Made by a program: the position numbers and the translations under genes
In this document: piece after piece, positions 1 through 64,000 of the stretch
Layout: each line of letters starts with the position of its first letter
Numbering within the stretch: position 1 is the stretch's first letter
The notes under the pieces: generated by a model
Databases searched by the model: none
What the model saw: only the letters and a program-made list of their open reading frames with translations
What the model was told of the DNA's origin: nothing
From: an uncultured Gammaproteobacteria bacterium
GTDB lineage: Bacteria; Pseudomonadota; Gammaproteobacteria; GCA-002705445; GCA-002716945
DNA length: 64,000 bases
NCBI GenBank assembly: GCA_913048065.1
Contig: CAJWVG010000001.1
Coordinates: 11,225 to 75,224, forward strand
Direction: 5' to 3'

Positions 1-575
1 CATTTGTCAAAAGTATGCCAAAGAGAATAATTATAGTTATTGATGAAGCATATTGTGAGTATGCGATACATAAAGGATATAAAAGTGCTATAAACCTCAT
101 TAAAAAATTTAGTAATGTAATAATTACTAGATCATTTTCTAAAATATTTGCGCTTGCTGGTGTTCGTGTAGGATATGGTTTAGCATCTGCGAGCATAATT
201 GGAAGACTTAATGATATGAGACAACCATTCAATGTTAATTATGTAGCACAAAGTATGGCAGCTGTATCACTTAAGGACACATCTTTTGTTAGAAAAAGTT
301 TATTAGATAACGACAAAGGAATGGACTTTTTGAAAAAAGAATTTGATAAGTTAAGAATTTCATATCTAGAATCCTATACAAATTTCATCACTATAAATCT
401 TGGAAATAAAGCTAACTTAATTTATAAGAAACTTCTCATAAATGGCATTATCCTAAGGCCTTTAGATAACTATGAGATGAAGAACTATTTGCGTGTAACA
501 GTAGGAACACCTAAAGAAAATGCTTATTTTATTACTAAGCTTAAAAGCATTATGGGTTTAAAACATAATGTTTAA
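1..575 (+). CDS. hisC: C-terminal part of a histidinol-phosphate/aromatic aminotransferase (class II, HisC family). The 5' end lies outside the window.
   Basis: The reading frame is open from the window edge. Motifs RSFSKIFALAGVRVGYG and LRVTVGTPKEN match HisC-family C-termini. It is followed by tyrA-aroA, as in the hisC2-tyrA-aroA clusters. Confidence 0.8.
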   Translation, partial: FVKSMPKRIIIVIDEAYCEYAIHKGYKSAINLIKKFSNVIITRSFSKIFALAGVRVGYGLASASIIGRLNDMRQPFNVNYVAQSMAAVSLKDTSFVRKSLLDNDKGMDFLKKEFDKLRISYLESYTNFITINLGNKANLIYKKLLINGIILRPLDNYEMKNYLRVTVGTPKENAYFITKLKSIMGLKHNV

Positions 576-1416
576 CTCAATATACATTTTCGGAACAGGA
601 ATGATGGGCGGCTCCCTTGCTTGCTCAATTAAACAGGCAAAGGTAGCTAATAAAATTTATGGATTTGATAGAGAGATTAAAAATCTCAAATATGCAAAAA
701 AAAATAAAATAATTAATGATTACGACTCAAAAGATTTTAAATTACTTTCTAAAGCAGACTTGATAATTATTTGTACCCCACTGAGCTCATATAAAAAGGT
801 TTTTGGAATAATTAATAAACATAAGAAAGATGATGCAATTGTAACGGATATTGGTAGCGCAAAATCTGATATTATAAAATTATCCTCTAAATTACTAAAA
901 AATAATAATCAATGTTTCATTGGTTCACATCCTTTGGCAGGAAAAGAAAAGAGTACTATAAATAACCATGATAAAGACATGTATAAAAACTCTGTTATTT
1001 TATTAACACCTACATCTAAAACCGACAAAAAGCTTAATACTAGTGTATGTGAATTTTGGTCATCGCTTAAATGCCAGGTTTTATCTATAGAACCAGAAGT
1101 ACATGATTTGGTCATGTCTCAAACTAGTCATCTACCACACCTAGTATCTTTTGCTCTAGTCAATATCATACTTAATAGTAAATCAATCAAAAATATTAAA
1201 GCATACACTGGCGGCGGATTTAAAGATTTTGCTCGCCTTGCACATAGTGATTCTTTGATGTGGAAAGATATATGTTGGAGTAATAAAAAAAATATCACCA
1301 AATCTATCATCTTATTAATCAAAGAACTACAGGATATAAAAAAAATAATCAACAGAAATGATAGTTCATTGTTTAAATATCTTAAAGATACAAAAATTAA
1401 ATTAAACAAGAAATGA
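568..1416 (+). CDS. tyrA: prephenate dehydrogenase
   Basis: N-terminal NAD-binding GTGMMGG and a GSHPLAG motif. Position between hisC and aroA. Confidence 0.85.
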   Translation: MFNSIYIFGTGMMGGSLACSIKQAKVANKIYGFDREIKNLKYAKKNKIINDYDSKDFKLLSKADLIIICTPLSSYKKVFGIINKHKKDDAIVTDIGSAKSDIIKLSSKLLKNNNQCFIGSHPLAGKEKSTINNHDKDMYKNSVILLTPTSKTDKKLNTSVCEFWSSLKCQVLSIEPEVHDLVMSQTSHLPHLVSFALVNIILNSKSIKNIKAYTGGGFKDFARLAHSDSLMWKDICWSNKKNITKSIILLIKELQDIKKIINRNDSSLFKYLKDTKIKLNKK

Positions 1417-2717
1417 TGAATAATACAAGTCTTATAATAAATAGTTCCAAGGAATTAATTGGTGATATTATGATTCCTGGAGATAAATCTATTACTCATA
1501 GAGCCATTATTCTAGGGTCTTTATGTTCTGGCAAAGTTATAATCAGCAATGGTCTCTTCTCAGAAGATTGCTTGAAAACAATTTCATGTTTTAAGCAAAT
1601 GGGAGTCGAGATAAAAACTAATGATTGTAGTATAGAAATTATTGGCAAGGGTTTGAGGTCTTTGATAGCACCTAAAGAAATTCTGGATACTGGTAACTCA
1701 GGCACTCTAGCAAGACTACTTTCTGGCATATTATCTTGTCAGAACTTCGACTCGTCTATAAATGGCGATGAATCTTTAAACTCAAGGCCCATGAAGCGCA
1801 TTATTGATCCTTTAACAAGTCTTGGTGCAATAATTAAATCTAAAGATTATAAATTACCAATATCTTTCAAAGCATCTAATTCACTAATACCAATAGCGTA
1901 TAAAAGTCCAATACCAAGCGCACAAATAAAATCTTGTTTATTACTTGCAGCTTTATTCATAGATGGAGAATCAGTTATAAGCGAAGAAACTAAAACGCGT
2001 GACCATACAGAACGATTATTAAAATATTTGGGCTATCCGTTTGAAGTTAATGATAAAGCAATTGTCATTAGAGGTAATGGTAGTTTGAGTGCAAGAGCTA
2101 TTGATATTCCTTCGGATATTTCTTCTGCGGCTTTTTTTATTGTTGCCGCACTAATTACTCAAGGGTCTGATATTCTTTTAACCAATATCGGCACAAATCC
2201 TTTACGCACAGGAATCATAGATGTTCTAATTGCTATGGGTGCTGATATTAAACTAATAAAAAATCGCTTAATTGGTGATGAACCTGTATCTGATATAAGA
2301 ATTAAATACTCTAGACTTAACTCAATAAATATTTCAGGTAAAATAATTTCTCGATTAATTGATGAATTACCAATTCTCTTTATTGCTTGTGCAATATGTG
2401 ATGGTACTTCAACAATAAATGATATTAAAGAATTAAGATATAAAGAGAGCGATAGAATATTATCTATGGAAACCGGACTTAAAAAATTAGGCATAGATGT
2501 TACATCTACCGAAAATTCAATTTCCATCATTGGAGGTTCTATCAATGGTGGTATAATTGATAGTTTTGGTGATCATAGGGTAGCAATGTCTTTTCTTATT
2601 GCTGGACTAGTATCAAAAAAGCCAATAACAGTTAGAAATACAGAGAATATAAATACGTCGTTTCCAACTTTCATAGATATTCTAAGAGAACAAAATATAG
2701 ATATATACAAAATATGA
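1413..2717 (+). CDS. aroA: 3-phosphoshikimate 1-carboxyvinyltransferase (EPSP synthase)
   Basis: GDKSITHRA and LDTGNSGTLARLL motifs; 434 aa. Confidence 0.95.
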   Translation: MMNNTSLIINSSKELIGDIMIPGDKSITHRAIILGSLCSGKVIISNGLFSEDCLKTISCFKQMGVEIKTNDCSIEIIGKGLRSLIAPKEILDTGNSGTLARLLSGILSCQNFDSSINGDESLNSRPMKRIIDPLTSLGAIIKSKDYKLPISFKASNSLIPIAYKSPIPSAQIKSCLLLAALFIDGESVISEETKTRDHTERLLKYLGYPFEVNDKAIVIRGNGSLSARAIDIPSDISSAAFFIVAALITQGSDILLTNIGTNPLRTGIIDVLIAMGADIKLIKNRLIGDEPVSDIRIKYSRLNSINISGKIISRLIDELPILFIACAICDGTSTINDIKELRYKESDRILSMETGLKKLGIDVTSTENSISIIGGSINGGIIDSFGDHRVAMSFLIAGLVSKKPITVRNTENINTSFPTFIDILREQNIDIYKI

Positions 2718-3388
2718 CTGATAATATACCGGTAATAACAATAGATGGTTTAGCAAGCTCAGGAAAGTCTAGCGTATCTAAATTATTATCAAAAAGGTTA
2801 AAATATTTTGTATTAGATAGCGGTATATTATACAGGGCCATTGCTTATATTAAAATTAATGAGCCAAATAGTTTTTCCTCTAAATCTTTACTAAATGAAG
2901 TCATAAACAATATTTATCTTAAACCATCAGAGAATCTTGATTTTTTAGTAACATATAAAGATAAAGATATTTCTAATAATCTTTATGAAGAAGAAATCGG
3001 TTTGGCAGCTTCTGAAATTTCAAAAAATGAAGATATTCGAAATCTCTTATTACCTATTCAACAAGGATGTGTCAGTATGCCTGGCCTGATAGCTAATGGT
3101 CGTGATATGGGGACAAAAGTTTTTCCTAATGCTCAATTAAAAGTATATTTTACAGCTGATATAGATGTTAGGGCAGAAAGAAGATATGAGCAATTACTCA
3201 AATCGGGAAGCAAACCAAGCTTTAAAAACATCCGTAAATCTCTAGTAGATAGAGATGAAAAGGATATTAATAGAGAAATATCTCCATTAAAAGCTGCAAA
3301 AGAGGCTGTTATAATTGATTCAAGTAAATTAAATATTGAGTCTATCCTTGATAAAATCCTTGAATTGTATAAGATATCAGGAGTTTAA
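2714..3388 (+). CDS. cmk: cytidylate kinase
   Basis: P-loop ITIDGLASSGKSS; N-terminus aligns to E. coli Cmk. Confidence 0.95.
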   Translation: MTDNIPVITIDGLASSGKSSVSKLLSKRLKYFVLDSGILYRAIAYIKINEPNSFSSKSLLNEVINNIYLKPSENLDFLVTYKDKDISNNLYEEEIGLAASEISKNEDIRNLLLPIQQGCVSMPGLIANGRDMGTKVFPNAQLKVYFTADIDVRAERRYEQLLKSGSKPSFKNIRKSLVDRDEKDINREISPLKAAKEAVIIDSSKLNIESILDKILELYKISGV

Positions 3389-3410
3389 AACAAAAGAGGT
3401 ATATTTATTG

Positions 3411-4784
3411 ATGGAAGCCCAAACAGAATTTGAAACTCTATTTCAAGATAGCATGAGCAAGATTGATATGACTCCCGGTAGCATAGTAACTGCAACAGTA
3501 ATCGAGATTAGAGATGATTATGTAGTTATTAATGCAGGCTTAAAATCTGAAGGTATTATACCAAAACATCAATTCCTCGATCTTAATGGTGAACTAGAAA
3601 TTGCCCTTGGTGATCAAGTTGAGGTCACTCTAGATATAATTGAAGACGGATATGGTGAAACAATCATGTCCCGTGAAAAAGCTAAAAGAACTAAAGTTTG
3701 GTCAGAGTTAGAGAAAATACAAAAGAGCCAAGAAATTATAGAAGGAAAAGTATGCGGAAAAGTTAAAGGTGGTTTTACTGTTGAATTAATGAATATAAAA
3801 GCATTTCTACCTGGCTCATTAGTTGATGTGAGACCAACAAAAGAGACTGATTATATTGAAGGAAAAATTCTAGAGTTTAAAATAATCAAAATGGATAAAA
3901 TAAGAAATAATATTGTGTTATCACGAAAGGCAGTTTTATTAGACCAAACATCAAGTCCAGAAGAAGTAGCAGAAAAATATACAGAAGGAAAGGTAGTCAC
4001 TGGCTTTATTAAGAATTTAACAGATTATGGAGCATTTATTGATTTAGGCGGAATTGATGGCCTGCTTCATATTACGGATATTTCATGGAAAAGAATTAAT
4101 CATCCTAGTGAAATTTTAAAAATTGGCGATGAAATTAAAGTTACTGTACTTAAGTATGATACAGAAAAAAACAGAGTTAGCCTTGGAATGAAACAATTGC
4201 AAGACGACCCATGGGACAAAATACCTGGAAAACTTACTTTAAATGAAACTTACAAAGGTACTGTTGCAAATATTGCAGATTACGGAGTATTTGTTGACTT
4301 AGGTGATAATGTTGAAGGCTTAGTAAGAACATCAGAATTAAATTGGACTAATAAAAATATAAATCCAAATAAAGTTGTTAATCTTGGGGATGAAATAGAA
4401 GTCAAGGTAATGGAGATTGATGATGAAAAACGCAGAGTATCACTCAGTCATAAACAATGTTTAGACAATCCTTGGATTCAATTTGAGGATACCCATAAAA
4501 AAGGTGACATTATTAAAAGCCAAATTAAATCTATAACTGACTTTGGAATTTTTATTGGACTAGATGGCGGCATTGATGGACTCATACATATCACTGATAT
4601 CACTTCTGAAGAAGCTAAACAAGAAGAATTAATTAGATCTTTTAAAAAAGGCGATGAATTAGAATCTGTTATTTTATCAATTGATTCTGAACGCGAGAGA
4701 GTCTCACTTGGTATTAAACAACTAGCGTCTGAGGCTAATGATAATAGTGCTGAAAATGTAGATGCTAAAAGAACAATAACGTGA
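3411..4784 (+). CDS. rpsA: 30S ribosomal protein S1. At 457 aa it appears to have 5 S1 domains rather than 6.
   Basis: MEAQTEFETLFQDSM...GSIVTATVIEI aligns to the S1 N-terminus. AGAGG lies about 12 nt upstream of the ATG at 3411. The ORF-track start at 3336 is an upstream extension. Confidence 0.9.
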   Translation: MEAQTEFETLFQDSMSKIDMTPGSIVTATVIEIRDDYVVINAGLKSEGIIPKHQFLDLNGELEIALGDQVEVTLDIIEDGYGETIMSREKAKRTKVWSELEKIQKSQEIIEGKVCGKVKGGFTVELMNIKAFLPGSLVDVRPTKETDYIEGKILEFKIIKMDKIRNNIVLSRKAVLLDQTSSPEEVAEKYTEGKVVTGFIKNLTDYGAFIDLGGIDGLLHITDISWKRINHPSEILKIGDEIKVTVLKYDTEKNRVSLGMKQLQDDPWDKIPGKLTLNETYKGTVANIADYGVFVDLGDNVEGLVRTSELNWTNKNINPNKVVNLGDEIEVKVMEIDDEKRRVSLSHKQCLDNPWIQFEDTHKKGDIIKSQIKSITDFGIFIGLDGGIDGLIHITDITSEEAKQEELIRSFKKGDELESVILSIDSERERVSLGIKQLASEANDNSAENVDAKRTIT

Positions 4785-4794
4785 GTTTTAATCA

Positions 4795-5085
4795 ATGATA
4801 TTAAATAGATCTGAACTAATATCTATATTATCTAGCAAATTTAAATCTTTTACGGCTTCAGACATAGACTATTCTGTAAAAAAAATTCTAGAACATATAT
4901 CTAAGTCTCTGTATTCAGGAGACAGAATAGAGATTAGAGGTTTTGGAACATTTTCATTACATAACCATAATTCTAGGACAGCAAGAAACCCAAAAACAGG
5001 AGAACTAGTTGCTCTAGAAAAACGATACAGTGTGCATTTCAAGCCAAGTAAAGAATTGAAATCTAGAGTAAATAATAAAAATTAA
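4795..5085 (+). CDS. ihfB: integration host factor beta subunit
   Basis: HU/IHF fold, GFGTFSLHNHNSRTARNPKTGE; follows rpsA. Confidence 0.9.
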   Translation: MILNRSELISILSSKFKSFTASDIDYSVKKILEHISKSLYSGDRIEIRGFGTFSLHNHNSRTARNPKTGELVALEKRYSVHFKPSKELKSRVNNKN

Positions 5086-5137
5086 AAACCAATTCCTCTT
5101 CAATTAATACTCTTAATAGAATAATATATTATATATT

Positions 5138-5434
5138 ATGTTTAGAGTCTTAATATTTCTTGTCACATTATCATTGTTAGCTTTAGCTATTACGGTATCT
5201 ATGCTCAATCCAGAACCTATTGATATTGATTTATATATACATATTTTCACAGGGCCGCTACCTTTATTTCTATTTATAAGTTTTTTATCAGGCTCATTCT
5301 TAGCTTTGTTATTTTTTCTAACTGCATATATCAAACATAAACATGAAAGTATGAATTTAAAAAAAATTATGAAAACTAAAGAGGATGAGATTGATAGTTT
5401 GAGAAAAAACCCTCTTAGAGACGATCACGAATGA
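5138..5434 (+). CDS. lapA: lipopolysaccharide assembly protein LapA (YciS, DUF1049)
   Basis: Small protein with two transmembrane segments directly upstream of lapB-pyrF. Confidence 0.65.
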   Translation: MFRVLIFLVTLSLLALAITVSMLNPEPIDIDLYIHIFTGPLPLFLFISFLSGSFLALLFFLTAYIKHKHESMNLKKIMKTKEDEIDSLRKNPLRDDHE

Positions 5435-6603
5435 TATACATATTAATCTTAATTGTGGTGATAATTCTATCATCAGCATACTTTTATTTAAAGCCAGCAA
5501 AAAAAGTCACCAAGAATATTTTTAATGCCGAATATTATAGAGGATTAAATTATCTTCTCAATAACGAGGAAGATAAGGCGTTTAAAATATTTACAGCACT
5601 TATGGATGTAGATAGTTCTACCATAGAAACACATCTAGCTCTAGGTGGTTTATATAGAAAAAGAGGTGAGTTTGATAAAGCTATATTAATTCATCAAAAT
5701 TTGCTAGCACGACCAACATTAGAAACAGAACTTAAGAATCAAGCTTTATATGAATTAGCAAAAGATTTCTATTCCGCAGGTTTATATGATAGATCCGAAA
5801 GAATCTTTAATAATCTCTCAGAAATTAAAAGTTATAAACAATCTTCGTTGGAGTATCTAATCAAAATATATGAAAGTACTAAAGAGTGGGAGCGTGCTAT
5901 TGACCTAGTAAAAACAATTGATACGAAATATATAAATAATGAGAAAACTAATTCTTTGCTAGCACAATATTATTGTGAAATATCTTCTGTCTATGAAACA
6001 GAAAATCAAATAGAAAAAGCAATAGCCATATCTAAAAAAGCCCTCAAGACAAATACTGGATGCATTCGAGCAAATTTACAACTTGCAAAATATTATTCAC
6101 AAAATGATATTGGAATATCTGCACAGTATTATAATGCAGTGATTATGCAAGATAAATTATTTGCCCCCTATATTACTAGCAAAATAATACAATTAGCTAA
6201 AAGAGTAGACAACTCTTCAACTGTAATAAAAACTTTAGTATCGATAGCTGAACACAAAGATATTCCATTCATACCTGAAATTTATTATTTTATATTATAT
6301 GAAAAAGACGATATTGCAGCTAAGAAATATATTAATACCTTTGACATGAAAGATACTGTAAACAATTTTGTCATCTCGCATGTATTGGCAGCTTCAGATA
6401 ATGGAGATAAGACTGATGGCAATCTAACCAACATGGTTAATTCATATGAAAATATTTTTGCTGCTAATTTCCATTTTATTTGTAATAATTGTGGTTATAA
6501 GTCTAATGAGTTAAACTGGAAATGTCCAAGTTGTAATCGATGGGAAACAATACTGCCTAAATCTGCTATAGATATAATTAGAGATGGAAATATAAATGAA
6601 TAA
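5431..6603 (+). CDS. lapB: lipopolysaccharide assembly protein LapB (YciM)
   Basis: N-terminal TM, TPR repeats and a C-terminal rubredoxin-like CNNCGY...CPSCNRW. Synteny with pyrF. Confidence 0.8.
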   Translation: MIYILILIVVIILSSAYFYLKPAKKVTKNIFNAEYYRGLNYLLNNEEDKAFKIFTALMDVDSSTIETHLALGGLYRKRGEFDKAILIHQNLLARPTLETELKNQALYELAKDFYSAGLYDRSERIFNNLSEIKSYKQSSLEYLIKIYESTKEWERAIDLVKTIDTKYINNEKTNSLLAQYYCEISSVYETENQIEKAIAISKKALKTNTGCIRANLQLAKYYSQNDIGISAQYYNAVIMQDKLFAPYITSKIIQLAKRVDNSSTVIKTLVSIAEHKDIPFIPEIYYFILYEKDDIAAKKYINTFDMKDTVNNFVISHVLAASDNGDKTDGNLTNMVNSYENIFAANFHFICNNCGYKSNELNWKCPSCNRWETILPKSAIDIIRDGNINE

Positions 6604-7291
6604 AGTAAGGCAAAATAATCCACTGATAATTATTGCCCTTGATTACGATAATGAAACAGATGTACTTGATCTTTGCAATAAATTGAGTCCAGCAGAATGT
6701 AGATTAAAAATTGGTAAACAGCTTTTTACAAAGTATGGACCTGATATAATAGAAAAAATTCATAATCTTGGTTTCGAAATATTTTTAGATTTAAAATTTC
6801 ATGATATACCGACCACAGTCCATAAAGCTTGTTTAGAAGCATATAAGCTGGGTGTTTGGATGTTGAATGTACATTTATTAGGTGGCAAAGATATGATTAT
6901 GGCAGCTAAAGAAGCAAGAGATTCTATAAATCCACAGCTTAATCTGATCGGTGTTACATTATTGACTAGCCATAATCATGATGATTTGAAATACTTTAAT
7001 GCAAACACTAGACAAGAAGTCGTACAAAACCTTTCTGAAATAGCCATTGAATCAGAAATCGATGGAGTAGTATGTTCTCCGGGTGACATCGAAATAATTA
7101 ATAAGCATAAAAATTCTTTAAAATTTATTACACCTGGCATAAGACTTAATGATGTAAGTAATGAGCATGCTAAAACATATACTCCTGAATCTGCTATCAA
7201 TTTAGGTAGTTCTTATTTGGTTATAGGGAGGCCAATTACTGAAGCTAGTGACCCAATGTTAGTAATTAATCAAATTAATTCTAATATTTAA
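6596..7291 (+). CDS. pyrF: orotidine 5'-phosphate decarboxylase
   Basis: IIALDYD and DLKFHDIPTTV motifs. Confidence 0.9.
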   Translation: MNKVRQNNPLIIIALDYDNETDVLDLCNKLSPAECRLKIGKQLFTKYGPDIIEKIHNLGFEIFLDLKFHDIPTTVHKACLEAYKLGVWMLNVHLLGGKDMIMAAKEARDSINPQLNLIGVTLLTSHNHDDLKYFNANTRQEVVQNLSEIAIESEIDGVVCSPGDIEIINKHKNSLKFITPGIRLNDVSNEHAKTYTPESAINLGSSYLVIGRPITEASDPMLVINQINSNI

Positions 7292-8276
7292 AATTCTCTA
7301 ATAAATTTTGGTAGTCTGACTTATTATTAAATTTAGCGCCATATATTTGTATTATTTTTGAAGCAGAAAAATTAGCAAAGCTTAATGATTCTAGAAAATT
7401 TCCATCATCATATTTGTGCATAAATGAACCTAAGAACATATCTCCAGCTCCTGTAAAATCTTTAGAATCTACATCCAAACCTTCAACTTTATAAGTATCA
7501 GTCCCATCGTAACAAATAGCTCCTTTAGAGCCCAATGTTATTATATATATATCTGTAATCTCTTTGAGAAAATTCTGGGCTTGAGATAAATTTGTGGTTT
7601 CGGAAAAATTTAATGCTTCTTGTTCATTACAAAAGATTATATGTGATTTATTATTAAATAGTTTTAATAGATTATCGCGAAAATATTTTACAATATTAGG
7701 ATCCGACAGAGTTATAACTGATTTTGTATTATTTTCTTGAGCAATGGCTAATGCTTCGATACTTACATTCATTGTTTCATCTGATGTTACGAGATAACCT
7801 TCTATTAACAAATACTCCGAATCTTTGATAGATTGATTATCGATATCATCAATACTTAACAAGCTCGATGAACCAAGAAATGTATTCATTGTTCTTTCAT
7901 TATCAGGTGTTATCAATACTAAACATTCGCCACTTTTATTATTATCAAGCTTAGAAATGAATGTTTCTACACCTGATTTGTTAAGACACTCTATAAAGTT
8001 TTTTCCAGACTCATCATCAGAAACCTTTCCAGAGAAACAGACTTTATCATTATACTGAGCCATTGCAAATACAGAATTAGCAACTGAACCACCTGGTATG
8101 ATTTTTTCTGGCGGTCTCATTTTTTTCAAAGACTGATGTAATTTAGAATGTTTATCATACTCATTGAGTAACATGCATCCTTTTTCTAATTCAAGTTCCT
8201 TTAAGACTGAATCATTTACTTTATATTCATAATCTAATAGTGCATTACCAATGCCATATAATTTATATTTTTTCAT
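7281..8276 (-). CDS. PfkB-family carbohydrate/nucleoside kinase (adenosine kinase-like)
   Basis: GGSVANS and DFTGAGDMFLGSF (PfkB signature 2). Confidence 0.75.
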   Translation of the reverse strand: MKKYKLYGIGNALLDYEYKVNDSVLKELELEKGCMLLNEYDKHSKLHQSLKKMRPPEKIIPGGSVANSVFAMAQYNDKVCFSGKVSDDESGKNFIECLNKSGVETFISKLDNNKSGECLVLITPDNERTMNTFLGSSSLLSIDDIDNQSIKDSEYLLIEGYLVTSDETMNVSIEALAIAQENNTKSVITLSDPNIVKYFRDNLLKLFNNKSHIIFCNEQEALNFSETTNLSQAQNFLKEITDIYIITLGSKGAICYDGTDTYKVEGLDVDSKDFTGAGDMFLGSFMHKYDDGNFLESLSFANFSASKIIQIYGAKFNNKSDYQNLLENFKY

Positions 8277-8300
8277 ATTTTATCTCTATAAATAATCTAC

Positions 8301-8354
8301 TACCACTGATCGGACTCGAACCGATACTTTCTTGCGAAAAAGGGATTTTGAATC
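8301..8354 (-). repeat. 54-nt direct repeat: a duplicated 3' half of tRNA-Leu(CAA). It is the distal att-like end of the inserted islet.
   Basis: Identical to 11047-11100 (anticodon loop through the 3' end of the tRNA gene). Identity ends exactly where the tRNA sequence would continue. Confidence 0.85.
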
Positions 8355-8586
8355 ATTTTGAGTAAACTGTATGAATCGCAAACCCTTATATTTATTGACC
8401 TATAGAATAACACAGATAAATGTTTGTGTAATGCTTGTTCTATATTAACAAGCACCAACTTCTTTACCTGTGTATGTCATGTCGCTATAGTTTTATCCAC
8501 AGGCATGGCAGAAAATTTTAGACATGCACATCACAATTTGTTGATGTATGATTATTAAATAAAGAACTACTAAACCATCTTCATAT

Positions 8587-8595
8587 TGTTATAAT
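8587..8595 (+). promoter_or_regulatory. candidate extended -10 promoter element (TGTTATAAT) for the ORF at 8633
   Basis: TGnTATAAT lies 38 nt upstream of the ATG. The -35 region is poor. Confidence 0.25.
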
Positions 8596-8632
8596 TAAAG
8601 AATATCTATAAAAATATTAGTTTAAGCGTATC

Positions 8633-9793
8633 ATGTCTAAGAAAGTTAAAAAGAAAGTTAAAAAAGAACCTACCGCTGATGAGGTTGTCTATGAAAAAGC
8701 CCGGAAGTTCATAAAATCTCTGGGACCTGAAATAGAAGAAAAGTTTAAAAATATTAATGGAAAGACTAATCCAGTAGCTGTTCCAAAAAAACTTTATCCA
8801 GATAGAACACATAGGAGGAACAGAGCTTTAATATCTTGGAAAACGGTTAAAAAAAATAAACTCACCATTAGTCAGCTAAATACTTTCAAAAATGGTATAT
8901 GTGTCGAGTTTATAAATGATGACATCTTGAACGATATTTCTGAACTTGATGAGACGTATAAAGAGTTAAAAAATAGAATTGGTTCAGATGAAAATGTATC
9001 ATCTATTATCACTTTTCGAGTAGAGGATGGAGATCCTGGCGCTACTGTGGCAAGAGAAAGTTTTAAAAAGTTTGAAAGCTTAGAATCTGGAATTGAGTTA
9101 AAAAAAATTGAACGAGTATCAAAAAAAATTCATGTTGATGCTGGTTATGCAAGATTTCCAGGCCAAAAGAACGAGTTCTGGAAAGGAAATGCATACTATG
9201 ATATTAGTGGTGGTAAACAGAAAAAGGATTCAATAAAAAGTCATACAAGTGAAGACAAGCTAAATCTTTTTAATTCGGCTAATGAATATGCAAATGATGT
9301 GGTATGTAATGATTTATACATCACTTTATTTTATTTTTTTATACATTGTCATGATATTGATCAGAAGTTTAATGATAAGTTAGAAGATTTTACTAACATA
9401 AAACAAGAGTGTGAAGACTATCTTAGAACAAGGGATTATGATGAAAATAATCTCTATGAATATTGTATTACGAATCCATGCTTAACTTATAATAAAGGTA
9501 TCTTAACTGACCCTATAGAAGTTAAAAAAATAAGTGTTGATGATTTTAAGGAGCAAAATACTAAAAAACCAGAGCATATAGCGCTATGTCATAATGAGTC
9601 AGCTGATAAACAAATTATAAAATTTGATAAAATTAATGGGTGTATAGTATCAGCCGCGAGACCAACAAATATGTTTTGGATGTATCATACTTCTAACATG
9701 CTTCAACAAAACCATATTCTTGAAGAGTACATTACATTAGAAGCCGAAAGAGTCAATAGGAGGCATAAAATTTTCGAGAAAAACAAAGAATAA
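8633..9793 (+). CDS. hypothetical protein, 386 aa. Candidate restriction endonuclease partner of the adjacent methyltransferase.
   Basis: A long ORF with a Lys-rich N-terminus (KKVKKKVKK) that I cannot place in any family. It converges on the MTase gene with a 1-bp gap inside the tRNA-flanked islet. Confidence 0.6.
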   Translation: MSKKVKKKVKKEPTADEVVYEKARKFIKSLGPEIEEKFKNINGKTNPVAVPKKLYPDRTHRRNRALISWKTVKKNKLTISQLNTFKNGICVEFINDDILNDISELDETYKELKNRIGSDENVSSIITFRVEDGDPGATVARESFKKFESLESGIELKKIERVSKKIHVDAGYARFPGQKNEFWKGNAYYDISGGKQKKDSIKSHTSEDKLNLFNSANEYANDVVCNDLYITLFYFFIHCHDIDQKFNDKLEDFTNIKQECEDYLRTRDYDENNLYEYCITNPCLTYNKGILTDPIEVKKISVDDFKEQNTKKPEHIALCHNESADKQIIKFDKINGCIVSAARPTNMFWMYHTSNMLQQNHILEEYITLEAERVNRRHKIFEKNKE

Positions 9794-9794
9794 T

Positions 9795-11030
9795 TTATAT
9801 ATCCCATTCTTCATATTTTATCTTTTTAAACATATCACCACTTTCTTTATCTAGTTTTTTCTTAATTGCCTTTTTAAACATTTTCTTATTTAATTCTACA
9901 CCTATGCCAATTCTTCCAAGTTCGGCAGCAACTTTGGGCGCAGTAAAACTTCCAGCAAACGGGTCTAGAACCTTTTCTCCAGCATATGTAAACATTTTTA
10001 CTGCCATCTCAGGAATGTCATCAGGAAATGGTGCCGTATGACCTAATGTATTCTCACCTTTTGAGTTAATCTTAATTACAGGAGAGAATTTAATAATATC
10101 TTTTCTCCATTTATTAATTAAAGATTTATCTATCATATTTAAATCACTCTCTCTATCTATAGATTGGGTAAAGTTTGTCTTGAGTGAAAATCTCTTACCT
10201 CTATTTGATTCACTTCGTTCAGGGCAGTTATTATTTTTACATTCCCAACTTTGTAATCCTGGTTCTGTTTGAGTATTACCATTAACTTTTAGTGTCCCAC
10301 ATCTCGGGCACGGGTATCTGGTTAAGTCTAATCTATGTTTATGGAAAATGAGTATATGTTCATATGAATTTATTGGATATTGGTACATTGGAAAAGGTTT
10401 AGAGTCATTCTTATTTCTTTGACTTTGAACCTCACCTTTATCCCAGATTAAATCATCAACAAAAGTGAACCCTTCCTCTTCAAAAATTCTTGTAAAATAT
10501 GCTCCAAGCGGGATCCTTGTTTTACCCCATACCGATTTTGTTTTAGTATTTGGATTATCAAATATATCACCGACATTAAAAACCCATACTCTATGATTGT
10601 CCAAGACACGATAACTTTCTCTGATGATTTCTCTCATATCATCAAGGTATAAATTTATATTATCCCACTGAGAATAATCTCTTGCATTGTAATATGGCGG
10701 GGAAGTTACCATTAATTGTATTGATTCAGAATCCATTAATTTCAGAGCATCCAAACAATTACCCCAAATTAATTTTGTGTTAGATTTTTTATTTTTAAGA
10801 AAAGCATTAAACTTTTTATCAGATAATTTATATTCAGATTGATATTTATGTTTAATTATATCTTGGTATATATCATTGAAGATCTTTATGCAATCTTTTT
10901 GACTGTGAGGATTTTTTTTTGAAAGTTTTTTTATTAAGTCAGCATACTCTTTATCATTAAGCACTTTTTTTAAATATTTAACGCTTGTATGTATTATATT
11001 ATCAAAGTGATTATTGAATCGATTTCTCAT
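9795..11030 (-). CDS. beta-class DNA methyltransferase (N4-cytosine or N6-adenine; the SPPY motif favours N4C) with an inserted Cys4 zinc-ribbon
   Basis: Motif IV is LMVTSPPYYNARDY, N-terminal to motif I VLDPFAGSFTAPKVAAELGRIGIGVELN (the beta permutation). There is a CPRCG...CKNNNCP insert. AGGU lies 9 nt upstream of the ATG. Confidence 0.85.
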   Translation of the reverse strand: MRNRFNNHFDNIIHTSVKYLKKVLNDKEYADLIKKLSKKNPHSQKDCIKIFNDIYQDIIKHKYQSEYKLSDKKFNAFLKNKKSNTKLIWGNCLDALKLMDSESIQLMVTSPPYYNARDYSQWDNINLYLDDMREIIRESYRVLDNHRVWVFNVGDIFDNPNTKTKSVWGKTRIPLGAYFTRIFEEEGFTFVDDLIWDKGEVQSQRNKNDSKPFPMYQYPINSYEHILIFHKHRLDLTRYPCPRCGTLKVNGNTQTEPGLQSWECKNNNCPERSESNRGKRFSLKTNFTQSIDRESDLNMIDKSLINKWRKDIIKFSPVIKINSKGENTLGHTAPFPDDIPEMAVKMFTYAGEKVLDPFAGSFTAPKVAAELGRIGIGVELNKKMFKKAIKKKLDKESGDMFKKIKYEEWDI

Positions 11031-11046
11031 AATTTTTACCTAATAA

Positions 11047-11100
11047 TACCACTGATCGGACTCGAACCGATACTTTCTTGCGAAAAAGGGATTTTGAATC
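11047..11100 (-). repeat. 54-nt direct repeat copy lying inside the intact tRNA-Leu gene (the proximal att-like end)
   Basis: Perfect match to 8301-8354. Confidence 0.85.
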
Positions 11101-11130
11101 CCTCGTGTCTACCAATTCCACCACAGTGGC
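11047..11130 (-). tRNA. tRNA-Leu (anticodon CAA)
   Basis: Cloverleaf with GCCACUG acceptor stem, AAUUGGUAG D-loop, anticodon loop UUCAAAA and a long variable arm. No CCA is encoded. Confidence 0.9.
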
Positions 11131-11173
11131 ATTATAAATTTAGTGTAGCAAACTAATATTTTAGATTCTAATA

Positions 11174-11182
11174 TGGTATAAT
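11174..11182 (+). promoter_or_regulatory. candidate extended -10 (TGGTATAAT) placing a transcription start at or next to the ATG of the 11189 ORF, which would make the mRNA leaderless
   Basis: TGnTATAAT ends 6 nt before the ATG. There is no SD. Confidence 0.25.
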
Positions 11183-11188
11183 TTATTC

Positions 11189-11386
11189 ATGAACTTATCC
11201 ATTTATATCTTAGTAAGCTTAATTTTAATTTTTGCTATATTTTATATTATGAAACAAATTAGGTTAGCTAGAGAAATATCCCTTAAAGATACAACATTGG
11301 AAAAAATTGAAGAAAAGCTTAAAAAACACAAGCTTATAGGCGGTAGACATAAGAGAACAAATAAAAAGAATCCACCTATAATATGA
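11189..11386 (+). CDS. small membrane protein, 65 aa: one transmembrane helix plus a basic C-terminal tail
   Basis: Hydrophobic IYILVSLILIFAIFYIM followed by a K/R-rich tail. Only ORF length and the promoter context support it. Confidence 0.35.
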   Translation: MNLSIYILVSLILIFAIFYIMKQIRLAREISLKDTTLEKIEEKLKKHKLIGGRHKRTNKKNPPII

Positions 11387-11387
11387 T

Positions 11388-11831
11388 TTAGCTGTTGTCT
11401 TCTTTTGCTGTTTTTGCAAGTTTTGCCATCTCTGGACTATAAGCTTCACCTTGCCAGAGCATACTATAGACTATTTCTTCATTCCCATTTTCACAAACAT
11501 CAATTACTTTTTGGAAGAGCGGTTGAAATGTTTTACTTTTATGTGAGTTTTCATGATCATCATACGATTTCCAGAAAGTTATTATAAGAGCTTCACGGTC
11601 TTTCAGTTCTGAGTCTAACGCTTTACCTAACTGACTTCCTTCGTTAGATATTTGACCACTATTTAGTACAACCATACCACCTATGAATCCTGTTTCGGAG
11701 TGATAAGTTTTTACATTTTCACACATCACTGCAACGCGTTCTTGTAGGTCATCAAGAGTATACTCTGGTTTTAAAATAACGCGATTAATTGTGACTATCC
11801 CATCATATGGAAAATTATTTATCAAACTCAT
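11388..11831 (-). CDS. hypothetical protein, possibly ABM/Dabb (ferredoxin-like) fold
   Basis: IITFWKSYDDHENSHKSKTFQ resembles the ABM-domain W-x-S...H..S signature. I am not sure of this. Confidence 0.45.
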   Translation of the reverse strand: MSLINNFPYDGIVTINRVILKPEYTLDDLQERVAVMCENVKTYHSETGFIGGMVVLNSGQISNEGSQLGKALDSELKDREALIITFWKSYDDHENSHKSKTFQPLFQKVIDVCENGNEEIVYSMLWQGEAYSPEMAKLAKTAKEDNS

Positions 11832-11931
11832 ACTCTAATTAAAACAAATAATTTGTAATAAATCAATATAAGTATTTACTAATATACAATTTCATTGACT
11901 TAAACTTTAGACAAGATATTATTTTGCATAC

Positions 11932-14060
<2,129 letters not shown>

Positions 14061-14070
14061 CGAGGATAAA

Positions 14071-14394
14071 ATGAATTTTATTAATCTAGCACATGCTGCA
14101 TCTGATGCTCAAGAGCCATCAGCACTTGGTTTTCTTCTACCAATATTTATATTGGTATTAATGTATTTTATATTGATAAGGCCACAGTCAAAAAAATTGA
14201 AAGAACATAAACAAATGATTGCAGAATTAAAGGTGGGTGATGAAATTGCCACATCAGGCGGAATCCTAGGGAAGGTATTAAAAGTAGGAGAATCATTTAT
14301 CCAATTAAAAATTTCTGATAATGTGGAGATAAAACTACAAAAAACATCTGTGAATAAAATATTACCTAAAAATTCTTTGGGGTCCATAAAATAG
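14071..14394 (+). CDS. yajC: preprotein translocase subunit YajC
   Basis: Single TM plus a conserved YajC core, upstream of secD. Confidence 0.85.
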   Translation: MNFINLAHAASDAQEPSALGFLLPIFILVLMYFILIRPQSKKLKEHKQMIAELKVGDEIATSGGILGKVLKVGESFIQLKISDNVEIKLQKTSVNKILPKNSLGSIK

Positions 14395-14395
14395 C

Positions 14396-16186
14396 ATGTC
14401 ATCATACCCACGTTGGAAATATATTTTAGTTATTTTAGTTTTATTAACTTCATTTATTTATTCATTACCAAACCTTTATAGTTCTTATCCGGCTATAGAA
14501 GTTAGTGTCAATAATCAAATATCATCTAATCAAATAATAAAGATGATTGAAGATGAAAATACTATCTCTGATATTGTAAAGCAAAATAGCAAAGTAATAT
14601 TGAAGTTTAATGATACAAAAGATCAGCTTAAGGTTTATGGAAAATTAAGAACTGCTAATATCCCTACAACATTTACATTAAGTAATTATGTGGATATTCC
14701 ATCATGGCTCACCTCTATTAATGCATATCCTATGTTTTTAGGTCTAGATTTAAAAGGAGGTGTTCATTTTTTATTACAGGTAGATAAAGAAAATATAAAT
14801 ACAAATTTATTAAGGGAAATAGAAAGTGATGTAAAAAAAATCCTTATCGATAATAAATATAGATATAACGCATTTTCTAAAACTGATAGTAATTTAGTTA
14901 TTGAATTTAATTCACAGAAACCTATTGTTAAAATTATTGAAACTATAAATGAATCTATTCCAGATTTAATAATTTTAAAAAAGACTGATGGAGATAATGT
15001 AAAAATTGAAATTAAGCCAGCAGAGTCTATGATATCAAATGATATAAAGAGTGCGCTGGCTAAGAATCTAACAATTTTAAGATCGAGAGTTGATGAGCTT
15101 GGTGTTGCTCAACCAATCCTACAAAAACAAGGAAAAGAGCGCATAATTGTTCAGTTACCTGGCCTACAGGATTCTACCAGAGCAAAAGGTATTCTAGGTT
15201 CTACAGCTACTCTTGAATTTAGACTGACCAAAGGTACCACAGAGGACTGGTATAATTCAAAAATATCAGGTACGCCGACAATAAATTCATCTGCTATGTA
15301 TCAGATGAGAGATGGTTCGCCGATTTTATTGTCACGTAAAGTAATTGTTGGTGGAAGTGATATTAAAGGAGCTAATTCTGGCTTTGATGCTTCAAATAAT
15401 GCTCCTGCGGTTTTCGTAAACCTCAGTGATTATGGAGCTTCACGTATGCTAGAGACAACATCAAAAAATATCGGTACAAGGATGGCTGTGATATTTGTTG
15501 AAAAAGATAAAAAAGAAGTAATCAATGTAGCGGTCATTAGAGAAGCTTTTAGCAAAAGATTTCAAATCACAGGACTAGATATGAGCGAAGCCCAGGATTT
15601 AGCGATATTATTGCGTTCAGGCGCGCTAAGCGCACCCATGGAAATTATTGAGGAAAGAACTGTTGGTCCAAGTCTTGGAAAATATAATATTTTAGCAGGA
15701 AAAAATTCCATGTATTTTGGGTTGTTGCTTGTTGGCTTATTTATGTTAATTTACTATAGATTGTTTGGATTGATAGCAAATATTGCATTAATGGCAAATA
15801 TATTAATTATAGTTGCAGTATTATCAATATTTCAGGCGACTCTTACGTTATCAGGTATTGCTGGTATAGTGTTGACAGTTGGGATGGCTGTAGATGCTAA
15901 TGTATTGATATTTGAAAGAATAAGAGAAGAAATAAAAAATGGAAATACACCAAACGCAAGTATATACTCTGGCTATCAAAAAGCTTTTTCTACTATTTCA
16001 GATGCAAATATCACAACACTTATAGCAGCCATTGCTCTTTTGACTATTGGTACTGGTGCAGTCAAAGGTTTCGCTATAACACTTGTTATTGGTATATTGT
16101 CTTCAATGTTTACATCTATATTAGGAACAAGGGCATTGGTAAGTTTAATTTATGAAAATAAAAATAATAAAGGATTATCTATTTAA
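14396..16186 (+). CDS. secD: protein translocase subunit SecD
   Basis: Large periplasmic domain plus a C-terminal 6-TM bundle; 596 aa. Confidence 0.95.
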   Translation: MSSYPRWKYILVILVLLTSFIYSLPNLYSSYPAIEVSVNNQISSNQIIKMIEDENTISDIVKQNSKVILKFNDTKDQLKVYGKLRTANIPTTFTLSNYVDIPSWLTSINAYPMFLGLDLKGGVHFLLQVDKENINTNLLREIESDVKKILIDNKYRYNAFSKTDSNLVIEFNSQKPIVKIIETINESIPDLIILKKTDGDNVKIEIKPAESMISNDIKSALAKNLTILRSRVDELGVAQPILQKQGKERIIVQLPGLQDSTRAKGILGSTATLEFRLTKGTTEDWYNSKISGTPTINSSAMYQMRDGSPILLSRKVIVGGSDIKGANSGFDASNNAPAVFVNLSDYGASRMLETTSKNIGTRMAVIFVEKDKKEVINVAVIREAFSKRFQITGLDMSEAQDLAILLRSGALSAPMEIIEERTVGPSLGKYNILAGKNSMYFGLLLVGLFMLIYYRLFGLIANIALMANILIIVAVLSIFQATLTLSGIAGIVLTVGMAVDANVLIFERIREEIKNGNTPNASIYSGYQKAFSTISDANITTLIAAIALLTIGTGAVKGFAITLVIGILSSMFTSILGTRALVSLIYENKNNKGLSI

Positions 16187-17085
16187 TGTTTACATTGATA
16201 AAACATAAAAGTAATTTTAATTTTTTATCGAAAAAAAAATTTGCGATTATAGTTTCATCTATATTAATTATATTCAGCATATTAAGCTTTTCTGTGAAAG
16301 GTTTGAATTTTGGAATTGATTTTTCAAGTGGATATATCGTCCAGTTGAAATTTGAAAAAGATTTGAATATTTCGAATGTTAGAAATGCTTTTGAAAAAAA
16401 TGGAGTCTCTGACTCAATAATCCAATATTTTGGAAGTAATAATGAAATTATAATAAAATTCAAAGAAGATAGTAGTTTCAGTAAAGATACTGTTAATAAT
16501 TTCCTTACCAAGTCACTATCTGAAGATTACAACTTTGATATTTTAAAACTTGAATTTGTGGGTTCTCAAATCGGCGCAGAACTTAGGGAAAAAGGTGAAT
16601 GGGCCATGTTAGTGGCTTTGTTATGTATACTCCTCTATATAGGTTTAAGGTTTGAGTTTTTATTCGGCATTGGTGCGATTATAGCTCTTATACATGATGT
16701 TATAATAACATTGGGTATTTTTTCTATATTACAATTAGAGTTTAATTTAAGTGTACTATCGGCTGTTCTTGCAGTTATTGGTTACTCACTCAATGATACA
16801 ATCGTGGTGTATGATCGGATTCGAGAAAACTCCAGAACTGTTAGAAATGACTCGTTTATCGATGTATTGAATTCATCAGTCAACCAAACTTTATCCAGAA
16901 CTGTTATTACTTCATTAACCACACTATTTGTTTTATTATCTTTATATATTTTAGGTGGAGCTGCTGTCGAAAACTTTGCGCTAGCTATGATTATAGGTAT
17001 ATTGATAGGGACATATTCCTCGATATATATAGCAAGTACTAGCCTTTATTATCTTGGTGTTGATATAAATAAAGACGGAGATTAA
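16186..17085 (+). CDS. secF: protein translocase subunit SecF
   Basis: Follows secD; conserved SecF TM core. Confidence 0.9.
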   Translation: MFTLIKHKSNFNFLSKKKFAIIVSSILIIFSILSFSVKGLNFGIDFSSGYIVQLKFEKDLNISNVRNAFEKNGVSDSIIQYFGSNNEIIIKFKEDSSFSKDTVNNFLTKSLSEDYNFDILKLEFVGSQIGAELREKGEWAMLVALLCILLYIGLRFEFLFGIGAIIALIHDVIITLGIFSILQLEFNLSVLSAVLAVIGYSLNDTIVVYDRIRENSRTVRNDSFIDVLNSSVNQTLSRTVITSLTTLFVLLSLYILGGAAVENFALAMIIGILIGTYSSIYIASTSLYYLGVDINKDGD

Positions 17086-17846
17086 TTTAACTCATGCAAT
17101 ATTTTTTGATGTAACCAATCTTTCGCAGAGATTATCGATTTATTTTTAAACATTTCATCCTTGCCATTTAATGCTGTTACTATAAGACCGGATTCCTTAC
17201 ATATCATAGAGCCAGCAGCACTATCCCAGATGTCAACATGAGGATATATGACTAAATCTAATTTTCCTTCTGCCAAATAAACAAGTTCTGTAGACTTGGA
17301 TCCTATAAATCGTGGCTTCCCTAGTATAATATTCTCAAGATTATATTGAATTTTTTTGTCATCAATAACATACAGCATTTTTTCTTGTGATTTACTTCTA
17401 TTTCTAATTTTTCTATTTTCAAATAAAGCTCCTTCTCCTTTTATCGATGTAATTAAAGTATCTTCAACTGGATTATAAATTAAAGCTGCTTCAGCTACTG
17501 AATTTCTAAAAATTGTAATTGTAGTATTAAACAGAGGCAATTTATTATAAAAGTTTTCATAGCTATCTAAAGGATTAATAATCCAAACAAATTTATCCTC
17601 AATATTTAAATCAGTAACATTATATTTTTTATCTATAGATTCACTATTTATATGTGTTGGGCCTAAAAAGTCATCAACACCAAGAGGATATGACTCATTA
17701 ATTATTTCAATTAGATGCTTGTAGATAAGAGCGCCTATATTACTATATGATCGTAAATCATCCTGGTCTTTTGATTTATAAATTTTTAATATTAAATCTG
17801 ATGCTAATCTACATGCTTTTAATGCTATATTTAATCTTGGTTGCAT
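17082..17846 (-). CDS. suhB: inositol monophosphatase family protein (SuhB-like) with substitutions in the metal-binding motifs
   Basis: The N-terminus MQPRLNIALKACRLASDLILKIY aligns to E. coli SuhB, and the WDSAAG motif is present. The DPLDGT motif reads NPLDSY. Confidence 0.8.
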   Translation of the reverse strand: MQPRLNIALKACRLASDLILKIYKSKDQDDLRSYSNIGALIYKHLIEIINESYPLGVDDFLGPTHINSESIDKKYNVTDLNIEDKFVWIINPLDSYENFYNKLPLFNTTITIFRNSVAEAALIYNPVEDTLITSIKGEGALFENRKIRNRSKSQEKMLYVIDDKKIQYNLENIILGKPRFIGSKSTELVYLAEGKLDLVIYPHVDIWDSAAGSMICKESGLIVTALNGKDEMFKNKSIISAKDWLHQKILHELN

Positions 17847-17884
17847 ATTGTGTTACTTTAATAAAGTAACCATAATACTACAAT

Positions 17885-18598
17885 ATGTTAACAAATGTTC
17901 ATATTGTTTTAGTAAATACATCACATCCAGGAAACATAGGTTCCACGGCTAGAGCTATGAAAGTAATGGGCTTTAAAAAACTCTTACTTGTCAACCCTAA
18001 AACATTTCCATCACCAGAAGCTGATGCTTTATCAGTAGGATGTAAAGATGTGCTAGAAAATGCTGAAGTATACACAAGTCTCTCTAAAGCAATTGAAAAC
18101 AATATCGTTAATATAGGATTGTCAGCGAGATCTCGAAAAGCGACAATTCCATCATTGCACATTGATGAGTGTGTAGATTTAATTATAAAAAATAGCAATA
18201 TTACATATAATTTAATTTTTGGAAATGAATCATCAGGTTTATCTAATGAAGATCTGCTTAAATGTGACTATATTTTAACATTACCAACTGATAAAGAATA
18301 TACTTCCCTTAATCTTGCCGCATCTGTGCAGATTTTAGTTTATGAATTATTTAAAAACTCATTTAAATCTAAATTAAATAATAAAAAATTATCTACATTA
18401 GCTAAATCCAAAGAAAAAAACTATTTTTTATCATCTTTAATTAATTTAATGATCGAAACAGGGTTTATAACTGATAAAAACACCAAATCATTAACTAAGA
18501 AAATCCATATACTTTTTAACAAATCAAACCTTGAAACAGATGAGGTTAATATGTTAATGGGCATGCTCAATTCCATAACCAAAAAACTCAATAAATAG
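17885..18598 (+). CDS. trmJ: tRNA (cytidine/uridine-2'-O-)-methyltransferase, SpoU/TrmH family
   Basis: HIVLVNTSHPGNIGSTARAM motif. Position upstream of the isc operon as in E. coli. Confidence 0.8.
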   Translation: MLTNVHIVLVNTSHPGNIGSTARAMKVMGFKKLLLVNPKTFPSPEADALSVGCKDVLENAEVYTSLSKAIENNIVNIGLSARSRKATIPSLHIDECVDLIIKNSNITYNLIFGNESSGLSNEDLLKCDYILTLPTDKEYTSLNLAASVQILVYELFKNSFKSKLNNKKLSTLAKSKEKNYFLSSLINLMIETGFITDKNTKSLTKKIHILFNKSNLETDEVNMLMGMLNSITKKLNK

Positions 18599-18627
18599 TT
18601 GATAAGATTACTAGGTTATAGGATAAT
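18599..18627 (+). promoter_or_regulatory. candidate sigma70 promoter for iscR: -35 TTGATA, 17-nt spacer, -10 GATAAT. It overlaps a candidate IscR box.
   Basis: The hexamer spacing is right. AAATAGTTGATAAGATTACTAGG resembles the E. coli iscR type-1 site ATAGTTGACCAATTTACTCGG. The -10 ends 6 nt before the iscR ATG. Confidence 0.3.
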
Positions 18628-18633
18628 TATGGC

Positions 18634-19101
18634 ATGAAATTAACTACAAAAGGAAGATATGCCATTATTGCAATGGTAGATTTAGCGTTAAACGGTACGA
18701 TAAGTCCTGTTCCATTACGGGATATATCTGAAAGACAAAATATATCGCTATCTTATTTGGAGCAACTATTTGCTAAATTGAGATTGGCTTTTTTAGTTAA
18801 AAGTGTTCGAGGTCCAGGTGGAGGATATATCCTCAGCAAAGACTCATCTTCTATTAATTTACTTGATGTGATTACTGCTGTTGATGAAAAAATTGACCAG
18901 ACACAATGCGGCGGTGATATGAATTGTAACAATGAGAAACCATGTCTCACGCATTTCATTTGGACAGACTTAAATAATAAGATTAATCAATACATGGAAG
19001 GAATAACTTTAAACGATATTGCATTGAGAGAAGACGTTAAAAATATCATTTTTTTAAGGGAGAATAAAAATGTCAGCAGTTATCAAAGACAAAAAAAATA
19101 A
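18634..19101 (+). CDS. iscR: Fe-S cluster assembly transcriptional regulator IscR (Rrf2 family)
   Basis: Rrf2 HTH and cluster ligands C-x5-C-x5-C-x2-H ([16 protein letters not shown]). Confidence 0.9.
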
Positions 19102-20317
19102 ACTTAGTATACCTATATATTTAGACTATTCATCAACTACACCAGTAGACGAAAGGGTAGCAAAAAAAATGTCAGAATGTCTAACTATTGAAGGTACCTT
19201 TGGTAACCCAGCCTCAAGATCTCATCCATATGGATGGGACAGCGAAAAACTTATTGATGAAGCTAGACAAAATGTCGCTGATTTATTAAATGCTGATAAA
19301 AGAGAAATAGTTTGGACTAGCGGCGCAACGGAGTCTGATAACTTAGCAATTAAAGGCGCAGCATATTTTTATAAAGACAAAGGAAATCATTTAATTACTT
19401 TATCAACTGAACATAAAGCTGTATTAGATACGATGAGGTTTTTAGAATCTGAAGGATTTGAGGTCACTTATCTTGATCCTAAAGATAATGGCTTATTAGA
19501 TTTAGATGAACTTAGAAAGGCAATTAAACCAACAACAACACTGATATCAATAATGCATGTAAATAATGAAATAGGAGTTATACAAGATTTAGAATCTATT
19601 GGAAAAATATGTAGAGAAAATAAAATTGTATTTCATGTAGATGCAGCACAAAGCCCAGGAAAAGTTGATATTGATGTTAATAAATTTAACATTGATCTTT
19701 GTGCTTTATCAGCACACAAAGCATATGGCCCTAAAGGCATAGGAGCACTTTTTGTGAGGAGAAAACCAAGAATTAGAATACAGCCACAGATGCATGGTGG
19801 TGGACATGAAAGAGGATTCAGATCAGGAACATTACCAACACATCAGATAGTTGGAATGGGAGAAGCATTTAAAATTGCTAAACAAGAAATGACTGCTGAT
19901 AATAAAAAGATTAAATCTCTTAGAGATATGCTGTGGGATGGACTTAAAGATATCGAGGAAATCTATTTGAATGGTGATTTAGAGCAACGGATTCCAGGTA
20001 ACTTAAATATTAGCTTTAATTTTGTAGAAGGAGAAAGTTTGATAATGGCAATTAAAGATATTGCAGTTTCCTCCGGATCTGCCTGTACTTCAGCTAGCTT
20101 GGAACCTAGTTATGTTCTTAGAGCGTTAGGTAGAGAAGATGAGTTAGCGCACAGCTCTATAAGGTTAACCATTGGAAAATATACTACTGAAGATGAAGTT
20201 AAACATGCAGTTACACTTCTCACCAATGCTGTAGCAAAACTAAGAGAACTGTCACCATTATGGGATATGTATAAAGAAGGCATAGATTTAAAAACTGTCA
20301 AGTGGGCGACCCATTAG
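19070..20317 (+). CDS. iscS: cysteine desulfurase IscS
   Basis: [14 protein letters not shown], the PLP Lys region [10 protein letters not shown], and the active-site loop SSGSACTS. Confidence 0.95.
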
Positions 20318-20319
20318 TC

Positions 20320-20643
20320 ATGAGTATAACTATTACAAATACTGCTGCGAAACATGTAAATCAACATCTTTCAACAAGAGGAAAGGGGGTGGGTTTGCGT
20401 CTTGGCGTTAAAACAACGGGCTGTTCGGGGTTAGCTTATGTAATTGAATTTGCCGATAAGATAGAGAGTGACGATAAAGTTTTTGAACATAATGGTGTTA
20501 AATTAATTGTAAATCCTAAAAGTTATGCATACTTAAAAGGCACGGAATTAGACTTTGGTAGAGAGGGTTTGAATGAAGGCTTTAAATTTAACAATCCCAA
20601 TGTTAAAGATAAGTGCGGATGTGGCGAGAGTTTTAATGTTTAA
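20320..20643 (+). CDS. iscA: iron-sulfur cluster insertion protein IscA
   Basis: [14 protein letters not shown]-terminus and a C-terminal CGCGESF. It starts 3 nt after the iscS stop. Confidence 0.9.
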
Positions 20644-21158
20644 TGGATATATTAAAAAAGAACTTTTTTGAATTATTTAATATTGATATTGCTGTAGATA
20701 TAAATAAGTCAGAACTCGATGAGAAAGTTAAAGCTTTACAAATCAAATTCCATCCTGATAAGTTTGCAAGTGGCTCAGATGTTGAAAAAAGACTAGCTCT
20801 GCAACTGTCATCACATATCAATGATGGATACAAAATATTAAGCGATATTGTCTTGAGGATTGAATACATTCTTAAGATTAATAACTTTGTCAAAGATGAG
20901 TCTAAGACGATTAATGATGCTAGTTTTCTACAAGAACAAATAGAGTATAATGAGCTTGAAGAGTCCTTGAAAGAGCATTATGACGATGATTTAGTTCGCA
21001 ATCATCTAAATAAGATTAAGTTGCTTTTAAAAAATTCTATTGAAGATATTAAGCTATCTTTTAAATCTAAAGATTATGAAACCATGTGGCAACATTTATC
21101 AAAACTTAGATTTTATATAAAAAATATTAATAATCTAATCAAAATGAGGAAATCATGA
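20643..21158 (+). CDS. hscB: co-chaperone HscB
   Basis: J-domain with HPD. Confidence 0.9.
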
Positions 21159-23023
21159 GCTTACTTCAAATATCTGATCCTTCTAAAACGAATGACGAAT
21201 TAAAAAAATTTGTTGTTGGAATAGATTTAGGCACTACAAATTCTTTAGTAGCAACATATTATGAAGACTGCGATATCTTTGATGATAGATTAAAAGTTTA
21301 TAAAGATAACTCCTCTGGCTTAATTCCATCTGTTGTTTCTATTGATCAATCTGGAAATATTATGGTTGGTGTCGAAGCAGTCAATAATTTAGATAAAACG
21401 AATACCACATATATTTCTTCAATAAAGAGAATAATGGGCTTGTCATACCAAGACATGAAAAGTATAGAATTTATCAATGATTTGAAAATTATAAATGGAA
21501 AAAATAACCTTCCATATATTGATGTATATAATAATAGATATTCTGCAGTTGAGATTTCCTCTAAAATACTCTCTCATCTTAAGAAAATAGCTGAGTCCCA
21601 AGAGAATAAATCTCTTGATGGCGCAGTTATTACTGTTCCTGCGTATTTTAATGATGTACAGAGGCAAGCAACTAAAAATGCTGCTAAATTATCTGGAATT
21701 AATGTTTTGCGTTTATTAAATGAACCTACTGCAGCCGCTCTGGCGTATGGTCTCGAATCTGAAGAAACAGGCTCATTCATCGTTTATGACTTTGGTGGCG
21801 GTACATTTGATGTATCTGTTTTGTCATTAGAAAAAGGTTTATTTAAGGTTCTATCTACTGATGGAGACACTAATCTTGGAGGTGATGATATTGACAATAT
21901 ATTGAGTTATTGGTTGATTGATAATTTTCTGTTTCTAAAAAACTATAAATTTAGCAAAGTTAAGGAAATTGCAAAATCACTAAAAGAATCAATTTCATCA
22001 ATAAATGATGATGAATGTTCCTCAATCACTATTGATAATCATGATATAGTTTTACCTAAAAAAATATTTCATGAACTTATTAACCCAATATTAGATAGAA
22101 CTTTTAATATTGTTAAAAATGCTATTTTTGAATCGAAACTCGCTCCAGCAGATATTAAAAATATTATACTAGTTGGTGGCTCAACTCGCATAAAATGCAT
22201 TAAAGAGTTATTAACTAATAAATTTAAATGTAACGTTCTTAATGATATAGATCCTGATAAAGTCGTTGCCCATGGTGCTGCTATTCAAGCATCATTATTA
22301 TCAGGTAACAATAAAGAGAATATTCTTTTATTGGATGTTCTCCCACTATCATTAGGTATTGAGACATATGGAGGCCTAGCAGAGAAAATTATTACACGAA
22401 ATACACCTATTCCAATTAAACTTAGAAAAACATTTACAACATTTAAGGATGGGCAGTCTAAATTATTAATAAATGTGGTTCAAGGTGAGCGTGAACTTGT
22501 TGAAGACTGTAATTCACTTGGTGAATTTATTTTAAAAGATATTCCGTCTATGGTTGCAGGTGGTCCTAGAATAGATGTAGATTTTCAAATTGATGCAGAT
22601 GGTATTTTATCAGTTTCTGCTACTGAAACTACAACTGGAAATTCATCTTTTATTGAAATAAAGCCATCATATGGTTTAACTGAAGCAGATATAACTAGAA
22701 TGATAAATGAATCTAACAATAGTGCTGAAGTAGATGTACAATTGAGAAAACTTAATGAATCAATAGTTGAAGGGAAAAGAGTTATTTATGCTCTAGAACA
22801 AGCGCTTAAAAGTGATGGCAAAGAGCTTTTATCTAAAGATGAATTTAATATAATAACTGATAAGCTGCAATCACTAAAATTAAGTATAACGTCTGAGGAC
22901 TCAGTACTCATTGAGAAAAATATTAATGAGCTTGAAAAAGAATCAGAATTTTATGTTGAACGAAGAATGAATAACAGCATAAAGTCATTCATTGCAGGTA
23001 AAGGTATAGATGATATACTGTAA
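21155..23023 (+). CDS. hscA: chaperone HscA (Hsp70 family)
   Basis: [12 protein letters not shown] and DLGGGTFD motifs. Confidence 0.95.
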
Positions 23024-23029
23024 AACGAA

Positions 23030-23368
23030 ATGCCAAAGATAACTTTTTTGCCAAATGCAGATATATGCCCAGAAGGAATTACTATTGAAGTCCCTAAAGG
23101 TACAAGTATATGTAGAGCAGCCTTAGATCATGGGATACCTTTAGAGCACGCATGCGAACTATCCTGTGCTTGTACAACGTGTCATGTATATGTTACAAAG
23201 GGGCTGGAGTCATTATCAGATGCTACTGAAGACGAGGATGATTATCTTGATAAAGCTTGGGGGTTACAATCAAATTCTCGTTTAAGTTGCCAAGCTATTA
23301 TAAATGATGAAGACCTGATAGTAGAGATTCCTAGATATACAATTAATCATGCATCAGAGAGACATTAA
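23030..23368 (+). CDS. fdx: [2Fe-2S] ferredoxin of the isc operon
   Basis: Adrenodoxin-type Cys pattern CxxxxxCxxC...C. Confidence 0.9.
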
Positions 23369-23565
23369 TGGAATTAAAATGGACAGATAGTATTGATATC
23401 GCAATTTTATTAGATGAGAAATTTCCTGATATTGATCCAAAGACGATTAGATTTACTGATTTACATCAGTGGGTATGTAATCTTGAAGAATTTGAAGATG
23501 ATCCTGATAAGTCAAATGAAAAAATATTAGAAGCCATTCAAATGGCTTGGATCGAGGAGAAATAA
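23368..23565 (+). CDS. iscX: Fe-S assembly protein IscX (YfhJ)
   Basis: [15 protein letters not shown]...FTDLHQWV. Small acidic protein downstream of fdx. Confidence 0.8.
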
Positions 23566-23973
23566 GTGGCAATTGAAAAAACTCTTTCTATAATAAAGCC
23601 AGACGCAGTTAAACGAAACTTGATTGGCAATATAATCAACAAAATTGAAGAACAAGATCTTGTTCCAATAGAAATGAAAATGTTACAATTATCAGAAAAG
23701 GAATCTTCTAAGTTTTATGAAATACATAAAGAAAAACCCTTTTTTACCCAGTTAGTAGACTATATGACATCTGGTAAAATTTTAGTTATGGTTTTAGAAG
23801 GTGATAATGCAGTGAATAAATATAGAGATTTGATAGGTTCAACAGACCCAAATAAAGCTAAAGAAGGAAGCATAAGAAAATTATACGCATTAAATACAAC
23901 ACAAAATTCTGTACATGCTTCAGATAGTTTAGAAAATGCTAAACGCGAAATAGAATTTTTTTTTAATATATAA
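23566..23973 (+). CDS. ndk: nucleoside diphosphate kinase (GTG start)
   Basis: ERTLSIIKPDAV and NxxHASD motifs. Confidence 0.9.
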   Translation: MAIEKTLSIIKPDAVKRNLIGNIINKIEEQDLVPIEMKMLQLSEKESSKFYEIHKEKPFFTQLVDYMTSGKILVMVLEGDNAVNKYRDLIGSTDPNKAKEGSIRKLYALNTTQNSVHASDSLENAKREIEFFFNI

Positions 23974-23976
23974 AAT

Positions 23977-25326
23977 ATGACAAAAAACACCATTCAGTCA
24001 ATTAAAGGTTTCAAAGATATTTTACCAGACGAGGTTGGTTATTATGACTTTATCGAAAATGTTATTGCACATGTCACAGAACAATATTCTGTGAGTCAAA
24101 TCAGAGTCCCCATTATTGAAAAAACTGAGTTATTTAATAGATCAATTGGAAATGATACTGATATCGTTAATAAAGAGATGTATGATTTTATTGACAAGAA
24201 TGGAGATTCAATTTGCTTAAGACCTGAGGGTACAGTTTCTATAATCAGATGTGCTTTAGAACATAATCTTATTTATGACAGAGGAGTTAAGAAGCAGAAA
24301 TTCTGGTATTACGGACCTATGTTTCGTCATGAAAAACCACAAAGAGGTAGATTTAGACAATTTAATCAATTTGGCATCGAATACTTTGGGTTTAAAAACA
24401 CTGAAAGTGATATTGAGATAATTTTTTTATTAAATCTAATCTTTGAGAGATTATCCATTGATAATGGAATTACTTTGCATATTAATTCCCTAGGAACAAA
24501 AGAAGATCGCCTTAATTATAAAAATATTATTAAGCAGCATATTGATAAAAATATTGGAAAACTTGATGATAACCAAAAAAAGACTCTCAAAAATAATCCA
24601 CTGAGATTACTAGATAGTAAGAGCGAAAATATGATAGATATTCTAGAGGGAATACCTCCTCTATATGATATATTGTCAACGGAATCTAAAAGTCGATATG
24701 ATTTGTTATTAAAGAAACTTGATAGTATGAAAATCCAATATATTCATAATAATACTATTGTTCGCGGTTTAGATTACTATAATGACACTGTTTTTGAATG
24801 GAGACATGAACTTTTGGGAAGTCAGAATGCTATTTGTGCTGGAGGACGATATGATAATTTGGTTGAAGAGCTTAATCAAACGCCTGTGCCAGCGATTGGC
24901 TTTGCAATGGGTATAGAAAGAATAGTTGAGATACTAAAACATGTTAATCAAAGTCTGTCCGAGATATATAATATAATACCCATTATTAATATAACTTCCG
25001 AAAATAATACTTATTGTGCTTTACAATGCCGTGAATTAAGAGAAATAATGCCACAAAAAAGATTCTTCAATACAGATTCAACATCAAGTCTATCCTCACA
25101 ACTAAAACATGCAATGAAAATGAATAGTCATTTTATTATATTAATTACAGATGAAAACATTAAGGATAGTAGTTTTACAGTTAAAACTCATGCTAACAAA
25201 ATGAATGATATAATAGTTACTAAGGATAAATTATTAGAGATGCTATCAAAACTGCATGACGATGATTGTTCGGTACAAGATGAACTAGATGATGATTTTG
25301 AGACGCCGGGAGAACCAGATGAGTAG
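23977..25326 (+). CDS. hisS: histidine--tRNA ligase
   Basis: N-terminal IQSIKGFKDILPDEVGYY, class II motifs, 449 aa. Confidence 0.95.
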   Translation: MTKNTIQSIKGFKDILPDEVGYYDFIENVIAHVTEQYSVSQIRVPIIEKTELFNRSIGNDTDIVNKEMYDFIDKNGDSICLRPEGTVSIIRCALEHNLIYDRGVKKQKFWYYGPMFRHEKPQRGRFRQFNQFGIEYFGFKNTESDIEIIFLLNLIFERLSIDNGITLHINSLGTKEDRLNYKNIIKQHIDKNIGKLDDNQKKTLKNNPLRLLDSKSENMIDILEGIPPLYDILSTESKSRYDLLLKKLDSMKIQYIHNNTIVRGLDYYNDTVFEWRHELLGSQNAICAGGRYDNLVEELNQTPVPAIGFAMGIERIVEILKHVNQSLSEIYNIIPIINITSENNTYCALQCRELREIMPQKRFFNTDSTSSLSSQLKHAMKMNSHFIILITDENIKDSSFTVKTHANKMNDIIVTKDKLLEMLSKLHDDDCSVQDELDDDFETPGEPDE

Positions 25327-25936
25327 ACAGTATAATGAAGATGAAGATAAGCTTATTACCTGGTTTAAAGAAAATATCAAAAATATAGTATATGGAGTTA
25401 TTATAGGCTTATCTTTAATTTTAAGTTTTCAATACTATGAAAATTCTAAATCTAATAAACAATATGAACTATCTTTAGAATATCAAAATGTAATTGATCA
25501 GTACGAAGACAGTAACTATAAAGAAGTTATTATTGTCTCTGAGAAGTTTAAAAAAAATTATCCTACCAATATATATACTGCGATGATTGGTCTTTATGAA
25601 GCTAAGATTCATCATGAAAATAAAGAATACAATAAATCTTTAAATGCCCTAGATTTTATAATTAATAATAGCCAATCAAAAGAAATTATCACTATTGCAC
25701 AAATAAGATATGCCAGATTACTTGTTTTAATGAATGAGCAAAAAAATGCAAAAATATTTATAATGTCAATACCATATTATAAAAATAATCCTTTGATGAT
25801 AGAAATATTAGGCGATATAGAATATCATGGTAATAATATTATAGGCGCTAAAAAATATTATGAATCTTCTTTGAGTCAAAATTTAACACCCAACAAGCGT
25901 AAAATTATTGAAAATAAACTTAATTCTATAAACTAA
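25319..25936 (+). CDS. yfgM: YfgM-like TPR membrane protein (ancillary SecYEG-associated)
   Basis: N-terminal TM followed by TPR-like repeats. Conserved hisS-yfgM-bamB-der order. The start is set at the ATG overlapping the hisS stop. Confidence 0.7.
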   Translation: MSRQYNEDEDKLITWFKENIKNIVYGVIIGLSLILSFQYYENSKSNKQYELSLEYQNVIDQYEDSNYKEVIIVSEKFKKNYPTNIYTAMIGLYEAKIHHENKEYNKSLNALDFIINNSQSKEIITIAQIRYARLLVLMNEQKNAKIFIMSIPYYKNNPLMIEILGDIEYHGNNIIGAKKYYESSLSQNLTPNKRKIIENKLNSIN

Positions 25937-25942
25937 GCTATT

Positions 25943-27178
25943 ATGAATAAAATATTACCTCTTTTGTTTTCATTCTTTATAACGAGTTGTTCTTACAACT
26001 CGTTCATTACTGGTGAGTTTGTTGACTACATCCCCTTAATAAATATCAAAAATACATCATCTGTAATGGAGGAAAGGTCAACTATTGATGCTCAATTACT
26101 ATGGTCTATAGACATTGGTGAATCACGAGATTTCAAGACAGGGGTTTTACAACCTGCATTCAAAGATGATACCGCATATACTATTGACTCTGATGGATTG
26201 GTAACGTCTATAGATATACTGTCTGGTAATATTAATTGGAGATATAATCTAAATCTTAATGTATCTTCTGGGTTATGCGTTCATAATAACATGCTATTCT
26301 TTGGCACTAATGATGGTAATTTTTACGGCTATGCTATTAACAGATTAATGTCTAAATATAGTTTTTTAGATAAAATTAATATTATTAATATGCTTGATAA
26401 GTCAGAAATTGATCCAGATGTCCTAATTCAGCTTAAAAGCGAAGCATCATCTGCTGCAATTGGTGTTGATAATTTGGTATATATTAAATTAGATGATGGT
26501 GATACCACGGCTATAAATATTAATAATTCAGAAATTGAGTGGAACTATAAAGGAAAAAATGTTCCTCTTAGCATTAAAGGTTCAGGGGCTATTGCCCAAT
26601 ATAGCGATAATATCTATATACCTAGAGATGATGGTAATATAATATCTTTAAAAAATGACACAGGTAAATTAAACTGGCTCACAACTATATCACCCAGATC
26701 AGGAAGAAACGAGCTTGAATCATTAAGAGATATAGAAATGACACCAATTATTAGTGATGGTTCATTATTTGTTGGTTCTTATCAAGGAAATTTAGTTTCT
26801 ATAGATATCTTTACTGGTGATATATTTTGGACTAAATCAATGTCTGTTTTATCAAACTTAAGCGTAGATGATAAAAATGTTTATGTTTCAGATAATTCTA
26901 GTAATGTATATGCAATTGATAAATATAGCGGTCGTAATATTTGGAAAACAAGTATGAATGGAAGTGTTAATTCTACACAACAGTTTCTATATGATAAATA
27001 CACAGTTAGCCTTAGTAATGAAGGTCATATCATTATAATAGATAAGGCGAATGGAAAGCTTCTGTCGTTTAAAACATTAATAGGAGATGTAGATTCACAA
27101 GCCAGAGGCGTTATGCGTGATAAAATACTTTATATCGCAAGCAAAGATGGTAGACTCAACGCAATTAAAATAAATTAG
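25943..27178 (+). CDS. bamB: outer membrane protein assembly factor BamB (PQQ beta-propeller lipoprotein)
   Basis: Lipobox FFITSC and repeated PQQ-like blades. Confidence 0.85.
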   Translation: MNKILPLLFSFFITSCSYNSFITGEFVDYIPLINIKNTSSVMEERSTIDAQLLWSIDIGESRDFKTGVLQPAFKDDTAYTIDSDGLVTSIDILSGNINWRYNLNLNVSSGLCVHNNMLFFGTNDGNFYGYAINRLMSKYSFLDKINIINMLDKSEIDPDVLIQLKSEASSAAIGVDNLVYIKLDDGDTTAININNSEIEWNYKGKNVPLSIKGSGAIAQYSDNIYIPRDDGNIISLKNDTGKLNWLTTISPRSGRNELESLRDIEMTPIISDGSLFVGSYQGNLVSIDIFTGDIFWTKSMSVLSNLSVDDKNVYVSDNSSNVYAIDKYSGRNIWKTSMNGSVNSTQQFLYDKYTVSLSNEGHIIIIDKANGKLLSFKTLIGDVDSQARGVMRDKILYIASKDGRLNAIKIN

Positions 27179-27186
27179 TTGAAAAA

Positions 27187-28497
27187 ATGAATGAATCAAT
27201 TGCTATTGTTGGCAGAACTAATGTTGGAAAATCACTGCTATTTAATAAACTAACCAAGGCTAGAAAATCACTAGTGGCAGATTATCATGGTGTTACCAGA
27301 GATATCAATACTGGCTATATGCAATATAAAAATAAAAATATTTATATCGAGGATACTGGAGGTATACCTGGAAGCTTTGATGATTTTAGTAAACTAATAA
27401 TAAACAAAGCTTCTAATTCAATCTCAAAAGCTAGTTTAATTGTATTTGTAGTATCAGCTAGTGATGGTCTTACAAACCAAGACTATGATATATGTAAAAT
27501 GTTAAGGAAACTTAATCGTCAGATTATTCTAGTCATCAATAAATGTGATTTAACAAAAAAATCTCAGCCGATTAGTGAATTTTACAAATTAGGTATTAAA
27601 GAAGTATTTATTATATCAGCCAAAAATAATATTGGATTAGATGAGTTAAGAAATAGACTAATAATTATTAAATCTTCTAAATTTATTGAACAAAAAAATA
27701 TATTTAGAAGAATATCCATAGTTGGTAAACCAAATGCTGGAAAATCAACATTAGTTAATAACTTATTAAATGAGGAGAGAATGATTATCTCGGACATGGC
27801 TGGCACCACAGTAGATGCTATTGAGATTCCTTTCACTTTTAAGAATAATAATTTTTTGCTCTACGATACTGCAGGCATCACGCGTAAATCTAAAACTTTG
27901 TCAACCCTTCAGAAATTTAGCATAGGCTCAACACTGGATACTATTAAAACTACAGATATTTGTATATTTATGATTGACGCCCAAGAGGGAGTTACAAAAC
28001 AAGATAAAACTATATTGAATATTATAAAAAAATATAATAAGGCCTTTATAATAGTCTTGAATAAAATAGATAATAAGTCTAAACAAGAAATCAAAGAATT
28101 GAAAAAAGAATTAGAATATTTTTCAAATATTGTAGATAATGCATCAATTATTTTAATATCTGCTTTAAATAATATAAATATTAAGAAGCTATTACATACA
28201 GTTGGAAAGATTTCATATTCTATTTATAAGAGATATAAATCGTCTTTACTGACGAATATTTTAAATATGGCTACAGATGAACATCAGCCTCCAATGATTA
28301 ATAATAGAAGGATTAAGTTAAAATTTGCTCAACAAGCTAAATCTGATTCGCTATCAATTATTATATTTGGAAATCAGACTGATAAACTACCCATATCATA
28401 TGAAAAATATCTTAAGAACTTCTATATTGATAAATTAAATCTCATCGGGATCCCTATAAAAATTACCTTATCTAAACAAAAAAACCCATTCGAATGA
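27187..28497 (+). CDS. der: ribosome biogenesis GTPase Der (EngA)
   Basis: Two tandem G domains, GRTNVGKS and GKPNAGKS, plus a KH-like C-terminus. Confidence 0.95.
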   Translation: MNESIAIVGRTNVGKSLLFNKLTKARKSLVADYHGVTRDINTGYMQYKNKNIYIEDTGGIPGSFDDFSKLIINKASNSISKASLIVFVVSASDGLTNQDYDICKMLRKLNRQIILVINKCDLTKKSQPISEFYKLGIKEVFIISAKNNIGLDELRNRLIIIKSSKFIEQKNIFRRISIVGKPNAGKSTLVNNLLNEERMIISDMAGTTVDAIEIPFTFKNNNFLLYDTAGITRKSKTLSTLQKFSIGSTLDTIKTTDICIFMIDAQEGVTKQDKTILNIIKKYNKAFIIVLNKIDNKSKQEIKELKKELEYFSNIVDNASIILISALNNINIKKLLHTVGKISYSIYKRYKSSLLTNILNMATDEHQPPMINNRRIKLKFAQQAKSDSLSIIIFGNQTDKLPISYEKYLKNFYIDKLNLIGIPIKITLSKQKNPFE

Positions 28498-28507
28498 ATG
28501 GGTTTTT
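28476..28507. terminator. bidirectional rho-independent terminator between der and the DUF4242 gene
   Basis: Stem CCCATTC/GAATGGG with a 4-nt loop, flanked by an A-run on one side and TTTTT on the other. Confidence 0.6.
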
Positions 28508-28525
28508 AATTTATAGTGAAGTATA

Positions 28526-28798
28526 TTATTCAGCTGTCTTTGGGCTGATGATATTCTTAACTTCAGATATCTTGTTTGCTGGGAAACCACCTGTTGAGGC
28601 ATGGTCTTTTATTAGCTGTTCATTATCAGCATTGTATACACAGTAAACTTTATCACCAGTCACATAACTATGAACCCATTCAATCCCTGTTCCCATATCT
28701 TTTAATATTCCACATGATTTTTGTGAAATACCTTGAAGATCAGATTGTCCTAAATCTCCAGCTCCTGGAATATCTCTTTCTATTACATATTGCGGCAT
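28526..28798 (-). CDS. DUF4242 (SCO4226-like) small protein
   Basis: MPQYVIERDIPGAG...ISQKSCGIL...GGFPANKISEV matches the DUF4242 family as I recall it. A strong SD AAGGAGGGG lies 8 nt upstream. GC content is higher than in neighbouring genes. Confidence 0.6.
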   Translation of the reverse strand: MPQYVIERDIPGAGDLGQSDLQGISQKSCGILKDMGTGIEWVHSYVTGDKVYCVYNADNEQLIKDHASTGGFPANKISEVKNIISPKTAE

Positions 28799-28849
28799 AA
28801 TTACCCCTCCTTAATATTTATAATATGAACTATTTTGCTATGTATCGCC

Positions 28850-29698
28850 TTAATCTTCAAGAGAAAAATATCTAATTATTCTATGATTAAGAAATATCTC
28901 TGGATCAATATAAGTTTTATTTAGCATTACAGACCAATGTAGGTGTGGTCCAGCTGAGGCCCCACTATTACCAACTTTGCCAATGACCTCACCCTTTGTT
29001 ATTATCTGCCCAGTCTCTACAAGTATTTTATCTAAATGAATAAAAATACTTTTAAGACCTTTACCATGATCTAGATATATGAATTTACCGTTATAGTAAT
29101 AATCACCGGTTAATATAACTTTACCTGATGATGGAGATAATATATGTGTCCCTGTTGGTGCGGCAATATCTAAACCATTATGATAATTTCCTTCTTCATT
29201 ATTATAAAACCTCTTAGTACCATATGTTCCTGTGGTAATTCCGTCAACTGGCTTTATAAATTTTATGTCAGGATTAGAGTTTAGCCACATCTCTTTTGCT
29301 CGAGATATATTTGCTCTTTCTTTTTCTATTCTTGATAAAGTATTCGTACTCGGTGATATATATTTATTTGCAATCTTTATATATTGTGTATCAAACTTTT
29401 TTGATTTTAGATTCATTCTTATAAATCTTTTTTGATTGTTTGCTGTAACTTCAACTGTATGAGCACCTATTTTTGTATTATACGGGATTCCATATAATAA
29501 ATAATACTTTTGATTAAACTCTACAGTAGTTAATCTATTTGAGTCGTGCATAATATGCATTTGAGAGTCTTTTTCTGAGATTTCCTCTAAGTAAAGACCG
29601 CCTTGTCTTATGACTTGCTCAGTCTCAGCATGAGCAACTTGAATTAATTGTAAAATAAATATATTTATCAATAAATAAAATAGTCTAAATATCCTCAT
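28850..29698 (-). CDS. M23 family murein endopeptidase
   Basis: HNGLDIAAPTGT and GPHLHWSVM zinc-ligand motifs; N-terminal signal peptide. Confidence 0.85.
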   Translation of the reverse strand: MRIFRLFYLLINIFILQLIQVAHAETEQVIRQGGLYLEEISEKDSQMHIMHDSNRLTTVEFNQKYYLLYGIPYNTKIGAHTVEVTANNQKRFIRMNLKSKKFDTQYIKIANKYISPSTNTLSRIEKERANISRAKEMWLNSNPDIKFIKPVDGITTGTYGTKRFYNNEEGNYHNGLDIAAPTGTHILSPSSGKVILTGDYYYNGKFIYLDHGKGLKSIFIHLDKILVETGQIITKGEVIGKVGNSGASAGPHLHWSVMLNKTYIDPEIFLNHRIIRYFSLED

Positions 29699-29702
29699 TT
29701 AA

Positions 29703-30086
29703 TTAGTCCAAGATATTATTTTTATCTTTCCAACCCTTTTTCGTATATTTCGTTGTAATTGTAGTAATAATACCGCCTCTGACTTTCCAATATCCTATTA
29801 CTGAGGCATATCTAGGTTTAATTAATTTCACAATATCTGATAAAACAGTATTTGTATTATCTTCATGAAATGCCCCTATGTCCCTATATGAGCTCATGTA
29901 TAATTTCAAAGATTTCAACTCCACACATAACTTATCAGGAACATAATTAATAACAAATTCTGCAAAATCAGGCTGTCCTGTTAGTGGACATAGACAGGTA
30001 AATTCAGGTATTTCCATAGTTATAAGATAATCCTCTTTGAGCTGAGGATTTTCGAAAGTATCTAGAATTTTATCTTTTGTTTGCAT
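29703..30086 (-). CDS. queF: NADPH-dependent 7-cyano-7-deazaguanine reductase, unimodular short type
   Basis: EFTCLCPLTGQPDFAEF with the catalytic Cys, and the QueF motif ELKSLKLY. AGGAG SD. Confidence 0.85.
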   Translation of the reverse strand: MQTKDKILDTFENPQLKEDYLITMEIPEFTCLCPLTGQPDFAEFVINYVPDKLCVELKSLKLYMSSYRDIGAFHEDNTNTVLSDIVKLIKPRYASVIGYWKVRGGIITTITTKYTKKGWKDKNNILD

Positions 30087-30151
30087 TATTGTTAACTCCT
30101 GATAGTAGTATTATACCTAAGATAATATTATAATCTATTTAAGGGTTTTCT

Positions 30152-35792
<5,641 letters not shown>

Positions 35793-35796
<4 letters not shown>

Positions 35797-37193
35797 AAAC
35801 TACCCGGAATTTTATTATTTGAATCTTCTTTATCAATTACGTTATCTTGTGAATCTAAGAATACAAGTATATCATAATATTGTCTAATATTCTGGACATA
35901 CTTAACAGTTTCCCATCCTCTCGCATAACCATATTTAGTTTGTTTATAATATTTTGACTGACTCAATTTCAAAATAAATGGCTCAATTGAAGTCCAGTCA
36001 TTGACTGTCACTCCATTTTTTTTTGCTAGGGCTATAGCATCCTCTACATGTCCGAATCCTATATTATATGATGCTATGGCAAACCATAATCTTTCTTCTT
36101 TGGGAATATTTTCTGGAATCTTACCTAAAAGTTCGCGTAGATATTTAGACCCACCTTGAATGCTTTCCTTGGGATTCGTCCTATCTTTTATCCCAAGATG
36201 TTTAGAGGTATCTTTGGTTAGCATCATTAAACCTCTAACACCTGTATAAGAAACAGCATCTTTATTCCAACGAGATTCTTGATATCCAATACTAGCTAAG
36301 AGTTTCCAATCATGATTATATTCTTTTGCATAAGTTTTAAAATAAAATTCATATAAAGGAAACACGGTCACCAGATCATTTAAGAAACTTCTTGTTCCTA
36401 CAAAAGTATATTGTAGTTTATCGCTAAAGTATTTTTTATAGATGAGACTTAACTTATTCACTTTCAACATTTCAGTAAAAAAAGCTGAAATACTTTTCTC
36501 TAATAGATTATTGGTATTTTTGGGTATAGCCCATGTCAATGGAACATTTTTTTTTATTTTAAAAGCTACTTCAAATTCCGGATAATATTTTTGGTATAAA
36601 TGTAGTTCATCAGAATTTACAATGGTAAAATCAATATTATTATCTTTTAATGAATGTATTAATTCGTCTATATTCTTTCTATCTGAGATAGTAAAATTAA
36701 CATTATCACCTAAAAAGCTTTCTAAATTATTTTTTATAATATGTGAATCTATAATTTCTATTTTTTTATTTATTAATTTAGATATAGATAAAGGTTGATT
36801 GTTATATTTTTTATTATAAATCAAATACTGATCTACTTTATGATATGGGTATGATAATTTAACATCCTGGTTAGTTCCCATATCAGCCAAAATATCAATA
36901 TCACGATTATTCAACATTTCAACAGCTTCATCTAAATCATCTATCGTCACAATATTCAGTTTTACATTTAGATATTTAGCATAAAGTTCCATTATTTCAA
37001 AGGTATAACCTATTTCTTTATCTTTAATCTGATAGTAACTTGTTGGACCAAATCTCACTGCAATCGTTATTTGGTTATTATCAATAATTCTTTGATAATC
37101 ATTTTTATCAAAAGGATGATAATCTTTTGCATAGAAAATGAAGATTATTACAGCAATAGATATAAAAAATATTCTTAATAAAAACTTTATCAT
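35793..37193 (-). CDS. mltF: membrane-bound lytic murein transglycosylase F
   Basis: N-terminal solute-binding-like domain plus a C-terminal SLT domain ([11 protein letters not shown]). Confidence 0.85.
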
Positions 37194-39043
37194 TAGTCAC
37201 TAATTTTTGATTTACTACTTGTATTATTATTTTTTTTATTATTTATATGATTTTTATTAGAGTAATTTTTTCTTTTATTGTAAGATTTATATTTATTATA
37301 CTTTGAATAGTGATTTCTACTGTTAAATCTTTTTCTTCCATTATAAGATTTATTCTTATAAGATTTTTTTGGCTTTAACCCAAATAATCTTTTAATTTTA
37401 TTTATTAAACTTTCAAAAATACCTATATTTTTCTTAAATGTCTTGTTTTTTCGTATAACAGGCTTTGGAGGTTGAGTATTTGGTGTAACATTACTAACCA
37501 AAGCTTCCTCATAGTGTGCGCTTGTTTCATTTAATGTTTTATTATTTTTTTGTATAGACTTATTATTCAAAGATGCTTTAAAGGCTTCTGCTGTCAAATT
37601 ATCTTTATCAATATGATAGTTTGCACCTTCGATTGTGTTATCTGGTACAACTTTAATTGATATTTTTTGTCTCTCTTCTATACCTTGAATTAACTCTCTT
37701 TTATCATTTAATAAATATGTTGCTAATCTCACTGGCAAATATACTGTCAATGGTTTATTTGTTTTCATTGCTTCTTCTTCAAGCATTCTTACTAAATTAA
37801 TTGATAAAGTTGATAATGATTTTATTTGGCCAGAACCTCCACAGGTAGGACATTGTTCACTGTTGTTATCTATTATTGATGACTTAAGTTTTTGTCGTGA
37901 TATCTCCATTAATCCAAATTTTGATATCCTAGTAAACTGGATTTTTGCCTTATCAAGCTTTGCTAATTCAGCCATTTTCTTCATAACTGATTTCTGAGAA
38001 TTTAATGACATCATATCGATAAAGTCCACAACAACCAATCCACCAATATCCCTTAATCTGAGTTGAGTAGACAAAGATATGGCCGCCTCTAGATTTGTAT
38101 TAAGAGCCGTTTCTTCAATATCTCCACCTTTTGTAGATTTTGCAGAATTAACATCAATACTCGTTAGAGCTTCTGTTGTATCAAAAACTATATTTCCTCC
38201 GGAAGGTAAAGTTACTTTTCTCCTATACACACTTTGCACCTGCGCTTCAATTCCAAAGTTGCTAAAAATAGGTACAGATTTTATATAATTTTCAATTTTG
38301 ATATTTGAGTGAGGTATAAAATGTTCTTTAGCATTTAAGAAATCATCATGAAATTTTTTATCATCAATAATTACCTCATCTATAGATTCGTCGATATAAT
38401 CTCTGACAACTCTTGCCAGCATACTGCTTTCTTCATATATAAGGAAAGGAGCTTTTTTTAATACTGAATTTTCTAATATTGATTCAAATATCTGAATCAG
38501 ATAATTCATATCCCATTCCAAGGTATCTTTTGTTGTGTCTAGGCCAGATGTTCTTAGAATAACACTCATACCTTCTGGAACATTTATGTCATTTAGCAGT
38601 TTTTTCGCAGCCAAACGATCATTGCCTTCCAATCTTCTGGAAACCCCACCTGTATTTGGGTTTCGAGGTAATAAAACCAAATATTTTCCTGCAAGACTTA
38701 AATATGTTGAAAGAGCAGCCCCTTTTGTGCCTCTTTCTTCCTTATCAATTTGAACTACAATTTCTTTCCCTTGTTCTATACAATCTCTTGCTGATTTAGA
38801 TTTACCTGCTGTAAAGATATCTGGTGATATTTCTTTGAATGGCAAGAAGCCATGTCGAGTCCTTCCAAAATTAACAAAGGCCGCTTCTAGACTAGGTTCT
38901 ACCCTAGATATTGTGCCCTTGTAAATATTTGATTTGATATTTTTTGATGGTAAATCTATGTCTAGTTCTATAAGCTTGTTGTTCTCGACAATAGCCAGCC
39001 GCAGCTCTTCTCGCTGAGAGGCATTTATTAGTATTTGTTTCAT
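37193..39043 (-). CDS. rne: ribonuclease E, short form with a Lys/Asn/Tyr-rich C-terminal tail
   Basis: RNase E/G catalytic domain including the Zn-link CPTCGGSG; 616 aa. Divergent from rluC as in E. coli. AGGA SD. Confidence 0.85.
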   Translation of the reverse strand: MKQILINASQREELRLAIVENNKLIELDIDLPSKNIKSNIYKGTISRVEPSLEAAFVNFGRTRHGFLPFKEISPDIFTAGKSKSARDCIEQGKEIVVQIDKEERGTKGAALSTYLSLAGKYLVLLPRNPNTGGVSRRLEGNDRLAAKKLLNDINVPEGMSVILRTSGLDTTKDTLEWDMNYLIQIFESILENSVLKKAPFLIYEESSMLARVVRDYIDESIDEVIIDDKKFHDDFLNAKEHFIPHSNIKIENYIKSVPIFSNFGIEAQVQSVYRRKVTLPSGGNIVFDTTEALTSIDVNSAKSTKGGDIEETALNTNLEAAISLSTQLRLRDIGGLVVVDFIDMMSLNSQKSVMKKMAELAKLDKAKIQFTRISKFGLMEISRQKLKSSIIDNNSEQCPTCGGSGQIKSLSTLSINLVRMLEEEAMKTNKPLTVYLPVRLATYLLNDKRELIQGIEERQKISIKVVPDNTIEGANYHIDKDNLTAEAFKASLNNKSIQKNNKTLNETSAHYEEALVSNVTPNTQPPKPVIRKNKTFKKNIGIFESLINKIKRLFGLKPKKSYKNKSYNGRKRFNSRNHYSKYNKYKSYNKRKNYSNKNHINNKKNNNTSSKSKISD

Positions 39044-39323
39044 TTGTAATCCTGTAATTCATTTCTCTATAACCATGATTTTTATTAATCTTATGAGGTA
39101 GCTATTATTTAAATATGTAAGCTTTATCACTCGTTATTTAATAGTAGTACTGTTTAATCTGTTTTTATTTACTTGTTTTTACTTAAAAACGACTATTTGC
39201 ATAATACAAATCAATTTATTTTATTTTTTTCAATACTTTAGCCATTTTTTGACTAAATATTTAAACAATACAAAAATCTTTGAATTAATATATCAATGAT
39301 TTAAACTATCTTCAAATACTATT

Positions 39324-40256
39324 GTGTCTATTTCTAATAAAATAACGGTTAAAAAAGTTAAAATTCCTTCGTCACAGGAAGGACAGAGGCTTGATAATTA
39401 CTTAAGAAAAGCTCTGTCCGGGGTTCCCAATAGTCTTATATATAAAATTATCAGAGATGGACAGGTCAGAGTAAATAGCGGCAGAGTAAAACCACTTTAT
39501 AGGTTGAAAAAAAATGATATCGTACGGATACCCCCGGTATCTGTGGATTCTAAGCCTGAAATCATGTCAAAATTTCTAATAAAAGATTTAAATAAGATAA
39601 TTCTACATGAAGATGATGATTTTCTGGTTATAAATAAACCAGCGGGAATAGCTGTTCATTCGGGATCGAAAATAAAGAATGATATCATTACATCTTTAAG
39701 ATCATTAGAAAAATATAAAAATATATCGCTTGTGCATAGGCTGGATAAAAATACGAGTGGTTGTTTAATATTAGCAAAGAATTATTATACTGCATCTGCG
39801 CTAGGAAAAATGTTTCAAGCCAGTAATATAGAAAAAAATTATTTATCATTATTAGCGGGTGCATTGCAAGGAGACAGGATTGCAATAGATCAATCTCTAA
39901 TCCGAAATAAAAATAATTATGATAACTCAGTCAGTATATCCGATAAAGGAAAAAAGGCTTTGTCATACATATCATTGATTAAACAATTTAAAGAATGTTG
40001 TTTAGTTGATATAAAAATTGAAACTGGCAGGATGCATCAAATTAGAGTCCACACAGCAAGCATAGGACAGCCGGTATGTGGAGATACTAAATATGGCAAC
40101 ATTCAAACTAATAAGCTATTTAGAAGCTATGGTTTAAAAAGAATGTTTTTACATTCTAAAAATATATCTTTCTATTTTAAAAAACAACATCATATAAATG
40201 CACCAACTCCAGAAGATTTGTCTCTTGTTATTGCTAATTTAAAAAATGAGTTATAA
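39324..40256 (+). CDS. rluC: 23S rRNA pseudouridine synthase (RluA family; RluC by synteny)
   Basis: S4 domain plus the HRLDKNTSG catalytic Asp motif. Divergent from rne. Confidence 0.85.
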   Translation: MSISNKITVKKVKIPSSQEGQRLDNYLRKALSGVPNSLIYKIIRDGQVRVNSGRVKPLYRLKKNDIVRIPPVSVDSKPEIMSKFLIKDLNKIILHEDDDFLVINKPAGIAVHSGSKIKNDIITSLRSLEKYKNISLVHRLDKNTSGCLILAKNYYTASALGKMFQASNIEKNYLSLLAGALQGDRIAIDQSLIRNKNNYDNSVSISDKGKKALSYISLIKQFKECCLVDIKIETGRMHQIRVHTASIGQPVCGDTKYGNIQTNKLFRSYGLKRMFLHSKNISFYFKKQHHINAPTPEDLSLVIANLKNEL

Positions 40257-40285
40257 GATGTTTCTTAGACTATAGGAGAATTGAT

Positions 40286-41191
40286 ATGGATGATAATAAG
40301 ATTACGCAAAATTTAGTAGAATCTTTGCTCAAGGATCGAAATTCTGAAAGGAGATATAGATTAATCTATAGAGCGGGATTTTTAATTTTATTTTTATTCA
40401 TTATTTTATTAATGTATTTATCATCATCTAATCAGAATAATTATGCCGAGTCTCATGTTGCTGTTATTGAGATAAATGGAATGATAGGGTCAGGCGGGCC
40501 AGTAAATGTTGAAAATATTATACCATTCGTAAAAAATGCATTTAATAATAAAACATGTAATGGAGTAATATTAAAAATTAATAGTCCTGGTGGTAGTGCA
40601 ACACAATCTAAAATAATTTTTGATGAAATTAATAAGCTTAAGTCAAAAAATGCTAAAAAAGTTTATTCCGTGATAGAAGATGTTGGCGCATCTGGTGGTT
40701 ATTATATTGCTGCCAGTGGAGATAGAATATTCTCTAGTACTTCTAGCATAGTAGGCTCTATAGGTGTAAGGTTAGATAGCTTTAACATTGGGCCATTAAT
40801 GAATAAACTTGGCATTAAATCACAGGTTATCTCTTCTGGCAAAGACAAGACAATTTTAGATCCATATAATAGTTTATCAGAAGAGCATAAAGCTCATCTG
40901 AAAAAACTATTATTTAATATCCATGACCAATTTATTAAAGACATTAAAAAATCACGTAGTTCAAAAATAGATGGTCAAAATGTATTTACAGGATTATTTT
41001 GGACAGGCGATGAAGCTACTAAAATTGGCTTAGTAGATGAGATTGCATCCATCTATGATGTCAATGAAAAATATTTTAATAATATTAATTTGATTACTTA
41101 CAATAATAAGAAGAATGTCTTAAAAGAACTACTAAATACTATACTAAACTATCCAGCAATAACATATGGTACAAATGGTATAACATATTGA
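40286..41191 (+). CDS. sppA: S49 family signal peptide peptidase (SppA 36K / SohB-like)
   Basis: N-terminal TM and GASGGYYIA, the S49 catalytic Ser motif. Confidence 0.8.
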   Translation: MDDNKITQNLVESLLKDRNSERRYRLIYRAGFLILFLFIILLMYLSSSNQNNYAESHVAVIEINGMIGSGGPVNVENIIPFVKNAFNNKTCNGVILKINSPGGSATQSKIIFDEINKLKSKNAKKVYSVIEDVGASGGYYIAASGDRIFSSTSSIVGSIGVRLDSFNIGPLMNKLGIKSQVISSGKDKTILDPYNSLSEEHKAHLKKLLFNIHDQFIKDIKKSRSSKIDGQNVFTGLFWTGDEATKIGLVDEIASIYDVNEKYFNNINLITYNNKKNVLKELLNTILNYPAITYGTNGITY

Positions 41192-41194
41192 GAT

Positions 41195-42103
41195 ATGAGT
41201 TATCAGTTATATTTTGAATCTATAAAAAAAAATCAGAATTGTCAGTCTTTTTCATTAATTTCTAGTTCTGGTTTAAGCAAAAAAAAACCCTTATCATTTG
41301 ATATTATTCGAGACATGAACACATATAAAAAGTCTTATGGGAAAACACTCATCATTGGTGGCGATGAAGGCTACTTAGGCGCCATAATTATATCAAGTAG
41401 ATCAGCATTATATTCTGGTTCAAGATATGTAGAAGCTTTTTCAACAAAAACTCATGCTAATATATTAGCTACTTATCAACCTGAATTAATAACTTCTTAC
41501 TCAGTTGAGAAACTATATAAAGTTATCAAGGATTTCCAAAATATTTTAATAGGCCCTGGTTTATCAGAAAATAAATGGTCAGTTGATATTTTCGAAAAGT
41601 TTAAAAAACATTTGCTCAGCAATAATATAGGACAGAATATAATAGCTGATGCCGGTTTTTTAAATATATTATCCAGTTATCCTTTTAAATTTGACAACTG
41701 GATTCTTACTCCACATATTGGTGAAGCAGCTAAACTTTTGAATACCAGCACAAAGAAAATTCAAGAAAATCGATTAGAAGCAGCTACAAGACTACAGAAA
41801 AAATTTGGTGGGGTCGTGGTTTTAAAGGGACCGGGTACAATTATCAAAGATAATCATGATGCTTATGTATGTTCTCATGGAAATCATGGAATGGGAACTG
41901 CTGGTATGGGGGATTGTCTAGCTGGCATAATATTATCCATGGTTAGTATGGTGGATAATAAAGATTATATTAAATCTATACTATATGCCGTTGGAGTACA
42001 TTCATTGTCAGGTGATTTAATAAAAAGTGAAAAAGGCACCATAGGATTACTCGCTAGTAATGTTATGCGAAAAGTTAATAAATTATTAAATAATAAAATA
42101 TAA
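41195..42103 (+). CDS. nnrD: ADP-dependent (S)-NAD(P)H-hydrate dehydratase (YjeF C-terminal domain only)
   Basis: Carbohydrate-kinase-like fold with GPGL, and a G-T-A-G-M-G-D (GDxLxG-type) C-terminal motif. Sits upstream of tsaE, in the position of yjeF. Confidence 0.8.
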   Translation: MSYQLYFESIKKNQNCQSFSLISSSGLSKKKPLSFDIIRDMNTYKKSYGKTLIIGGDEGYLGAIIISSRSALYSGSRYVEAFSTKTHANILATYQPELITSYSVEKLYKVIKDFQNILIGPGLSENKWSVDIFEKFKKHLLSNNIGQNIIADAGFLNILSSYPFKFDNWILTPHIGEAAKLLNTSTKKIQENRLEAATRLQKKFGGVVVLKGPGTIIKDNHDAYVCSHGNHGMGTAGMGDCLAGIILSMVSMVDNKDYIKSILYAVGVHSLSGDLIKSEKGTIGLLASNVMRKVNKLLNNKI

Positions 42104-42109
42104 CAATAT

Positions 42110-42553
42110 ATGTCAAAAAGAATATCATATAAGTATTTTTATTTTAAAAAAGAAAAATCTTTGCTTAAAGTATTTGATAACCTAAATATCAAAAAATATA
42201 ACAAAGCATTTTTATTTCTCAATGGTGAGGTAGGTTCTGGAAAAACAACATTCGTTAGACTATTTATGAACTATATGAATGCTGATGACCAAGTAACAAG
42301 TCCAACGTTTACTCTAGTCAATGAATATAAAGTGAATGGAAACAATATTTATCATTATGACTTATATCGATTGAAATCATCACGAGAGCTATTAGAAATT
42401 GGAATAGACCATTATATTGAACAAGATGGTTATCATTTTTTTGAATGGCCAGAAAAATTCCTTTCCAATCTACCAAAACCAGATATTGAGATTAACTTTA
42501 CTATCTTGGATAATTCTAGGCTTATTAAAGTTTCATCCTATTCTCATGAATAA
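42110..42553 (+). CDS. tsaE: tRNA threonylcarbamoyladenosine biosynthesis protein TsaE
   Basis: P-loop LNGEVGSGKTTFVR. Confidence 0.85.
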   Translation: MSKRISYKYFYFKKEKSLLKVFDNLNIKKYNKAFLFLNGEVGSGKTTFVRLFMNYMNADDQVTSPTFTLVNEYKVNGNNIYHYDLYRLKSSRELLEIGIDHYIEQDGYHFFEWPEKFLSNLPKPDIEINFTILDNSRLIKVSSYSHE

Positions 42554-43484
42554 TAGAATTCCAGTTATAGCGCTGCTCGGCCCAACTGCTATTGGAAAAT
42601 CTAAAATAGCCCTCGAACTGTATGATCAATACCCCATAGAGATTGTAAGTGTCGATTCTGCCATGATATATAAAGATATGGATATTGGTACAGATAAGCC
42701 TACGCATGATGTATTGGCATCAAAAAAACATCATTTGATAGATATAAGAAACCCAAATCAAAATTATAATGTGGGTGATTTTTATAGTGATGTTAATAAT
42801 GTAATCACAGAAATCCATTCTAATCGAAAAGTACCTCTATTGGTTGGTGGATCTATGATGTATTTTAATAGACTCTTTAAAGGTTTATCGCAAATCCCTG
42901 GAAGAAGTATTTCAGATCGTAAATTAATAAATCATCTTAATAATTTTTATACATCAACACAGTTACATGAATGTTTGAAACATTTTGATCAAAAATCCTA
43001 TAATAATATTAATAAAAATGACAAACAAAGGATAGAGCGTGCAATAGAAGTCTATATGTCTTCTGGTAAACCAATTACTTCTTTTTTCAATAAAACTAAT
43101 TTATTAGAAGTTAATTATAAATTTATAAATATTAAACTAACCATTAGTAGCAGAAAAGACATACATGAGAAAATATCGCATAGAGTCCAACAAATGTTTA
43201 AAAAGGGATTAATTGATGAAGTAATTTATGTTAGAGATAAGTATTCTCTTTCAAAAGATTCGCAATCAATGAAGTCTATAGGTTATAGACATGTTTTAGA
43301 GTACTTAGAAACGAAAGAAACTGTAAATGACTTACAAAATAAGTGTTTATTTGCTACCAGACAGTTAGCCAAGCGTCAGCATACATGGCTAAAGCAATTT
43401 ACTGATATTATTGATATTGATATTTCAACTAACAAAACTGACAAATTAAAACAGATTATAGACAACTATTTGCAATTTATATAA
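42546..43484 (+). CDS. miaA: tRNA dimethylallyltransferase
   Basis: P-loop GPTAIGKS. The start is set at the ATG overlapping the tsaE stop; the ORF-track start at 42417 is an extension. Confidence 0.9.
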   Translation: MNNRIPVIALLGPTAIGKSKIALELYDQYPIEIVSVDSAMIYKDMDIGTDKPTHDVLASKKHHLIDIRNPNQNYNVGDFYSDVNNVITEIHSNRKVPLLVGGSMMYFNRLFKGLSQIPGRSISDRKLINHLNNFYTSTQLHECLKHFDQKSYNNINKNDKQRIERAIEVYMSSGKPITSFFNKTNLLEVNYKFINIKLTISSRKDIHEKISHRVQQMFKKGLIDEVIYVRDKYSLSKDSQSMKSIGYRHVLEYLETKETVNDLQNKCLFATRQLAKRQHTWLKQFTDIIDIDISTNKTDKLKQIIDNYLQFI

Positions 43485-43536
43485 ATAGTGTCACTATAAG
43501 GAAGAGATTAAGCATTTTTGAATAAGAGAATTTATT

Positions 43537-43755
43537 ATGACTGAAATTCTTCAAGATAAATTTCTTAATAATTTAAGGAAAGAAAAAATTTCTGTAGCAA
43601 TATTCTTAGTTAATGGAATAAAGTTGGAAGGTATTGTCGAGGCTTTTGACCCGTATACAATATTACTAAAAAACAAAACCACACAATGTGTGTACAAACA
43701 TGCTATATCTACAATTGTACCAAGTAAGCCAACTAAATTAGAAATTGATGCTTAG
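43537..43755 (+). CDS. hfq: RNA chaperone Hfq
   Basis: Sm1/Sm2 motifs (LQDKFLN...[11 protein letters not shown]). 72 aa with almost no C-terminal tail. Confidence 0.95.
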
Positions 43756-43792
43756 GAAAGATTGTATTATATTATAGTCACGGAGTAATTAT

Positions 43793-44923
43793 ATGGCATG
43801 GAATGAACCTGGCGGAAACAAGGATCCTTGGGGTCGGAAAACAAAAAACAACTCAGAAATTGATACTATTCTCAATGATATAAATAGTTTTTTTAAAAAT
43901 ATTTTAAGTGGTAATGGAGGAGGTCCTTCCACGACCCCAAATAAGAAGAATACCTCAATATTAGGGGCAATTATTGTAGTTGTTTATCTACTTTCTGGAA
44001 TTTATATCGTTAATGATGGTGAAAGAGGCGTAATTCTTCAATTCGGTAAATTCCATTCTATCACTACACCAGGACCACATTGGGTACCTAGAATAATTCA
44101 AAAAGCTGAAATTGTGGATGTCTCAAAAATTAGATCCGTCCAACAAAAAGCCGTTATGTTAACAGAAGATGAGAATATAGTTAGCGTTAATTTTGCTATT
44201 CAATATGATGTTAAAGATGCCAGTGACTTTATTTTTAATCTTAGAGACCCAGATGAAACATTAACAGCAGCTGGTGAAAGCGCAATCAGGGAAGTTTTGG
44301 GTAAAAATAAAATGGATTTTGTCATAACTGAAGGAAGAGAGTCCATAGCTGCATCTACTAAAGATTTATTACAAACTGTTTTAGATAGCTATAATTCAGG
44401 CATTAATGTTCAATCGGTCAATATCCTAGAGGCACAGCCGCCCGAGCAGGTTCAAGATGCTTTTTCCGATGCAATTCGTGCCCGAGAGGATGAACAAAGA
44501 TATATTAATGAGGCTGAGGCGTATAAAAATGAAATCATACCTCTTGCTCGCGGTAAGGCAAAACAGATTATTGAAGAAGCAAAAGCTTACAAGGTAAAAT
44601 TAGTCAAATCTGCTGAGGGTGAAGCAATAAGGTTCACACAACTTCTCACTGAATATCAAAAAGCTCCTGATGTTACGAGAGAGCGTCTTTACTTAGAGTC
44701 AGTTGAAGCTGTTCTCGGAAACACTACAAAAGTCATGATAGATATTGACGGTGGAAATAATTTGCTTTATTTACCGCTTGATAAAATTTTAGAACCAAGA
44801 ATGTCTAACAGTAATCGTGCATCAAACTTTGTTAATGACAGTGATAAAAACTCATTAGCAGATAAGATTAGAAATAATCGAGATAGCTTTAACAATAGAA
44901 AGAGAAACCTATACAATGAATAA
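43793..44923 (+). CDS. hflK: FtsH modulator HflK
   Basis: SPFH/band-7 domain and N-terminal TM. GGAG SD. Confidence 0.9.
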   Translation: MAWNEPGGNKDPWGRKTKNNSEIDTILNDINSFFKNILSGNGGGPSTTPNKKNTSILGAIIVVVYLLSGIYIVNDGERGVILQFGKFHSITTPGPHWVPRIIQKAEIVDVSKIRSVQQKAVMLTEDENIVSVNFAIQYDVKDASDFIFNLRDPDETLTAAGESAIREVLGKNKMDFVITEGRESIAASTKDLLQTVLDSYNSGINVQSVNILEAQPPEQVQDAFSDAIRAREDEQRYINEAEAYKNEIIPLARGKAKQIIEEAKAYKVKLVKSAEGEAIRFTQLLTEYQKAPDVTRERLYLESVEAVLGNTTKVMIDIDGGNNLLYLPLDKILEPRMSNSNRASNFVNDSDKNSLADKIRNNRDSFNNRKRNLYNE

Positions 44924-45782
44924 TAGAAATATATTAACAATTATCTTAGCGTTATTTATCGTCATAGTATCTTCTACATTTATTGTAGATGAAAGGGAAG
45001 TTGCAATAAAATTTAGATTGGGTGAAATAGTCAGAACATATCAAGAACCTGGTTTATATTTTATGATACCTTTTGTTAATAATATCAAAAAATATGACTC
45101 AAGATTACTCACAATGGATTCAAAACCGGAACAGTTTTTAACAAATGAAAAAAAGAATGTAATAGTTGATTCATTTGTTAAATGGAAAATTACTGGCCCG
45201 GAAAACTTCTATAGATCATCTAAAGGTGATGAGAGAATAGGAATTAATCGATTATCACAAATTATTAATGATTTGACGAAAAGTGAGTTTAGTAAAAGAA
45301 CAATTAATGAGGTTGTTTCTGGTGATAGAGTTGAATTAATGAATATTGTTAGAAGAGAAGCAAATCAAATATCTGAGGCTTTAGGGATTACGGTAGTAGA
45401 TGTTAGAGTAAAAAAAGTAGATCTTCCCGATGAGGTAAGTAACTCTGTATATGCTCGTATGGTAAAAGAAAGAGCAACTGTAGCAAAATCATTTAGATCT
45501 AAAGGTAAAGAGGAGGCTCAAGGAATATCAGCAACCGCTGAAAGGGAATCCGCAACTATAATAGCCGAAGCTTATAAGAAATCACAAGAAATTAAAGGTG
45601 AAGGGGATGCAATATCCACCGAAACTTATGCAAAAGCATATAACTTAAATCCTGAATTCTACTCTTTTTATAGAAGCTTAACAGCATATAAAGAGACTTT
45701 TGATGCAAAACAAGATGTGTTAGTTATTCAGCCAGATTCTGATTTTTTCAAGTATTTCAATAACTCATCAGGTAGGAACTAA
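44916..45782 (+). CDS. hflC: FtsH modulator HflC
   Basis: SPFH domain; overlaps the hflK stop. Confidence 0.9.
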   Translation: MNNRNILTIILALFIVIVSSTFIVDEREVAIKFRLGEIVRTYQEPGLYFMIPFVNNIKKYDSRLLTMDSKPEQFLTNEKKNVIVDSFVKWKITGPENFYRSSKGDERIGINRLSQIINDLTKSEFSKRTINEVVSGDRVELMNIVRREANQISEALGITVVDVRVKKVDLPDEVSNSVYARMVKERATVAKSFRSKGKEEAQGISATAERESATIIAEAYKKSQEIKGEGDAISTETYAKAYNLNPEFYSFYRSLTAYKETFDAKQDVLVIQPDSDFFKYFNNSSGRN

Positions 45783-45974
45783 TAGATCTCTGGCTGTTAG
45801 TCTTGCTTGCCATATCCTTATCTATAATTATAGAGGGAATGATTTTGTTTATTTCGCCTCGAGCATTTAGAAATCTTCTTTTATATTTTAACAATCTGAG
45901 CGATAATTCTTTGAGAATACTAGGGCTTATCTGTATGATATTGGGGTTAACTATATTTTTATTGGTTATTTAGC

Positions 45975-48237
<2,263 letters not shown>

Positions 48238-48240
48238 AAT

Positions 48241-48996
48241 ATGACACCTAAAAAAAACCCAATATATATTTATGGATTACACACATGTAATGCACAGTTA
48301 AAGCTAAATCCCACTAACATAAAAAATATTTATATTAAAAAACCACCTTTTAATAATCAAATCAAAAGTATAATTAATGAAATAAAAAAAAATAAATTAC
48401 AAATTTCTGAAGTTGATAAAGATTTTTTGACAACATTATGTTTATCTGCAAAACATCAAGGTATCATTTTTGAATTATCTGAAAATATCACATCTGGGTT
48501 CGACATTGATTTATTTTTACAAACAGAGCCGAATCCATTTATAGTGATACTGGATTCGATTCAGGATCCTCGAAACTTAGGTTCATGCATCAGATCTGCA
48601 AATGCCGCAGGTGTCTCTTTAATAGTTAAAAAAAAATCGAACTCATGTGAGATTTCACCGTTAGTCCATAAAGCCGCTTCAGGAGGTCTCCAGGGTCTTT
48701 CTCTCTTAGAAGTAAATAATCTTCCTAACGTAATCAAAAAATTTAAAAAGAATAACATAACAATACTAGGTACATCAGATAACGCTCCAATGAGTATCTA
48801 TGATTTGAAACCTATTGATTCTGGGGTTGCAGTTATAGTCGGCTCTGAAGGAGAAGGTGTAAGCCATTCGTTGTTACAACTTTGTGATGATACATGCAGG
48901 ATACCTATATATGGCTCTGTTGAGTGTCTTAATGTTGCTGTGGCAACTGGAATCATTCTATATCAGATACAGAAAAATATTAAAAAAATTAAATGA
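48241..48996 (+). CDS. rlmB: 23S rRNA (guanosine-2'-O-)-methyltransferase RlmB (SpoU family)
   Basis: SpoU/TrmH motifs with the C-terminal knot region. Confidence 0.8.
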   Translation: MTPKKNPIYIYGLHTCNAQLKLNPTNIKNIYIKKPPFNNQIKSIINEIKKNKLQISEVDKDFLTTLCLSAKHQGIIFELSENITSGFDIDLFLQTEPNPFIVILDSIQDPRNLGSCIRSANAAGVSLIVKKKSNSCEISPLVHKAASGGLQGLSLLEVNNLPNVIKKFKKNNITILGTSDNAPMSIYDLKPIDSGVAVIVGSEGEGVSHSLLQLCDDTCRIPIYGSVECLNVAVATGIILYQIQKNIKKIK

Positions 48997-49049
48997 TTAT
49001 TTGATATATTTTTGATACTAAAGTAGTATTCGCATATTGGACTAAAAGT

Positions 49050-49379
49050 ATGAAAAATTACGAATTATTATTAATGTTTAATGTCAATCAGGATGAGTCT
49101 ACTGAGCAGACTATAGCCAAGTATAAGGATATTGTATCTACTAAAGGCGGTACTGTTGATAGGTATGAAGACTGGGGAATAATGAAATTGGCATATAATA
49201 TCAACAAAATCAATAAAGCAAGGTATATACTGCTCAATTTTGAAGCTGATAACAATGTTTTAAAAGAACTATCTGAACTTATTAAATTCAATGATAATAT
49301 TTTGAGACATATGTTTATATCACAAGATAAAAAAATCACAGAACCCTCAATAATGATGCAAAATAAAGAGAGAGCATAA
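49050..49379 (+). CDS. rpsF: 30S ribosomal protein S6
   Basis: Aligns to S6 (YELLLMF...EDWG). Part of the rpsF-rpsR-rplI block. Confidence 0.9.
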   Translation: MKNYELLLMFNVNQDESTEQTIAKYKDIVSTKGGTVDRYEDWGIMKLAYNINKINKARYILLNFEADNNVLKELSELIKFNDNILRHMFISQDKKITEPSIMMQNKERA

Positions 49380-49382
49380 AAA

Positions 49383-49598
49383 ATGACAGAAGAATTAACA
49401 AAGAAAAAGTCAGATATGATCGATCAAATTGATTATAAAAATCTTGGTTTCTTGAAAAAATTTATATCAGAGTCCGGAAAAATCTCACCACGCAGAGTAG
49501 CTGGTACTTCTGCCAAGGAGCAAAGAAAAGTTAATAAAGCAATTAAAATTGCCAGACATTTAGCGTTATTGCCATTCTGTGATAATCATAAACAATAA
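49383..49598 (+). CDS. rpsR: 30S ribosomal protein S18
   Basis: [18 protein letters not shown]...RHLALLPF. Confidence 0.9.
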
Positions 49599-50116
49599 TG
49601 GATATCTTACTTCTAAAAAATATTAAAAATCTTGGTGAAATTGGGAGTAAAGTCTCAGTCAAATCTGGTTATGCGCGTAACTATTTAATACCTAAGAATT
49701 ATGCAATGCTCCCGACAAAAGCAAATCTTGCTATCATAGATCAGCAAAAACAGGAATTACTTAAAAAAGAAGAGGAATTGCGAGCAGTAGCTATTTCTCA
49801 AAAAGAGAAATTTGATGGTTACATAATGAGTTTTGAAGTCAATGTCCAAGAAGAAGATGATAAGCTTTTCGGCTCAATAACACTCCAGAATATAATCGAT
49901 AAATTGCGAGAAGATGGTTTTGAGCTTGAGAAAAAACAAGTTAATCTTCCATCAGGACCAATAAAAAATTTTGGTGAAGACTATAGTATTAATATCGGTC
50001 TTCATGTTGATATAAATGTTACAGTTCCTATAAAGTTAGTCAAAAATTCTGCCCCCGCCCCTGTTTCAGTTGGTAGCGCTGTACTTGATACTACCAATTC
50101 ATCTACTTCTGAATAA
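49598..50116 (+). CDS. rplI: 50S ribosomal protein L9
   Basis: [32 protein letters not shown]. Confidence 0.9.
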   Translation: MDILLLKNIKNLGEIGSKVSVKSGYARNYLIPKNYAMLPTKANLAIIDQQKQELLKKEEELRAVAISQKEKFDGYIMSFEVNVQEEDDKLFGSITLQNIIDKLREDGFELEKKQVNLPSGPIKNFGEDYSINIGLHVDINVTVPIKLVKNSAPAPVSVGSAVLDTTNSSTSE

Positions 50117-50163
50117 AAGATAACACCCCTACAAAATCCATTGCTTTTCAGTTAAGATAAGTA

Positions 50164-51522
50164 ATGGAAACTAAACTACCATCTATACCTAAATCTTTAG
50201 AGGCAGAACAGGCATATCTTGGCTCGTTAATCATGGACTCTTCATCTTGGGATCAAGTCTCCCATATTCTTGAAGCAAAAGATTTTTTTGATATGAATAA
50301 TAAAATTATATATTCTGAAATATATGATTTAGCTTCTGCAGGTCAGGTTATAGATGTCGTTGTTTTAGAAGATTGTTTACGTAGTAAGGGAGTATTAGAT
50401 AAAGTTGGTGGCATACAGTATCTGGGACAGTTAGCTAGAAAAGTTCCAACCTCAGCACATATAAAAGCTTATGCAGATATTATTAAAGAAAAATCAATTA
50501 TGAGAGAATTGATTAATATAAGCACTAGAACTATTCAGACAGTCCATCAAAGCGAACAAGGTGATGTAAAAAATATACTTGATAAAGCAGAATCAGACAT
50601 CTTCGGTATAACGGAAATGTCTAGTGTTAATGATGGTTTAAAGAAAATTGGTCCTGTCGTCCACTCATATATTGAAACAGTTTATGATAAAAAAAATAAT
50701 GATGAGTTAGATTATCTTTTAACTGGATACAAAGAGTTCGACAAATTAGTTGCTGGACTTCAAAAATCGGACCTTATAATCATCGCCGGTCGTCCATCTA
50801 TGGGTAAAACTGCCTTTGCAATGAATATTGCCCAGGACATTGTCTTTAAACAACATAAGAAAGTGGCATTTTTTAGTTTAGAAATGTCCGCCCAATCAAT
50901 AGCATTAAGGATGCTTTCTTCTCTTAGCTCTGTTTCACAACAAAAAATACGTACAGGCGATTATGAAGCTTCTCCACAAGACACTAAATCAGTTACATCA
51001 GCAATTGAAATGATGAATGACTGTGATTTTTACATTGATGACACCGCCGCTATATCTCCAATGGACCTTAGATCAAAAGCTAGAAGACTAAAAAGAGAAT
51101 CAGGCATTGATATGATTGTTGTTGATTATTTGCAGTTGATGTCTATCCCGCGCTATTCTGAAAATAGAGTTAACGAGATAGCAGAAGTTACACGTTCACT
51201 TAAAGCAATAGCAAAGGAACTGGATATTCCTGTTGTTGCTCTCTCACAGTTAAATAGGGGTGTAGAATCTAGAAATGATAAAAGACCTTTTTTATCTGAC
51301 TTAAGAGAGTCGGGGTCTATTGAACAAGATGCAGATTTAATAATTTTTTTATATAGAGAAGAGGTATATGATTCTAACACCGATCAAAAAAATATTGCTG
51401 AAATACGAGTAGAAAAACATAGAAATGGACCAACAGGATTTATAAAACTTACATTCGTACCACACTGTACACGATTTGAGGATCACCATCCCCAAGTCTA
51501 TGACGGGGTAGGTGAATACTAA
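50164..51522 (+). CDS. dnaB: replicative DNA helicase
   Basis: Walker A GRPSMGKT, Walker B IVVDYLQL, RecA-like C-terminal domain. Confidence 0.95.
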   Translation: METKLPSIPKSLEAEQAYLGSLIMDSSSWDQVSHILEAKDFFDMNNKIIYSEIYDLASAGQVIDVVVLEDCLRSKGVLDKVGGIQYLGQLARKVPTSAHIKAYADIIKEKSIMRELINISTRTIQTVHQSEQGDVKNILDKAESDIFGITEMSSVNDGLKKIGPVVHSYIETVYDKKNNDELDYLLTGYKEFDKLVAGLQKSDLIIIAGRPSMGKTAFAMNIAQDIVFKQHKKVAFFSLEMSAQSIALRMLSSLSSVSQQKIRTGDYEASPQDTKSVTSAIEMMNDCDFYIDDTAAISPMDLRSKARRLKRESGIDMIVVDYLQLMSIPRYSENRVNEIAEVTRSLKAIAKELDIPVVALSQLNRGVESRNDKRPFLSDLRESGSIEQDADLIIFLYREEVYDSNTDQKNIAEIRVEKHRNGPTGFIKLTFVPHCTRFEDHHPQVYDGVGEY

Positions 51523-51526
51523 TAAC

Positions 51527-51850
51527 TCACTCTTCCAATAGGCTTAATTTTCCTTTTTTACCTTCCCAGTCTTTAGCATCGATAGGAGCATCTTTGATAT
51601 TAGTCAATATAGGCCATTTTTTAGATAATCTTCTATTTATCTCTAAAAACTCTCTATCTATATCTGTAATATCTTCATCAGAAACTATTGCATTTATTGG
51701 ACATTCAGGTTCACATAAACTGCAGTCTATGCACTCATCTGGATCAATTACCAAAAAATTTGGACCTTCATGAAAACAATCAACTGGGCAGACTTCAACA
51801 CAGTCAGTATATTTACACTTTATACAATTTTCTGTGATAACATATGTCAT
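51527..51850 (-). CDS. fdxA: 7Fe ferredoxin (Azotobacter FdxA type)
   Basis: [17 protein letters not shown] ... [12 protein letters not shown]. Confidence 0.85.
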
Positions 51851-51880
51851 AGAATTTATTCTGCACTAAACTATTAATAT

Positions 51881-52756
51881 TTGCACATGAAAAAAATAAA
51901 AAAAGTCGTCTTTCCTGTAGCTGGTTTAGGTACTAGGTTTCTACCAGCAACGAAAGCAAGTCCAAAAGAAATGTTGCCCATTGTGGATAAACCCCTAATT
52001 CAATATGCTGCTGAGGAAGCAGTGAACTCTGGTATTAAGCAGCTAATATTTGTTATTGGAAGAACAAAAAACACAATCATAGATCATTTTGATTCGGCAC
52101 CAGAGCTGGAATCTGAATTAATTAATAAAAAAAAGACAGCATTACTTAAAATTGTACAAAAGATTGTACCAAAAAATGTTGATTGTATTTTTGTACGACA
52201 AAATTCACCTGCAGGTCTTGGACACGCAATCTACTGTACTAAAAATATTATTAATAATGATCCCTTTGCTGTTATTTTAGCTGATGATCTTATCAAATCT
52301 CAAACACCTTGCCTGAAACAAATGATTGATATATATAATGATAAACAATCAGCAGTTTTAGCACTTGAAAAGATTAATAAAAAAGATGCGGATAAGTATG
52401 GTATTGTCGAATTTCAATCTAAAGAAAAAAATATTTATGATATCAAGTCAATTATTGAGAAACCTTCGCCAAAGGCCGCTAAATCTAATTTAGGTGTAGT
52501 CGGACGATATATTTTACCTGCTAATATTTTTGATTATATTAGCAAATTGAAGCCCGGAACCTCAAATGAAATTCAGCTAACCGATGCTATTTCATCTCTA
52601 CTTAATAATCATAATATTTATGGCTATGAATTTGATGGAGCGAGATTTGATTGTGGTAGCAAAATTGGCTATCTCAAGGCAACAGTCGAATATGCTATTG
52701 ATCATAAAGAAGTAAGTAAAGATTTTAAAAAATATTTGAAAAATATAAAAATTTAA
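51881..52756 (+). CDS. galU: UTP--glucose-1-phosphate uridylyltransferase
   Basis: VFPVAGLGTRFLPATK motif. Confidence 0.9.
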   Translation: MHMKKIKKVVFPVAGLGTRFLPATKASPKEMLPIVDKPLIQYAAEEAVNSGIKQLIFVIGRTKNTIIDHFDSAPELESELINKKKTALLKIVQKIVPKNVDCIFVRQNSPAGLGHAIYCTKNIINNDPFAVILADDLIKSQTPCLKQMIDIYNDKQSAVLALEKINKKDADKYGIVEFQSKEKNIYDIKSIIEKPSPKAAKSNLGVVGRYILPANIFDYISKLKPGTSNEIQLTDAISSLLNNHNIYGYEFDGARFDCGSKIGYLKATVEYAIDHKEVSKDFKKYLKNIKI

Positions 52757-52805
52757 AAATTACATTGATGATATTGGATTTATCATTTATGATGCTTTAA
52801 ATTAT

Positions 52806-52878
52806 TCCTCGGTAGCTCAGTTGGTAGAGCGAGTGACTGTTAATCACCAGGTCGGCGGTTCGAGTCCGTCCCGAGGAG
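52806..52878 (+). tRNA. tRNA-Asn (anticodon GTT)
   Basis: Cloverleaf with acceptor stem TCCTCGG/CCGAGGA, anticodon loop CUGUUAA and T-loop TTCGAGT. No CCA is encoded. Confidence 0.85.
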
Positions 52879-52882
52879 TAAA

Positions 52883-54058
52883 TCAGAGCGAATCGATAAT
52901 TCTTCTCATTGCTTTTTCAAGAGTAGGCATATCTATAGCAATAGATATTCTTATATGCCCTTCTGAGCCAAATGCACTACCAGGGACTACTGCAACTTTA
53001 GCATTGTTTAATAAGTGCAACGCTAACTCTTTATCATCTTTAATAGAAGCACTATTTTTTATATATCCATGAAATGATGGAAAAACATAAAAAGTTCCAT
53101 CTGTTTCTTTACATACTACCCCATCAATTTTATTTAATTGATCTACGACAAAATCGTGCCTTATCTTATATTGTTCTTTCATGGATGGTAGTTCTTTACA
53201 ATCCTGAGATAGTGCTGCACATGCTGCAGCTTGCGAAATTGAACTAGCACACGATGTGCTCTGAGATTGTAATGTTTTCATTTTCTTTATTATATCCTTA
53301 CTACCAGCAGCATAGCCAATTCGCCAACCAGTCATTGAATATGCTTTTGAAACACCATTTAGTATTATTATTCTTTCTTTTAGATTCGGACACACATTAG
53401 CTAAATTGTGAAATTTTTCATTATGCCAATGAATATGTTCATAGATATCATCTGATGATATAAAAATGTCTTTATATTCTTCTAAAACTTTTCCTATTTT
53501 TTCCAGCAGCATAGAATTAAAATATTTTCCACTGGGATTGTTTGGACTATTAAGCATAAAAAGTTTCGTTCTATTAGTGATAAGACTTTCAAGAAGATTT
53601 GGATCTATTTCAAAATTATCATCATAATTAGTCTCGAGAAGAATTGGTTTTCCGCCTGAATATATTACCATGTCAGCATATGATACCCAGTATGGCTGTG
53701 GAATTATAACTTCATCGCCATCATTGATTAATACTTGTAATAAATTAAATATTGATTGCTTACATCCAGCGGATATAATTATTTCATCCTTGGAATAATC
53801 TAAGTTATTCTCTTTTTTGAATTTTGAAATAACAGCTTCTTTAAGTTCAGGCGTCCCGTCTACAGAAGTATATTTCGTTTTACCTTGATCGAGAGCTATT
53901 TTAGCAGCATCTTTAATATACTGGGGAGTATCAAAATCTGGTTCACCTACGGTTAGAACAATAACATCTTCTCCATTCTGACGCATTTCATTCGCCTTGG
54001 ATGTCAGAGCCATTGTAGAAGATGGTTTAATTAATTTTATTCTATTTGAGAACGTCAA
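52883..54058 (-). CDS. class I aspartate/aromatic aminotransferase
   Basis: PLP-Lys motif SKAYSMTGWRIGY and the NPSG motif (SPNNPSGK). Confidence 0.85.
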   Translation of the reverse strand: MTFSNRIKLIKPSSTMALTSKANEMRQNGEDVIVLTVGEPDFDTPQYIKDAAKIALDQGKTKYTSVDGTPELKEAVISKFKKENNLDYSKDEIIISAGCKQSIFNLLQVLINDGDEVIIPQPYWVSYADMVIYSGGKPILLETNYDDNFEIDPNLLESLITNRTKLFMLNSPNNPSGKYFNSMLLEKIGKVLEEYKDIFISSDDIYEHIHWHNEKFHNLANVCPNLKERIIILNGVSKAYSMTGWRIGYAAGSKDIIKKMKTLQSQSTSCASSISQAAACAALSQDCKELPSMKEQYKIRHDFVVDQLNKIDGVVCKETDGTFYVFPSFHGYIKNSASIKDDKELALHLLNNAKVAVVPGSAFGSEGHIRISIAIDMPTLEKAMRRIIDSL

Positions 54059-54129
54059 CGTATTTCCTTGATATGTAATATTAGCTTAAATAAGTCTTTT
54101 AAGTCAACTTCATGTTAAAATATATTCAA

Positions 54130-56175
54130 ATGAAGAAGTTTAATCTTAAATCTAATTATAGCCCTGCTGGCGATCAACCAATAGCGATAAATTCTCTAAT
54201 TGATGGTATCAGCAATCATGAAAAGCATCAGACTTTGCTAGGTGTAACTGGATCCGGTAAGACTTACACAATGGCAGAGGTTATAAAACAAACCGGCAAA
54301 ACCACGTTAATAATGGCACCAAATAAAACATTGGCTGCTCAACTGTATTCGGAAATGAGAGATTTTTTTCCTGACAATTCTGTTGAATATTTTGTTTCTT
54401 ATTATGATTATTATCAGCCCGAAGCTTATGTCCCTGTGTCAGACACATTTATAGAGAAAGATGCCTCACTAAATGAACATATCGAGCAGATGAGACTGTC
54501 TGCCACAAAATCCTTAATAGAAAGGAAAGATGCTATTGTTGTAGCTAGTGTTTCTGCCATATATGGTCTAGGTGACCCAAAAACATATTTCAAAATGAAA
54601 CTGCATTTAGTTGAGGGCGATATAATAGATCAAAGGAAGATATTGCGGCGTCTCAGTGAATTACAGTACACTAGAAATGATTTAGAGTTAAGAAGAGGGA
54701 CTTTTCAAGTCAAAGGAGAGATAATCGATATATTTCCAGCTGACTCTGAAAAAGAAGCTCTAAGGATTGAGTTATTTGATAAAGAAATTGAAAATTTATA
54801 TTTATTTGACCCATTGACAGGTCAAATTATTAAAAAATTAAAAAGATTCACTGTTTTCCCAAAAACTCATTATGTCACACCCAAAGAAATAATGGATAAT
54901 GCTGCCATTCAAATCAAAGCCGAATTAAAAGAACGGTTAATTCATTTTCAAAAAGAAAATAAAATTTTAGAAGCACAAAGACTAAAAGAAAGAACCAATT
55001 ATGATTTAGAGATGATTGCTGAAATGGGTTATTGTTCTGGTATAGAAAATTATTCAAGATATATTTCAGGAGGCAAACCCGGCGAGCCTCCTCCCTGTTT
55101 ATTAGATTATCTTCCTAAAGATGGATTAATAATTTTAGACGAAAGCCATGTAACAGTTCCTCAGCTAGGTGGAATGTATCGAGGCGATCGATCTAGAAAA
55201 CAAACACTTGTTGATTATGGTTTTAGATTACCATCAGCTCTGGATAATAGACCTTTAATGTTTGAGGAGTTTCAAAAATATGGCTTTCAAACAATCTATG
55301 TATCTGCAACTCCTGGACCATATGAAATTGAAAAATCTGATAGAATTACCGAGCAGGTAATTAGACCTACAGGATTAATTGATCCATCTGTAGAAGTTAG
55401 ACCTTCATCTAATCAAGTAGAAGATTTCTTATCAGAAATTTCTAAAGTAGTTAAAAACAAAAACAGAATATTAGTGACGACATTAACAAAAAAATCAGCT
55501 GAGAACTTAGCCGAGTATTTTACCGATGAGTTTAAATATAAAGCTAGGTATCTTCATTCTGACATTAATACAGTTGAAAGATCCGAAATTATTCGAGATT
55601 TACGATTAGGTATATTTGATGTGCTTATAGGAATTAATCTATTGCGGGAAGGACTAGATGTACCTGAGGTAGAGCTCGTAGCAATTTTTGATGCAGATAA
55701 AGAAGGTTTTTTAAGATCAGATAGATCTTTAATACAAACAATAGGTAGAGCTGCCCGCAATATAAAAGGCAGAGTAATCTTATATGGTGACACTATAACT
55801 AAATCCATGCAGACTGCTATTGATGAAACAGAGCGTAGAAAAGCAGTTCAATTAGCTCATAATAAAAAACATAATATAAAACCAGCAGGCATCCAGAAAG
55901 CAATTAATGAAGCTTTAGATCAAGATATTTATGTTTCTGATAAGAAGATATCTAAATTAACTCTTATTTCAAATATTAAGAAAAACTTCCCTAAAATTAA
56001 AGGAGATAATGCTGTTTCTGTTATAAAAGATTTAGAAAAAATAATGTATTCGCATGCAAAGGATTTAGAATTTGAAAAAGCGGCAAAAATCAGAGATCAA
56101 ATAGAATCTCTTCAAGCAAATTTTTTAGATATGCCAAGTCAGTCAATAAGCACTGATAAGAAGAGACGGGGGTGA
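54130..56175 (+). CDS. uvrB: excinuclease ABC subunit B
   Basis: [15 protein letters not shown]-terminus, Walker [10 protein letters not shown]-terminal UvrC-interaction coil. The start is set at the ATG matching homologue N-termini; the ORF continues upstream to 54112. Confidence 0.9.
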
Positions 56176-56234
56176 GATTATCAAATATAATTAGCTTGAG
56201 AATAGCGTATTTGCATGTTAATTTTACATGACTT

Positions 56235-56308
56235 AGGCGCGTAGCTCAGCTGGTTAGAGCGCCACCTTGACATGGTGGAGGTCGTTGGTTCGAGTCCAAT
56301 CGTGCCTA
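56235..56308 (+). tRNA. tRNA-Val (anticodon GAC)
   Basis: Cloverleaf with anticodon stem CCACC/GGUGG, loop UUGACAU and T-loop TTCGAGT. Confidence 0.85.
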
Positions 56309-56319
56309 AAAATAGAATT

Positions 56320-58242
56320 ATGTTTAAAGTTACTGTAGATAATAAAGTTATAGAGTCCAACAAAGAAATCTCAATAGAGGAGCTTGTTAAAACTAATTTC
56401 TCATATGATGATATTGTTGCTGCTAAAGTGGATGGAACTTTGGTAGATTTAAGCCAGTTAATTAAATCAGATTGCGACATTAGTCTTGTTAAATCTTCTG
56501 ATGAAGAAGGTCTTGAGATTATTAGACACACGTGTGCACATGTGTTTGGCCATGCAATTAAACAAGTTTATCCAGAAACAAAAATGGTTATAGGACCAAC
56601 TATAAATAATGGGTTTTACTATGATATTTTCTCAGATAATAGCATCTCGGAGAAAGAGTTATCATCAATTGAAAAATTAATGAAGAAGTTATCTAAAAAA
56701 AATTACAAAATAATAAGAGAGGTTATTGATAAGGATAAAGCTAAAGAAGTTTTCACAAAAAGAAATGAGGATTATAAACTTAAACTAATCGAAGAAATCC
56801 CAGAAAATGAAACTATAGCAATTTACCATCATGAAGAATATATCGATATGTGCAGAGGACCACATTTAACGAGTACAAAATTTCTTAATTTTTTTAAACT
56901 CATGAAGGTTTCGGGTTCTTATTGGAAGGGTGATTCAAAAAATCAACAGTTACAGCGTATTTATGGGACAGCTTGGGATACGAAAGATAACTTAAAATCA
57001 TACCTTAATAAATTAGAAGAAGCCGAGAAACGAGATCATAGAAAAATTGGTCAAAAACTCGACCTATTTCATTTTCAAGAAGAAGCGCCTGGCTTGGTGT
57101 TTTGGCATGATAAAGGATGGAGTCTTTTTAATATTATCAAAGATTTTATAACTCAATACCTCAGAGTAAACCATTATCAAATAATTAATACACCTCAAGT
57201 TCTTGATAAGTCATTATGGAAAAAATCTGGGCATCTTGATAAATTCTCAGATTTAATTTTTGATGTAACTTCAGAAAGTAAAGAATTTGCAATAAAACCA
57301 ATGAGTTGCCCAGGTCATATCCAAGTCTATAATCAAGGTTTAAAAAGTTATCGAGACCTTCCAATTAAGTATGCGGAATTTGGGATAGTACACAGAAATG
57401 AACCCTCAGGTACTTTGCATGGATTGATGAGAATCAGGGGATTCACGCAAGATGATGCTCATATATTTTGTACACCAGATCAGATTGAATCTGAAATAAA
57501 AAAACTCATAAATGATATATATGATCTTTACAATACATTTGGTTTTACCGAGATTAAAGTTGAGCTATCAACTAGACCAGAAAAGAGAGTGGGAAGTGAT
57601 GAGATATGGGATAAATCTGAAAAAGCTTTAGCTTCGGCGTTAAATTCTAGCAGTATCAATTTTGAACATAATGAGGGGGATGGAGCTTTTTATGGCCCAA
57701 AAATTGATTTTTCTCTATTGGATTCATTGGAAAGAGAGTGGCAATTAGGAACTATTCAACTAGATTTTTCTATGCCAACAAGACTGGATGCTAATTATAT
57801 TGGAGCTAGTGGAGAAAAAATTGCTCCTGTGATGATTCATAGAGCCATTCTTGGCTCATTAGAGAGATTCGTTGGCATCCTATTAGAGGAATATGCTGGA
57901 GATTTACCACTATGGATGGCTCCTGTACAAGCCGTTATATTGAATATATCTGAAAACCAAGCAAATCATTGTGAAGAACTAGCTGATGAACTAAACTCAG
58001 CAAACATAAGATGTTCTGTAGACTCAAGAAATGAAAAGATTAATTATAAAGTACGTCATCATAGTATGATGAGAACCCCATATTTACTCATAATTGGGGA
58101 TAAAGAGTTGAAAGACAACCATATATCAGTCAGAACCAGAACTGGCGAAGATCTGGGTGTAATGAATGTTGATAAATTTGTAAAAATGGTAGAAACTCTT
58201 GTAGATGAGAAGAGTAAAAATTTAAATATCAACCAGGAGTAA
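56320..58242 (+). CDS. thrS: threonine--tRNA ligase
   Basis: MFKVTVDNK aligns to MPVITLPDG of E. coli ThrRS. TGS domain, Zn-binding CAH, class II motifs. The start lies 11 nt after tRNA-Val and has no SD. Confidence 0.95.
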
Positions 58243-58264
58243 TGTTATTGCAATTAATAAAAGA

Positions 58265-58762
58265 ATGAGAATGAACTCTAGGATAAACGTCCAAGAAGTC
58301 AGACTCATTGCATCTAATGGCGATCAAGTTGGTGTAATAGACACGGCTAAAGCCTTAGAGCTAGCCAAAGAAGAAGAATTAGATTTAGTCGAGATAGTGC
58401 CAAATCAAACTCCTCCAGTATGCAGGATAATGGATTATGGTAAATATAAATTTGATAGTCAAAAAAAAGCTCATGCAGCAAAAAAGAAGCAAAAACAAAC
58501 TCAAGTAAAAGAAATTAAGTTTAGACCAAACACAGAAGAGGCCGACTACCAAGTCAAGCTAAAAAGTTTGATTAAATTCTTAAATGGTGGAGATAAAGCT
58601 AAAATAACTATGCGTTTTAGAGGCCGTGAAATTGCACATCAAGTTATTGGGCGTGATTTTCTTGATAGAGTACAAAAGGATTTGGATGAATACGGAATAG
58701 TTGAGCAAATACCTTCATTTGAAGGAAGACAAATGGTAATGGTTATAGCGCCGAAGAAATAA
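58265..58762 (+). CDS. infC: translation initiation factor IF-3
   Basis: [20 protein letters not shown]-domain; thrS-infC-rpmI-rplT order. Confidence 0.9.
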
Positions 58763-58808
58763 ATCCTGTATACTTATATCGTTTTTAAGCTTAAATAAGA
58801 GGAAGCCA

Positions 58809-59003
58809 ATGCCAAAAATGAAAAGTAATAGTGGTGCAGCAAAGAGATTTTCTAAGACACCTTCTGGAGAAATGAAAAGAGCGCAATCCCATCGCAGGCA
58901 TATTCTCACTAAAAAAAGCACTAAACGCAAGAGACATCTTAGAGATGATTTGATGATCAGTAAGGCTGATAAGGCTCTAGTTAAAAGGATGTTACCATAC
59001 TAA
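58809..59003 (+). CDS. rpmI: 50S ribosomal protein L35
   Basis: [14 protein letters not shown]; AAGAGGAAG SD. Confidence 0.9.
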
Positions 59004-59017
59004 TTTAGGAGATAAAC

Positions 59018-59371
59018 ATGGCGCGCGTAAAACGTGGTGTAGTAGCACACGCAAGACATAAAAAAATATTGAAACTTGCCAAAGGTTATAAAGGAGCAAG
59101 GAGTAAAGTATACAGAGTTGCTAAACAAGCTGTCATAAAAGCAGGACAGTATGCATATATAGGCCGCAAACAAAGAAAAAGACAATTTAGATCTCTCTGG
59201 ATTACCAAAATAAATGCAGCAGCTAGATTAAATAATATGTCATACAGTCAATTTATGAATCAGTTAAAAAAAGCTGATATTTCAATTAACCGTAAAATGT
59301 TGGCTGAATTAGCAATGAACAATGCTGAAAGTTTCACAGCAATTGTAAATTCTATAACTAACCAAAAATAA
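59018..59371 (+). CDS. rplT: 50S ribosomal protein L20
   Basis: [16 protein letters not shown]. Confidence 0.95.
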
Positions 59372-59386
59372 CTTTTCCTTTACTCT

Positions 59387-60370
59387 GTGTCAAAAAAACA
59401 TACTTCACTAATATCAGAACTTAGAGGTAAGTTAAAGACATGTGATTCTTCACATGAACTATCTAATATCAAATCATATTATTTAGGTAAGAACGGTATT
59501 CTTGCTGATGAATTTATAAAATTAAAAAGTGTCAAGCTATCAGAAAAAAAAGAACTTGGTATGTCATTAAATATTCTAAAAAACGAAATGCAAGATTTAA
59601 TAAGTCAAAAATTAAATCTATTGAGTAGTGAGAATGATAAAGATATAAAAGCAACGGATGTAACTCTGCCTGGAAAAAATATTTCGCTAGGCTCAAGACA
59701 TCCTATAGCTATTACAATTAATGATATTATGGATATTTTGGGAAGCTATGGTTTTACATCTGTTGAAGGACTTGAAATAGAAGATGAATTTCATAATTTT
59801 GAAGCTCTAAATATTTCCGACAACCATCCTGCAAGAGATATGCATGATACCTTCTATGTTTCTGATAATAAATTATTAAGAACACATACCTCATCAGTTC
59901 AAATTAGATCTATGATGGTTGCTGAGCCTCCTTTAAAAATTATGACACCAGGGAAAGTATATAGATGTGATTCCGACCCAACTCATTCTCCAATGTTTCA
60001 TCAAATTGAAGGTCTACATATAGATGAAAATATAAATTTTGGTCATCTCAAAGGAACATTGATACATTTTATTAAAGAATTTTTTGGTAAAGAAATGCAA
60101 ATACGTTTTAGACCTTCTTATTTTCCTTTCACAGAACCGTCTGCGGAAATAGATATAAAATTCAAAGGTAAATGGCTGGAAGTTCTAGGATGTGGAATGG
60201 TTCATCCTAATGTTTTATCTAACGTTAATATTGATAATAAGAAATATACTGGATTTGCTTTCGGATTGGGGGTTGAAAGGCTAACGATGCTAAGACATTC
60301 GATTACTGATTTACGTATGTTTTATGATAATGATATATCTTTTTTATCACAGTTTAAGGATTTAAAATAG
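59387..60370 (+). CDS. pheS: phenylalanine--tRNA ligase alpha subunit (GTG start)
   Basis: Class II catalytic core (FRPSYFPFTEPS, GLGVERL). There is only a 15-nt spacer after rplT, so there is no attenuator leader. Confidence 0.9.
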   Translation: MSKKHTSLISELRGKLKTCDSSHELSNIKSYYLGKNGILADEFIKLKSVKLSEKKELGMSLNILKNEMQDLISQKLNLLSSENDKDIKATDVTLPGKNISLGSRHPIAITINDIMDILGSYGFTSVEGLEIEDEFHNFEALNISDNHPARDMHDTFYVSDNKLLRTHTSSVQIRSMMVAEPPLKIMTPGKVYRCDSDPTHSPMFHQIEGLHIDENINFGHLKGTLIHFIKEFFGKEMQIRFRPSYFPFTEPSAEIDIKFKGKWLEVLGCGMVHPNVLSNVNIDNKKYTGFAFGLGVERLTMLRHSITDLRMFYDNDISFLSQFKDLK

Positions 60371-60372
60371 CT

Positions 60373-62388
60373 ATGAAAATAAGTTTAAACTGGCTCAAAG
60401 AATATATACCAAATATAAAAAAAAATAATATTTTTGTGAATGAATTGACAGCACTTGGTTTAGAAGTTTCTAGCGCCAAAAGAATAAAGAAAGATACAAT
60501 AATTGATATTGACATGACACCTAATAGAGCCGACTGTCTATCTATCATTGGTATTGCTAGAGATGTCAGTCCACTTTATAATAAAATTGTCAAATATCCT
60601 GAATGTGTAAAGTTAAACCAATCAAAAACTAACAATCTATCAAACATTAATAAAAGTATATGTCCTGCTTATAGCGCGCTTGTGATTATGGGCATTGATA
60701 ACAAAATTAAAACTCCTACTTATATTAGAACTAGACTAGACGCTTGTGGTATTAGTTGTATAAATTTTATAGTAGATGTTTTAAATTATGTGATGCTTGA
60801 AGTAGGGCAACCTATGCATGCATTCGATAAAGATAAATTTGATGGAAAGGTTTGCGTAAGATATGCAAAGAAAAATGAAAAAATAAATGCATTAGATGGA
60901 GAAGAATACTCTTTATCAACAGAAACCCCTGTAATAACCGATAATAAAAGTGTACAGGCTATAGCGGGCATTATAGGTTCAACTCAATCGTCTGTTAATT
61001 TAAAAACAAAAAATATTATTATCGAATCTGCTTTCTTTACTCCTAGTATAATTCGTAAGACGGCAAAATCCTATAGACTTCAAACTGATGCATCTTATAG
61101 ATTTGAACGAGGTGTGGATCCTGAAATAAATAAATATGCTATTGCTAGAGTGCTATCAATCATAAAAAACCATATGAGCATCAATAAATATTATTTTAAT
61201 AATATAAAAATCAAGAAAATTGCTAATCATGTCGGGAAAACTGTTAAAATTCATCCATCTGAATTTAGTCAGTTGCTAGGAACGGATATACAATTAAAAT
61301 TTATAATAAAAACTTTAAAATATCTTGGTTTCAAGCCAAAGATGAATAAATCATTTATACAAACTACCGTACCTAGCCATAGATTTGATATTAATATTTC
61401 TCATGATTTAGTAGAGGAAGTCGCAAGAATTTATGGCTATGATAATTTCAAACCTATCCTTAAAGTTGATTCTATTTCTTATAAATCATCCAAACTCAAT
61501 AAAATTAACTCTTATTCGAATATCTTAACTTCCAGAGGATACAATGAGACCATATCATTTAGCTTTCTTCCTAAAGGTTCGCAAAAAAAATACTCTGAGA
61601 GTAATATTATTGAGATTATGAACCCAATATCTTCGGACAAGTCCGAAATGAGATTAACATTAATTCATAGTCTTCTGCGAACTTGTCAATACAATCATAG
61701 TCGACAACACTATAATGTGAAACTATTTGAATATGGAAAGACTTACAAAAAATCTTCGAAATCTAAAATCATTGAGCAGAATATCCTTGCGGGACTAATA
61801 TCTGGCATTAATTCTGAATTGAACATCAAGAGCGAACAAAAAGATTTAACATTTTTTGATCTCAAGGGTGATTTGATATCATTATTTCCAAATTTATCTT
61901 TCAAACCTTCGATAGATTCTTCTTATTTAGATAAATCATGCCAAGCTAATATTTATCAAGATAAAAATATTATTGGGTATTGTGGAGAGCCTAAGAAAGA
62001 GATTTATAATCTTTTTGATTTAAAAAATAAGGTTTTCTGCTTTGAGATAATGACAGATAAATTAAACAATGAGGAGTCTATAAAATATTCGAATATTAGT
62101 ATATTCCCGAAAATCAAGAGGGATTTAACCGTTTTAATTGATGATAAAATTTTAGGACAAGATATAATAGATGCTATAGAAAGAAAATCTTTTAACTATA
62201 TGATAAATAGCAAAATAAGCGATATATTCTATAATGAGGCAGAATTCGGCCCTAGCATGAAAAGTATGTCATTCGAATTTATATTTCAAGATAAGAAAGG
62301 GACGCTGACTGATAACACTATTAATTCTGAAATGGACAAGATTTTTTCTTTTATCAAACAAAGTTTTAAGGCAAAAATACGAACTTAG
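60373..62388 (+). CDS. pheT: phenylalanine--tRNA ligase beta subunit, shortened to 671 aa
   Basis: MKISLNWLKEYI N-terminus, B3/B4 and B5 domains. Shorter than the roughly 795 aa of E. coli PheT. Confidence 0.9.
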   Translation: MKISLNWLKEYIPNIKKNNIFVNELTALGLEVSSAKRIKKDTIIDIDMTPNRADCLSIIGIARDVSPLYNKIVKYPECVKLNQSKTNNLSNINKSICPAYSALVIMGIDNKIKTPTYIRTRLDACGISCINFIVDVLNYVMLEVGQPMHAFDKDKFDGKVCVRYAKKNEKINALDGEEYSLSTETPVITDNKSVQAIAGIIGSTQSSVNLKTKNIIIESAFFTPSIIRKTAKSYRLQTDASYRFERGVDPEINKYAIARVLSIIKNHMSINKYYFNNIKIKKIANHVGKTVKIHPSEFSQLLGTDIQLKFIIKTLKYLGFKPKMNKSFIQTTVPSHRFDINISHDLVEEVARIYGYDNFKPILKVDSISYKSSKLNKINSYSNILTSRGYNETISFSFLPKGSQKKYSESNIIEIMNPISSDKSEMRLTLIHSLLRTCQYNHSRQHYNVKLFEYGKTYKKSSKSKIIEQNILAGLISGINSELNIKSEQKDLTFFDLKGDLISLFPNLSFKPSIDSSYLDKSCQANIYQDKNIIGYCGEPKKEIYNLFDLKNKVFCFEIMTDKLNNEESIKYSNISIFPKIKRDLTVLIDDKILGQDIIDAIERKSFNYMINSKISDIFYNEAEFGPSMKSMSFEFIFQDKKGTLTDNTINSEMDKIFSFIKQSFKAKIRT

Positions 62389-62397
62389 AAGAGAGAA

Positions 62398-62700
62398 ATG
62401 ACTATAACAAAAAATTCACTTGTAGAAATAATTCACAATGAAGTCGGTTTTAATAAGAGAGAGGCCAAAGAATTTATTGAAGAATTTTTCGAAACAATCA
62501 AGAAAAATCTTGAAGAAGGAAAGGATATTAAATTTTCAGGTTTTGGGAATTTCGTACTTAGAGATAAAGTTGCAAGACCAGGCAGGAATCCAAAAACTGG
62601 CGAAGACGTCCTAATAAGCGAGAGACGGGTCGTTACATTTAAGTCTGGCTTAAAACTAAAGCATAAATTAGAGGCATATGATGGAAAATCCGAGTCCTAA
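62398..62700 (+). CDS. ihfA: integration host factor alpha subunit
   Basis: [22 protein letters not shown]; follows pheT. Confidence 0.9.
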
Positions 62701-63034
62701 TCAAGGTATTAATATTCCCAATAAAAGATATTTTACAATTGGCGAAGCATCAAAGATATGTGATATTAAAGCACATGTTTTAAGATATTGGGAACAGGAA
62801 TTTAAAGAGCTGGACCCAATCAAAAGAAAAGGTAATAGGAGATATTATCAACAAAAAGACTTAATATTAGTTCTTCAAATCAAAGATTTACTACAAAATC
62901 AAGGTTTTACAGTTGATGGTGCTGTTAATATGATTAGTAGTGTAAATGAAAAAACGACTGAAAAACCCCATAGTCATTTGGTCAAACAACTCAAATCAGA
63001 TCTTGAAAATGTATTATCTATTCTGAAAAAATAA
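62678..63034 (+). CDS. MerR-family transcriptional regulator
   Basis: [25 protein letters not shown], 118 aa. The conserved MerR regulator downstream of ihfA. Confidence 0.75.
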
Positions 63035-63035
63035 T

Positions 63036-63695
63036 ATGTTACCATCCTTTAGGGAAAAATATAATTATCCAAAATATCATATAAATAGAGTTGATAATAT
63101 GCGGTTCTATTCTGTTTCAGAAGAAATTAATGTACCGAGTGTAACAAGTATTCTTAGGAAAACTCGCTTATCTGGCTCCAATGATGATTGGGCTAGTCAA
63201 ACAAAAACAGTAGCTATAGATATTGGTAATTTGATGCATAAATATTTAGAACACTACATATCTAAAGATGAGGTATTCTATGATGTCTCAGTTAACTATG
63301 ATATTGCTAAGAAACTAGCACATATAATTATAGATAATTTTATAAATGGATTAGATGAAATCTGGGGATCTGAAGCCTCTGTTTTATACAAAAATTTATA
63401 TGCTGGAACAATAGATTTAATTGGAATAAGTAATGATAAATTATCTATTATAGATTTTAAATCATCATATAGAAAAAAAACTAAAAATGAAATGGATGAA
63501 TATTTCATTCAATTAGCTGCATACTCAGTTGCACATGACTGGCAACATAACACTAATATTGATTCTGCAACAATCTTTCTTGCTATAAGAAATGGAGACT
63601 TTGAAAAGACAACAATTTCATCTGATGAGTTTTTCTATTATAAAAAAAAATGGTTTGAGAGATTGGATGCATATTCACGGTTATTGGAAAAATAA
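63036..63695 (+). CDS. RecB-family PD-(D/E)XK nuclease-domain protein (hypothetical)
   Basis: Motifs GTIDLIG (D), IIDFK (DxK) and QLAAY (QxxxY) in the spacing typical of RecB/Cas4/YqaJ-like nucleases. Confidence 0.5.
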   Translation: MLPSFREKYNYPKYHINRVDNMRFYSVSEEINVPSVTSILRKTRLSGSNDDWASQTKTVAIDIGNLMHKYLEHYISKDEVFYDVSVNYDIAKKLAHIIIDNFINGLDEIWGSEASVLYKNLYAGTIDLIGISNDKLSIIDFKSSYRKKTKNEMDEYFIQLAAYSVAHDWQHNTNIDSATIFLAIRNGDFEKTTISSDEFFYYKKKWFERLDAYSRLLEK

Positions 63696-64000
63696 ATGAT
63701 AAATGTAGAAGAAATATTGGAGAATAATAAACAAAACAGCAAAAGATTTCATGAAATCCGGAGGTTGGTTTGACTATGATATGATGACAAAACGTTTAGA
63801 CGCTATTACGTCAGAGTTAGCGCTTGAAGATAACTGGAGTGATAAATCTAAATTGATGTCTTTGCAAAAAGAGCAAAAACAAAAACAAAGTACTCTAAAT
63901 ACACTAGATACAATCAAAGATGATATTGAATTGATAGATTACACAATAACATCCCTAATAAAAGATAATGATATTCATGACAATGCTGAAATGATTGAAG
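63696..64000 (+). CDS. prfB: peptide chain release factor 2 with its programmed +1 frameshift. ORF1 runs 63696-63773 and the protein continues in the +1 frame from 63772. The 3' end lies outside the window.
   Basis: A 25-codon ORF1 ends at an in-frame TGA, exactly as in E. coli prfB. The +1 frame then reads DYDMMTKRLDAITSELA..., which aligns to RF2 DYDAKKERLEEVNAELE. Confidence 0.8.
63760..63774 (+). promoter_or_regulatory. prfB frameshift cassette: internal SD GGAGG, 3-nt spacer, slippery GTT TGA C
   Basis: GGAGGTTGGTTTGAC parallels AGGGGGTATCTTTGAC of E. coli prfB. Confidence 0.7.

Follow-up and report, generated by a model that had tools for sequence, protein, structure and literature searches.

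A restriction-modification islet without a recombinase gene at a tRNA-Leu(CAA) gene of a marine gammaproteobacterium, and the conserved end it has in common with other cassettes at the same site

Introduction

In the Islander-type islands described in PMC4383910, the target tRNA gene is split upon integration and regenerated by sequence belonging to the island, and the displaced tRNA fragment comes to lie at the far end of the insertion (PMC4383910). [quoted passage not shown] Elements that consist of attL and attR without integration or transfer genes are known as CIMEs (PMC5704250), and have been described as decay products of ICEs and IMEs in Firmicutes, their mobilisation depending on accretion with an ICE that enters the cell. 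In streamlined pelagic bacteria, additive flexible genomic islands with 20-nt tRNA-Lys repeats span 330 bp to 42 kb (PMC10872708), and the Tycheposons of Prochlorococcus and other marine bacteria have a site-specific integrase and usually a replication module, with degenerate remnants also occurring (10.1101/2020.12.28.424599).

Here we analyse an islet of 2,692 nt at a tRNA-Leu(CAA) gene of an uncultured gammaproteobacterium, together with its surroundings in a 64-kb window (the whole stretch of 64,000 nt under analysis). The islet is like the Islander-type islands in having a split and regenerated tRNA and a displaced fragment at its far end, and differs from these tyrosine-integrase elements in that it has no integrase and is very small (2.7 kb, two genes). 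Like a CIME, it has attL and attR without integration and transfer genes; unlike the CIMEs described so far, it shows no vestige of descent from an ICE or IME and is one of several members that have different cargo and a single conserved end in common, pointing to a dedicated family of non-autonomous elements. With additive flexible genomic islands, which can be very small or large and whose function is often unknown or defensive, it has in common that it is a strain-variable cassette beside a tRNA gene with tRNA 3'-end repeats, whereas its repeat is 54 nt long and reaches the anticodon loop, it has an identifiable end of ~90 nt, and related elements in a sister species replace the tRNA instead of repairing it. 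Finally, it resembles Tycheposons as tRNA-targeted cargo with partial-tRNA flanks in an oligotrophic marine genome, and differs from them in having neither an integrase nor a replication module.

Results

The initial annotation of this locus had described an exact 54-nt repeat of the 3' part of a tRNA-Leu gene, with a sharp end and a length beyond chance, and each of these observations holds: positions 8301-8354 are identical to 11047-11100 in direct orientation, identity stops at 8355/11101, and the 53-nt core of the repeat has two exact occurrences in the 64-kb window and none in 100 dinucleotide shuffles. Extended from 8298/11044, the repeat is 57 nt long with one mismatch. Its composition needs correcting, since the GC content given as about 50% for the repeat and about 28% for the background was measured as 43% and, for the window, 30.5%. 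As the minus-strand tRNA-Leu(CAA) gene extends over 11046-11131 according to ARAGORN and over 11047-11130 according to Infernal, the repeat spans the last two 5' anticodon-stem bases, the loop and everything that follows up to the discriminator base.

The islet is thus bordered on one side by an intact tRNA-Leu and on the other by a directly repeated, displaced piece of that tRNA. The intact, regenerated tRNA-Leu(CAA) gene (11047-11130, minus strand; ARAGORN, Rfam tRNA 56.4 bits) occupies the ancestral position with the ancestral upstream region before it, and is identical to the tRNA of conspecifics whose site is empty. The copy of the repeat that it contains (11047-11100, minus strand; attL side), which runs from the anticodon stem and loop to the 3' end, is probably the one brought by the element; the letters after it are TTAG, which also come after the element-borne tRNAs of related insertions (contigs L006, L008 and L016), whereas the empty site has GTAG. 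The other copy (8301-8354, minus strand; attR side) is the displaced original 3' half of the tRNA and leads, as before the insertion, through the ancestral spacer GTAGATTATTTATAGAG into the start codon of a kinase gene.

Unoccupied sites were found in relatives, both in the same population and in other species. Contigs picked by an identical kinase or an identical 147-aa neighbouring protein (L011-L015, L040-L048) have a single tRNA-Leu gene, after which come GTAGATTATTT and the start of the kinase gene. The flanks of these contigs are 99.1-99.9% identical to the window, i.e. from the same population, and the points at which their alignment with it is interrupted are precisely the two repeat copies, with an overlap of 57 nt. 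More distant relatives (L004, L005, L007, L009 and L010) are also empty at tRNA-Leu. Since perfect empty sites occur in the same population, the 2,692-nt insert is a real, polymorphic insertion, and only some members of a population with ~99.5% identity carry the islet. This comparison had been proposed in the initial annotation as a check; it confirms that the pfkB-family kinase gene (7281-8276, minus strand; Pfam PF00294), a flanking core gene outside the islet, once lay directly downstream of tRNA-Leu, and it excludes the scenario named there as refuting an insertion, in which the repeat is present in all relatives with no empty site.

At least 17 contigs carry the same islet, and the samples listed for them include several from Tara, ENA and JGI; both junctions are spanned by a single contig, L023. 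In L021 and L022 the islet has 0 differences in 2,692 nt and the flanks differ by 0.25% (Poisson P ~0.001), although part of this zero divergence could stem from the flanks being a metagenome consensus of mixed strains. At the tRNA-Leu site, breaks in metagenome contigs are frequent (L017-L020).

Between the repeats the islet holds, as first described, two genes, for a DNA methyltransferase and a 386-aa protein, and 278 nt of non-coding DNA; no further ORF exceeds 68 aa, and at 29.9% GC its composition is no different from that of the flanks. The methyltransferase (9795-11030, minus strand; 411 aa) belongs to the N6/N4 class (Pfam PF01555, E 3.2e-32, 112.7 bits; PADLOC MTase_II, 1.7e-85) and has a Cys-rich insertion (CPRCG...CKNNNCP). 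Its gene is convergent with that of the 386-aa protein (8633-9793, plus strand), from which it is separated by a 1-nt gap. For the 386-aa protein no match was obtained in Pfam, NCBIfam or PADLOC models and no sequence match in the PDB, and it was a fold search alone that gave an answer, identifying it as a candidate Type II restriction endonuclease of the beta-beta-alpha-Me/HNH fold that is DraIII-like, with a sequence identity to DraIII of 16% over 163 aligned residues and an additional length of ~180 aa. Given a methyltransferase with an N6/N4 catalytic domain, an adjacent endonuclease with a nuclease fold and a gene pairing that is conserved in unrelated hosts, the best explanation of the cargo is a Type II restriction-modification (R-M) pair, made up of the PF01555 methyltransferase and an HNH/DraIII-like candidate endonuclease.

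[quoted passage not shown] A terminator scan between tRNA-Leu and the methyltransferase gene returned T-arm hairpins only and no terminator-like site, so that transcription from the tRNA promoter may run on into the methyltransferase gene. The endonuclease gene is preceded by element-specific non-coding DNA (8447-8632) with promoter-like sites on both strands; an Rfam search of the whole 278-nt non-coding stretch gave no match. The 8-bp hairpin noted earlier at 8432-8454 folds as described, straddles the 8446/8447 border of the conserved end considered below, and is absent from the corresponding ends of L031 and L008.

The islet encodes no tyrosine or serine integrase such as a tRNA-integrated island would have: searches of its ORFs with Pfam, NCBIfam and PADLOC found no integrase, excisionase or transposase domain, and none of the ORFs in the 64-kb window has the tyrosine-recombinase HxLR...Y motif, so that domain and motif searches agree with what had been claimed from inspection of the islet. 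Nor is a recombinase encoded in the related insertions L006, L008 and L016 or in the on-contig parts of L031 and L050. When a viral contig collection was scanned with exact patterns, it yielded no conserved end, host-type tRNA 3' half or element-type tRNA, and blastn of 8290-8640 against phage genomes gave no match.

What is new here is a conserved element end, which we call R1 (8355-8446, minus strand; ~90 nt), that abuts the displaced tRNA half and is common to recombinase-less cassettes with different cargo at the same site. R1 contains a CACAAACATT motif, a block TATAAGGGTTTGCGATTCATACAGT and a terminal ACTCAAAATG that touches the displaced half, and is a candidate for the arm to which a recombinase binds (P arm of attR). 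There is one copy in the window, and homologues lie beside the displaced tRNA half in L031 (89% identity), L008 (81%), L006 (77%) and L017 (73%). Besides the window islet, the R1-bearing insertions at the tRNA-Leu site number three with different cargo, plus L017, a further diverged end whose cargo lies off the contig, and they are found in the window species and in its sister species. The cargo comprises unknown proteins of 351 aa and 124 aa in L031, a ResIII helicase with two PF01555 methyltransferases in L008/L033, and a TylF methyltransferase in L006. A reading of R1 as a regulatory element of the kinase gene that would also be present in empty sites is contradicted by the empty-site contigs.

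Within the species, the window and L017 have R1 ends that are 73% identical and kinase genes that are 99.7% identical; between species, the whole 92-nt end of the window is 81% identical to that of L008, with the differences lying mostly in the inner half of R1 in the end alignment, and the kinase genes are 71% identical. Because R1 ends are more diverged than their flanks within the species and more alike than the kinase between species, this pattern supports the view that diverged element lineages integrated repeatedly and independently, and that the end sequence is under selection. The sampled cassette family is small, as a scan of the JGI metagenome collection with R1 as an exact pattern returned only three contigs, none of them with a recombinase. 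The left junction of the L031 cassette was sought via its 351-aa protein, which is carried by short contigs only. The exact UDG protein of a hybrid contig, L016, occurs on that contig only, and an 88%-identical relative of it led to a further islet, L050, whose contig ends before the left junction.

The host tRNA of the sister species is left split, with a 9-nt duplication GATTCAAAA, and the element carries a complete replacement tRNA-Leu. The insertion point is resolved to a single base, since joining the 5' and 3' halves of L008 with one copy of GATTCAAAA gives the intact tRNA of L005. The ends of these elements have an imperfect inverted similarity of ~25-50 nt flanking the core, with CACAAACATT motifs directly repeated and present on both arms, and look like a complex attP. 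The window-type element differs from L006/L008 in lacking their left-end module.

Discussion

We consider it somewhat more likely than not (probability roughly 0.55) that the islet is an att-flanked, non-autonomous, CIME-like R-M cassette that integrated site-specifically in the anticodon loop through a recombinase acting in trans. [quoted passage not shown] Integration would proceed by conservative site-specific recombination of the kind carried out by tyrosine integrases, crossing over within the anticodon loop (7 nt, TTCAAAA), and the partners would be the chromosomal tRNA and a circular form whose attP is arranged as conserved end, loop core and tRNA 3' half; the recombinase would be supplied by an unlinked gene or by an autonomous relative. 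Once integrated, the islet could be lost precisely via RecA-dependent recombination between the 54-nt repeats, and homologous recombination in the core flanks could carry it to other conspecific strains. Apart from the tRNA half, no second arm is recognisable in the window-type element, which may therefore have lost its mobility already. The R-M pair would defend the cell and would also penalise loss of the islet through post-segregational killing, which is established for Type II systems.

A broader proposal can be offered only tentatively, namely that the islet belongs to an undescribed family of recombinase-less cassettes with a ~90-nt end, which would be moved in trans into the tRNA-Leu(CAA) anticodon loop in a clade of low-GC marine Gammaproteobacteria and would have two architectures matched to the host. 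Where the tRNA segment of the element fits, the tRNA would be repaired and the 54-nt repeat would result; where it is a misfit in the acceptor, variable and T arms, the host tRNA would be left split, and the element would bring a complete, independently promoted replacement tRNA-Leu, with an acceptor stem that covaries between copies.

The rival that survives best, though we think it rather unlikely, is a decayed island, in which a once-autonomous element has lost all but its R-M cargo and att sites, is now inert, and moves with the chromosome by homologous recombination between strains. To have kept attL and attR without recombination genes is the very definition of a CIME (PMC5704250), and degenerate integrase-less remnants with partial tRNAs are common in marine islands (10.1101/2020.12.28.424599), but the islet contains no integrase pseudogene or other remnant, the methyltransferase starts 16 nt from the tRNA end, and only 278 nt of other non-coding DNA remain. 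The missing left-end module of L006/L008 and an islet GC equal to that of the host also fit with decay; however, the ends are conserved while the cargo differs, and independent loss of the recombinase in every sampled member, each of ~1.3-5.7 kb and with different cargo, would be unparsimonious.

The sister-species elements, with their inverted similarity at both ends and their 9-nt direct target duplication, bring to mind a mobile insertion cassette, i.e. passengers between IS-type terminal inverted repeats whose movement depends on a DDE transposase that acts in trans and strongly prefers the anticodon loop of tRNA-Leu. We regard this as improbable: the inverted repeats of L008 lie 4 nt and 12 nt away from the duplication, its terminal bases differ and the CACAAACATT motifs at the two ends are direct rather than inverted, so that the flush terminal inverted repeats and short target duplication of a DDE-transposon derivative are not seen together. 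Moreover, the window element has one such end only, its 54-nt duplication regenerates a tRNA and is not a product of transposition, and no copies are present elsewhere in the 64-kb window. A local tandem partial tRNA duplication unrelated to the cargo, or an assembly artefact as the contig breaks at the site might suggest, can be dismissed given the many contigs and several samples with the same islet, the spanning of both junctions by L023, the exact empty sites, and the element end beside the displaced half that is common to other cargo.

Two further candidates were rejected. For an integron gene cassette with an attC end, the right ends fold no better than shuffles (z = 0.17 for L008; z = -1.5 for the window minus strand), and there is no integrase in the 64-kb window. 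A Xer/dif-like reading was judged by eye only, and no resemblance to the gammaproteobacterial dif consensus was seen.

Streamlined marine bacteria have large flexible gene pools and few recognisable mobile-element genes, and how small defence or niche cassettes enter fixed hotspots is therefore an open question. The tRNA-Leu locus provides a base-resolved example, in which exact empty and occupied alleles exist in one population, with a conserved end and no recombinase in cis, at a site that is reused by different cargo, including two unrelated restriction-modification systems. The 386-aa protein marks out a family of probable HNH restriction enzymes that is scattered widely and lacks annotation, and the tRNA-replacing variant is an unusual entry route into a host whose tRNA the element cannot repair. 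If the trans-acting recombinase exists, then the recombinase, a ~90-nt site and an anticodon loop would explain the exchange of cassettes in genomes of this kind, and their reuse as a compact integration tool would be possible.

An insertion in tRNA-Leu(CAA) that is polymorphic within the species

One of the three tRNA genes in the window, tRNA-Leu(CAA), lies on the minus strand (11046-11131 by ARAGORN; 11047-11130 by Infernal), and its 3' 54 nt (11047-11100) recur exactly at 8301-8354, as the initial annotation had claimed. The repeat lengthens to 57 nt if one mismatch is allowed, and its 53-nt core is found twice in the window and in none of 100 shuffles; no partial copies of the other two window tRNAs were found. 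It begins two bases ahead of the anticodon loop (GA-TTCAAAA-TCCC...) and runs to the discriminator base.

To compare occupied and empty sites, conspecific contigs were found by the exact same kinase, encoded by the flanking pfkB-family gene (7281-8276, minus strand), or by the same 147-aa neighbouring protein. The site is empty in many long contigs (L011-L015, L040-L048) whose flanks are 99.1-99.9% identical to the window: they hold a single tRNA-Leu, with the kinase start codon 23 nt beyond it. This is the arrangement that had been proposed as original, with the kinase gene directly downstream of the tRNA, and it is present in the close relatives where it had been expected. Alignments of these empty sites to the window stop at 11044 and restart at 8354, and their overlap is exactly the repeat. 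The site is likewise empty in the more distant relatives L004, L005, L007, L009 and L010. The islet with both junctions is found on contigs L021-L030, L032 and L049, from several marine metagenomes, including one contig (L023) that spans both junctions; L049, which matches the window at 11,512/11,512 aligned bases, may be the window's own assembly and not an independent sighting. The islet is a real, polymorphic insertion. In L021 and L022 it shows 0/2692 differences from the window, against a flank difference of 0.25%, which suggests recent spread, although a mixed-strain consensus in the flanks could contribute.

The kinase-side copy of the repeat retains the ancestral downstream spacer (GTAGATTATTT...); after the copy within the intact tRNA come TTAGGTAAAAATT and the ATG of a methyltransferase gene. 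Under the classical model, the element brought the tRNA-proximal half, and the original half, now displaced, is the one near the kinase gene.

Several features of the locus were recorded alongside. L001-L003, the three relatives whose kinase is most similar (75% amino acid identity), have tRNA-Leu(CAA) at this locus too (~9699-9829), but on the opposite strand and ~220 nt from the kinase gene, which is a local inversion or a tRNA re-acquisition. The 147-aa protein adjoining the site (11388-11831, minus strand) is extremely conserved across the clade and has a weak, sub-threshold match (Pfam E 4.5e-4; NCBIfam 2.9e-5) to sulfur oxygenase/reductase, in the N-terminal part of that enzyme. In the conspecific L044 (5762-6866), tgt, elsewhere 364 aa, is split between two called ORFs (161 and 218 aa); the split may reflect a frameshift or faulty assembly.

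A putative restriction-modification pair as cargo

The islet (2,692 nt; GC 29.9%, equal to the flanks) includes 278 nt of non-coding DNA and two convergent genes: a PF01555 DNA methyltransferase of 411 aa (9795-11030, minus strand), whose start lies 16 nt beyond the tRNA end, and a 386-aa ORF without family assignment (8633-9793, plus strand). More than 140 homologues of the 386-aa protein were found, in Acidimicrobiia, Saccharibacteria, Nanoarchaeota, Aciduliprofundum and many metagenomes, none of them carrying an annotation. Since the homologue is likewise convergent with a PF01555 methyltransferase in Acidimicrobiia and Saccharibacteria, we read the pair as a putative Type II restriction-modification system. 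A restriction-modification pair would select against loss of the islet.

In an Acidimicrobiia MAG (L034 2749-7353) the homologous endonuclease-methyltransferase pair adjoins a ScoMcrA_N/HNH_2 protein and a SHOCT protein, in what looks like a small defence cluster. The partner methyltransferase of one Saccharibacteria locus (L037 5152-7191) has 679 aa; that of another (L039 2239-4307) is called as two ORFs of 189 and 501 aa and may be frameshifted or phase-variable. The islets of L023 and L026 differ from the window by methyltransferase-gene mismatches in two tracts, 10356-10488 (11) and 10686-10782 (8), and are otherwise identical to it; this clustering suggests recombination tracts or methyltransferase allelic variants.

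A conserved end shared by different cassettes

The islet end next to the displaced tRNA half (8355-8446, here R1) reads ...CACAAACATT...TATAAGGGTTTGCGATTCATACAGTTTACTCAAAATG and, across the junction, ATTCAAAATCCC; other insertions at the same site have its homologues next to their displaced tRNA-Leu half, and it is not a random spacer. Within the species of the window, L031 has an R1 89% identical next to cargo encoding unknown proteins of 351 and 124 aa, and L017 an R1 end 73% identical beside a kinase gene 99.7% identical. In the sister species, R1 bounds an islet of ~1.4 kb whose only cargo is a TylF-type O-methyltransferase (L006 1707-3270) and one of ~5.7 kb (L008 4093-9975, also L033). 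At the right junction, window 8355-8376 and its equivalents in L031, L008, L006 and L017 carry A(C/A)TCAAAATGATTCAAAATCCC, in which the anticodon loop is nearly duplicated in tandem.

L016 and L050 have another, diverged end type, R2, with a single CTCAAAATCC. L016 (1-1800; JGI 3300020475, Ga0211541_10001220) is a hybrid contig. From the left flank through the 5' half and left end to the replacement tRNA it is identical to sister-species L006; on the right, its flank matches the window species at 99.8% identity. Its cargo is a UDG-superfamily protein with a MORN-repeat protein. Either the contig is an assembly chimera, joined through an element segment in common, or it is a real recombinant between species. 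L050 (1-1768), which ends before the left junction, shows in order a displaced A-like tRNA-Leu half and an R2-type end, then ORFs for a 70-aa product, a UDG-like protein and a DUF6994 protein, and finally a complete tRNA-Leu(CAA).

Among conspecifics the element ends differ far more than the core genome does. Across species, window against L008, the whole 92-nt end (81% identical) is more conserved than the kinase gene (71%), with differences mostly in the inner half of the end. Both patterns speak for separate integrations by diverged element lineages and for selection acting on the end. No recombinase gene was found in the R1 and R2 islets on the available sequence, in which L031 and L050 are cut by contig ends; for the window islet this bears out the initial annotation, and none occurs among the ORFs of the 64-kb window either.

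Elements that replace the tRNA

The insertions in L006 and L008 leave the host tRNA-Leu split. The host 5' half (...GGGATTCAAAA) is followed by a ~130-nt left-end module, a complete, different tRNA-Leu(CAA), the cargo, R1 and the host 3' half (ATTCAAAATCCC...). The two host halves, with one copy of the duplicated 9-nt GATTCAAAA, together reproduce the intact L005 tRNA exactly; L005 is an empty relative with a kinase gene 92.7% identical. Besides its tRNA, the L008 islet encodes an 894-aa ResIII-type helicase/endonuclease, two PF01555 methyltransferases and two small unknown ORFs. Two CACAAACATT-type motifs in direct orientation lie in the left end, which also shows inverted similarity to R1 over ~25-50 nt and has a 12-bp hairpin whose pairing is kept by compensatory changes between L008 and L006. 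Three compensatory pair changes likewise keep a perfect acceptor stem in the element-borne tRNA, which is therefore probably functional.

In L006, L008 and L016 the variable arm, T arm and acceptor stem of this tRNA are like the window type and unlike the sister-species host tRNA; that of L050 is L004-like instead, with ACAAACATT-type motifs ahead of it, and elements therefore carry different replacement tRNAs. A plausible rationale for the two architectures is that, where the element tRNA segment matches the host, a 3' half would suffice and leave a long repeat, as in the window, and where it does not, only whole-tRNA elements would leave the cell with a working tRNA-Leu(CAA). Recombination of the host 5' half with an identical element tRNA could also have turned a full-length form into the window form, with deletion of the left end.

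Mechanism and relation to known elements

What the insertions show is entry at the anticodon loop, a tRNA that is either regenerated or replaced, repeated use of one site, a conserved end and the absence of a recombinase gene in cis. Origin as a DDE transposon is unlikely, since the inverted repeats do not directly adjoin the duplication, and 54 nt are regenerated in the window form. Some movements require no element enzyme: RecA recombination between the 54-nt repeats could remove the islet precisely, and homologous recombination through the flanks could spread it. For integration itself we favour conservative site-specific recombination with crossover in the anticodon loop, for which a recombinase of the tyrosine integrase type would be supplied in trans. 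Direct CACAAACATT motifs, present on both arms, and inverted blocks around the core resemble the arm-type and core-type sites of a complex attP. Tyrosine integrases classically target the symmetric anticodon stem-loop (10.1101/2020.11.02.365908; PMC4383910).

The window feature fits the structural definition of a tRNA island, integrase excepted, and that of a cis-mobilizable element (CIME; PMC5704250), and it is similar to the additive flexible islands of streamlined pelagic bacteria (PMC10872708). It is not a tycheposon, since integrase and replication genes are absent (10.1101/2020.12.28.424599). What goes beyond the known pattern is a dedicated family of recombinase-less cassettes that share an end and sit at one tRNA, a variant that replaces this tRNA, and an unannotated candidate family of DraIII-like endonucleases.

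What the first reader, a model, noticed from the sequence alone, without database searches (positions are those of the whole stretch)
8633..9793. Uncharacterised 386-aa protein tail to tail with the methyltransferase: candidate novel restriction endonuclease
This ORF ends 1 bp from the end of the MTase gene on the opposite strand. It is the only other gene inside the tRNA-flanked islet. It has its own extended -10 element (TGTTATAAT at 8587-8595). I cannot assign it to any nuclease or other family from sequence. It has a Lys-rich N-terminus, encoded by a short tandem AAAGTTAAAAAGAAAGTTAAAAAAGAA repeat. Its acidic/aromatic segments include possible but unconvincing D...(D/E)xK arrangements, for example HVDAGYARFPGQKNEFWK and TDPIEVKKISVDDFK. 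The pairing of an orphan-looking MTase with an adjacent ORF of unknown fold, in a convergent arrangement, is the classic layout of Type II R-M systems, whose endonucleases are notoriously unrecognisable. An alternative reading is a methylation-associated effector of a different kind.
Basis: inference. Interest (0 to 1): 0.75.

Follow-up and report, generated by a model that had tools for sequence, protein, structure and literature searches.

The report
Uncharacterised HNH restriction enzyme with methyltransferase
The unknown 386-residue protein is very probably the DNA-cutting half of a small, mobile restriction-modification system; it is an ordinary kind of bacterial defence, but the enzyme family has no family model or solved relative by sequence in the libraries searched.

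Summary
The ORF (8633-9793, +) is real and ends 1 nt from the convergent beta-class DNA methyltransferase gene (9795-11030, -). It matches no Pfam, NCBIfam, PADLOC or PDB sequence.

Homologues are rare: 51 loci among 185,579 species genomes. They are scattered over many phyla, bacterial and archaeal. Wherever the contig reaches far enough, an orthologous 'SPPY' methyltransferase lies within about 2.5 kb (usually directly adjacent), in either orientation.

A near-identical strain has the empty site. Here the pair is a 2,746-bp insertion into tRNA-Leu(CAA), bracketed by a 57-nt direct repeat and carrying no integrase.

It is a new member of a known kind, and interest is moderate.

The parts
8298..8354 (-). 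Left direct repeat. It is a leftover copy of the 3' half of tRNA-Leu(CAA), from the anticodon stem-loop to 3 nt past the 3' end. It is the original chromosomal copy next to the pfkB-type kinase gene.
   Evidence: the repeat finder family D1: 57 nt, 56/57 identical to 11044-11100. The alignment with the empty site L064 shows that this copy carries the chromosomal variant TACTACC. Sequence read.
8355..8632 (+). Non-coding left end of the inserted DNA, upstream of the endonuclease gene. It contains TGTTATAAT at 8587-8595, a possible but statistically unremarkable extended -10 element.
   Evidence: This stretch is absent from the empty site L064. Only short ORFs of 52 and 68 aa overlap it, and they were not examined. 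TGNTATAAT is not over-represented.
8633..9286 (+). Endonuclease gene, N-terminal domain (residues 1-218). It is an alpha/beta domain with many invariant basic and polar residues (K37, K44, R58, R61, R64, W69, N95, D97, R141, N180). It is inferred to be the DNA-recognition domain.
9287..9793 (+). Endonuclease gene, C-terminal DraIII-like module (residues about 219-386) plus the stop codon. [quoted passage not shown]
9578..9706 (+). HNH / His-Me finger core (residues 316-358). H320 (codon 9590-9592) sits at the end of strand beta-1. N346 (9668-9670) sits in the loop before the next core strand. N355 (9695-9697) sits in the core helix.
   Evidence: Secondary structure of the model: E316-320, E347-351, H352-358. 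All three residues are invariant in 55 homologues and in both paralogues of the two-R systems. A His and a helix Asn appear to be kept in the distant members P0266 and P0278, judged by eye from unaligned sequences. The His-Me finger definition is from PMC5714182.
9795..11030 (-). Cognate beta-class DNA methyltransferase (411 aa). Motif IV 'SPPY' is at residues 110-113 (10692-10703), and a Cys-rich insertion lies around residues 241-270. The start codon is 16 nt downstream of tRNA-Leu on the same strand.
   Evidence: Pfam PF01555, E 3e-32. PADLOC MTase_II, E 1.7e-85. Closest solved relatives are TTHA0409 and cytosine-N4 methyltransferases, followed by MboIIA, RsrI and PvuII. Orthologues lie next to R in the related loci. 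Sequence read.
11044..11100 (-). Right direct repeat. It forms the 3' half of the intact tRNA-Leu(CAA) and is the copy brought in by the element (variant TAATACC).
11046..11131 (-). Intact tRNA-Leu(CAA), the integration target.
   Evidence: ARAGORN. Rfam RF00005: 56.4 bits, 11047-11130.

Best explanation
The 386-aa protein is the restriction endonuclease of a two-gene Type II restriction-modification system.

- The methyltransferase is a beta-class enzyme with an 'SPPY' motif. It marks a specific DNA sequence in the host, probably as N4-methylcytosine and possibly as N6-methyladenine (inferred).
- The endonuclease reads the same sequence (inferred). The reading is most likely done with help from its conserved, basic N-terminal domain.
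- It cuts unmethylated DNA with a C-terminal His-Me finger (HNH) site. In that site H320 activates water and N355 holds the Mg2+ ion. N346 braces the loop. These roles are inferred from fold and invariance.
- By analogy with DraIII it probably acts as a homodimer here. Lineages that carry two tandem paralogues probably use a heterodimer.
- The pair is a mobile unit. In this uncultured marine gammaproteobacterium it is a 2,746-bp insertion into the 3' half of tRNA-Leu(CAA) and is absent from a near-identical strain (shown).
For: Fold
- AF2 model pLDDT 91.7, pTM 0.89, no templates.
- In the Foldseek PDB search, the three chains of DraIII entry 4l0k are the only hits with high probability.
- DraIII is an HNH enzyme in which H183 and N202 were proven by mutagenesis (PMC3996161).

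Motif
- H320 lies at the end of beta-1, N346 in the loop and N355 in the helix. This matches the His-Me definition (PMC5714182).

Linkage
- Seven of seven looked-up homologue loci from different phyla have PF01555 next door: six convergent and one co-directional.
- 45 of the 51 genome loci have an M homologue within about 2.5 kb. The other six have a contig end beside or near R.
- All partner methyltransferases with that region on the contig keep 'SPPY'.

Distribution
- The family is rare and patchy: 51 loci among 185,579 species genomes, in bacteria and archaea. There are 170 clusters among 1.84 billion representatives.

Mobility
- Empty site in L064, whose flanks are 99-100% identical.
- 57-nt direct repeat.
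- The exact R sequence is counted on 12 contigs, against 34 contigs for the flanking genes.
Against: - There is no experiment. Cleavage, sequence specificity and protection by methylation are all inferred.
- No sequence-level link to any HNH family was found. Pfam, NCBIfam and PADLOC REase models give nothing, and a family profile finds no PDB sequence even at E <= 10.
- The residue before the catalytic His is C, T, S or A, not the Asp or His that many HNH enzymes use as a second metal ligand.
- The two zinc sites of DraIII have no counterpart, since there is no invariant Cys.
- The model's coordinates could not be inspected, so the active-site geometry rests on secondary structure plus invariance.
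- The role of the N-terminal domain is a guess.
Confidence: 0.8

Rival explanations
1. It is an HNH nuclease of the same system with a different mode of cutting. It could be a Type IIS-like enzyme that binds with the N-terminal domain and cuts at a distance, or a strand-specific nicking enzyme, rather than a DraIII-like Type IIP homodimer.
For: The architecture is a separate N-terminal domain of unmatched fold plus a C-terminal catalytic module. Many relatives pair with 680-900-aa methyltransferases that contain a second, weaker methyltransferase-like segment. Seven loci carry two R paralogues, as expected for asymmetric sites.
Against: In the window's own clade there is one R and one single-domain 405-418-aa M. 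That is the usual set-up for a symmetric site. DraIII, the closest fold, is a Type IIP homodimer.
Confidence: 0.12
2. It is a homing-type HNH endonuclease that drives the spread of the cassette into the tRNA-Leu site. On this reading it is not a restriction enzyme, and the methyltransferase is unrelated cargo.
For: The islet has no integrase, yet it sits precisely in a tRNA gene. HNH domains are common in homing endonucleases (PMC5714182).
Against: In other genomes the R-M pair sits in quite different contexts, away from tRNA-Leu, yet M is present wherever the flanks could be examined. Other integrase-less cargos without this protein occupy the same tRNA-Leu site.
Confidence: 0.03
3. It is a modification-dependent (Type IV-like) nuclease, or a non-catalytic DNA-binding partner of the methyltransferase.
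For: Some HNH enzymes depend on modification, for example the SRA-HNH enzyme TagI, seen as a title and abstract. No activity data exist for this family.
Against: A nuclease that cuts methylated DNA would not stay strictly linked to a methyltransferase across phyla. The catalytic His and Asn are invariant, which argues against a non-catalytic role. No modified-base-reading domain was detected.
Confidence: 0.03

Closest known systems
DraIII (Type IIP restriction endonuclease, CACNNN^GTG; PDB 4L0K)
   Different: - Identity is only 16%, and there is no sequence or profile match.
- DraIII's two Cys/His zinc sites have no conserved counterpart.
- The His-to-Asn spacing is 35 residues with an inserted hairpin, against 19 in DraIII.
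- An extra 218-residue N-terminal domain is present.
- The partner methyltransferase has an SPPY motif.
His-Me finger / HNH restriction endonucleases in general (KpnI, Hpy99I, PacI, MnlI, HphI, SphI, NlaIII)
   Same: It shares the catalytic core and the role as the R subunit of Type II systems. Like SphI (marked with an asterisk and no Pfam model in the His-Me classification table), it forms a small family of its own.
   Different: It matches none of the Pfam HNH-clan models and none of the PADLOC Type II REase models.
R-M units inserted with long target duplication, or integrated into tRNA genes (Furuta, Abe and Kobayashi 2010, PMC2853133)
   Same: The insert holds only R and M, is shorter than 20 kb, has a flanking duplication longer than 30 bp, and has an empty site in a related genome.
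   Different: The duplicated segment is exactly the anticodon-loop-to-3'-end part of a tRNA. That is the hallmark of integrase-mediated site-specific recombination, yet the insert contains no integrase.
Two-subunit (heterodimeric) Type II enzymes such as BbvCI (own knowledge)
   Same: Seven related loci carry two tandem paralogues. Both keep the catalytic residues, and they sit next to a large methyltransferase.
   Different: The window's system has a single R gene. Heterodimer formation has not been tested.

Membership tests
Type II restriction-modification system | An endonuclease gene lies next to a DNA methyltransferase gene | tested here: met
   R 8633-9793 (+) and M 9795-11030 (-) are convergent and 1 nt apart. 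M matches PF01555 and PADLOC MTase_II.
Type II restriction-modification system | The R-M linkage is kept across unrelated genomes while other neighbours change | tested here: met
   Seven of seven looked-up loci. 45 of 51 genome loci have an M homologue within about 2.5 kb, and the rest are cut by contig ends. The pair occurs in both convergent and co-directional arrangements.
Type II restriction-modification system | Site-specific cleavage of unmethylated DNA that is blocked by the cognate methylation | not testable with these tools
   This needs biochemistry or methylome data.
His-Me finger (HNH, beta-beta-alpha-metal) nuclease superfamily | [quoted passage not shown] | tested here: met
His-Me finger (HNH, beta-beta-alpha-metal) nuclease superfamily | A nearly invariant catalytic His at the C-terminal end of the first strand | tested here: met
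   H320 is invariant in 55 of 55 sequences and in both paralogues of the two-R loci. A His appears to be kept in the distant members P0266 and P0278, judged by eye from unaligned sequences.
His-Me finger (HNH, beta-beta-alpha-metal) nuclease superfamily | A metal-binding Asn or His in the core helix, and an Asn in the connecting loop | tested here: met
   N355 (helix) and N346 (loop) are invariant in A1. The loop Asn appears to be lost in the most distant members, while the helix Asn appears to be kept, both judged by eye. Metal binding itself is inferred.
His-Me finger (HNH, beta-beta-alpha-metal) nuclease superfamily | A match to a curated HNH-clan sequence model | tested here: not met
   No Pfam or NCBIfam hit at E <= 1. 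None was found for ten distant family members either.
DraIII sequence family | Detectable sequence homology to DraIII | tested here: not met
   phmmer and a family profile against all PDB sequences gave no hit at E <= 10. Identity in the structural alignment is 16%.
DraIII sequence family | Two structural zinc sites made of Cys and His (C4/C22/H28/C32 and C157/C160/H198/C201) | tested here: not met
   The family has no invariant or nearly invariant Cys. The DraIII sites are described in PMC3996161.
   The proposed segment at residues 165-182 is gapped in most homologues shown and has low confidence. Neither the full model nor the N-terminal domain gives a significant PD-(D/E)XK match.
Integrase-mediated tRNA-targeting genomic island | A direct repeat of the tRNA 3' part at both ends, and an empty site in relatives | tested here: met
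   A 57-nt repeat runs from the anticodon stem-loop to 3 nt past the 3' end. The empty site is L064.
Integrase-mediated tRNA-targeting genomic island | An integrase gene lies inside the element | tested here: not met
   The 2,746-bp insert holds only R and M, apart from short ORFs under 70 aa that were not examined. The rest of the genome was not searched for a trans-acting integrase.
R-M insertion with long target duplication (PMC2853133 criteria) | R and M both lie in the insert, the insert is under 20 kb, the duplication exceeds 30 bp, and no other mobility gene is present | tested here: met
   All four criteria are met. The caveat is that the repeat is tRNA-derived, which the same paper treats as a sign of site-specific recombination.

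The most novel reading that the evidence does not exclude
The N-terminal 218-residue domain may be a DNA-recognition fold with no solved relative. The family would then offer a natural series running from one R gene with a single-domain methyltransferase to two R paralogues with a large two-segment methyltransferase. Such a series would show how a symmetric-site HNH restriction enzyme becomes an asymmetric-site heterodimer. Separately, the tRNA-Leu site may be a hotspot where integrase-less defence cassettes are exchanged in a streamlined marine bacterium, served by a recombinase encoded elsewhere.
Probability: 0.35. Interest if true: 0.5.

Novelty: new member of a known kind. Interest (0 to 1): 0.38.

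Why it matters
It assigns a function and candidate catalytic residues to a protein family that carries only 'hypothetical protein' labels in public databases. The family comprises about 170 clusters, in bacteria and archaea from oceans and guts, including cultured Streptococcus, Staphylococcus and Mycoplasmopsis strains.

Practical value:
- It is a candidate source of a new restriction specificity.
- The N-terminal domain, which lacks any structural match, is a target for structure determination with DNA.

Biological value:
- It is a clean example of a 2.7-kb R-M-only cassette that is polymorphic in a natural marine population.
- The cassette sits in a tRNA hotspot that carries different defence-like cargo in sister strains.

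It does not change any concept. Type II enzymes with HNH sites and mobile R-M units are both well known.

Tried and rejected
- Sequence searches of R against Pfam, NCBIfam, PADLOC and PDB gave nothing.
- PHROGs gave only a weak 'carboxypeptidase' hit (E 0.002, residues 298-370). I did not rely on it.
- tblastn of R against the plasmid and phage collections found no match. There is therefore no annotated relative to borrow a name from.
- The Aciduliprofundum homologue P0021 was not on record for context look-up.
- The N-terminal domain modelled alone found no fold match.
- The 208-aa distant hit P0285 was tested as a possible bridge to DraIII. It turned out to be a sulfotransferase-like protein with an HNH-like tail and no DraIII link.
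- A second tRNA on the left flank was sought with ARAGORN and Rfam and not found. Only the fragment exists.
- GC content does not mark the islet: it is about 30%, like the flanks.
- The promoter reading of TGTTATAAT was rejected as no better than chance.
- A literature search for the Aciduliprofundum locus tag found nothing.
- I did not attempt to predict the recognition sequence from site avoidance. The window is short and the system is polymorphic in the population.

Full report
**1. The observation**

The six-frame ORF list shows a 386-aa ORF at 8633-9793 (+). A 411-aa ORF lies at 9795-11030 (-), so the two stop codons are one base apart.

The minus-strand protein is a DNA methyltransferase. 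It matches Pfam PF01555 N6_N4_Mtase (E 3e-32) and PADLOC Type II MTase models (best E 1.7e-85).

The 386-aa protein matches nothing in Pfam, NCBIfam, PADLOC or the PDB sequence set. Its only PHROGs hit is weak (E 0.002) and was not used.

The Lys-rich N-terminus and its short DNA repeat are in the sequence. Homologues do not share that tail.

- **tRNA flanks.** ARAGORN and Rfam find only one tRNA near the islet: tRNA-Leu(CAA) at 11046-11131 (-) by ARAGORN, 11047-11130 by Rfam.
- **Promoter.** TGTTATAAT is at 8587-8595. The pattern TGNTATAAT occurs 13 times in the window against 11.2 expected, and promoter-like sites are not enriched in the region.
- **PD-(D/E)XK motif.** The candidate stretch HVDAGYARF... 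lies in a low-confidence part of the model and is gapped in most homologues shown.

**2. The protein**

*Family.* A search of 5.8 billion proteins gave 144 relatives of 350-400 aa. Every source name shown is 'hypothetical protein' or a bare gene-call string, and none has a precomputed Pfam domain.

In an alignment of 55 relatives (35-57% identity), the C-terminus carries a strong invariant pattern:
- H320, in the context x-x-H-N-E;
- N346, in A-R-P-T-N-x-F-W;
- S354-N355-M356-x-Q358-Q359.

*Model and fold search.* AlphaFold2 with this alignment and no templates gave a confident model (mean pLDDT 91.7, pTM 0.89).

- In the Foldseek PDB search, the three chains of DraIII entry 4l0k were the only hits with high probability.

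[quoted passage not shown] H183 is the general base and N202 is the Mg2+ ligand, and both were confirmed by mutagenesis (PMC3996161).

*Fit to the His-Me finger definition.* The published definition has three parts: a catalytic His at the C-terminal end of the first strand, an Asn in the connecting loop, and a His or Asn in the core helix that binds the metal (PMC5714182).

The model fits this exactly:
- H320 ends strand 316-320.
- N346 precedes strand 347-351.
- N355 lies in helix 352-358.

By eye, without an alignment, a His and a helix Asn appear to be retained in the most distant family members found.

The DraIII resemblance therefore belongs to the C-terminal ~165 residues. These cover essentially a whole DraIII-like module: a helical sub-domain plus the HNH core.

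The N-terminal alpha/beta domain has no solved relative detectable this way. It is rich in invariant Lys and Arg residues. I infer, without proof, that it contributes to DNA recognition.

*Differences from DraIII.*
- There is no sequence or profile similarity.
- There is no conserved Cys to build DraIII's two zinc sites.
- The His-to-Asn spacing is 35 residues rather than 19.
- An extra N-terminal domain is present.

**3. Genomic linkage**

Seven context look-ups of homologues all showed a PF01555 methyltransferase directly adjacent. Six were convergent and one was co-directional. All other neighbours differed. Three of the loci have a source name: Acidimicrobiia, Saccharibacteria and Nanoarchaeota. 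Two further loci sit in an element that carries PcfJ/PcfK conjugation genes. The last two are unnamed.

A scan of one genome for each of 185,579 species found 51 loci. They include:
- marine Actinomarina and OCS155;
- Bacteroidota;
- many Clostridia and Bacilli;
- Mycoplasmopsis primatum;
- Staphylococcus pettenkoferi;
- Jeotgalicoccus meleagridis;
- Streptococcus salivarius and S. infantis;
- Patescibacteria lineages;
- Treponema;
- Alpha- and Gammaproteobacteria;
- a nanoarchaeon.

tblastn with the window's methyltransferase found a homologue within about 2.5 kb of R in 45 of the 51 genome loci. In the other six, a contig end lies beside or near R. Every partner with that region on the contig keeps a single 'SPPY' motif IV.

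An exhaustive profile search of 1.84 billion representative proteins found only 170 clusters. Most keep the full two-domain length.

A rare, patchily distributed gene that travels with one particular methyltransferase is the signature of a restriction-modification pair.

The methyltransferase is more conserved than R within the window's clade, at about 70% against about 52% identity.

Its closest solved relatives are TTHA0409 and two cytosine-N4 methyltransferases, followed by MboIIA, RsrI and PvuII. From my own knowledge, SPPY is the usual motif IV of N4-cytosine enzymes. I therefore consider m4C the likelier product, but this is not established.

**4. The islet is a mobile insertion**

A metagenome scan with the neighbouring pfkB-type kinase recovered L064. 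Its flanking genes are 99-100% identical to the window. There the order is pyrF, kinase, tRNA-Leu, a 147-aa ORF and queA, with neither R nor M.

Alignment of the two junctions with this empty site shows a 57-nt direct repeat, 8298-8354 and 11044-11100, identical at 56 of 57 positions.

- On the tRNA strand the repeat runs from the anticodon stem-loop to three bases past the 3' end.
- The single mismatch is the first base after the discriminator A.
- The left copy carries the chromosomal variant.
- The right copy completes the intact tRNA and carries the other variant.

The tRNA's 3' half therefore came in with the element. This is typical of integration into tRNA genes.

The inserted DNA is 2,746 bp. 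It holds only R, its 278-nt upstream region and M. There is no integrase.

It meets the published criteria for 'R-M insertion with long target duplication'. The same paper notes that an anticodon-loop-to-3'-end repeat points to site-specific recombination (PMC2853133). I cannot decide between the two possible histories: a recombinase acting in trans, or loss of the integrase followed by spread through flanking homology.

*Further observations on the site.*
- GC content does not distinguish the insert.
- All exact copies of R found in public assemblies lie in this same context, in several marine metagenome assemblies, some of them from Tara Oceans.
- The exact R and M sequences are counted on 12 contigs, against 34 for the flanking kinase and Tgt.
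- The system is therefore polymorphic in the population. The host is an uncultured marine gammaproteobacterium with about 30% GC.
- After integration the M start codon lies 16 nt downstream of tRNA-Leu on the same strand, much as the kinase does at the empty site. Read-through transcription of M from the tRNA promoter is therefore possible (inference).

**5. Mechanism and rivals**

*Best explanation (confidence about 0.8).* This is a Type II R-M system.
- M methylates a specific site.
- R recognises the same site and cleaves it when unmethylated.
- Cleavage uses an HNH centre in which H320 is the general base and N355 is the metal ligand.
- R probably acts as a dimer, like DraIII.

What is shown: the fold, the invariant residues, the linkage and the insertion. 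What is inferred: catalysis, specificity, oligomeric state and the role of the N-terminal domain.

*Weak points.*
- There is no sequence-level tie to any HNH family.
- There is no Asp or His immediately before the catalytic His.
- I had no access to the model's coordinates to check the geometry.

*Rivals.*
- A Type IIS-like or nicking mode (0.12). This is a variant of the same idea. It is suggested by the two-domain build and by the relatives with two R genes.
- A homing endonuclease that moves the cassette (0.03). This conflicts with the constant methyltransferase linkage in unrelated contexts.
- A modification-dependent or non-catalytic protein (0.03). This conflicts with the linkage and with the invariant active-site residues.

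**6. Comparison with what is known, and novelty**

It works like an HNH Type II restriction endonuclease, and DraIII is its nearest structural neighbour. It is not a member of the DraIII sequence family, because the homology and zinc-site tests were not met. It also matches no curated HNH model.

It is best described as an uncharacterised family within the His-Me finger restriction enzymes, with an added N-terminal domain of unmatched fold.

REBASE could not be consulted, so prior listing there, or even characterisation of an isoschizomer, cannot be excluded.

I rate it a new member of a known kind, with interest 0.38. It is well supported and useful for annotation and enzyme discovery, but a specialist would not be surprised.

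Noticed in passing
L100:1-3737, L101:1-5202, L086:2700-6100 and L093:1-1900 (junction equivalent to window 8277-11131): In sister strains, other DNA lies between tRNA-Leu(CAA) and the kinase gene. L101 has about 5 kb with an MT-A70 and an N6_N4 methyltransferase plus four (sic: three) unknown ORFs of 548, 264 and 160 aa. L100 has about 3.5 kb with a T5orf172 / PADLOC PDC-S57 protein and two unknown ORFs, bracketed by an intact tRNA and a tRNA fragment. L086 and L093 each have a MORN-repeat protein there. No ORF tested matched an integrase family. The site looks like a hotspot for small defence-like cassettes.
   Followed up: partly
L017, L020, L028, L031, L036, L055 (Streptococcus salivarius KSS6), L056 (S. 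infantis SO): Seven related loci carry two tandem full-length paralogues of the endonuclease. In the six pairs aligned they are 40-60% identical to each other, and both keep H320, E322, N346 and N355. They sit next to a 700-900-aa methyltransferase. This suggests a two-subunit enzyme for an asymmetric site.
   Followed up: partly
Related loci L004-L062 (methyltransferase ORFs): Outside the window's clade, the partner methyltransferases are 600-900 aa. The SPPY catalytic domain is C-terminal. The N-terminal extension shows a second, weaker stretch of methyltransferase homology that lacks SPPY. It could be a degenerate duplicate or a recognition module.
   Followed up: no
L059:1804-2929 and L054:1273-2344: The endonuclease gene is frameshifted in two MAGs. 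In L059 the shift lies in an A-run just before the catalytic His, and the methyltransferase next to it is intact. This is either decay of R that leaves an orphan methyltransferase, or an assembly error.
   Followed up: partly
L001:3553-8353 (Acidimicrobiia MAG): Here the R-M pair sits about 2.3 kb downstream of a tRNA-Arg gene. A SHOCT protein and a ScoMcrA_N + HNH_2 (Type IV-like) nuclease lie between the tRNA and R, and large helicase genes follow M. It looks like a small defence island.
   Followed up: no
P0285 (208 aa) and P0202 (668 aa): Two odd relatives turned up. P0285 joins a sulfotransferase-like N-terminus to the family's HNH motif region. P0202 has the family's N-terminal domain followed by about 490 unrelated residues. 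These may be domain shuffling or gene-calling artefacts.
   Followed up: partly
window 11028-11047 and 8276-8300 (- strand): Both the methyltransferase here and the kinase at the empty site start 16-24 nt downstream of the tRNA-Leu 3' end on the same strand. The insertion therefore puts M where the kinase used to be relative to the tRNA. It leaves the kinase behind a tRNA half-copy. The effect on kinase expression is unknown.
   Followed up: no

What the first reader, a model, noticed from the sequence alone, without database searches (positions are those of the whole stretch)
9795..11030. Beta-class SPPY methyltransferase with a Cys4 zinc-ribbon insertion, apparently co-transcribed with tRNA-Leu
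Motif IV (TSPPY) precedes motif I (VLDPFAGSFTAPK...IGIGVELN), the beta-class order used by N4-cytosine and some N6-adenine MTases. SPPY favours N4C. Motif I reads GSFT rather than GSGTT. This is reminiscent of the non-canonical FGGSNTT of M.PvuII-type N4C enzymes, which is why I do not call it decayed. Between the two motifs sits a CPRCG-x21-CKNNNCP insertion, a zinc ribbon that is not part of the minimal MTase fold and may contribute to DNA recognition or regulation. The gene starts 17 nt after the 3' end of tRNA-Leu on the same strand, with an AGGU SD. Read-through from the tRNA promoter is therefore the most economical way it could be expressed. This is an unusual coupling of a defence gene to a tRNA transcript.
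Basis: partly seen in the sequence, partly recalled or inferred. Interest (0 to 1): 0.55.

Follow-up and report, generated by a model that had tools for sequence, protein, structure and literature searches.

The report
Two-gene restriction-modification island in tRNA-Leu
The methyltransferase is real, but it sits next to tRNA-Leu because it and a previously unnoticed partner nuclease gene arrived together as a 2.7-kb restriction-modification island that inserted into the tRNA gene and duplicated 54 bases of it.

Summary
The ORF 9795-11030 (-) is an intact beta-class N6/N4 DNA methyltransferase (PF01555, E 3e-32). It has SPPY, a family-typical DPFAGSFT motif I and four invariant cysteines at the target-recognition position. 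It lies 15-16 nt downstream of tRNA-Leu(CAA).

- A 54-nt direct repeat (8301-8354 = 11047-11100), running from the tRNA anticodon stem-loop to the discriminator base, brackets a 2,692-bp insert.
- Near-identical marine metagenome contigs carry the empty site, with tRNA-Leu followed directly by pfkB.
- The insert's only other gene, the convergent ORF 8633-9793 (386 aa, no Pfam hit), belongs to a small family. In 71 of 71 informative loci that family lies next to a methyltransferase carrying the same zinc-ribbon module, in every orientation. Its model gives DraIII, an HNH restriction enzyme, as the only annotated structural match.

This is therefore a minimal Type II restriction-modification cassette inserted into a tRNA gene, with no integrase. 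The tRNA adjacency is an insertion scar. Read-through from the tRNA promoter remains the likeliest way M is expressed, as for pfkB at the empty site.

Cassettes of this methyltransferase family are often bracketed by locus-specific long direct repeats (11 of 80 genome loci, P about 1e-5). The insertion route is unresolved: an integrase acting in trans, or recombinase-free "long target duplication". I rate it a new member of known kinds, of moderate interest.

The parts
11047..11130 (-). Complete tRNA-Leu(CAA). Its 3' 54 nt form the left copy of the duplication.
   Evidence: ARAGORN (11046-11131); Rfam RF00005 56.4 bits, (11047-11130). The tRNA and the flank beyond it (window 12500..11047) are 99.9% identical to the empty-site contig L081.
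11047..11100 (-). Direct-repeat copy 1: tRNA positions about 30 (anticodon stem) to discriminator A73.
   Evidence: the repeat finder D1. The blastn overlap of 54 nt on L081 7923-7976 defines the duplicated target.
11031..11046 (-). Spacer of 15-16 nt between tRNA and the M start codon, with AGGT Shine-Dalgarno at 11041..11038. There is no room for a promoter.
   Evidence: Sequence. No promoter-like or terminator-like site on the minus strand here.
9795..11030 (-). Beta-class N6/N4 DNA methyltransferase, 411 aa. SPPY codons are at 10703..10692 and motif I DPFAGSFT at 9965..9942.
   Evidence: PF01555 E 3.2e-32; PADLOC MTase_II E 1.7e-85. Foldseek: TTHA0409 E 2.4e-16 with TM-score 0.85 relative to the target, then the rotifer N4-cytosine methyltransferase, M.RsrI and CcrM. 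2,273 homologues at E<=1e-20.
10224..10310 (-). Cys4 zinc-ribbon codons (C241, C244, C264, C269), followed by the invariant NRGKRFS. The insert lies between motif VIII and motif X, the target-recognition position.
   Evidence: Invariant in alignment A1. The same module sits in the N-terminal region of the 692-aa methyltransferases that pair with distant ORF386 relatives. The AF2 model is low-confidence here.
8633..9793 (+). Candidate restriction endonuclease, 386 aa, convergent with M (stop codons 1 nt apart). [quoted passage not shown]
   Evidence: No Pfam, NCBIfam, PADLOC or PDB sequence hit. AF2 pLDDT 89.7. Best PDB fold hit is 4L0K, DraIII, E 8.6e-3, probability 1.0. In 71 of 71 informative loci it is adjacent to a zinc-ribbon PF01555 methyltransferase. 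A controller-like HTH_3 ORF lies upstream in L092/L093.
8355..8632 (+). Non-coding arm of the insert, upstream of the nuclease gene. It carries an extended -10 element TGTTATAAT at 8587-8595, 37 nt before the ATG.
   Evidence: Sequence. Pattern count: 13 sites in the window against 11 expected, so support is weak. The arm is 100% identical in seven other island-bearing contigs.
8301..8354 (-). Direct-repeat copy 2: the displaced 3' part of tRNA-Leu, lying next to pfkB.
   Evidence: the repeat finder D1. Window 8354..7001 aligns to L081 7923..9276.
7281..8276 (-). Host pfkB-family kinase. At the empty site it is the gene immediately downstream of tRNA-Leu (23-24 nt).
   Evidence: PF00294 and gene tables; L081 sequence.

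Best explanation
The ORF is the modification half of a minimal Type II restriction-modification cassette. The cassette is a 2,692-bp insert (window 8355-11046) holding only two genes.

The first gene is the beta-class methyltransferase. A Cys4 zinc ribbon plus an RGKRF module occupies its target-recognition position. The second is a convergent 386-aa protein that most likely is the cognate endonuclease, with a zinc-less beta-beta-alpha-metal (H-N-N) active site.

The cassette inserted into the 3' part of tRNA-Leu(CAA). It duplicated the 54 nt from the anticodon stem-loop to the discriminator base. The tRNA therefore stays intact on one side, and a tRNA fragment is left next to pfkB on the other.

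As a result M starts 15-16 nt after the tRNA, in the slot that pfkB occupies at the empty site. M is probably transcribed by read-through from the tRNA-Leu promoter. The nuclease gene probably uses its own promoter in the 278-nt arm.

Shown: the insertion, the duplication, the empty site, the methyltransferase family and fold, and the conserved linkage of the two gene families. Inferred: nuclease activity, read-through transcription and base specificity (N4-C is suggested by SPPY).

The insertion route is not settled. It could be a tRNA-specific integrase acting in trans or since lost. It could also be the recombinase-free 'insertion with long target duplication' described for restriction-modification units. 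I consider the two about equally likely.
For: - Insertion: the 54-nt repeat. Five independent contigs more than 99% identical to both flanks have tRNA-Leu followed directly by pfkB, and the two alignments overlap by exactly 54 nt. The identical island sits at the same site in other metagenomes.
- Methyltransferase.
- Nuclease candidate: of 80 metagenome loci with ORF386 relatives, 71 have an adjacent methyltransferase carrying the same zinc-ribbon module and the other 9 contigs are too short to tell. Orientations are convergent 42, divergent 6 and collinear 23. The same holds for 35 of 48 viral loci. A controller-like HTH_3 ORF sits upstream in L092/L093.
- Nuclease fold: DraIII is the top PDB fold match and the only annotated fold match in either library. 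H320, N346 and N355 are invariant, with H320 at the end of a predicted strand and N355 in the following helix.
- No integrase: the insert has two ORFs. No integrase-family hit appears within 8 kb on either side (gene table).
- Family-wide pattern: in 11 of 80 genome loci the methyltransferase cassette is tightly bracketed by locus-specific 37-150-nt direct repeats, against 3.1 expected, P about 1.5e-5. One of these duplicates the 3' end of tRNA-Val (L033).
Against: - No activity data exist for either protein.
- The DraIII match is weak (E 8.6e-3; TM-score 0.24 relative to the query and 0.43 relative to DraIII), and residue-level superposition could not be inspected.
- ORF386 lacks the Cys/His zinc sites common in HNH restriction enzymes and hits no HNH profile.
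- The AF2 model does not resolve the zinc ribbon (pLDDT 43-77).
- Read-through is inferred only from spacing and consensus scans.
- The repeat boundaries coincide exactly with a classic integrase att site in a tRNA, yet no integrase was found, so the insertion mechanism is open.
- Island composition (GC 0.30-0.32) does not differ from the flanks.
Confidence: 0.82

Rival explanations
1. One reading: a stand-alone defence or orphan methyltransferase whose placement behind tRNA-Leu is an evolved regulatory coupling to the tRNA transcript.
For: Same strand, a 15-16-nt gap, a Shine-Dalgarno, and no intervening promoter or terminator.
Against: The gene arrived with a partner gene on an insert that near-identical genomes lack. 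At the empty site pfkB has the same tight position behind the tRNA. Homologues are rarely near tRNAs: 10 of 80 loci have one within 3.5 kb, and the nearest is 70 nt away on the opposite strand. Most relatives have a candidate nuclease gene next to them.
Confidence: 0.04
2. The insertion was made by a tyrosine integrase specific for tRNA-Leu(CAA). The cassette is either a decayed remnant of a larger island that lost its integrase, or a cis-mobilisable element moved in trans.
For: The duplicated block runs exactly from the anticodon stem-loop to the discriminator base. Furuta et al. 2010 describe this as the usual integrase target in tRNAs (PMC2853133). A different insert sits in the same anticodon loop in L085, so the site is a hot spot. 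L033 duplicates the T-arm-to-3'-end segment of tRNA-Val. Streamlined marine genomes are known to carry islands and partial tRNAs at tRNA genes, as with tycheposons (10.1101/2020.12.28.424599).
Against: There is no integrase in the insert, none within 8 kb on either side, and none next to the two other tRNAs of the window. Ten other cassettes of this family are bracketed by unrelated, non-tRNA repeats and also have no room for an integrase. This route would need many different integrases acting in trans.
Confidence: 0.42
3. Recombinase-free insertion, the 'insertion with long target duplication' of Nobusato and Kobayashi. One version is Campbell-type single crossover of a circular cassette that carries a short host fragment. 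Another is staggered breaks 54 nt apart followed by fill-in.
For: The case meets all operational criteria of Furuta et al. 2010: R and M in the insert, insert under 20 kb, duplication over 30 bp, no mobility gene, and repeats that align to one copy in the empty genome. Bracketing by locus-specific repeats is enriched across the family (11 observed against 3.1 expected). The two copies are 100% identical.
Against: The boundaries match a tRNA att site too neatly for an unspecific process. The mechanism of such insertions has never been demonstrated. Empty-site counterparts for the other bracketed loci were not available.
Confidence: 0.4
4. ORF386 is not a nuclease. It could be a DNA-binding regulator or specificity factor, in which case the methyltransferase is effectively orphan.
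For: No sequence-profile hit to any nuclease family. The structural hit is weak.
Against: Obligate, orientation-independent linkage to a methyltransferase is the signature of restriction-modification pairs. A controller-like HTH ORF lies upstream in some loci. The only annotated structural match is a restriction enzyme. The H...N...N residues are invariant in a predicted strand-strand-helix context.
Confidence: 0.12

Closest known systems
Beta-class N6-adenine/N4-cytosine DNA methyltransferases (PF01555): TTHA0409, M.RsrI, M.PvuII, M.MboIIA, rotifer N4CMT
   Same: Motif order IV (SPPY) then X then I. Same fold: Foldseek E 2e-16 to 1.6e-10; sequence hits.
   Different: About 80 extra residues sit at the target-recognition position, with an invariant Cys4 ribbon and an NRGKRFS motif. 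Motif I is GSFT instead of GSGT. There is also an N-terminal helical domain of about 80 residues. Specificity is unknown.
DraIII (PDB 4L0K), an HNH/beta-beta-alpha-metal Type IIP restriction enzyme
   Same: It is the best PDB structural match and the only annotated structural match to the ORF386 model. Both have a catalytic His at the end of strand 1 and an Asn metal ligand in the following helix (DraIII H183 and N202, PMC3996161; ORF386 H320 and N355, inferred).
   Different: ORF386 is 386 aa against 227 aa. It has no Cys/His zinc sites and no detectable sequence similarity. The match covers about 170 residues at a TM-score of 0.43 relative to DraIII.
Restriction-modification units inserted with long target duplication (H. 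pylori, H. influenzae and others; Furuta, Abe and Kobayashi 2010, PMC2853133)
   Same: An insert holding only R and M, bracketed by a 54-bp duplication of a sequence that is single-copy at the empty site, with no mobility gene.
   Different: Here the duplicated target is exactly the anticodon-loop-to-3'-end block of a tRNA. That paper treats such a block as the hallmark of integrase-mediated events.
Restriction-modification genes plus an integrase inserted in tRNA genes (X. fastidiosa, V. vulnificus and T. thermophilus cases in PMC2853133), and tRNA-targeting marine islands (tycheposons)
   Same: The tRNA 3' part is duplicated, the insert is polymorphic between close relatives, the site is a hot spot (L085), and the host is a streamlined marine genome.
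   Different: No integrase or replication module is present. The island is only 2.7 kb.

Membership tests
Beta-class N6/N4 amino-methyltransferase (PF01555) | Profile match above the curated threshold | tested here: met
   112.7 bits against 26.7, aa 104-388.
Beta-class N6/N4 amino-methyltransferase (PF01555) | Circular permutation: motif IV (D/N/S)PP(Y/F) lies N-terminal to motif X and motif I, with the target-recognition domain between VIII and X | tested here: met
   SPPY is at 110-113, HTAPFP at 331-336 and DPFAGSFT at 356-363, with the insert at about 235-316.
Beta-class N6/N4 amino-methyltransferase (PF01555) | Methyltransferase fold | tested here: met
   Foldseek TTHA0409 E 2.4e-16, TM-score 0.85 relative to the target. 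The core of the model is confident.
N4-cytosine-specific subgroup | Methylation of cytosine N4 at a defined site | not testable with these tools
   SPPY is typical of N4-C enzymes (own knowledge), but PDB neighbours include both N4-C and N6-A enzymes.
Type II restriction-modification system | Methyltransferase gene adjacent to a separate endonuclease gene, with linkage conserved across taxa regardless of orientation | tested here: met
   71 of 71 informative metagenome loci; 35 of 48 viral loci.
Type II restriction-modification system | Site-specific DNA cleavage that is blocked by the cognate methylation | not testable with these tools
   Needs biochemistry.
HNH / beta-beta-alpha-metal nucleases | Strand-strand-helix motif with a catalytic His at the end of strand 1 and an Asn/His metal ligand in the helix | tested here: inconclusive
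   Invariant H320 lies at the end of strand 316-320, N346 follows, and N355 lies in helix 352-358. DraIII is the top PDB fold match at E 8.6e-3. Coordinates could not be inspected.
HNH / beta-beta-alpha-metal nucleases | Sequence-profile match to an HNH family, or CxxC zinc sites flanking the motif | tested here: not met
   No Pfam, NCBIfam, PADLOC or PDB hit. There are no conserved cysteines.
Integrase-type tRNA-integrating genomic island | Direct repeats made of the tRNA 3' part, an intact tRNA at one end, and an empty site in relatives | tested here: met
Integrase-type tRNA-integrating genomic island | A tyrosine or serine recombinase gene inside the island | tested here: not met
   The 2,692 bp contain only M and ORF386. 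No integrase-family hit appears within 8 kb.
Restriction-modification insertion with long target duplication (criteria of PMC2853133) | R and M in the insert, insert under 20 kb, duplication over 30 bp, no mobility gene, repeats aligning to one copy in the empty genome | tested here: met
   Insert of 2,692 bp and a 54-bp duplication. R is putative.
tRNA-mRNA co-transcription unit | A transcript that spans the tRNA and the downstream ORF | not testable with these tools
   Only indirect evidence: a 15-16-nt gap and no promoter-like or terminator-like site. pfkB occupies the same position at the empty site.

The most novel reading that the evidence does not exclude
This two-gene cassette, and its many relatives bracketed by locus-specific long repeats, is a self-sufficient mobile unit that needs no recombinase. 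It would carry or create a short copy of a host gene end, here the conserved 3' half of a tRNA. It would then insert either by homology or by staggered cuts made by its own HNH nuclease. Giant viruses and phages that carry the same gene pair would act as vehicles.
Probability: 0.2. Interest if true: 0.7.

Novelty: new member of a known kind. Interest (0 to 1): 0.4.

Why it matters
The finding changes from "odd tRNA-coupled methyltransferase" to a clean natural example of a minimal restriction-modification island, with occupied and empty alleles coexisting in wild marine populations.

It nominates an uncharacterised endonuclease family: about 170 clusters at 50% identity, with no Pfam model, found in bacteria, archaea and giant-virus contigs.

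It points to a portable zinc-ribbon/RGKRF module as the recognition element of a very conserved methyltransferase family.

It adds a tRNA-targeted, integrase-less case, plus ten further bracketed loci, to the unresolved question of how restriction-modification units move on their own.

Tried and rejected
- ORF386 gave nothing against Pfam, NCBIfam, PADLOC, PDB sequences (single sequence and profile), plasmids or phages. PHROGs gave only a weak 'carboxypeptidase' hit.
- The search of predicted viral protein structures (BFVD) gave only uncharacterised cyanophage proteins.
- AF2 did not model the zinc ribbon with confidence.
- The look-up of the Aciduliprofundum homologue and a literature search for its locus tags failed.
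- The marine methylome paper gave no assignable motif. The recognition site could not be inferred.
- The integrase search was negative: none in the island, none within 8 kb, and none beside tRNA-Asn or tRNA-Val in the window. The rest of the window was not scanned exhaustively.
- The island arm was absent from viral contigs.
- An apparent similarity between the island arm and the L085 insert is only marginal (z about 3.9).
- GC content does not mark the island.
- Among the relatives with a tRNA nearby, only L033 duplicates part of it.

Full report
**Observation.** The ORF at 9795..11030 (-) is real: 411 aa with an ATG start. tRNA-Leu(CAA) lies just upstream on the same strand (ARAGORN 11046-11131; Rfam 11047-11130). 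The gap to the ATG is 15-16 nt rather than 17. An AGGT Shine-Dalgarno sits 7 nt before the ATG. TSPPY (109-113) precedes DPFAGSFT (356-363). The cysteine element is CPRCG-x18-CKNNNCP, not x21.

**The methyltransferase.**
- Pfam PF01555 scores 112.7 bits against a cut-off of 26.7. PADLOC calls it a Type II methyltransferase at E 1.7e-85.
- PDB sequence hits are TTHA0409, the rotifer N4-cytosine methyltransferase, M.MboIIA, M.RsrI and M.PvuII.
- The AF2 model (pLDDT 74, core confident) matches TTHA0409 at E 2.4e-16, with a TM-score of 0.85 relative to the target.
- The family is large and very conserved: 2,273 proteins at E<=1e-20, with 55-83% identity across bacterial phyla and archaea.
- In a 25-sequence alignment, SPPY, all four cysteines and NRGKRFS are invariant, and GSFT is the family norm. 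The enzyme is therefore not decayed.
- The insert lies between motif VIII and motif X, which is the target-recognition position of beta-class enzymes (established motif order). The model does not resolve the ribbon (pLDDT 43-77).

**The surroundings change the picture.** A 57-nt direct repeat, 54 nt of it exact, joins 8301-8354 to 11047-11100. The repeated block is the tRNA from position about 30 in the anticodon stem to the discriminator A73.

I looked up the exact pfkB protein (7281-8276) in public assemblies. Five contigs (L081-L084, L086) are more than 99% identical to both flanks, and in them tRNA-Leu is followed after 23-24 nt by pfkB. Window 12500..11047 aligns to L081 6523..7976, and window 8354..7001 aligns to L081 7923..9276. 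The overlap is exactly 54 nt.

The segment 8355-11046 (2,692 bp) is therefore an insertion with a 54-bp target duplication. The identical island occupies the same site in several Tara Oceans and other marine metagenome contigs. The host is a marine MAG labelled Gammaproteobacteria. GC content does not set the island apart.

**The second gene.** The insert holds one other gene, 8633..9793 (+), 386 aa. It is convergent with M, and the stop codons are 1 nt apart.
- It has no hit in Pfam, NCBIfam, PADLOC, PDB sequences, plasmids or phages.
- It belongs to a small, closed family: 144 hits in the indexed search and 173 clusters at 50% identity in 1.84 billion proteins.
- Of 80 metagenome loci encoding relatives, 71 have an adjacent PF01555 methyltransferase of the zinc-ribbon type, and the other 9 contigs are too short to tell. 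Orientations are convergent 42, divergent 6 and collinear 23.
- Distant relatives pair with a 692-aa methyltransferase. It carries the same CxxC...CxxxxC...RGKRF module, but in an N-terminal region away from the catalytic domain. The module therefore travels with this nuclease family, which fits a role in recognising the shared site.
- In L092/L093 an 87-aa HTH_3 ORF sits directly upstream, like a controller protein.
- The AF2 model is confident (pLDDT 89.7). Its best PDB match, and the only annotated one, is 4L0K (E 8.6e-3, probability 1.0). This is DraIII, an HNH/beta-beta-alpha-metal restriction enzyme with catalytic H183 and N202 (PMC3996161).
- In ORF386 the invariant H320 ends strand 316-320. 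The invariant N346 follows, and the invariant N355 lies in helix 352-358. This gives an H-N-N arrangement with the canonical 9-residue N-to-N spacing, but without zinc sites.

I conclude, by inference, that ORF386 is the restriction endonuclease.

**Partners of the methyltransferase family.** Among 80 genome loci with close relatives of M:
- 63 have a roughly 245-aa protein with zinc-ribbon-like hits next to it;
- 3 have an ORF386 relative;
- 2 have a gene with a Pfam BstXI-family hit next to it (a later tblastn check found 3 such loci).

One methyltransferase scaffold therefore serves several nuclease families.

**Expression.**
- There is no room for a promoter between the tRNA and M, and the scan found no promoter-like or terminator-like site there.
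- At the empty site pfkB occupies the same position behind the tRNA, so read-through from the tRNA promoter appears to be the native arrangement of the locus. M inherited it.
- The nuclease gene has an extended -10 element (TGTTATAAT, 8587-8595) 37 nt upstream. Support is weak, because such sites are as common in the window as expected by chance.
- If the insert were ever circular, M and R would be divergent across a 347-nt region containing the 54-nt core. Insertion would then separate M from that region and place it behind the tRNA. This is speculation.

**How it got there.** The insert has no recombinase. None lies within 8 kb or beside the other two tRNAs in the window.

Two routes fit the evidence.

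(a) Integrase-type recombination in trans, or with later loss of the integrase.
- The duplicated block is exactly the anticodon-loop-to-3'-end segment that tRNA-specific integrases use (PMC2853133).
- L085 carries a different 1.4-kb insert in the same anticodon loop.
- L033 duplicates the 3' 22 nt of tRNA-Val around a cassette from the same methyltransferase family.

(b) 'Insertion with long target duplication', as described for restriction-modification units without mobility genes.
- The case meets all of that paper's criteria.
- Across the family, 11 of 21 direct-repeat pairs bracket the methyltransferase cassette, against 3.1 expected (P about 1.5e-5, approximate null model).
- The repeats are unrelated between loci. 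They include gene 3' ends and terminators.
- Two ORF386-family loci, L140 and L175, show the same bracketing.

I cannot discriminate between the routes and weight them about equally.

**Comparison and novelty.** The methyltransferase is a member of PF01555. The pair behaves as a Type II restriction-modification system. The nuclease resembles HNH enzymes structurally but fails sequence-based membership. The island meets the repeat and empty-site criteria of tRNA islands but lacks the integrase.

Each element belongs to a known kind. What is new is the specific combination: an unannotated nuclease family, the permuted zinc-ribbon module, and an integrase-less island in a tRNA. I rate it a new member of known kinds, with moderate interest (0.4).

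Noticed in passing
L085:300-1800 (JGI 3300020475 contig; pfkB identical to window 7281-8276): A different insert of about 1.4 kb sits at the same tRNA-Leu. The host tRNA is split in the anticodon loop (5' part at 312-344, 3' part at 1750-1800, overlap TCA). The insert brings its own complete tRNA-Leu(CAA), 79% identical (474-559), plus a UDG-like ORF and a MORN-repeat ORF. This tRNA is an insertion hot spot.
   Followed up: partly
window 8364-8407 compared with L085:346-389: There is weak similarity (local score z about 3.9 against shuffles) between the island arm and the L085 insert. In both, the similar stretch lies directly beside the anticodon-loop junction. It may be a shared att arm or chance in AT-rich DNA.
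   Followed up: partly
L184-L231 (IMG/VR viral contigs), for example L219:5704-8234: Of 48 viral loci with the methyltransferase homologue (50-56% identity), 35 also carry a convergent full-length ORF386 homologue (24-32% identity). L219 has an NCLDV major capsid gene 2 kb away, and several contigs are giant-virus MAGs. The same restriction-modification pair therefore occurs in giant-virus genomes.
   Followed up: partly
Proteins P0233, P0235, P0236, P0239: These close methyltransferase homologues (63-64% identity) are fused to a LexA-like N-terminus (Peptidase_S24, PF00717). Three of the four (P0235, P0236, P0239) also have the LexA DNA-binding domain PF01726. This suggests SOS-linked or self-cleaving control in some relatives.
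   Followed up: no
L001, L006, L018, L033, L036, L049, L051, L054, L064, L066, L070 (genome loci); L140, L175: Methyltransferase-plus-partner cassettes are tightly bracketed by locus-specific direct repeats of 37-150 nt, 1.4-3.8 kb apart (4.0-4.3 kb in L140 and L175). There is no room for a recombinase. In L036 the repeat is the 3' end of the upstream gene, up to its stop codon.
   Followed up: partly
L092:5156-7234 and L091:5134-7218: In these 692-aa methyltransferases the zinc-ribbon/RGKRF module sits in an N-terminal region that also resembles the strand before the insert (ILIYKKIELD against ILIFHKHRLD). The long form may have arisen by duplication or permutation of the short one.
   Followed up: partly
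window 11189-11386 (+) and 11388-11831 (-): Two small host ORFs (65 and 147 aa, no Pfam hit) lie between tRNA-Leu and queA. They are present at both empty and occupied sites. The 65-aa ORF has an extended -10 element (TGGTATAAT, 11174-11182) just upstream.
   Followed up: no
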